A stretch of DNA of 34,342 nt from Octopus bimaculoides (GCF_001194135.2 NC_068984.1:56346736-56381077); one strand, 5' to 3'. Shown: positions 1 through 34,342, counted from the first letter of the stretch. Program-made: numbers and translations. The notes: generated from the letters alone by a model not told the origin.

Positions 1-397
1 TATTCAAAGAACGAGATTTAAAAACAATAGAGAGATGTTTAAAAAATTTCTCATTAAAAATAAATCGTAAAATTTCATTTTTTTTCCGAAATATTTTTTA
101 ACCATAGTTTTAAAATTCGGGCAGTCCGTATCTGGAATTTATTTCTGTTTATAATTTTAAAACAATTTTCAGACGGAAAGGTGATTTAAGGGAAATTTAG
201 ATGGTGTTTCTGGCACATCCCACGTCCACCTGCTAATTTCCTCATTTGTTTGTCATTCTGACATGTATTAATGTTTTTCAATATTTTTCTCCCCATAAAC
301 ACATTTTATGGAATGATGATACAGTGCAATTGCTGGGATTTAAGCAACAACAAAAAAAAAAGTTTATTTAAATTTTTAACCCCATCCCACATCAAAC

Positions 398-806
398 GAG
401 TCCAAGTGTGTGTGTGTGTACGAAAAAACCATATTTACCAACAGAAAAAGTATGCTATCAAAATAAATTATCTTTTACATACATTTTTTAAATCCTATGC
501 ATAGACACACACTGACAAACACATATACACGCACAGTAAGCAATGTACATTTTATAGAGTAAAAGCAACAACAGCAACAAAAATTGTTATTTAAATCTTT
601 AACCTTACCTCGCATCAGCAGAGTCCGTGTGTGTGTGTATGTAAGAAAAATCAATTACTAACAGAAAATTATGCTATTAAAATAAATTATTTACATCCCT
701 TTTTTAAAATCACTCTATCATCCTAATGAAATTCTTTTACATTTGCGTACACACATACTGACAAATACACATACTCACTCAGTGTGAGCAGTATACTTAT
801 ATAGAG
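398..806 (+). repeat. Degraded local tandem duplication (about 398-560 and 622-806)
   Basis: Both units read gagtcc-(TG)n-...aacagaaaa.tatgctat.aaaataaattat...actgacaaa.acacata...tatagag. Confidence 0.75.
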
Positions 807-1314
807 AGTTAGAAAGTTTACCAGGAGAAAATAAAAGAGATAGACAAATAGAGAGAGGGGGGGGGGGTAATCTTATGTGTTTCTGTCACAGATTTTGAAA
901 TTTTAAAATCAAGTGAAAATTTTCAAATTTGGTATATTGATGTACTTTTTTGCCCTGAACCCAAGTTTGTGGTTCATTTATTCAAGAAAACTTTTTTTAA
1001 ATGTTACAGTGGTATAAAGTTTGATCATTTTTACCTAATCAGAAAACAGGGTTTTTGCATAACAGCAGTAATAGGACAGATAATGGGAGGGCTGTCGATC
1101 TAAAAGTTGAGTTATTTATCATAGTAAATTATTTTTTTTTTTATTATTTACAGTTGACATTGTCTTTGGGATGCAGATTTCAAAATTCAAATTCATTTTT
1201 CTTGAGGATGCATTGTTTTAAAGCCTTTTGGGGCTAAACACACATACATAACCACATGCACTCACATTCATATAATAGATATGTACATAACATATATATA
1301 TATATATATATATA

Positions 1315-1776
1315 NNNNNNNNNNNNNNNNNNNNNNNNNNNNNNNNNNNNNNNNNNNNNNNNNNNNNNNNNNNNNNNNNNNNNNNNNNNNNNNNNNNNNN
1401 NNNNNNNNNNNNNNNNNNNNNNNNNNNNNNNNNNNNNNNNNNNNNNNNNNNNNNNNNNNNNNNNNNNNNNNNNNNNNNNNNNNNNNNNNNNNNNNNNNNN
1501 NNNNNNNNNNNNNNNNNNNNNNNNNNNNNNNNNNNNNNNNNNNNNNNNNNNNNNNNNNNNNNNNNNNNNNNNNNNNNNNNNNNNNNNNNNNNNNNNNNNN
1601 NNNNNNNNNNNNNNNNNNNNNNNNNNNNNNNNNNNNNNNNNNNNNNNNNNNNNNNNNNNNNNNNNNNNNNNNNNNNNNNNNNNNNNNNNNNNNNNNNNNN
1701 NNNNNNNNNNNNNNNNNNNNNNNNNNNNNNNNNNNNNNNNNNNNNNNNNNNNNNNNNNNNNNNNNNNNNNNNNNNN
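1315..1776. other. Assembly gap (N run)
   Basis: N run. Other gaps are at 4488-4842, 8885-8894 and 30524-30775. ORFs crossing these are artefacts. Confidence 0.99.
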
Positions 1777-1913
1777 TGTATGTATTATATAACAGATAAC
1801 AAAGAGAAGAGTGAAAATTTATTCACTTCCAAAATTTTTTTATTAAAATTTAGAAATCACCTTTAGAGAAGCTGAAGTGGAAAATATTAATGGAAGCTGC
1901 AAGGGACAGAGTC

Positions 1914-2279
1914 TGTCTGCTTAACTCTAATTGTAGGTATAAAAATATTATATATAGATGTAAGATTACTTCAAAGAATAGGGAGTACTTCTATATCAGA
2001 GCTAGCTCATGTTATATTAAGCAAAGAATTGCCAATCATTTAAATTCATTTAAATATAGATAAAAAATGAATACTATTAGTCTTAGGAAACTAATTTGAG
2101 CACTAAAAGATAGTAACAAAATATATTTGATTGCCTGAGAAATATTTAGTAAGGCAAAACCTTATAGAGTAGGTGATATTAGACATGACCTTTGTGTGGA
2201 AGAAATGTATCAAATTTTCACTACTAAGTTTACTCTTATAAACACTAAACAGGAAACGCTTGAGAAAACATGCATTTAA
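1914..2279 (+). mobile_element. Penelope-like retroelement GIY-YIG endonuclease remnant
   Basis: Hand translation with internal stops: CLLNSNCRYKNIIYRCKITSKNREYFYIRASSCYIKQRIANHLNSFKYR*KMNTISLRKLI*ALKDSNKIYLIA*EIFSKAKPYRVGDIRHDLCVEEMYQI...LINTKQETLEKTCI*. This follows the C-terminal GIY-YIG layout of Penelope elements. Confidence 0.85.
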
Positions 2280-3111
2280 ATGATTTAAATAAACACAACT
2301 TGCCATCTATAGTAACTATCCTAGTTACAGTAATGATTGTAATAATTAATGATATTTATACAAATAATGATAAGGCACACAGAGCTGCGCTCGGTAGTGA
2401 AATGAAAGCACGTTATAAAAATAAAACTACTGAATAATAATAATAATAATGTACTCCATATAGCAAAATGAAAACGAAACTACTACAATTAACTGAAATC
2501 TGAATAAACATTTTAAAACCACACTTCAACTGTAATACCAGTAGAGGTGATTATAAGACAAAAATTTGGATTTAAAAAGTAACACTATCACCTTCAACTG
2601 AATACCAATGCAGGATGCTTGTTTGAATCAGTCCACTTTGCAAACGTCGTGAATGATGACCTTTGATGAAATAGCAGCAAGTAGGGTGCATAATTGCATA
2701 CAGAGCAATTTGCAGTCAAAACATGTAGGTCAGTATTATATATGCTGCAGAAAACTTTTTAATAAAAGACGTTTTGGATGTGAATAAATCTCCATTCTCC
2801 TCTTCATTATCAATTATATACTCTACATAATATTTGCAGTTCTGAACAGGAACATAGAACTACCCAATGAGTGAGCTTACAAGTACCAGTATCTCTTTTA
2901 AGTTTGAGTACTATGTTACTGGACCAATGTGGATAGCCAGCATATACCAATTTGTGAGATAATATGGTATCCATCAGGATGCTTTATCCCTTTTATACTC
3001 TCTCTATATATATGCATGTATGTACTTGTATATGTATGCATGCAGGTTTTATATATATATATATATATATAGACAATGTGTACGTACGCCACTATATATA
3101 TATAAATAATA

Positions 3112-3378
3112 CAGAATGGGACAAAAACGCAAAACATCCAGACAGGTGATACAAGAAAGGGACAAAACATTCAGATGGACGATACAAAGAAAACAAGGAC
3201 AGGTCATTCGGAGTTCGAGAATAACCAGCTGAAATTGCAAGAATAATCTGGATCTCGACTGAGGAAAGAAAACTCCAAATGACCTGCCCTTTTTTTCTTT
3301 GTATTATCCATCTGGATGTTTTGTCCTTTTCTTGTATCACCTAACTGTCTGGATGTTTTGCACTCTTGTCCCATTCTG
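3112..3378. mobile_element. Foldback MITE with ~105-bp terminal inverted repeats, TA-flanked
   Basis: 3112-3215 is the reverse complement of 3271-3378 with a few substitutions and one small indel. The spacer is 55 bp and TA lies on both sides (Tc1/mariner-type target site). Confidence 0.85.
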
Positions 3379-3381
3379 TAT

Positions 3382-3390
<9 letters not shown>

Positions 3391-3469
<79 letters not shown>
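3391..3469. repeat. (TG)n microsatellite
   Basis: Pure dinucleotide run. Other TA, TG, CT and TATG tracts occur at about 8280-8440, 8895-8942, 10350-10555, 10856-10900, 11108-11155 and 16330-16452. Confidence 0.98.
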
Positions 3470-3472
<3 letters not shown>

Positions 3473-3849
3473 AGGCTTAAGCATTGCTGTGTGGTAAAGA
3501 AACTAGCTTCTTAATCACATGGTTCCAGGTTTGATCTTACTGTACAGCACCTTCAACAAATATTTTTTTGCAACCTTCAATTGACTAACACCTTGTAAGT
3601 GAAATTTGGTAGGCAGAAACTGTGTGTGTGTGTTTACGTTATTCTTTAAGTTGAGTTCCTTTATGTCCCATAAGTTACTGGTTCCATAACTAAAGATTGA
3701 GAAAAGAAGTAACCAGACTGAAATGAATGGGTCCAGTTATGAAGGATTGAAAATCTTGTAACTGGCATCCCCAATATATTTCATCTAACACTATTATTTC
3801 TGCCGGTCCACTGCCCTCTTTGTAATATTAGTAATAAATGAATACTTAC

Positions 3850-4103
3850 ATTGGGCAACAAAATTCCTCATCTAACTGCAAACTTCTTCGTCCTCTTTTA
3901 AAAACAGGATAATGATATTGATTCTGGATCCATTCCTTCTCAAAAATATTATTTAATTGCTCTTCTGTGTAGAACAAATTTGGATATCTATCCATAATAA
4001 ATGACCTCTTTTCTTCATATTCGCCCTTTACCAAAAGATATGTGGCCATGGTTATATGGGTAACTAGCATACTCAAGACTATCACCAAAATGCAAACGTT
4101 GAT
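3850..4103 (-). CDS. Coding exon 2 of an unrecognised secreted precursor (signal peptide core, propeptide, furin site, CCP)
   Basis: Polypyrimidine acceptor ttttttgtttctttttgacgtctaatttctag|, an open 254-nt frame, and donor AT|gtaagt. It translates to INVCILVIVLSMLVTHITMATYLLVKGEYEEKRSFIMDRYPNLFYTEEQLNNIFEKEWIQNQYHYPVFKRGRRSLQLDEEFCCP. Confidence 0.8.
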
Positions 4104-5799
4104 CTAGAAATTAGACGTCAAAAAGAAACAAAAAATTAATATTAATTACTTCCTTCTGAAAATGGTTACATAAATATATGGAAAATATGATTGGGATTGA
4201 ATACTGTTTATGCCTTTTTTCAAAACCATTTGCTTTACCATATTTTTAAATAATTTACTGCAGTGGGCGTATCGGTATTTGTTAGTGGATTCAGTTCACT
4301 TTAAGCAGTGGTTCCTAAGCTTGGAACATGGTGTAGATTTTGAAAAGATCAAGACAAAATGATTCATTTACATTTGAAATATTTAAGTTCTAAAATGTTT
4401 GTGAATATGTTATATAATAAACCACAGGCATAAGGGGTGCAGTATAATATTATTTCCAACAAAAACTGAGGAATATTTCTGCAAGGANNNNNNNNNNNNN
4501 NNNNNNNNNNNNNNNNNNNNNNNNNNNNNNNNNNNNNNNNNNNNNNNNNNNNNNNNNNNNNNNNNNNNNNNNNNNNNNNNNNNNNNNNNNNNNNNNNNNN
4601 NNNNNNNNNNNNNNNNNNNNNNNNNNNNNNNNNNNNNNNNNNNNNNNNNNNNNNNNNNNNNNNNNNNNNNNNNNNNNNNNNNNNNNNNNNNNNNNNNNNN
4701 NNNNNNNNNNNNNNNNNNNNNNNNNNNNNNNNNNNNNNNNNNNNNNNNNNNNNNNNNNNNNNNNNNNNNNNNNNNNNNNNNNNNNNNNNNNNNNNNNNNN
4801 NNNNNNNNNNNNNNNNNNNNNNNNNNNNNNNNNNNNNNNNNNATGTACGTATGTATGTATGTATGTATGCATGTATCAACATGTGTGTCTTTGTGTCTGT
4901 CCCTCACTATTGCTTGACAACCAGCATCAGTTTGTTTACATCCCTGGAACTTAACAATTCAGCAAAAAGAGACCAATAGAGAAAGTATCAAGCTTAAAAA
5001 AGTACTTGGGTTGGTTTATTTGACTAATCCCTTGAAGGTGGTGCCGACTGAAGTTAATATGACTGAAGTCCAATGACTAAAACTTGTAAAGCATAAAAAA
5101 TTGAAGATATTTTTTTAAGGGTTGTGGTTTTATAACTGATTATAAAGTAGTAATGATAAAAGGTTCATAGTCACTGATTTACAGCTTAGCATATGCTCAC
5201 CAACATGAACTACTCTTGATTCTGATTAATGTTCATGATCATTTCTTGTAGTTGTTGTTTAGCTCCAAGTCAATCCAGATGAAGATAATCTATGATTAAA
5301 GGCATCCCAACCATGTGCACTCCAGCAGAGGTGAAGCAAGAGTTCTCAGTCTCCATGGACAAAGACATTTTTGGGACTCCAACAGGCATGATGAGCCCAA
5401 GGAAATTTCAGGCTCATTACACCTCTACACACTTGTCCTAAGAGCAATACACCCTTCTCTTGCATCTCTGCATCCCAGTTTACATGCTGAGAGAAAGGAC
5501 ATTTCAAACTTTGCAGACATGGGACAACTATGGACATGTGTTTAGGTCTGTTTAACATTGTCAACAAAGTGCAGTCTAACTGATCCTCCGATCCTGTAGA
5601 TTGCATAATTAAAAAAAAAATAGTGGAAATAACTATTGGAAATAACTAATGACATGAATTTGGATAATTGAGTTAAAGTAACAGCCACAAGTATATGTTT
5701 TTGTCTGTTTGACCTAATCAGCTCAATATGGTCAAATCAAGCCAAAAGATCAGGGGATGAGATATTACATTAGAACAAGATAGGTATATTTTTCTTTAA

Positions 5800-6802
5800 G
5801 AATAAACTGTAGAGGGATGATATGTTTCAGATTGCAAAGTAGTGTATAGGAATCATAACATCGTTGATGGAAAATGTGTACATATTGATAAAGGTGCACT
5901 TGCTCTCACCAATGCAGAGAATAGATGTGGAAATTTTATTAAATTGGTTGCTGATTGAGGAAAATGCACATGGATGAAAGAGGGACTACTCCAAATAGAT
6001 CTACCCCAAATAGATTCAACAGATGGACTAGCTTTTGATTGTTACATGGTTGAAATGATGGTTAAGGTTATGTTGACCAAGAAAACAGTCAGACCACCAG
6101 TCATAGTCATTGTAGTACAGAAAATTTCCGGCAAAGTAGGTTATGCATGGTCACTCATATAGTTAACCAAATAGCCAACAAGAAGATGTTAGTTCTAATT
6201 TCTGGCATAACAGAATCAACTGCTATGAAGGCAAAGAAGATGATCTAGATAGAAGAAACTAGAGACATCAAAGTGATTAACCTAGTTATGAAAGTAACTC
6301 AAAAGTGTCATAGCACAACTAATAAGGAAGAAATTAGCTTAAAAGTGATGTAGTTCAGGTTGGGTTTATGTCAAAACACTTTACCACCGACGCTGTCTTC
6401 CTAGTGAGACAAGTTGCAGAAATTTCTTAGAAAGAACAAGCTACTAAAGCCAGTAATCTTACACCTAGGCCTTTTCCAGTCTGGTAGTTGCTAAAGAAAA
6501 TCTGATGTAGCTGAATGGATTGTGAGAGTTATGTAAGCTATGTAAGGAAATGCTGTCAGCAATTATTTCAGTGAGAAAATGAATAAGAGTCCATCTGGGA
6601 CTTGATTCTCAGTGCCATGCTATTTACTGTATATTCTGCTGGCCATAAAAGAGAAATTTAAGACTGGCCATCCATAGGAACTTCTGTATGCCTATGGTCT
6701 AGCTCTCATAGATGAATCTGTCAAAGAATTAATGAACAAATTCTAAATATGGATGCAAAGCCTAGAATCAAGATGTCTTAAAGTAAACCTAAGATAAATG
6801 TT
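5800..6802 (+). mobile_element. Degraded RTE-clade LINE reverse transcriptase fragment
   Basis: Frameshifted remnants of RT motifs: ...KISGKVGY..., ...TTDAVFLVRQ..., and IKEKFKTGHP*ELLYAYGLALIDESVKELMNKF*IWMQSLESRCLKVNL (decayed WELLYADD). The left boundary is approximate. Confidence 0.85.
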
Positions 6803-7213
6803 ATCATTTACATCTGAAGGCCTTTTCTGTAGACCTACCTGTGATCCCACTGCATGCCTTGTGCATCCATAGTTTACATTAAGTATACTGAATGATTGCC
6901 CTCTTTTGCATAGTAACCATGGCTACTTTTCAGACAGCATAGTCTTTATTAGCAAAAACGTTTGTCTTTGCTAGGTTTACTTTAAGACATCTTGATTCTA
7001 GGCTTTGCATCCATATTTAGAACTTGTTCATTAATTCTTCGACAGATTCATCTATGAGAGCTAGGCCATAGGCATACAGAAGTTCCTACGAATAGCTAGT
7101 CTTAAATTTCTCTTTTATGGCCTGCCAAATATACAGTAAATAACATGGCACTGAGAATCAAGTCCCAGATAAACTCCTACTTATTCATTTTCTCACTGAA
7201 ATAATTGCTGACA
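6803..7213 (-). mobile_element. Inverted second segment of the same RTE LINE
   Basis: About 6957-7213 is the reverse complement of about 6554-6802. 6803-6956 continues the LINE ORF on the minus strand (...CKLWMHKACSGITGR...). Confidence 0.85.
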
Positions 7214-8280
7214 AGTGGACTAAGGAGTTGCAGATCAGGTTCTTATACTTGAAAGGTCATACGCCAAAAGAGACTTTCGATGAGGTGAAAGAAGTTTATG
7301 GTGGCAATGCACCATCATGCAACGTAGTCAAGCACTGGCATCACCAGTTCAGATGTGGTTGGACACCAGTGAAAACTGCTCCTATTCCTGGATGGTCACA
7401 TTCCACCATTGATGAAGATACCATCCATAAACTATTCGCCAACTAGCCCAAGAAGTGAAGATGAGTGTACAGTCCATGGAAAAAATCATTCGCGACCATT
7501 TGCACATGTGGAAGTTGTCTGCATGATGGATTCCCCAGATGCTCACACCTTTTCAGATGCAGGAATGAGTCACTTGCTCTCAGACTTTTTTGGAATGTGC
7601 CAAGAAAATGAGGAGGACTTTTTCAGCAGACTTATCACACGGGATGAAACATAAGTCCATCACTATGATCCTGAGACTAAAATCCAGTTGAAGCAATGGA
7701 AGCATGATAACTCACCACCTCCAATGAAAGCTTGTGTCCAACCTTCAGCAGGCAAGGTGATGCTCGCAGTCTTTTGGAACCAGCATGGAGTAGTGATGAT
7801 GGATTTTCTGGCAAACCACAATTAACAGGACATATTATGCTTCTCTGTTGCAGAAATTATGGGACACCGTCAAAGCAGAAAGGCATGGCATGCTAACCAA
7901 ATGAGTCTACCTCCTCCAAGACAACACCCTAGTTCACAATATGCATGTTGCCCAAATGAAAGCACACCCCTGCAGTTATGAATTCCTTCCTCATCCCCCT
8001 TACTCTCCTGACCTCACACCATCTGACTTCCACCTCTTTCCAATCATGAAGCCTTTTTTGAAGGAGAAGCACTTTTCAAATGATGATGAACTTATTTTTA
8101 CGGTAAAGTCTTGGCTCTAGACGCAACCTACTGACTTCTACAGACAAGGTCTTCACAGCTGCATAAAGTGATGGGAGAAGTATGTCATCTATGTAGAGAA
8201 GGATTAATAATTATGTCAAGTTTTGTTTATCCCAGTCCTTGAGAAGTGGATCAGGGGAAATTTTTAATGAACAGCCCTCG
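7214..8280 (+). mobile_element. 5'-truncated mariner (DD34D) transposon, inactivated transposase
   Basis: HTH region IRFLYLKGHTPKETFDEVKEVYG, WIPQML (WVPHEL-like), RLITRDET, LLQDN, then exactly 34 residues to the D of YSPDLTPSDFHLF. It carries frameshifts and stops. The 3' TIR ...gaacagccctcg is followed by TA. Confidence 0.93.
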
Positions 8281-8482
8281 TATATACATATATATAGTAT
8301 ATATATATATATATATATATATAGATACATATATATTATATATGCATATATACATGTATATATACATACATATATACATATGTACATGTGTGTGTGTATG
8401 CATGCATGTGTGCGTGCCTGTGTGCATGCATGTGTGTGTGTATACTGCAGAGTTGATTAAATGTGAATAATATATCACTTAC

Positions 8483-8491
8483 TTTCAGCAT
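8483..8491 (-). CDS. Probable coding part of exon 1 (ATG CTG AAA) of the secreted precursor gene
   Basis: The sequence gacaacATGctgaaa|gtaagt has A at -3 and a full-consensus donor. It is phase 0, matching the 4103 acceptor, and gives MLK+INVCILVIVLSMLVTHITMA, a textbook signal peptide with a basic n-region. Confidence 0.65.
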
Positions 8492-8894
8492 GTTGTCCAA
8501 AATAAGAATGGTGCAGCTGTAGTACGATGCCAATTTAGCTCCTCAGCATATCACAAACTACTCCAATGAAAAATGTTTGAGTAGTTATATAATAGGTGAA
8601 AAGTGTAAGTACAAATTTATAACTCAGTGACTGCTAGACAAGAGTGTTTGCAAATCCTGTAATTAAACATACAAGTTGACAGCCACACTCAAAATCACTT
8701 GCTTCAAATAAGAAATCTGGTAAGACTTGTATCATTCAAATTGCCAGGAACAGTGATACAAAAAAAAAAAAAACACGAAGTAAAAAATAAATAATAGTTC
8801 TTATTTATAGTTTACAAATCAGCTGAGAACTTTTGCATATTCTCTTCCTTTTCACTCCCTCTTTCCCTACCCCTTCTCTCTTGGNNNNNNNNNN

Positions 8895-8946
<52 letters not shown>

Positions 8947-9227
8947 TTCCTTAAGGTATGAAGTATTTTCAGATGAAAACAAGTGGGTATGTTGTTAAAC
9001 AACACGGATGCCATTGTCTCAAATGTAAATGAAGTGTAAAAATTTGACTATTTATTTACTAACATAACTGTGTCATCAAAAATTTTGACAGTTCTGTTAA
9101 TGATAGAAAATAGTGGATCAAAACAATGGCAGAAATTATTAATAAATGTCAGCAATCAAGTACACAGAACTGAATCACTTGAAAAGGTACAGTTATAATG
9201 CCTCAGTTGAAAATATTATTGTAACAC

Positions 9228-9866
9228 GTGTAGTGGCATGTAAAAGCACCCATTACACTGCTGGAGTGGTTGGTATTAGGAAGGGCATCCAGTTGTAGAA
9301 ACTGTAAATGTTTGATAGTTGTAATAGAGACATTAGTCTCTCTCTATCACCTTTCAACATAATTATATATTAAGGAACAGTAGAACAATTTAACAACATA
9401 ATAAAAATAAGTTTTATTTTTGATGATGCTTGGTTATATAAATTCTGTGTCACTCAGTTTAGCAGCCGTTGATTAAGTTGTAGTTGGTATTGGAAAGTTA
9501 AGAGCTTCCTTGATGCCTGCCAGAGAAGCAAGTAGCTATCACCATCAAAGGCATCGTGGTGAAGAGTGCTTCGTTGAGGAGCGAGGAGTTGTCACGTAGA
9601 AGGTCTGTCGCTCAACTGCCTAAGAAAGTGAAACTCACTCTTTAAGTACTAGTTTTACTTCGCATGCGCACTCGAGGGGCTTCCGGTGGTGAAGTCCCTT
9701 GCGCATGCGTAGAATAGTACTTCCTCAATGGCGGCTATAATTTCGCGCCACTACAAAACCATGCCAAACCAGACTGGAACCTGGTGCAACCCTCTGGCTC
9801 GTCAGCTCCAATCAAACTGTCTTACCCATGCTAGCATGGAGAGCGGACACTAAATGATGATGATAA
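9228..9866 (+). mobile_element. Family-A SINE [(GAT)n-tailed] interrupted by the solo LTR
   Basis: 9228-9302 (gtggcatgtaaaagcaccc...gggcatccagttgtagaaac) plus 9760-9866 (catgccaaaccagactgg...catgctagcatgg...gatgatgat) reconstitute the family seen at 14752-15105 and 19549-19756. Confidence 0.85.
9303..9755 (-). mobile_element. Solo LTR (453 bp), probably Gypsy-type
   Basis: Termini are TGTA...TACA with an exact 4-bp target duplication AAAC (9299-9302 and 9756-9759). It splits a SINE whose two halves rejoin cleanly. Orientation is inferred from a GC-rich motif-bearing half followed by an AT-rich half with AATAAA (9418-9413). Confidence 0.85.
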
Positions 9867-10029
9867 GGCAACAACATACATAAATAAACATTTCCTTTTG
9901 GTTTTAGGAAGTGTTGAAAGTTTATTGCATCACACAGACAAGAAAGTAATATTTTGAATGCAGTATAGGTGTGAAAACAGCAGAAAGATTGGATATTTTA
10001 CCCTTATATGATGAAAAAAGTTGTCAGCA

Positions 10030-10084
10030 GACAGCCAGGGAACTCAAACCTGCACCTCCCAGATACCAGCTGAGTACACTTCCA
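10030..10084 (-). pseudogene. 5'-truncated second copy of the tRNA-like sequence
   Basis: The reverse complement gtactcagctggtatctgggaggtgcaggtttgagttccctggctgtc aligns with 10203-10250. Confidence 0.5.
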
Positions 10085-10178
10085 AAAACAAAAAAAAAAT
10101 AATGTGTGTTTAGATATGCTGTTGCATTTCAAAAGTAGCTATGTTTATAGCATTTAACTGATGGGAATTGTTGTCAGT

Positions 10179-10251
10179 GGGCAGTTTAGCTTAATCGGTA
10201 GAGTACTCAGCTTGTATCTAGGAGGTCCAGGTTCACGTCCCATGGCTGTCT
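10179..10251 (+). pseudogene. tRNA-like sequence (degenerate cloverleaf, TGT in the anticodon position); pseudogene or SINE head
   Basis: A-box-like TAGCTTAATCGG and B-box-like GGTTCACGTCC are present. The D arm and anticodon arm (CTCAG-CTTGTAT-CTAGG) can be folded, but the acceptor and T stems are mismatched or G-U rich. Confidence 0.5.
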
Positions 10252-10351
10252 TCTGCCAACTTTTCTCTTCATATAAGTGTAAAATACCCAATCTTTCTGT
10301 TGTTTTCACAGTTATACTGCATTCAAAATATTACTTTCTTGTCTGTACAAG

Positions 10352-10420
<69 letters not shown>

Positions 10421-10482
10421 CACACACATATATATATGTATGTATATACAAATATGTATATGTGTGTTTCTATGTATACATA

Positions 10483-10517
<35 letters not shown>

Positions 10518-10854
10518 GCATATATACACATGTATATATATACACACACACACTAAATACAATATGTTTTTACGTGCTAGTACTAGTTTCATGCCACAGA
10601 GGCCGGATTTATCGAACATTTATTTGCTTCCATAACTGGTTATATATTTTAGTGAAATACATCTACCAACGTTATGAAGTCACTCTGCATCCCAGAAACA
10701 GTTGTCAGACTTGTAACACCATTCCTTTTCCTCTTTATTTTCTGTGTCTTTGTACTCTGTGTAAGTTTGCTCTACTAATATATAGATATCTATGTATTTA
10801 TACTTGAATATTCATTGTCTGAAAATTTTCAGTCTTTCTTTTTCTCTTTTTACT

Positions 10855-10904
<50 letters not shown>

Positions 10905-11316
10905 ATACCAAACCCAAGCTGTTTTATTTGTTTATTTGCATCACTGTCTTCATATCTGCTTAACTAGATTCTTCTTATAGACATTCTTTATCCTGCCAAC
11001 TTGGTCAGTAAAGGTTTCAGAGTGTAAGTCCACATCATTTCATCACTTCTAAGTGTTTTCTATGTTGAGAATCTCCAGAACTCACCTATTAACTCTATAC
11101 CATAAGTATATGTATGTATGAATGTATGTATGTATGTATGTATGTATACATACATAGGGTAGGCTCCTTTCAGTTTCCATCTACCAAATCTACTCACAGG
11201 GTTTTGGTTGGTTCAGAGCTATAATAGAAGCCACTTTCTCAAAGTGCCTATGCATGTGTAGCGAACAACTTAAGGGAGACTTCTCTCTCTCTCTGTTATA
11301 TATACATGGACATGGA

Positions 11317-11886
11317 CGTAGTGGAGAACAGCTAGCTTTCGGCCACATTTTTGGACCCTGTTGTATCCACCACTCTGATTGATTGGTATTGGCGCATTTT
11401 GTCTCCTGTTCTATTGCGTGCCAAGATGCAACCCAACCAATCGCAGCCTTCAGATAAGGTCGCGTGAGACAGTTTTCCTGAACCCCAGTTTGAACCAATA
11501 GTATGTTATAAATAGCTAGCTTTTTGCCGTCACAGTTTGTCAGTCCAGCTCCAGACCTTTTTAGGTCTAACCGCTGGCCACAGAGCACACAGCCAGTTCC
11601 AGCGACGACACGACAGCAGCGTCATGGAGACTCGTCAACACTTTGTTCAACTGCTTACGGCAAACTCCATCTTCATCACCTCCAGCTTCTTAGCGTCTAC
11701 ACCAACTTCTCTATGTACACATCAACAACAGCACCCACACAGGTTCCATCACCTCACTGTTTGTGAATTACTTCACCATGGTTAACAGTGAATACAACCT
11801 GTGAGAACTCCTGTAGCAAGTAACCGGCAGCAACATTGAAGTCACAACTTCTTACACGATGTGTGCCTCTCCCTGGCTCTGCTACA
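11317..11886 (+). mobile_element. Possible second solo LTR with an intact Pol II core promoter layout
   Basis: Termini CGTAG.../...CTACA with an imperfect flank duplication (tgga/tggc). It contains ATTGG x2, CCAAT at 11437 and 11495, TATAAATA at 11507, and Inr-like CAGTT/TCAGTC at 11533-11545. The boundaries are tentative. Confidence 0.4.
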
Positions 11887-12058
11887 TGGCTTCAACTTCT
11901 TGTTACAGCACCTCGACCACTGTGTAACTTGTTGCCTTTGACAGTTCCTTTATGTAAAAATCCAACCAGTCAAATTTCCCACAAATTACTCTCTAATGTT
12001 TCTATCATTTTTCAAGAAATGAATGACAATTAGAGCATCAGACAAAATGCCTGGCTAA

Positions 12059-12277
12059 GGTGGTGAGCTGGCAGAATTGTTAGTGTGCTGGGAAAAATGC
12101 TTAGTGGTATTTCACCTGTCTTAATGTTCTGAGTTCAAATTCCACCAAGGTCAACTTTGCCTTTCATTCTTATGGGATAAATAAAATAAGTACCAGTTGA
12201 ACACTGGGGGCAATGTAATCAATTTAATCTCTTCCCCTGAACTTACTGGCCTTGTGCCAAAATTAGAAACCAATATT
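12059..12277 (+). mobile_element. Family-B SINE
   Basis: ggtgagctggcagaa...gagttcaaattcc...gcctttcat...aagtaccagttga...ggccttgtgccaaaattagaaac. Related copies lie at 19180-19400, 20150-20320 and 33590-33770. Confidence 0.8.
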
Positions 12278-12295
12278 TGTTCTGGTTCATAACAT

Positions 12296-13143
12296 ACTGA
12301 AGTACAGCTCCCAAAATTACTGCAGAGCTTAATGACCACCTTGAGAACCCAGTTTCCACAAAAACTGTTCACCAGGAGCTGCACAAAGCCGGATTTCATG
12401 GGAGGGATGCAATCAGAAAACCTCTACTTTCTGAAACAAATATTGCAAAGTGTTTAGAGTGGAGTAAAAACCTACAGAATTGGTCCCTAGAGCAGCGGAA
12501 GAATGTTTTCTTGGACGAGTCATCTTTTACCTTATTTCTGACTACTGGCCGAGTATACGTGTGGAGACAGCCAAAAGAAGCATTTGATCCAGACTGCCTT
12601 CTTTCATCTGTTAAACATGGAGGAGAATCTGCGATGATCTGGGGGGGCTATATCTTGGAAATCCGTTGGCCCAATGGTTTCCCTTTATGGCAGAATTAAT
12701 AGAGAAATCTATTTAAGCATTTTACCTGGTCAAATTCATCCTATAGTTGCACAACTGTTTCTAGAGGGAATCACAATCTTTCAGGATGATAATGCACTAA
12801 TTCACACAGCTAAAGTTGTTACTGAATGGCACGAGAAACTTTCTAGTGAAGTTGGACATTTTATCTGGCCACCACAGTCCTCAGATCTCCGTATTATTGA
12901 ACATTTATGGTGCATTTTAGAAAAACAAGTAAGGAGTCAATATCCTCCACCATCATCACTACAAGAACTGGAAACTGTTTTAGCTGAAGTATGGTCAAAA
13001 ATTCCTTTGCAAACAATTCAAACTTCATGAGTCCATACCTCATAGAATTCAAGCTGTAATTAGTGCCAAAGGCAGTCCTACCCAATATTAAAATAAATTT
13101 GTTTGAAATTTTAAGGTGTTACCATTATTTTGTCCAACCCCTG
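12296..13143 (+). mobile_element. 5'-truncated Tc1-type transposon, inactivated DD36E transposase
   Basis: Motifs TAPKITAELN...VSTKTV, DESSF, VKHGGESAMIWG, FQDDNALIH...WPPQSSDLRIIEHLW, and IQAVISAKG. It has frameshifts. The 3' TIR ...ttttgtccaacccctg is followed by TA. Confidence 0.93.
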
Positions 13144-14115
13144 TATAAAACAAACGAAGGAAAAAACGATTCCTTCAAGAGTTGTAAAACATCCAAATCA
13201 TTAGTATATATCATTATATTCATAGCTAAATATTAATTATAAATTTTAAGTAAGCTATCTTTATTATACTCAATGATTATACATTTATAAATAGATTTAA
13301 TTTATTAATTAATGATAATAATAATAAATGAATAATTTTATATAATGCCATATTGTAATCAAAAACATTTATTTCCAAGTACGTATTTCCAGCTTTTTTT
13401 ATATAGGTAATTTATTTATAAATATATAAATTTTGACTTACAAAGATATATTTTTTCCTCTGATAAACTAAGTAATTTGGTATTTATTCAAGGAATAATG
13501 TTTATGCAAATATGAATAAGTAGATTACAACAATTATTATATATATATAATAATTATATGTATTTATTGTGATACAAACTAAGTTTAATAATTTTTATAA
13601 TATTGTGTACTTTAGAGCTTGTATACATATTGCAATACTTTAGTAAAGACTTAGTGAAATTTAGAAATTTAGAAAGACTTAGTGAAATTTAGATATATAT
13701 TTATCATTTATAGTTTATTATCTCTTTATCTAAGAAATAATATAGGTTATAATAATCGTAGATCTATGTTATGTTTATTTTATTTACGGAGTTCTCCCTT
13801 CGATAAACTACATAAATAAGGACCATTATTTGTTAGTTACTTTGAATAATCTTTATATCAATAAAAATAAATAAATGAGAGGAGCTATTACATATTATCA
13901 TTATATATATAATTTATATGTATTTTCTTTGAGTAATTGTAAATATATGAAAAGTAGCACATATAAATAAATAAATAGTTGATATAGTAGAAATACATTA
14001 TTTCAAACATGTATAGGCATATTTATAGAATAAATATTGATTTACATGATTTAACCATCTCTAAAATTAAGTAAAACTCTGATACTTTATTTATCTATAT
14101 ATTATTATTATATAT

Positions 14116-14259
14116 GGCGTTAGGAAGGGCATCCAGCTGTAGAAACTCTGCCAAATTAGATTGGAGCCTGGTGTTGCCATCCGGTTTCACCAGTCCTCAG
14201 TCAAATCGTCCAACCCATGCTAGCATGGAAAGCGGACGTTAAACGATGATGATGATGAT
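14116..14259 (+). mobile_element. Family-A SINE, 5'-truncated young copy
   Basis: ggcgttaggaagggcatcc...ggacgttaaacgatgatgatgat; near-identical to 28120-28241. Confidence 0.9.
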
Positions 14260-14751
14260 ATATCATTAGAATGGCCAGTGATTATTTTCGATTTAAATAC
14301 ATTTAGATTAATATTATTGGAGACACATAATAACATTTTTTTACTGTTGTAAATTTTTGTTACTTAATTATTTTATCCATTTGAATTTTGTTGTTTTTTT
14401 ATTGTACTTATTATGTATTTGAACTATTAATGCTCACACTCCTAAACATAGGTATTTTGAATCAGTATTTTGCAATCTGGCAGTCTTTTTACATGGAATT
14501 TCATCTGTCTTTTTGAAGCAAGGCCCTGAAGAGATTTGTATACATAGATATGAATTGTTTATGAATCGAACAATGTATATAAGTTGAAGCAAATTGTTTA
14601 TAAATCAAACAATGTACATGAGTTGAAACAAATTTTGGCTTTATTTGTTTGTTTTTTTAAATTGGTTGTTATATTATATTTTATAATGTATTATATTATA
14701 ATGTAAATAAATTGTTAGATTGTCAATTGTATTTCTCTATTTATCATATAT

Positions 14752-15105
14752 ATGTGGCTGATGCCAGTACACCAGACTAGCTCCTGTGCTGGTGGCACGT
14801 AAAAAGCACCAACCAATCGTGACCGATGTCAATACTCTCTGTCTGGCTCCTGTGCCTGTGGCACATAAAAAGCACCATCCAAATGTGATCGTTGCCAGGC
14901 CCACCTTACTGTCTCCTGCACCAGTGGCACATAAAAAGCACCCACTACACTCTTGGAGTGGTTGGCGTTAGGAGGGGCATCCAACTGTAGAAATTCTGCC
15001 AGACCAGATTGGAACCTGGTGCAGCCACTGGCTCTCCAGACCTCAGTCAAACCGCCCAACCTATGCTAGCATGGGAAACAGACATGAATCGATCATAATG
15101 ATAAT
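14752..15105 (+). mobile_element. Family-A SINE, longer copy with a 66-bp internal tandem repeat
   Basis: Three gtggcacRtaaaaagcacc cores at 14792, 14858 and 14924, followed by the standard family-A 3' body. Confidence 0.85.
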
Positions 15106-15339
15106 GTGAGTGTGTGACAGGTTTCTTTCAGTTTCCATCACAAGGCTTTGGTCAGCATGGAGCTATAGTAAAAGATACCTGCCCAAGATGCCATGCTGTA
15201 AGACTGAAATTGAAGCTGCCATATGTCCTGGAAAGCAACCTTCTTACCACACACCCATACCTGCACCATGTGAAATTTTATTAAGGAAGGGACTAAACAG
15301 CTTTTTGATGATAATATTATTGAGCCTTCAGTCTCTCTT

Positions 15340-15830
15340 TGGCAAGCACAAGTGATAAAAGCAGAAAACAATGACAAACAATGCCTGACTTTCACAAATG
15401 CTAAATCACTACACAGCTTTCTAGATGTCTGTCCTTTTCCTAAGATTTAAAATCTTGTGCATTCTATTTCCCACAATAATTTTAACAGCAAACTGGATCT
15501 CAAAGCAGAGTGTTTATTCCAGTTTACAAGGTTATTCTTTGATGTGGCTAAGGTTGTAAGCATTTTTCAGAGTGATGGATAGTGTAATTACCAACAGTGA
15601 TATGTAACTAAGTTGCACCTATCTTGATAATGTCATTGTTGTTGATAAAACTGTTAAGAAACATGATGGGAACTTCAAATGATTTACTTCAGTTATTCAG
15701 AAACTTAATATTGCATTGAACAATAGCAAATATCTTCTTTGCTAAGCATTCATTTATTACCTAAGTACATTACATACAGCCTGATTGGGAAAGATTGAAA
15801 CTTCCCATCAATTAATCAATGTCTAACAAT
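15340..15830 (+). mobile_element. Highly degraded Gypsy LTR-retrotransposon reverse transcriptase remnant
   Basis: Remnants in the expected order: D.CPFPKI, SKLDLKA, FQFTRLFF.V, and YLDNVIVVDKTVKKHDGNFK*F...LNIALNNSK (decayed YLDD). Confidence 0.75.
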
Positions 15831-16383
15831 GCTAAACAACTACAACTATTGAGTTTGTCTAGACATATCTACCAAAAATAGTATTGGTATTTTCTGCTAG
15901 TCACATTACTTGACATATCTCAACAGAAAACAGTTTCAAACAACATTTTTCAACAAAAGATAGATTAGTATATAAAACTGCCTTCCACAGTTAAGGGATA
16001 ATGGAATTTTGAACAGATATAACTGCTTTTCACAATAAAGGGGTTGATGTTCATAACAAGACTTCTTGCTACAAATGAACTGTTGTGTATGAATAACTGG
16101 AAAAAATCTGCTTGTTGATGTGCTGTTCAGCCACAAGTCTTCCCTGAACAAGCACACCTGTCATCAAAGGTATTCCAACCATAACGTTTTTGATTTTTTT
16201 TTCATAGATACTGTATCTTGCACATTACCCAATGTGTATTTGCATCTTTTTTTCCTTTTTTAGTGGGAAGAAATATGTCCTCTACTGTAGCCCTGGACTG
16301 ATCAATATCTTGTGAGTAGATTGGGTATGTATGTATATGTGTGTTTGTGTTGTATATATATATATAGCCACACACATACATTC

Positions 16384-16453
<70 letters not shown>

Positions 16454-16509
16454 TGATGGATTCTCTCGTCATGAACAACAAATGAGAGTTCAGTAAAATA
16501 AAGCAGTAA

Positions 16510-17120
16510 TCATGTTCTATGTATATGCATGTGCCTCTGGAGGCCTGCTGGTGTCTTGCAAACGTTTTGGCAAATGGAACAAGTTGAGGACTCAGCTTGC
16601 TTGAGTGCTTGTGGATCATTTACTATCTGCTTTCTTGAGTGAATGGCAAGGCCTGCTTTGCTTTGTGCCACAAAACCACAATGATAGGTAAGGTTTCCAT
16701 TTTGAGGAGCAGCATTTTGCCAGTATACCTTCATACTTGCACAAAGTTTGTCCTGATGTTGAAGTCAACTTCACTCAAATCTTTGAACTGAGGAGAAGTA
16801 GGACTGGCACCAGGTACTGCATTCTGATGCTTTGTTTTCCCAGGAAGAAAAGGGAATGTTGCATCACTTCAGATTGTCTTTTAATTTGTCTTTGAAACAC
16901 AAAAGTGGCCTTCCAGCTGACCTTCCTGTTGGGAATTGGCCAAAAAGAAGTTGCTTTGGAATACTGATATTACTCTTACGTGAGAGGTGACCTGACCATC
17001 TACGCTGTATTTTGATGAGGATAGCTTCAATACTTGATATGTTGCATTTTGTTAGCACTCCACTGTTACGAATATGGTCACTTGTTATATGTTGGAGAAA
17101 GTACCCAAGCATTGCATATA
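16510..17120 (-). mobile_element. RTE-clade LINE 3' fragment with degenerate C2H2-like motifs
   Basis: ...DHIRNSGVL...SIEAILIKIQRRWSGHLSR...IPKQLLFGQF..GRSAGRPLLCFKDKLKDNLK, then CGFVAQSKAGLAIH and CSICQNVCKTPAGLQRHMHIH. Confidence 0.85.
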
Positions 17121-17139
17121 CACAAGTATATATATATCT

Positions 17140-17650
17140 ATCATCGTCACCATCATCTTTTAACATCTGTTGTCCATGCAGGCATGGGTTGGACAGTTCG
17201 ACCAGGGCTGGTAAGCTGAGGGGCTGCACCAGACTCCAGTCTGATTTGGCATGATTTCTACAGCTGGATGCCCTTCTGAGAGTATAATGAGTGCCTTTAC
17301 ATGCCACTAGCACAGGTGCCAGTTACGTGAAACCAGCATCCACCATAACTATGATTTCACTCAGCTTGATGGGTCTTCTCAAGAACAGCATATTGCCAAG
17401 GGTCTCGGTCATTTGTCATTGCCTCCGTGAGGCCCAACACTCGAAAGTTGCTTTTTACATGCCATCAGCACAGGTGCAGTTACGCAACATTGACATCGGC
17501 CACATTGCCTTCGTGAGGCCCAACGCTTGGCAGGTGCTTTTTACATGCCACCAGCATGAGTACCAGATGCCTCAACACCTGAAAGGTGCTTTTTATGTGC
17601 CACCAACACAGGTACCAATTATGCTACACTGGCATCAGCCACATTGCCTA
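17140..17650 (-). mobile_element. Family-A SINE with an expanded, irregular internal repeat region
   Basis: Reverse-complement family-A body at 17140-17290, plus four tttttaYRtgcca cores between 17295 and 17605. Confidence 0.8.
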
Positions 17651-17660
17651 CATATGTATA

Positions 17661-17859
17661 TGAGAGGTGCTGACAAGTTCCTGGCTTTAAGGGTATCGCG
17701 AAAGGCTTGGTTGGGGGCTCAACCTTCTGAGTTCTTTTACAAGGCTTAGAAAAACTGAAGAACTGCTGCAATAAGTGAGTGAATCTGAGAGGGAGATACA
17801 TTTGTATAAAATCATAATTTTCTTTTATCCAAAACCAGAAATTTTTCAGTATCCCCTCA
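17661..17859 (+). mobile_element. Mariner-derived MITE (internal deletion derivative)
   Basis: TA-flanked imperfect TIRs (tgagaggtgctgacaagttcctgg / ccagaaatttttcagtatcccctca). The interior resembles the last codons of a mariner transposase. Confidence 0.8.
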
Positions 17860-19179
17860 TATATATATATATATATATGTAACTGCACACATGCTGTTGG
17901 CAATTTCTTTTCCTTCTTTGAACTTTTCCCTTTCACCTTTCTGACTCTCTCATCTCTTGTGCATGTTCTCTTCTTGTCTGTTAATTTTACTCATTTATTT
18001 GAATTTAATTGACTATGTATATATACATATTATATATACACACACACACATACATACATGTGTATACATGCATGGGTGTATGTGTGCAAGTGTGTATGCA
18101 TATGTGTGTGTATGTGTGGGGGTCCATGTGAATATTTACATTCTGAATTTAGCTACAAACAGAAGTTGTAATTCCCAGTCAACAAATCATCTGCTCGCTC
18201 TGTGCTTTCAAAGATATGTGGAATAAGAAATCCCTTACCTGAAAAATAAATAAATGTTAGTGGTAAGAAGGGCATCTGACTGCAAAACAATACCTCACTA
18301 ATATATAAACAATAAACATATTCTAGCATGGGAATATAATATGAATGGTAGAGTGTAATTTTAGAAGGATTTGGCTGCTATTTCTAGCAGGTTGGACGAC
18401 CATGTAGAGGTTTGCTCTCTGTTGAAGATCCTTTATAGGTATGTAGTGCATCATATAGTTCCTCTCTCAGCATCATCTGCAACTCTTAAATACAATGAAT
18501 CTAATTCATTAGCACAGATTGCATATACACAAAAATTTAGAAACTTTTTGCAAACTCAAATGAGTTCCATTATTTGCCATCAAACATTGGTCAGTTCAAC
18601 AACAGAAAGTGATGGCAATCAGGGTTAGACAGGAACACATTCTTTATCACCATTATCAACCATCAGTTTCATTCTAACAACAAAGCCTCTATATAGTCAT
18701 TAACTGTCTTGAAGTAAATCTTCCTCAAATATAAATCAAAGGTAAATCTTCTTCAAATCACATCCCCTCATCATAGAAAAGGACATCCTGGATGTGAGCT
18801 TGAGTTCTGTGCATATTGGAAAAAGTCAAGATGGTCTGAGTGGCTGTTATGGGTTTGATCATAAGTCTGTTCAACCAAGACTGATCTGGGGTGAAACAAT
18901 GCCAGAATCATTGCACACAAAATATCATTATAATCATTATCACCATAATAACATGTTTCTAACAAATCACTATGGTGATTAACTAACTCCCCACTCAAAT
19001 TTCAGGAATGGAGTTACTGTATTTGCTAATGTATAAGACACAATCTTGCATAAGATGCACCTCTATTTTAAAAACCTATTTTGTGGAAAAACAAATTTAA
19101 TGTTTAATCATATACTTATGAAAGATATTTTATAGTGGTTTTGTAGGAGAAAATGTATGATTCTGTGCATTTAAATAAA

Positions 19180-19400
19180 ATATTGCTTTCAAATTTTCGG
19201 CACAAGGCCAGCAAGTTTGGGGGAGGGGGTAACTTGATAACATTGACCTCAGAGCTCAACTGGTACTTATTTTATCAACCTTGAAAGGATGAGAGGCAAA
19301 GCTGGCCTTGGCAGAATTTGAACTCAAAACATAAAGACAGACAAAATTCCACTAAGCATTTTGACCAATGTACTAACAATTCTGCTAGCTTGCCACCATA
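19180..19400 (-). mobile_element. Family-B SINE
   Basis: Reverse-complement similarity to 12059-12277. Confidence 0.8.
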
Positions 19401-19548
19401 AATTTAAATGAAATACACAATATATTGGAATAAAATATAAATCCACAAATTTATTATAAATAAACTACATTATGTGAGTACTGTATTTCAATATCATTTT
19501 CTTTCAGATCAACAGAATAGTTGTTTATATTTTGGTCAAAAGAATAGC

Positions 19549-19756
19549 CATAACCGCCTGACTGGCCTTTGTGCTGGTGGTACGTAAAAGCACCCACTAC
19601 ACTCTCTGAGTGGTTGGTGTTAGGAAGGGCATCCAGCTGTAGAAACTCTGCCAAATCAGATTGCAGAATGGTGTAGCCATCTGGTTCACCAGTCCTCAGT
19701 CAAACCGTCCAACCCATGCTAGCATGGAAAGCAGACGTTAAACGACGATGATGATA
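19549..19756 (+). mobile_element. Family-A SINE
   Basis: Single internal repeat core, standard body and (GAT)n tail. Confidence 0.9.
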
Positions 19757-20904
19757 CAGGATGTAAAATCCATAACCACTACTGGCTACCAGGATGGTGC
19801 ACCACTATGGTTTTGTTGTCATCCACTCACTGCAAATAGCTGGTAGGCAGATGAAGCATTCCTTCTATCTTTCTCAGAGAAATTTTCCTTTAGACAAATA
19901 AAAACCATTTCTAAAAGTAACAGAGTAACTAAGTAATGTAAGAAATATATCAGGTGTGAGTTATGTATACTGGGAATGAAGATATAATGAGATGATGTGA
20001 CTCCCCCGCATAACTGCCAAAGTACTGAAAGCAATTTTTCGTAAAATGTGTGCTAACAATCTGTGATATCTTGGCTTGTTTTTAATATTTTATTATTAGT
20101 GATAATTATTGTGCCAAGTGCCTAGTGACTTATGCACATCTAGTTCTCCAGCCTGCAAAACTTGGCCTCTCATAAGCCCTACTTGACTGGTTCTTTATTT
20201 CATTGATTCCAGAAGAATGAAAGACAAAACTGACATTGGCCAGATTTGAAATCAAAATATAAAGAACTGGGACTAATACAGCAAGACATTTTGTCTGGTG
20301 CTCTAACAATTTGTCATTCCACTACCCATTGTCTTAATGAAAGAGACAACAGACCGTACAAGCCATGACATACGAAAATATATGATTGCTGTAGAAATGA
20401 ATGACCTGGGGTTAAACAACAGCTGAAATCATATTACCATTATTAGCACAACTTCTAATCAATAGTATTATTATACAGCAAATAAGTAGTGCTTTTGTTA
20501 TCTTCATTGTCAAAGAATTCTTCATAAGCAAGAACTATATTCAGCTACATGGTAGTGCATGTGGAACTTAAACAGAAAATAGATTTGAGCTGTAATAATT
20601 TTTGAATAGAGAATTTTTCAGAGTAAGAATATAGTCATTTAAGCTTTTACCCACCTACCCTTTTCTGTCCCTGAGGCCCAATCCAGCATCTCTTCACCAC
20701 CATCTTTATCTCTCATTGCAGCCTCACTTGGATTACTTCTACCCACTTTTGAATAATGCAAGCAGCCATGTATCTTCTCTACAGTAAGAAACTTGTTCTG
20801 GCATCTTCTCTCATACTCTAACCTCTCATTTTCTAGCATAACGCTACAATCCTCTCTACTGTAGCCCCATTCAATCAAAGGGATCTTAGTCTTGCAAGCT
20901 ACAT

Positions 20905-21075
20905 GGCAACCTCAAAGGGCCCAGGACACTATGTAAAGTGGTTAGTGTTAGAAAGGGCATTAAGCTGTAGAAATTATGCTAAAGCTGACATTGAAGCATA
21001 ATGCAGTCTACAAACCTGTCAAACTGCCCAACCCATGCCAGCATGGAAAACAGACTTTTAAAGCTGATGATTATC
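20905..21075 (+). mobile_element. Old diverged family-A SINE
   Basis: ttagaaagggcattaagctgtagaa...acccatgccagcatggaaaacagac. Confidence 0.7.
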
Positions 21076-22388
21076 ATGATATTGTTACATAGTGCATAGT
21101 TTTTTTTATTAATTCTCTATATGGTATATATTTTTTTTCATGAAAATAAAAAAATTCAGTTGTTAGCTCAGTCACAGTCATTAAAAGATTTATTTTTCAA
21201 TGATAAAAATAACTCAGAATAGAGCTGAAATTTAAAACAGTAAAAATATTTCAAAAGCTTCCAACTATTTACTCTTTGACTATTGTCTCTTTGACTTTAT
21301 CAGCCTCTACAATATCATGATTATATCGACAGGAATCACCAAGCTGGCAATTTCCAATTTTCAGATTCTTGCAAGGATAAACTTTCAGGTCACGTTCTGG
21401 CTGTGAAAAAAAAAAAAAAAAAAATGAAGTTGACATCAATATTCAAAATAAGGTTTAATGAAACAAACAGCAAATGGGACTGAATAATGTTATTGTTGTT
21501 GTTGCTAACAATGATTAACTGTATAACATTCTGAAAATATATTTATAGTAATTTGCTCTTTTATTCAAAATCAGTTTTCATCACTGACCAACACCTAGGA
21601 AAATGATTTAAGAATAATATGTTAACAAGGCAACAACTATGCAGGTGTACACTTAGCAAGAAATAATAGCCAAAACACCGTCCAATCAGATGTGGTTGAG
21701 TTCCTTGTACATTGGTAAAAATAAGGAATGTTCATAGTTCAGGACTGATCTGGATCTATATAACATCAGTACAGTAAACAACCAACAAAGAAGACTCTAT
21801 ACAGTGACACAATCTGCAAGAATAGTAGTCAAATTTGTCTTGAATCACTCCCATGATATACTGAACAATGCAGTTCCTGATATACAGAAAAATAGAAAGG
21901 TTACAACTGGAATACCTATGATCATAGGTCTGTTCCAGCAATTAAATAATAATAACAGAAAGTTAACTATAATACAACAAGAATTTGTTATGTAAGCTTT
22001 CAAAGCAGAGATCTATTACTTGAAAAATCAATAAAATACAAGGCTGGTCTGGATAGTCTAACAAGCTTTTCAGTTGCCTCTCAATTCTGAGTTCAAACTC
22101 TACAAAAACAAATGAAATTCTACATCCCTCTCAACTTAATAAAGTAACTACTAATAAATAATAAACCGTTATAATTAAGTCAAAATGAAGACCATCATTT
22201 CCACAATAAGATGATTAGTCTATTAGTCATAATCAGAGGATTCTAGTAGCCAACTTCATGCTTAACCAACTCTTCTTAAACAGAGACAAGCAGAATTAGT
22301 CAATTGCATGTCCAAAAAAATCTGTAAACATACTAAGCCAAAACAAATTAAATGTGAGACAATTTTGTCTTCTCCATGTAGCTTGGAG

Positions 22389-22683
22389 TAGCGGGCCCGA
22401 ACTATTTTTTGCATCACAGACTGGTTTTATGTAAAACAATTTTTCCAAAGACCAGGGTATCATGCACATATCAAAACACAATGAAGTGTATAATACACAA
22501 TTTAATTATTATAAATATGAGTATATAATGCAAAGACAATCACCAGACTGCAATAGTCAATAAAAATTAAATAAAATTTTAAAATGTATTCTTTCTTGTG
22601 TGGCCCTGTACCAAATGATCCATAGCTCAGAAATAACCCACAGCTCAGAACTGGTCTGCAGCCCGGTGGCTGAAGGACCCCTA
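22389..22683. mobile_element. hAT-type MITE remnant
   Basis: The left end (...ttttttgcatcacagactggttttatg...aatttttcca) and right end (ctggtctgcagcccggtggctgaaggacccct) resemble the termini of hAT-Charlie-type MITEs. No TSD could be resolved. Confidence 0.5.
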
Positions 22684-22986
22684 CCTTGGAGGACTGAACT
22701 TATCACTGGAAGCTAATAAAGTACTCCATAAATCTCTGCATAGAGACACCCACATTAAACTCAGTGACCATTACATTTGTAGAGCTTCTGAAACAGGTCA
22801 AGCATGTCGCTGGTACCAGCAGCAGCAGAGGAGGTAGAAGCTATGATATGAGCTGCTGAAGTAGGAAAAAGCTTATCTATTCTCAGACTAGAGTCCTGGT
22901 AAAAATGCTTCGTAGCAGAATGGACTCTACTAAAGGAGCCCAAGACCAGGTGATGGTGCTGAACTGGTTGATGGACCAGGTCCTTT

Positions 22987-23343
22987 TCAGGGCCCTATTT
23001 TTCCAACACTGAATGACAAACAACACAAAACAATCTGTATAGTTATTAGATTAGGAGTATTTACCTTTTCATGTTTACGCTTATTCACTTTGACTGTCTT
23101 CGGTTTACTCTCCAATTGATTTTCATTAAATATTTTTGCTCTTGGTTTTGGACCCCAGTTTGGTTCAGGGTTTATTTGCCAGCGCAAGAGGCCTTGTTTA
23201 CGTGATGGTGGGTTGGCATCAGGATGGATTTCAAATGATACATCATGAGTTGTTTTCTTATCAAGAATAGCTTTAGCAACAGAACCTGGCTGTAACCTTT
23301 TTTCACTGACAGGATGTTCTTTTACCCATTCTCGCATTAAGTC
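22987..23343 (-). CDS. TRMT1: TRMT1 third coding exon (DLMREWVKEHPV...NPEPNWGPKPRAK...); 3' end uncertain
   Basis: The acceptor tcaatag|GAC is phase 0. The conserved C-terminal Trm1 motifs DxMRxW, HPDANPPSR and NPEPNWGPKPRAK are present. The ORF runs to a stop at 22987, but a plausible donor (AAG|gtaaat after 23065) could end the exon earlier. Confidence 0.9.
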   Translation of the reverse strand, partial: DLMREWVKEHPVSEKRLQPGSVAKAILDKKTTHDVSFEIHPDANPPSRKQGLLRWQINPEPNWGPKPRAKIFNENQLESKPKTVKVNKRKHEKVNTPNLITIQIVLCCLSFSVGKIGP

Positions 23344-24135
23344 CTATTGACGAAAACAAAACAAAAATCATTTCTAAAAGTCTATAATAGCATGTTTTAG
23401 ATTTCACAGTTAAAACTACAAAGTAAGCAAATAATAAAAGAGAAGTTTAAGAAAAATGACAAATATACAATATTTTTTCATATCATTCATTTGTATTACA
23501 TATTCATACCAATGTTGTCACCATTCTAATATGCAGTTGTCAACATTTTCTTAACTTACTTGTGCTCAGTATTTCCTTATAAGTTAAGACTGTACATTCA
23601 GCTTGTGCCTTTCCAACTGCTACAGACACTTCTGTATTCATAGTCAATGCATTTACTACCATACAGCTTGTTCCATATCTATCACTTTATGTACAAGTAT
23701 GCTGTGATTATCTCCTTTCGAAACCTGTAATCTAAGAAAGCTGTATGTATAGAGCAAGAGCTGCAACTTGTGCTCTATATCTTTCCCAGCTAACCTGAAC
23801 CCTGACGAAACTGATACGGCATTTGAGATTAGCTGTGCCATCACAATTCATGAGCAGATAACTTAGTGGCACCCATTTTTCTCTCCCAGTATGTTTGGCT
23901 GTTGGCTTCTCTAGGAGAGAGACATTTCCACCCTTTGACAGGTTGTGTTTTTAATTGTGCTGTGCCACACATACCTCCTTTCCCAATAAACTGGGAATGC
24001 AAAACGGAATAGTCACCAACCATCTCTACTATGATGATGTATAGTACAGGGTTGTGTAATACCAGTAGCAGGTAGAACTAGGCATGAGTCTAAGCATCTT
24101 CTAAGTAATAAAATATAATAAAATATAATACTTAC

Positions 24136-24226
24136 CCAAATGAATTCAGCAGGAGCATTTGTTTTATGGGAGTTTTTGACACAATGTGACATAGATACTT
24201 CATAACCAGCATTCAAAACAGCAGAT
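24136..24226 (-). CDS. TRMT1: TRMT1 second coding exon (SAVLNAGYEVSMSHCVKNSHKTNAPAEFIW)
   Basis: Acceptor ccacag|a and donor TGG|gtaag. The 91 nt (1+90) exactly completes the phase-2 junction and matches the conserved Trm1 segment 'SA.LNAGY.VS.SH....KT.AP...W'. Confidence 0.95.
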
Positions 24227-25473
24227 CTGTGGTTGACAATAAAATTTACTAAAAATCTGTTTCGTTAGAAGAAAACTTCAAATATACATATATTAATGGA
24301 GCTTGTGGTTTTATAGCTACTTATTTTCTTTACAACAAACCAAAGAAACAGCCACTGTTGACAGATAGTTAGATTCTGGAACTCTCTTTCTTCCCATATT
24401 CTTCCAACATTAACAAAATGAAACTGAACATTGTACACACCTACTGTAGTTATCTCAGTACAGTTATGACCTCAAATATAATACAACTCACAAGTTTTGT
24501 ACCTAAAAATCAATAACATATTTTATCCTCTTATTTTTTACACTCACACATAACACTATTCCCAAATGATGGCCCTAATGTTTTGTATCAAAGTTTTGGC
24601 ATTTTACATGAGTATGTACAATAGTTATAGTCCTACACCCAAATCTAAAAGTTTATGGGCGATCCTGCTCCTCTCCTTCAGACCAAATAATTAAAACAAA
24701 AAACTGAGGCAAGCGAACTGGCATAGCTTACTTAAAGGTAAGTCACTGATTATGTGATCAATATTCCAGATAACAGCCATGTTTAACATTCCATCCAAGT
24801 GAAGTAGAAGAATCCTAGGAAACTAGTAATGATCTTTTATTTTTTTATGCGCCCTTTCAAAGCCTAGCCAGGCTCATGGGCCCAGTTTCCCGGTTTCTAT
24901 GGCGTATGTGTATAACATACTCTACACATATAAACTTCTAAAACAGTGCACTACTGATTTATATTGATAATAAGAATACACTAATTTGAATACATTTTGT
25001 TAAAGACATTGACAGTTACACAGGTGTTGATCTGAACTTAAATAAACTATCACATCAGCAATGGCAACCTTATATACTTCTTTAATCTAACAACACATTT
25101 AAATGAATTTCTAATCTGAAAATATAAGTAAATGTCAGGACTATTCCTTTAGTCTTTTATACATGAATTTATCAAGAACAGTGTTTCCCCTTTGATTCCT
25201 ATTTTACTCAGATGGTCCCATATATTTATTTGATGCTTAAAATATCCGATTATAATTGTAGAATTAAATATTATAAGAAACTGCATTAAAATATTGTTAA
25301 ATTGTTTTGTGTATTATAAAGTGATAACCAATTATTGCACATAAATTTTATCAACAAAATCCTAATAATAACGATTCCTTAATATTCATTTGAATATGTA
25401 GTTATATATTGCTTATGGTTTCAACACCTACGATGGTAAATCTTGAGAAATTTCCAGCGAAACTTCAAATTAA

Positions 25474-25692
25474 CCCTTTCATTACCATATTTCTGCTAAA
25501 ATATACTCCCTTTGTTTCAATTAATTTTTTAAATAATTAAGAATTTAGTAAAATAATTTTGTCATTAAGTTGATGCTTGAATCTTAAATTAGAATGAAAT
25601 TTTGATGGAAGATTTTAATTTAGATCACTTTAAAACAGGATGTTTGTATCCTAGAACTAGGGGCAGTCTCAGGCAGGTTGGTAACAAAAGGG
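25474..25692. mobile_element. piggyBac-type MITE in a TRMT1 intron
   Basis: TTAA|CCCTTTCATTACCA ... TGGTAACAAAAGGG|TTAA: a TTAA target duplication and ~14-bp TIRs starting with CCC. Confidence 0.85.
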
Positions 25693-25775
25693 TTAAAAAA
25701 CTTACTCTTTAATTATATTATTTAGATTTTAACGTTGAAGTAATTAAAAATATATGAAAAAGACTTAAAACTCAC

Positions 25776-27217
25776 CTAAACTGCATGAGACTGGGAGCAA
25801 CACAGTGTAATTTATCACATAAACCATCTCCAACATAATACAGTGGAACATCAGACAGTTCTTCACATGCAACTGAAAGCATTCCCATAATTCGTTCTTT
25901 AGTATTTACATGATAGTTGTTTGCTTCAACTGCAGAGAGAACTTGTTTTAGGAAGTCTTTATTATGTATTGACTCAGCCCAAATAGGACCGCCAACATTA
26001 TGCTTATGTCCACAATGCAAACAAGTCTGCCCAACAGGTGGGCCTTGTGCAGGAGTGTATTTGAAGTTGTTACCTTTCGTGGGTATTTTCTCACCTAATC
26101 GCTGAAGACTAAATGTTCCACAGCCAACACAATGGTAAACCATAGCCAATTTACTTACCGACTGCTTCACTTTTCCCTGGCCCTTAAAAACTCGCACAAA
26201 AACACGTACATAAAAATCGGCACTAATGGAAACAAGTGGTTCAATATAGCGAGAATAACAATTAGCATGTGTCTCAATAGCCTGAAGTATAATCCGCAGA
26301 GCCATCTCATGGCAATACTCACTACGTAGAGACATTGCTCGGTACTTTGAGAAACAGGTCTCACCAGCATTCCCACATAAAACAGCTGTATCAGTACAGG
26401 TCACACATAAAAGGCCACCTGCAGATACAGCTTGTACTGCACCATCTAAAAATCGTGCAGGGCTACCATATGGATCAAGATCAATAACATCAAAGCCTTG
26501 CTTATATTCACGGTTTTCATACATAAACATTGATGCATCTCCACAATTGGCTTTCATAAGGTTACTAACACCATTCTTCTCAATGTTCATTTTTATAAAG
26601 TCAACTGCATTCTCATCAAAATCGTTTGCAATGATTTCCTTCACACCTGGAACTTCAAGGCTAAATCGAACAGATCGCAACCCAGAAGCAGCAAGTCCTT
26701 CTAAAATACGCACCCCATTAGCATAGACTTTTCCAGCTTCAAGAGGTTGTTCCACTTTTTGAGTTTCTTCCTTAGCAATAACATTATCACTGTCGCAACA
26801 AACAGGTGGTTTTATCTGTTTTGTGGATGTAGATAAGCTTTCATTAATTAGAATACTTTTATCATGAACTATATCATTCTTGTTACAATTGTTGCTGTCA
26901 CTGTTCTCTTCCAATGCTGCAATCCGCTTCAAGTGCAAAGGGTCATTGATGAAATTTTTGGTAAATTCCGAAATAATAACAACAGTTAAATCTCGATTAA
27001 ATTCTTGCACTGGATTGTAGAACACAGATTTGGGTAAATAAACTTCAGCTTTGCCTTCCTGTATAGTGCAAACATCTTGCACAGGAAGTTTGGAAACATC
27101 TGCAGTTTGTATATGTTCAGTACTATCACACATTTTGTGCTTTTGGCATACAAGAAGGAAGTTTCTAAAAGAAGATTGTCTTTCGTTTAAGCACTGTAAT
27201 ATTCTCCTGAAATACAT
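25776..27217 (-). CDS. TRMT1: TRMT1 first coding exon (tRNA guanine26-N2-dimethyltransferase: N-terminus and nearly all of the catalytic domain)
   Basis: The 481-aa ORF has hallmark Trm1 motifs: VFYNPVQEFNRDL, ILEGLAASGLRSVRF, IANDFD, DVIDLDPYGSP, GGLLCVTCTD, HEMALRI, IEPLVSISADFYVRVFVRV, the Cys4 zinc site YHCVGC...CLHCGH, and GGPIW. The acceptor ttttctcttttgcag is at 27240-27226, an in-frame TAA lies directly before ATG 27217, and the donor AG|gtgag follows 25776 (phase 2). Confidence 0.97.
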
Positions 27218-27424
27218 TTACCTATCTGCAAAAGAGAAAAAAAATTTTTTTTGATATTAATTATTATTTTTAACAAAATAGAAAGTTAAAAATAAAGAAG
27301 CAACAAAGCAAGTTTATACTGAATGTCCAGTACATTGCTGATGTCGCCTAGCCCTAGGTTGGCTCCGACTGAGCAAATCTATGATCAAAGGTGTTTCAGC
27401 TATAACCATTCCTTGTTTCTTTGA

Positions 27425-27600
27425 TCATCATCATCATCGTTTAACGTCCGCTTTCCATGCTAGCATGGGTTGGACGATTTGACTGAGGACTGGTGAAACC
27501 AGATGGCTACACCAGGCGCCAATCACTCCGAGAGTGTAGTGGGCGCTTTTATGTGCCACTGGCACAAAGGCCAGTCAGGCGGTACTGGCAACGGCCACGC
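27425..27600 (-). mobile_element. Family-A SINE with an internal deletion, in the TRMT1 5'-UTR intron
   Basis: Reverse-complement family-A tail; the body jumps from cctggtgtagcc to the gagtgattgg segment. Confidence 0.85.
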
Positions 27601-28119
27601 TGTAGTGCATTTAAATTCAATGCATCCTCTTTTTTTCCTCTTAGAAGGTAAAGTATGGCTTGAGGGAAATTTGGCTGCTATTTCTAACAGGTTGTGTAAC
27701 CACATGGAGGCTCTTTTATGCACAGTACTTTATTACATGATAGAACAATTGTAGTTAAGCTTACAGTCTGGTTTTATGAGAGAACCATTGAGTTAAATAA
27801 ATACTTTAAATGGAGCTGTCAAGAGCAGAGATGTTTCAGGAGTATTTATCAGATAAAATATAACAAAACAACACATAATGAGGAGACATAATTGGAGGAC
27901 ATAACAGATTTAAGGTTAAAAAATCTACCCAGCTATTGGGTATATTGTAACAACTTCTCAGTGCCAAGCTCATACTTAATAACTATAGAAAAATCATTGT
28001 ACAAAACCTCTTCATTCATATTATATGCGAGTTAGAGACTTGCAACCAGCTTGTTTGTACAAGTGAGTGCTGTCAATCAAAAGGCCAGCATACTGGATAC
28101 TAGTAGATTTCAGGGGTCA

Positions 28120-28241
28120 CTCTGCCAAATTAGATTGGAGCCTGGTGTTGCCATCCGGTTTCACCAGTCCTCAGTCAAATCGTCCAACCCATGCTAGCAT
28201 GGAAGGCGGACGTTAAACGATGATGATGATGATGATGATGA
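28120..28241 (+). mobile_element. Family-A SINE, 5'-truncated young copy
   Basis: One mismatch to 14146-14259 over the shared body; longer (GAT)n tail. Confidence 0.9.
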
Positions 28242-29150
28242 CTGTTTCAGAGTCTTCCCCCATCCCCACCTCACTGATGTGAGGTCCCTGCCTACTAAAT
28301 CAACTGACAAGCATTCAATTCTAACTCCATCCTCTCAGGATCATCAGCACCATTCAAACTGGAGAGTTATGTAGGACAGACTCAAATTTTTAGTTCCAAA
28401 ATCCAAGTGAAAATGTCACATTTTATTTTTTATTCAGTATGGAATCAGCTATCAGTCAATGCAAGTCACTTTAAAAATGATTATATAAAAAAATCAGTAA
28501 TGTGACAAACAATACTTAGTTTGCATGAAACCACAGCAGACAACTACTTTGATTTACTGGGTCTTCCCATGCCATATTTGGATAACCTTGTTACAAACTA
28601 TGAAGTTCATAACATAACCATTGTTTTTCTTGTGCCATCTCTTTCTCTTATTATCGCTCTATACTCATCTAACACTTTCTTCTGAAACATATGTATATTG
28701 AGTTCTATGCCAGGTTATTAGTTTCGTAATGCCTAAGCAAAATATATATATATGTCTTTATTTTATCATTTTTTTCACAGACCATTCATATTTTTGTCTC
28801 AGTTTTTTTTGCAGTTAGTTTGGAACAATAACATTCCTAAATTTACTATATTCAATATTTCCAGACTTTCAGTTTCATTTTCCAGAATTGAAGTTGGTGT
28901 TAGGAAGGGTATCCAGCCATAAAAACCATGCCAAAAACAGACAGCTTCTTATAACTGATTGAATTTTTGTAGGCTTTTCCTCCAAAAATTGTTTGACTGT
29001 CAGGTTTTTATGTCAGTAACCATATGTTAATTTTTTGAAGTTGTGTTGTTTGCATGTTTATTTTGGTGTTTGTTGTGATATGAAAATGGCTTTCATGATT
29101 AAGTCTTCCTTTCTTTCTTACATACATACATACATACGTATGTACGCAGG

Positions 29151-29494
29151 TACGAAGGAGACCCCCTTCAGTCATGAAAGACCATGGGATTGCACCTAGA
29201 AAGTTACCCTCCGAGGCACAAGTCAGGGCAAGATTGTTTGTGGAAGGCTAGCAATTGCCCATGCATACCAGCCTCCCCTCTCTACACCATTGATTTTATC
29301 CAAGGGAAAGGCAAAGGGGCCGATACAGCTTGGCACCAGTGATGTCGCAACTCATTTCTACAGCTGAGTTAACTGGAGCAACATGAAATAAAGTGTCTTG
29401 CTCAAGAACACAACACGCAGCCCGGTCCAGGAATCAAACTCACAACCTCACGATCGTAAGCTTGACGCTCTAACCACTGAGCCATGCGCCTTCA
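29151..29494 (-). mobile_element. tRNA-derived SINE (family D)
   Basis: The minus strand starts tgaaggcgcatggctcagtggttagagcg (A box) ... gagtttgattcctgg (B box), followed by a non-tRNA body. Confidence 0.85.
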
Positions 29495-30409
29495 CATATA
29501 TATATATATATATACATGTACACACATATGTATATGTGTATTTTTACATGTATATCATCATAATCATAATCATTTAATGTCCACTTTTTCATGCATGCAT
29601 GGGTCTTTCAGAATTTGTTGAAGCAAAGGTTCATCTTGTCACCAACCCTCATACGTTTCTAAGCGAGGCAATATTTCCCCAAGGCCACACAAGTTTGTCA
29701 TGGAAATGAACAACATCAGTTGAACGACAGTGATGCTCATTTACAATCATCACATAATATCAAGTCAAAGATATACACACACACATATATGACAGGCTTC
29801 TTTAAGTTTCCATCTACCAAATTCACTCACAAGGCTTTGGTTAGCCTGGATCTTGAGTGGAAGATGTTTACCCCAATGCCACAGTGGAACTGAACTTAAA
29901 AATCACATGATTAGTAAGCAAATTTTTTAACTACACAGCTGTGTGTGTGTGTGTGTGTGAGCGCGTACATGCGTTTGTGAATGTTTGTATTCTGTGCTTC
30001 TTAAAGGATTACTGAGCTGCAGAGAGTGAGCTTTGTTGATATTTCCTCAGTGATGTTTTCATTTGGCACATGCTAATATACGATGAATGAATACATACAC
30101 ACACACACTCACAGTGCTAACTCTCTTGATAACAATCTACCTCTGACTGCATTTGATGTTCATACAAAACGTCTTATTTTAAACTGTTTCTTTTTAAATT
30201 AAAACCTATGATCATTTATATAAGGCCCTTTCATGCATCAAACACCAACTTTATTTTACTAAATCCTTTTCAAAAGTTTGAACATTTTCAAAATTTATTG
30301 AAACACATATTTATTTATTGTATTTCATAAGATATATGGTTGAAAAAAAGGCAAGACTTCCTTTTGTACCCCACCAAAACCCACTTAAAAATTTTTTTTT
30401 TTTTGATAC

Positions 30410-30965
30410 AAACGCCCGTTTTCGGCTACAGAGAATACAAATCTGCAAAACAAATCGGCATTTTGAAATTACCCTCCCCCACTAAATTCTTCATTTTACA
30501 CTTATTTCAGAAATTTTTTTTTTNNNNNNNNNNNNNNNNNNNNNNNNNNNNNNNNNNNNNNNNNNNNNNNNNNNNNNNNNNNNNNNNNNNNNNNNNNNNN
30601 NNNNNNNNNNNNNNNNNNNNNNNNNNNNNNNNNNNNNNNNNNNNNNNNNNNNNNNNNNNNNNNNNNNNNNNNNNNNNNNNNNNNNNNNNNNNNNNNNNNN
30701 NNNNNNNNNNNNNNNNNNNNNNNNNNNNNNNNNNNNNNNNNNNNNNNNNNNNNNNNNNNNNNNNNNNNNNNNNNNCAGATTATGATTCTGAAAAAAATTT
30801 CCAAAAATTTTTGTAGCTAGGGTTAGGGTTTGCCGACTTTTGGCAATTCCCGGAATCTCCATATCCGAAAAGGTGGTTGGGGTAAGGGAGAGGGGGAAGA
30901 AATTTCAAAATGCCGATTTGGGACAATTTTCCGGAACCTCTGTATCCGAAAACGGGGGTTTTTGG
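30410..30965. repeat. Inverted-repeat element spanning the assembly gap
   Basis: 30410-30480 (ccgttttcggctacagag...caaatcggcattttgaaatt) matches the reverse complement of about 30895-30965. TAGGGTTAGGGTT is at about 30817-30829. Confidence 0.65.
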
Positions 30966-31046
30966 CAAAAAAGAAAAAGAAAAATTGGGGTAGTAAATGG
31001 AGTGGGGGGATGAAGTCTTTCCAAATGTTACATAATTTCCTATATA

Positions 31047-31440
31047 GGTGCAGGTGTGGCTGTGTGGTAAGAAGCTTGCTTCCCAACTACATGGTCCAGG
31101 GTTCAGTCTTACTGCGTGACACCTTAGACAAATGTCTTCTACTATAGCTTCAAGCTGACCAAAGCCTTCTAAGTGGATTTGGTAGATGGAAACTGAAAGA
31201 AGCCCATCGTATACATATATGTGTGTGTGTATCTAGGTGCGTGTATGTCTTTGTCCTCCCATCACCACTTGACAACCGGTGCTGGTGTGTTTACGTCCCT
31301 GTAATTCAGCAGTTCGGCAAAAGAATGGATAGAACAAGTACAAGGCTTAAAAAATAAGTCCTGGTGGTTGATTTGTTTGACTAAAACCTTTCAAGGCGGT
31401 GCTCCAGCATGGCTGCAGTCAAATGAGTGAAACAAGTAAT
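31047..31440 (+). mobile_element. tRNA-derived SINE (family C) with an internal (TG)n tract
   Basis: Head ggtgtggctgtgtggtaagaagc...gggttcagtc. Partial copies lie at about 3470-3620, 4870-5095, 11160-11230, 15115-15260 and 29790-29935. Confidence 0.85.
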
Positions 31441-33589
31441 TGAAAAGAATAAAAAACAGAACGCTTTCAATTTCTATCCGGAAACAAGGGACATAACTAA
31501 GTTATACTATCAATCAATCTCTCCCGATAGTTGTATTCAACACCCACAGATATCAAGAAAACATACTTACACCTCGTCACTTTTAAATAAAAGTAACACG
31601 CAACTCGAGCTTATGAGATCGCTCTTTAGGCCTGACTATCGTAGAAGATCCCTCTCATAACGAATGGGTATCTTAACATTGCAAGGGATGAATTGAAGAT
31701 TTTTTTTCTTCTGTTCAGTTAGGAAATACCTGAACTTCCAACTTATAAAACTTTTACTCAAACGAGAGATGCACATACAGGTAAAGTGAAACCAAGGACT
31801 TCATAGTCGGTGGGTAAGTTCGCAAGATCGTGAAAGGAAAGTGAGAGATTCAGGCCGGTGCGGCCGCTGCACAGAGATGTCCTAGACCCGCACCTAGTAC
31901 AAGGTTATGCGACTGATTGGCCTAAAGTTACTCACAGACAATCTCCACTCAAATTACCAACAAGTGTGCTATCTCCCCTTTCTGCCTTTTTTTTCTTTTT
32001 TAAGGCCCCTACTCCTCGAAGCTCTTACAGGGCACTTCCGACTCACTCATCTCCACTCTTCTCATCACCTATGTTGTATCAACATCTTCCACCTCAGACA
32101 CCACACTTACCAGTATCGTTCCTTTAGAGAATAACGACCTCCTGAAATTCTCCTCCTTATGTCTTTCTTGCAGCCGTTAAACGTTAACGGTATCAATTTC
32201 ACCGGTCTCAGAAGATATGTGAAGGCCACGGGCACTACTTCTTTCACCAGACCTTACATGTAAAACACAAAAACAAAAATATAAAACAGGAATCTAATCT
32301 AACTTTCTGAGTGCACACATCTATTTTGTGGTATTCATTCGTCACGTAGAAAGTATTAACTACATGACGAAAAATTTATAGAGGAAAGGAATGACATTGC
32401 TTGAAATCTCTAAAGGATTTAGCAGCATTTATGAAAAGTGTAGTGAAGCCCCACTTTACATTTAGTTAAAACAGAATTATATACAGTTATATGATTATAA
32501 ATACAGTGTTTTTCGAGTAAGCAAGAACATATTTGAGCTTTCTTACATGATTCATTGTAGATATTAACATCAATCACAGCAGACTTCGTAAACTGTTAAA
32601 TTGTACACACGTGTGGGACGGACACGCACCAAAAAAAGTTCTCTGGTATAATTTTTCCGTGAACCAAAATCATTTTCTATAATTACAAATATTAATAGGT
32701 AACAATACTCAAAGTAATAAACAAATATTAATCTGTGTATTTTACATTCATGGCTAATTTTGCAAGATTTTCCATAAATACAAATATTATATTAAATTTA
32801 ATTAGTAAACATTACTCATAGCTTTTAAGATAGTAAAAATGTTTATCACCGCTTTACAAAGCTCGAGCATGTGTCCCGAAATAATTTTTATATTAAGTGG
32901 GAAAAGGAAATCGGGAAAGGACTATGTCGCTAGCTTGATGGTTCAGAAGTAAGTCTTTAATAAATTATGTTATTGATCTAATAGCAAAATATATGTTGAG
33001 CAATATGTATATCAATCAGCCAACATAGGGTTTTGATATGCTAACAGCGACTTTAATTCAAATGATTTTCGAGGAATGGGATATTTTCTTTATGATGTTT
33101 ATTGCTTGGCATGCTTTTCTTTCTGAGAGTTACGGCATAAGTAGGTATAACAGAAACGAAATGAAGTATGTCACCCCAGAGACACAGACATCAGCTAAAA
33201 TATTGCAATTTCATAAATGTACTACATAGTTTTTTTTTGTTTTGTTTTTTTTCATTTTGTCAAGTGTTGAGCTTACAAGTTAAGAACCAACCCTTGCATT
33301 AGACGTTTATTATTCTAAACAGATGTTTGTTTTGATTTTGTTTTAGAGGAGGCGAAGCTCTAGCAGAGGTCTAGCATACGTTCACAAAGCTATTTTTATC
33401 ACTCAAATCCGTCTGCAAAAATGAAAATTCGCGACAAAAATACTGAGTCCTAGTTACCATATCGCCTGTGATATGACACAGATTTATGAGGAGGGAAGTG
33501 ACTATTTCTTCAAGGAGTGAATCAATTCCTCTGAGAGTTTATATACTTGTTGAAGGCAATCGAGTAATTTAGACTTGTATTGATATCTA

Positions 33590-33770
33590 ATATTGGCACA
33601 AGGCTAGCAATCTTAGGGGAGGGGTTAAGTTGATTACATCGTCCTCAACTGGTGCATTATTTTATCGACCCAGAAAGGATGAGAAGCTAAATAGATCACG
33701 GTGGAATTTGAACTCAGATCCTAAACATTTTTGCCTGGCGTGCTAATGTTTCTGACAGCTTGATAATGAT
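33590..33770 (-). mobile_element. Family-B SINE, diverged
   Basis: Reverse-complement similarity to 12059-12277 with an internal deletion. Confidence 0.7.
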
Positions 33771-34079
33771 ATCTAATATTGGTACTAAATCACAAAATTC
33801 TTGGTATACATGCTTGGTATTTGGTAATTCAATCCATGAAGGGATGAAGGGCAAATTTAATGAGGTATGACAGAATTAACAAAACTGGTCTGGAATTAAA
33901 TACTGTCAATTATTTATTTCGAAACTCTGTTGAACCACTCCACTGCTCTTTAACTTGATAAATATATCTAATGAACATTAAATTTGAATCACTTTTCTTA
34001 TGTTGAAAAATCCAATAAGAAACAATTGACATTTGTACTATGTTTGTCTACCCATTCAAAATTACTGTAAAATAAATAT

Positions 34080-34315
34080 CGTTTTAATGTTCACCTTTCT
34101 ATGTTCACATGGGTGAGATGGAAGTTTTGTTGAGGCAGATTTTCTAGAGCCAGATATCCTTCTTGCTACAAACACTGACCTACTGGTAAGGTAATACTTC
34201 CCCATAACCATACATGTTTTCACAGAAGATTGAGAACGATGGACACCACTTGCATGACAGTGACATTTGTTTACATCTCTCATGAAATGTCAGGGCATGG
34301 AGACACACACAGACA
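34080..34315. repeat. Interspersed repeat also seen at about 29570-29790
   Basis: Shared ttaatgt.cac.ttt.catg...ggtaata.ttcccc...catgttttc...tgacagtgac...tttaca segments. Confidence 0.65.
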
Positions 34316-34342
34316 TATTTATGTGTATATATATATATATAT

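What the first reader, a model, noticed from the sequence alone, without database searches (positions are those of the whole stretch)
3850..8491. Unrecognised secreted prepro-protein gene (signal peptide, furin site, CCP) hidden from the ORF track
Seen in sequence: splicing ATG CTG AAA|gtaagt (8491-8483) to the ag|ATC acceptor at 4103 gives MLKINVCILVIVLSMLVTHITMATYLLVKGEYEEKRSFIMDRYPNLFYTEEQLNNIFEKEWIQNQYHYPVFKRGRRSLQLDEEFCCP(I/M), with canonical sites and matching phases. Established: R-G-R-R fits the furin consensus R-X-K/R-R, and EEKR is a second dibasic site. Inference: the mature product starts SLQLDEEFCCP. A CCP motif just after a furin site is what I would expect in lophotrochozoan cystine-knot (Spaetzle/neurotrophin-like) cytokines, but a disulfide-rich neuropeptide, pheromone or salivary toxin is also possible. 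I do not recognise it as a named gene, so it is the best candidate here for an undescribed signalling molecule.
Basis: partly seen in the sequence, partly recalled or inferred. Interest (0 to 1): 0.8.

Follow-up and report, generated by a model that had tools for sequence, protein, structure and literature searches.

The report
Octopus Spätzle-like cytokine gene, 5' exons

Summary
ATG CTG AAA|GTAAGT (8491-8483, minus strand) joins AG|ATC at 4103, and that exon ends at 3850 before GTAAGT.

The 88-residue product is identical to UniProt A0A0L8FP53. It is also the first 88 residues of RefSeq XP_052823040.1, which is Octopus bimaculoides LOC106877899 isoform X2 (168 aa).

The assembly gap (4488-4842) lies inside intron 1. 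In O. vulgaris the equivalent 500 bp is microsatellite plus a SINE-like repeat.

The rest of the protein is encoded by two exons about 46.7 kb downstream, outside the window. After the RGRR site they complete a 92-residue domain with seven cysteines and a C-terminal C-x-C.

Pfam Spaetzle is the only family hit, and it is sub-threshold (20 bits against a cutoff of 27; E=0.0011). The two longest cysteine spacings equal those of Drosophila Spätzle C-106. Pairwise, profile-profile and structure tests did not reach significance.

A second isoform (X1, named "Spaetzle domain-containing protein" in UniProt) uses a paralogous 5' exon that lacks a furin site.

Orthologues exist in O. vulgaris and O. 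sinensis. dN/dS is about 1, but the exons contain no indels. No paper cites the gene.

It is a new, divergent member of a known kind, of modest interest.

The parts
8616..8621 (-). Candidate TATA box (TATAAA), 125-130 nt upstream of the start codon, for the isoform-X2 promoter.
   Evidence: Read. It is conserved in O. vulgaris within a 200-nt upstream block that is 95.8% identical. Promoter function is inferred, not shown.
8483..8491 (-). Coding part of exon 1: ATG CTG AAA (Met-Leu-Lys), followed by the donor GTAAGT at 8482-8477.
   Evidence: The O. vulgaris orthologue has ATG TTG AAA|gtaagt, a synonymous change. The same start is used in the RefSeq, UniProt and O. vulgaris/O. sinensis models.
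4104..8482 (-). Intron 1 (4379 nt as assembled). It contains the assembly gap at 4488-4842 and a degraded mariner element.
   Evidence: The mariner remnant at 7228-7446 (+) matches HTH_48. The gap-equivalent region in O. vulgaris is 500 bp of repeats.
3850..4103 (-). Exon 2 (254 nt, residues 4-87 plus two bases of codon 88). It encodes the rest of the signal peptide (to Ala23, 4044), the pro-region (Thr24-Arg76, 4043-3885) and the first 11 residues of the putative mature ligand (from 3884). The pro-region includes EEKR at 4016-4005 and RGRR at 3896-3885. The mature part, SLQLDEEFCCP, carries the first two cysteines.
   Evidence: The exon is 100% identical to XP_052823040.1 residues 4-88 by tblastn. 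It is 94.1% identical at the nucleotide level to O. vulgaris, with no indel.
3844..3849 (-). Phase-2 splice donor GTAAGT of intron 2. Read-through gives ATG TAA, the false stop of the 88-aa model.
   Evidence: The donor is identical in O. vulgaris.
1..3849 (-). Start of intron 2. The intron is about 46.7 kb and runs out of the window. Exons 3 and 4, which encode the rest of the cystine-knot domain, lie at CM046604.1 56303913-56303799 and 56302864-56302736 (window p = record 56346735+p).
   Evidence: No plausible in-phase cysteine-rich exon exists in 1-3848. The exons were located in L001 at 61314-61428 and 62363-62491.

Best explanation
Identity of the region. Window 8491-3850 (minus strand) holds the promoter-proximal first two coding exons of isoform X2 of Octopus bimaculoides LOC106877899 (XP_052823040.1, 168 aa).

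The encoded pre-pro-protein, in order:
- A signal peptide (about residues 1-23, MLKINVCILVIVLSMLVTHITMA).
- A pro-region of about 53 residues, bounded by a dibasic site (EEKR) and a furin-type site (RGRR; RERR in the sister species).
- A 92-residue C-terminal domain with seven cysteines, two conserved N-glycosylation sequons and a C-terminal C-x-C.

Proposed mechanism (inferred):
- The protein enters the secretory pathway and folds as a disulfide-linked cystine-knot dimer.
- A proprotein convertase cuts it after Arg76.
- The released knot dimer acts as an extracellular ligand of the Spätzle/neurotrophin superfamily, most plausibly for a Toll-type (LRR) receptor.

Second isoform. A second promoter and 5' exon, 26 kb downstream and outside the window, attaches a paralogous signal/pro segment to the same knot exons. 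That segment has no furin consensus. The two isoforms probably differ in where they are made and how they are activated.

What is shown: exon structure, database identity, orthologues, conserved splice sites and cysteines, and the weak Spaetzle profile match.

What is inferred: secretion, cleavage, the dimeric knot, the receptor and the biological role.
For: Gene identity and structure:
- The spliced peptide equals A0A0L8FP53 and residues 1-88 of XP_052823040.1.
- The window is 100% identical to GCA_001194135.2 CM046604.1. All four exons join in frame with canonical AG/GT sites.
- The O. vulgaris and O. sinensis orthologues are 168 aa with the same architecture and conserved splice sites.

Coding constraint:
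- There are no indels in 498 exon nt, against 7.4 expected from the flanks (P about 6e-4).
- All seven cysteines, both NxT sequons and the RxRR site are conserved.

Signal peptide. The hydrophobic core has a maximum Kyte-Doolittle(11) of 3.33, with TMA|T at the -3/-1 positions.

Similarity to Spaetzle:
- Pfam Spaetzle PF16077 is the only coherent family hit for all four octopus proteins. The mature domain scores E=0.0011 and 20 bits over profile positions 14-94 of 96.
- Ten cysteine-fixed shuffles gave no Spaetzle hit.
- Cysteine framework: octopus is C10-36-C47-5-C53-2-C56-30-C87-1-C89. Drosophila Spz C-106 is C10-36-C47-6-C54-13-C68-30-C99-1-C101.
- MAFFT aligns F8, C10, I32, Q40, C47, C56, L65, P84, C87 and C89 as invariant columns.
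- The low-confidence AlphaFold model is all-beta with one long hairpin. Every listed Foldseek match is a cystine-knot growth factor (VEGF/PlGF, IL-17, NT-3, Spätzle 3E07, gremlin, VWF CTCK).

Isoforms and literature:
- Isoform X1 shares exons 3-4 and has a weakly similar 5' exon (BLASTP E=7e-5). That exon is intact in O. vulgaris too.
- Spz-family ligands and neurotrophins share the layout of signal peptide, cleavable pro-domain and Cys knot (PMC2772990; PMC13617978).
Against: Weak family evidence:
- The Spaetzle hit is below Pfam's gathering score (14.8-20 bits against 27).
- Shuffled controls produced unrelated hits at E=0.014 and E=0.096, so E-values in the range of the full-length proteins' hits (0.008-0.044) arise by chance.
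- BLASTP against Spz C-106 gives E=0.076.
- hhalign against a three-sequence Spz profile gives probability 0.8% and E=0.066.
- A small Spz HMM scores the octopus domain at only 2.2-2.8 bits (p about 0.02-0.03 against shuffles).
- Global alignment z-scores are 1.5 and -0.1.
- No PDB sequence hit was found.

Weak structural evidence:
- AlphaFold confidence is poor (pLDDT 43 and 53). The second model's alignment contained Spätzle, which biases it. All Foldseek E-values exceed 0.2.

Selection and expression:
- dN/dS between O. bimaculoides and O. vulgaris is about 1.07 overall and 1.38 in the knot domain. Exons are no more conserved in substitutions than introns. Strong purifying selection is therefore not shown.
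- No transcript or peptide evidence could be reached.

Differences from Spz. The seventh cysteine sits next to Cys I, not next to Cys V as in Spz1/Spz2, and loop III-IV is 2 residues instead of 13.
Confidence: 0.7

Rival explanations
1. It is a cystine-knot ligand, but of another branch of the superfamily: a true neurotrophin (Trk/p75 ligand), a Trunk/PTTH-type Torso ligand, or an IL-17. Octopus and other molluscs carry expanded IL-17 families. The weak Spaetzle hit would then reflect only shared knot features.
For: - Foldseek lists IL-17A, NT-3 and VEGF with scores as good as or better than Spätzle.
- A furin-type RxRR site directly before the knot is the neurotrophin mode of activation. Spz1 itself is cut by a clip-domain protease (established knowledge).
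- Trunk is reported in molluscs (PMC6425005), and molluscs have many IL-17s (PMC11087794).
- A 2009 survey recovered neurotrophin-like genes but no Spz genes from lophotrochozoans (PMC2772990).
Against: - At E<=10, Pfam gave no hit to NGF, IL17, PDGF, TGF_beta or any other knot family. Only Spaetzle was hit, in all four proteins.
- The Cys I-II and IV-V spacings (36 and 30) equal those of Spz C-106. NGF's are 42 and 27 (established knowledge).
- The domain has a full six-cysteine knot plus one extra cysteine, whereas the IL-17 knot uses four cysteines (established knowledge).
Confidence: 0.15
2. The gene is mainly a prohormone. The conserved 36-residue peptide between the two basic sites (SFIMDRYPNLFYTEEQLNNIFEKEWIQNQYHYPVFK) would be a bioactive product, alone or alongside the knot domain.
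For: - That segment has 3 changes in 36 residues between O. bimaculoides and O. vulgaris, against 13 in 92 for the knot domain.
- The flanking EEKR and RxRR sites are conserved in three species.
- The motif (R/K)YP(N/G)(L/I)F(Y/H)T and the dibasic-Ser start recur in the paralogous X1 exon.
Against: - No similarity to any known neuropeptide family was found. Pfam and PDB searches of the 88 aa were empty, and phmmer against 1.84 billion proteins found only the orthologue.
- Conserved pro-domains are normal in neurotrophins and Spätzle, where they assist folding and keep the ligand latent (established knowledge).
- There is no amidation signal (no Gly before the basic site).
Confidence: 0.08
3. 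It is a fast-evolving, Octopus-restricted secreted effector, such as a venom or salivary component, a pheromone or a reproductive protein. It would use a knot-like disulfide scaffold without acting as an endogenous cytokine.
For: - dN/dS is about 1-1.4, with substitutions clustered in the loop between Cys II and IV and around one glycosylation site.
- No homologue outside Octopus was found with the searches available.
Against: - The knot domain was searched only with the word-indexed tool, so absence outside Octopus is not established.
- It is a single-copy gene with no tandem paralogue in the window, unlike typical toxin families.
- No tissue expression data were available either way.
Confidence: 0.05
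4. The isoform-X2 5' exons are a prediction artefact or a decaying gene. The open frame would be fortuitous and would evolve neutrally.
For: - dN/dS is about 1, and exon substitution levels equal those of the introns.
- No transcript contig was found.
- Open runs of 85 codons are expected by chance in this window (own estimate from the base composition, not a tool run).
Against: - The frame is intact, with identical splice sites and no indels, in O. vulgaris (P about 6e-4), and O. sinensis encodes an intact 168-aa orthologue.
- The signal peptide, basic sites and both cysteines are conserved.
- The exon joins exons 3-4 in phase.
- Independent annotation pipelines give the same model.
Confidence: 0.02

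Closest known systems
Drosophila Spätzle (Spz-1; C-106 cystine-knot ligand of Toll; PDB 3E07, 4BV4; Pfam PF16077)
   Same: - Both have a signal peptide, a cleavable pro-domain and a C-terminal domain of about 100 residues ending in C-x-C a few residues before the stop.
- Both have six knot cysteines plus a seventh.
- Cys I lies 10 residues after the cleavage site in both.
- The I-II and IV-V spacings are identical (36 and 30).
- Shared F8, I32, Q40, L65 and P84 are seen in the MAFFT alignment.
- Both genes make several isoforms that differ in the pro-region; for spz, see the spliced isoforms 11.5 and 11.32.
   Different: - Identity is only about 20%, and no significant pairwise or profile-profile score was obtained.
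- The activation site is furin-type RxRR, not the clip-protease site VSSR|VGG.
- The extra cysteine is next to Cys I, not Cys V.
- Loop III-IV is 2 residues, not 13.
- The octopus isoforms arise from alternative promoters and 5' exons that also replace the signal peptide and the first 11 mature residues.
[quoted passage not shown]
   Same: These are Spz-family knots that are 'naturally cleaved and secreted' without an extracellular protease cascade (PMC13617978). A furin-type site predicts the same behaviour for isoform X2. They act as neurotrophic ligands of Toll receptors.
   Different: The octopus protein is much shorter (168 aa) than DNT-1 or DNT-2.
Vertebrate and lophotrochozoan neurotrophins (NGF family, Pfam PF00243)
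   Same: Both have the pre-pro architecture, with a furin RxxR site immediately before a six-cysteine knot of roughly 100-120 residues that ends in C-x-C. Both belong to the same superfamily as Spz (PMC2772990).
   Different: No NGF profile hit was found at E<=10. The cysteine spacings differ: NGF is 42-9-11-27-1 (established knowledge) and octopus is 36-5-2-30-1.
Interleukin-17 family (Pfam PF06083), expanded in molluscs
   Same: Both are small secreted beta-hairpin knot-like cytokines with a C-x-C near the C-terminus. IL-17A is among the Foldseek matches.
   Different: No IL17 profile hit was found. IL-17 lacks a furin-cleaved pro-domain and uses only four knot cysteines (established knowledge).

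Membership tests
Spätzle family (Pfam PF16077) | Profile match at or above the curated gathering score (27 bits) | tested here: not met
   - Scores were 14.8 bits (O. vulgaris), 17.1 (X2), 17.2 (X1) and 20.0 (mature domain alone, E=0.0011, profile positions 14-94 of 96).
- It is the only coherent family hit, and ten Cys-fixed shuffles did not reproduce it.
- It stays sub-threshold, so I describe the protein as Spätzle-like and do not file it as a proven member.
Spätzle family (Pfam PF16077) | Six knot cysteines in the Spz arrangement plus one extra cysteine, with C-x-C at the C-terminus | tested here: met
   Octopus has C10, C47, C53, C56, C87 and C89 plus C9. Spz C-106 has C10, C47, C54, C68, C99 and C101 plus C98. 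Spacings I-II (36) and IV-V (30) are identical. The extra cysteine is placed differently: next to Cys I rather than Cys V (compare PMC2772990).
Spätzle family (Pfam PF16077) | Signal peptide, then a pro-domain removed by cleavage after Arg just before the knot domain | tested here: inconclusive
   The sequence features are present and conserved in three species. These are an n/h/c signal region with TMA|T, and RGRR/RERR eight residues before the first cysteine. SignalP and ProP were not available, and cleavage itself is untested.
Spätzle family (Pfam PF16077) | Cystine-knot fold and disulfide-linked homodimer | tested here: inconclusive
   AlphaFold pLDDT was 42.8 (full length) and 53.1 (mature domain, with Spz in the alignment). 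Every listed Foldseek match is a cystine-knot growth factor, including 3E07, but all have E>0.2 and TM<=0.5.
Spätzle family (Pfam PF16077) | Binds and activates a Toll receptor | not testable with these tools
   This needs binding or reporter assays. Cephalopods do have a small TLR repertoire (PMC10279657).
Neurotrophins (NGF family, PF00243) | Profile match to NGF and the NGF cysteine spacing | tested here: not met
   No NGF hit was found at E<=10, and no neurotrophin chain was found in the PDB sequence searches. The spacing differs from NGF (established knowledge).
Interleukin-17 (PF06083) | Profile match to IL17 | tested here: not met
   No IL17 hit was found at E<=10 for any of the four proteins or for the mature domain.
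Trunk/PTTH (Torso ligands) | Sequence similarity to Trunk/PTTH knot domains | not tested
The Pfam scan returned nothing of that kind.
Neuropeptide / peptide prohormones | Similarity to a known peptide family, or repeated peptides flanked by dibasic sites with amidation signals | tested here: not met
   Pfam, PDB and phmmer searches of residues 1-88 found only the orthologue. There is a single pro-peptide and no Gly-Lys/Arg amidation motif.

The most novel reading that the evidence does not exclude
One octopus gene may use two promoters with paralogous 5' exons to put the same cystine-knot ligand under two activation regimes. Isoform X2 (this window) would be a furin-cleaved, constitutively mature, neurotrophin-style form. 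Isoform X1, without a furin site, would be a latent form that an extracellular protease must activate, as with Spätzle. On this reading the gene is a genuine Spz-type ligand in a lophotrochozoan. A 2009 survey found no Spz genes in that clade. It could also be the long-sought 'NGF-like' factor of the octopus nervous system or immune system.
Probability: 0.15. Interest if true: 0.6.

Novelty: new member of a known kind. Interest (0 to 1): 0.3.

Why it matters
Spätzle and neurotrophin-type ligands link Toll and Trk signalling to immunity, development and neuronal plasticity. Their history outside arthropods and deuterostomes is poorly resolved. One genome survey recovered neurotrophin-like genes but no Spz genes from lophotrochozoans (PMC2772990). 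Whether octopus has an NGF-like factor was asked experimentally, but the work was never published (PMC8814914).

If this gene is a true Spz-type ligand, it would be a concrete candidate for testing against cephalopod Toll receptors and in the octopus nervous system. Its two-promoter, two-pro-domain design would be a neat case of regulating ligand activation by choice of 5' exon.

The gene model is already public, the family evidence is weak, and the protein evolves fast. For now this is a well-founded annotation and a lead, not a discovery.

Tried and rejected
- Next exon inside the window. Every AG acceptor downstream of 3849 was translated in the correct phase. No cysteine-rich continuation was found. 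The real exons are about 46.7 kb away.
- Terminal-exon reading, in which the protein ends at CCPM* as in A0A0L8FP53. I rejected it. The first poly(A) signal is more than 1 kb downstream, and three species' models splice onward.
- Paralogues in the window. tblastn found none.
- Direct identification of residues 1-88. Pfam and PDB searches were empty. phmmer against 1.84 billion representatives found only the O. vulgaris orthologue. This used the only sensitive-search job on the least informative half of the protein. With hindsight, the knot domain should have been the query.
- The last word-indexed search, with a mixed octopus and Spz profile, returned only Drosophila spz isoforms, one ENA fragment and the octopus proteins.
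- Statistical support from individual Spz sequences. BLASTP, hhalign, a small Spz HMM with 3000 shuffles, and global alignment with 2000 shuffles were all non-significant.
- Structure. Two AlphaFold runs gave low confidence. The Foldseek results suggest the superfamily only.
- Transcript evidence through exact-protein look-ups. Only the genome assemblies carry these proteins. O. sinensis DNA was not delivered.
- A possible relic of exon 4 at L001 39499-39552, which would have suggested a fused tandem duplicate. It has no acceptor, stops at once and lies in a dispersed repeat, so I rejected it.
- Literature. No paper cites the locus or accession numbers. The term-pair search 'spatzle' + 'octopus' found only a historical essay and an unrelated review.

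Full report
**1. The observation**

On the minus strand the window reads ttggacaacATGCTGAAA|gtaagt at 8491-8483. It reads tttctag|ATCAACGTT... from 4103, open to ...TTTTGTTGCCCAAT|gtaagt. Exon 2 is therefore 4103-3850, with the donor at 3849-3844.

The joined translation is MLKINVCILVIVLSMLVTHITMATYLLVKGEYEEKRSFIMDRYPNLFYTEEQLNNIFEKEWIQNQYHYPVFKRGRRSLQLDEEFCCP, followed by a split codon AT|N. RGRR is residues 73-76 (3896-3885) and EEKR is residues 33-36 (4016-4005).

Reading through the phase-2 GTAAGT donor gives ATG TAA. This explains the 80-aa ORF at 3846-4088 in the mechanical ORF list, so the exon was not wholly invisible.

**2. The gap**

The window has four N runs. The one at 4488-4842 lies inside intron 1 (8482-4104), 385 bases upstream of the acceptor, so no reading frame crosses it. 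The chromosome-level assembly still carries the same 355 N.

In the gap-free O. vulgaris locus, the sequences flanking the gap are collinear: window 4850 corresponds to L002 14175 and window 4487 to L002 14676. The 500 bp between them is (TA)n, (CAT)n, a SINE-like element also found elsewhere in the window, and (TGTA)n. It has stops in all three frames of the gene's strand. The gap most likely hides repeats, not an exon.

**3. What the exons belong to**

- The 88-residue peptide is 100% identical to UniRef A0A0L8FP53, an 'uncharacterized protein' of Octopus bimaculoides.
- phmmer against 1.84 billion representative proteins found one relative. It is 168 aa and 86% identical over residues 1-88. 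It is O. vulgaris CAI9721673.1.
- Searching with that protein found O. bimaculoides XP_052823040.1 (LOC106877899 isoform X2, 168 aa).
- The same search found isoform X1 (XP_014782433.1, 175 aa; UniProt A0A0L8GC44, 'Spaetzle domain-containing protein').
- O. sinensis has XP_029634877.1.

The window is 100% identical to GCA_001194135.2 CM046604.1, where window position p equals record position 56346735+p.

The gene spans 52.5 kb:

| Part | Position |
|---|---|
| Exon 1 CDS | window 8491-8483 |
| Exon 2 | window 4103-3850 |
| Exon 3 | L001 61314-61428 |
| Exon 4 | L001 62363-62491 |

- Exons 3 and 4 lie about 46.7 kb beyond exon 2 and outside the window.
- All junctions are canonical and in phase (9+254+115+129 = 507 nt).
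- The first base of exon 3 is G, which makes residue 88 Met. In O. vulgaris it is A, which gives Ile.

Isoform X1 starts at a different 5' exon (L001 40696-40979). That exon ends at the same place and in the same phase (CCQ|V).

**4. Is it a real coding gene?**

Between O. bimaculoides and O. vulgaris, the start codon context, both splice sites of exon 2 and those of exons 3-4 are conserved.

The exons carry no indel in 498 nt. Their flanks carry 27 indel events in 1812 nt, which predicts 7.4 events in the exons (P about 6e-4). All seven cysteines, two NxT sequons and the basic sites are conserved.

Against this, substitutions are as frequent in the exons (5.9-8.7%) as in the flanking introns (5.6-6.9%). 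dN/dS is about 1.07 overall and 1.38 in the knot domain, although the counts are small. The changes cluster in the Cys II-IV loop and around one glycosylation site, while blocks of 11-24 residues are invariant.

I read this as a real, fast-evolving secreted protein. Purifying selection is shown only through the maintained frame, cysteines and splice sites. No transcript evidence could be reached with these tools.

**5. What the protein is**

After RGRR the product is 92 residues: SLQLDEEFCCPMTPSFQMLDALQNLDGLERPIIHFEDAYQVIPWVTCSGTGFCTECESRNRTISLLAWKNSTSLIPTFDLFSVPLYCTCIPG.

Evidence for a Spätzle-like domain:
- Pfam gives one coherent hit, Spaetzle (PF16077). The scores are 14.8-17.2 bits for the full proteins and 20.0 bits (E=0.0011) for the mature domain over profile positions 14-94 of 96. 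All are below the 27-bit gathering score.
- Ten shuffles that kept the cysteines in place gave no Spaetzle hit. They did give unrelated hits at E=0.014 and E=0.096, which shows how weak this range of E-values is.
- I confirmed the Drosophila Spz C-106 sequence against PDB 3E07 and 4BV4 and compared frameworks. Octopus is C10-36-C47-5-C53-2-C56-30-C87-1-C89 with an extra C9. Spz is C10-36-C47-6-C54-13-C68-30-C99-1-C101 with an extra C98.
- MAFFT makes F8, C10, I32, Q40, C47, C56, L65, P84, C87 and C89 invariant columns.

Evidence that fell short:
- BLASTP gives E=0.076.
- hhalign gives probability 0.8%.
- A small Spz HMM gives 2.2-2.8 bits (p about 0.02-0.03).
- Global alignment gives z=1.5 and z=-0.1.
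- The PDB sequence searches were empty.
- AlphaFold gave pLDDT 42.8 for the full length and 53.1 for the mature domain, the latter with Spz in the alignment. The second model is all-beta with a long hairpin. Every listed Foldseek match is a cystine-knot growth factor (VEGF, IL-17A, NT-3, Spätzle 3E07, gremlin, VWF CTCK), but none has E<0.2.

Conclusion: a cystine-knot cytokine of the Spätzle/neurotrophin superfamily is the best reading, and Spätzle is the closest named family. Formal membership is not demonstrated.

**6. How it probably works (inference)**

- The hydrophobic N-terminus (Kyte-Doolittle maximum 3.33, TMA|T) directs secretion.
- The pro-region, bounded by EEKR and RxRR, is more conserved than the knot: 3 changes in 36 residues against 13 in 92.
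- The pro-region's core motif recurs in the X1 exon (BLASTP E=7e-5). This fits a folding or latency role, as in proNGF and pro-Spätzle.
- R-G-R-R|S fits the furin consensus R-X-K/R-R. It predicts intracellular maturation, as with neurotrophins and with the Drosophila DNT-2 and DNT-3 ligands that are 'naturally cleaved and secreted' (PMC13617978).
- The odd seventh cysteine (C85 or C86) is a candidate for the interchain disulfide.
- Isoform X1 has ...EYEKKSCCQ in O. bimaculoides and ...KPKGNNYCCQ in O. vulgaris. It has no furin consensus, so it may be secreted latent or cut by another protease.
- The receptor is unknown. Cephalopods keep a small TLR set (PMC10279657).

**7. Comparison with what is known, and novelty**

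Spz proteins and neurotrophins are paralogous families of one superfamily. A 2009 survey found neurotrophin-like genes but no Spz genes in lophotrochozoan genomes, and it cautioned that the sampling was thin (PMC2772990).

The octopus gene is already in RefSeq and UniProt as an uncharacterised prediction. I found no paper that cites it. I also found no study of an octopus Spätzle in the term-pair search 'spatzle' + 'octopus'. An unpublished search for an NGF-like factor in octopus is recorded in PMC8814914.

I therefore rate it a new, divergent member of a known kind. The word 'unrecognised' holds for function and literature, but not for gene catalogues.

**8. Limits**

The knot domain was searched only through the word-indexed tool. 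'Octopus-only' is therefore not established.

SignalP, ProP, RNA-seq and the AlphaFold DB were not available.

Noticed in passing
window 25772-27217 (-): An uninterrupted 481-aa ORF matches Pfam TRM (N2,N2-dimethylguanosine tRNA methyltransferase) at E=8e-120, covering profile positions 11-341 of 376. It is a TRMT1-like gene, or a large single exon or retrocopy of one. It lies upstream of the Spz-like gene on the same strand.
   Followed up: partly
window 7228-7446 (+), probably extending to about 8120 (+); and 12674-13030 (+): These are degraded mariner/Tc1-type transposase remnants. An HTH_48 (Mos1) match (E=1e-7) lies inside intron 1 of the gene. An unconfirmed ORF at 7941-8120 looks like a mariner C-terminus by eye but had no Pfam hit. 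A DDE_3 match (E=1e-7) lies further upstream.
   Followed up: partly
window 14115-14263, 19544-19755, 28119-28241; also L002 14211-14400: A SINE-like dispersed repeat of about 120-210 bp occurs in several copies in the window and in the O. bimaculoides and O. vulgaris loci. One copy sits in the O. vulgaris sequence that corresponds to the assembly gap at 4488-4842.
   Followed up: partly
L001 40696-40979 (outside the window); L002 64615-64893: This is the alternative 5' coding exon of isoform X1. It is weakly paralogous to the exon in this finding and is intact in O. vulgaris. It is only 61% identical between species, with in-frame indels, so it evolves much faster than the X2 exon (87%). The O. 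vulgaris annotation has no X1-type model.
   Followed up: partly
window 3885-4004 (-), residues 37-76: The pro-peptide between the two basic sites is better conserved between octopus species than the presumed mature ligand (3 changes in 36 residues against 13 in 92). Overall dN/dS is about 1. It is not known whether this reflects a second bioactive peptide or a chaperone-like pro-domain.
   Followed up: partly
window 1315-1776, 8885-8894, 30524-30775: There are three further assembly gaps. The two that fall within the stretch matched to the locus from the chromosome-level assembly (1315-1776 and 8885-8894) are kept there at identical lengths, and both are flanked by microsatellite-rich sequence.
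   Followed up: no
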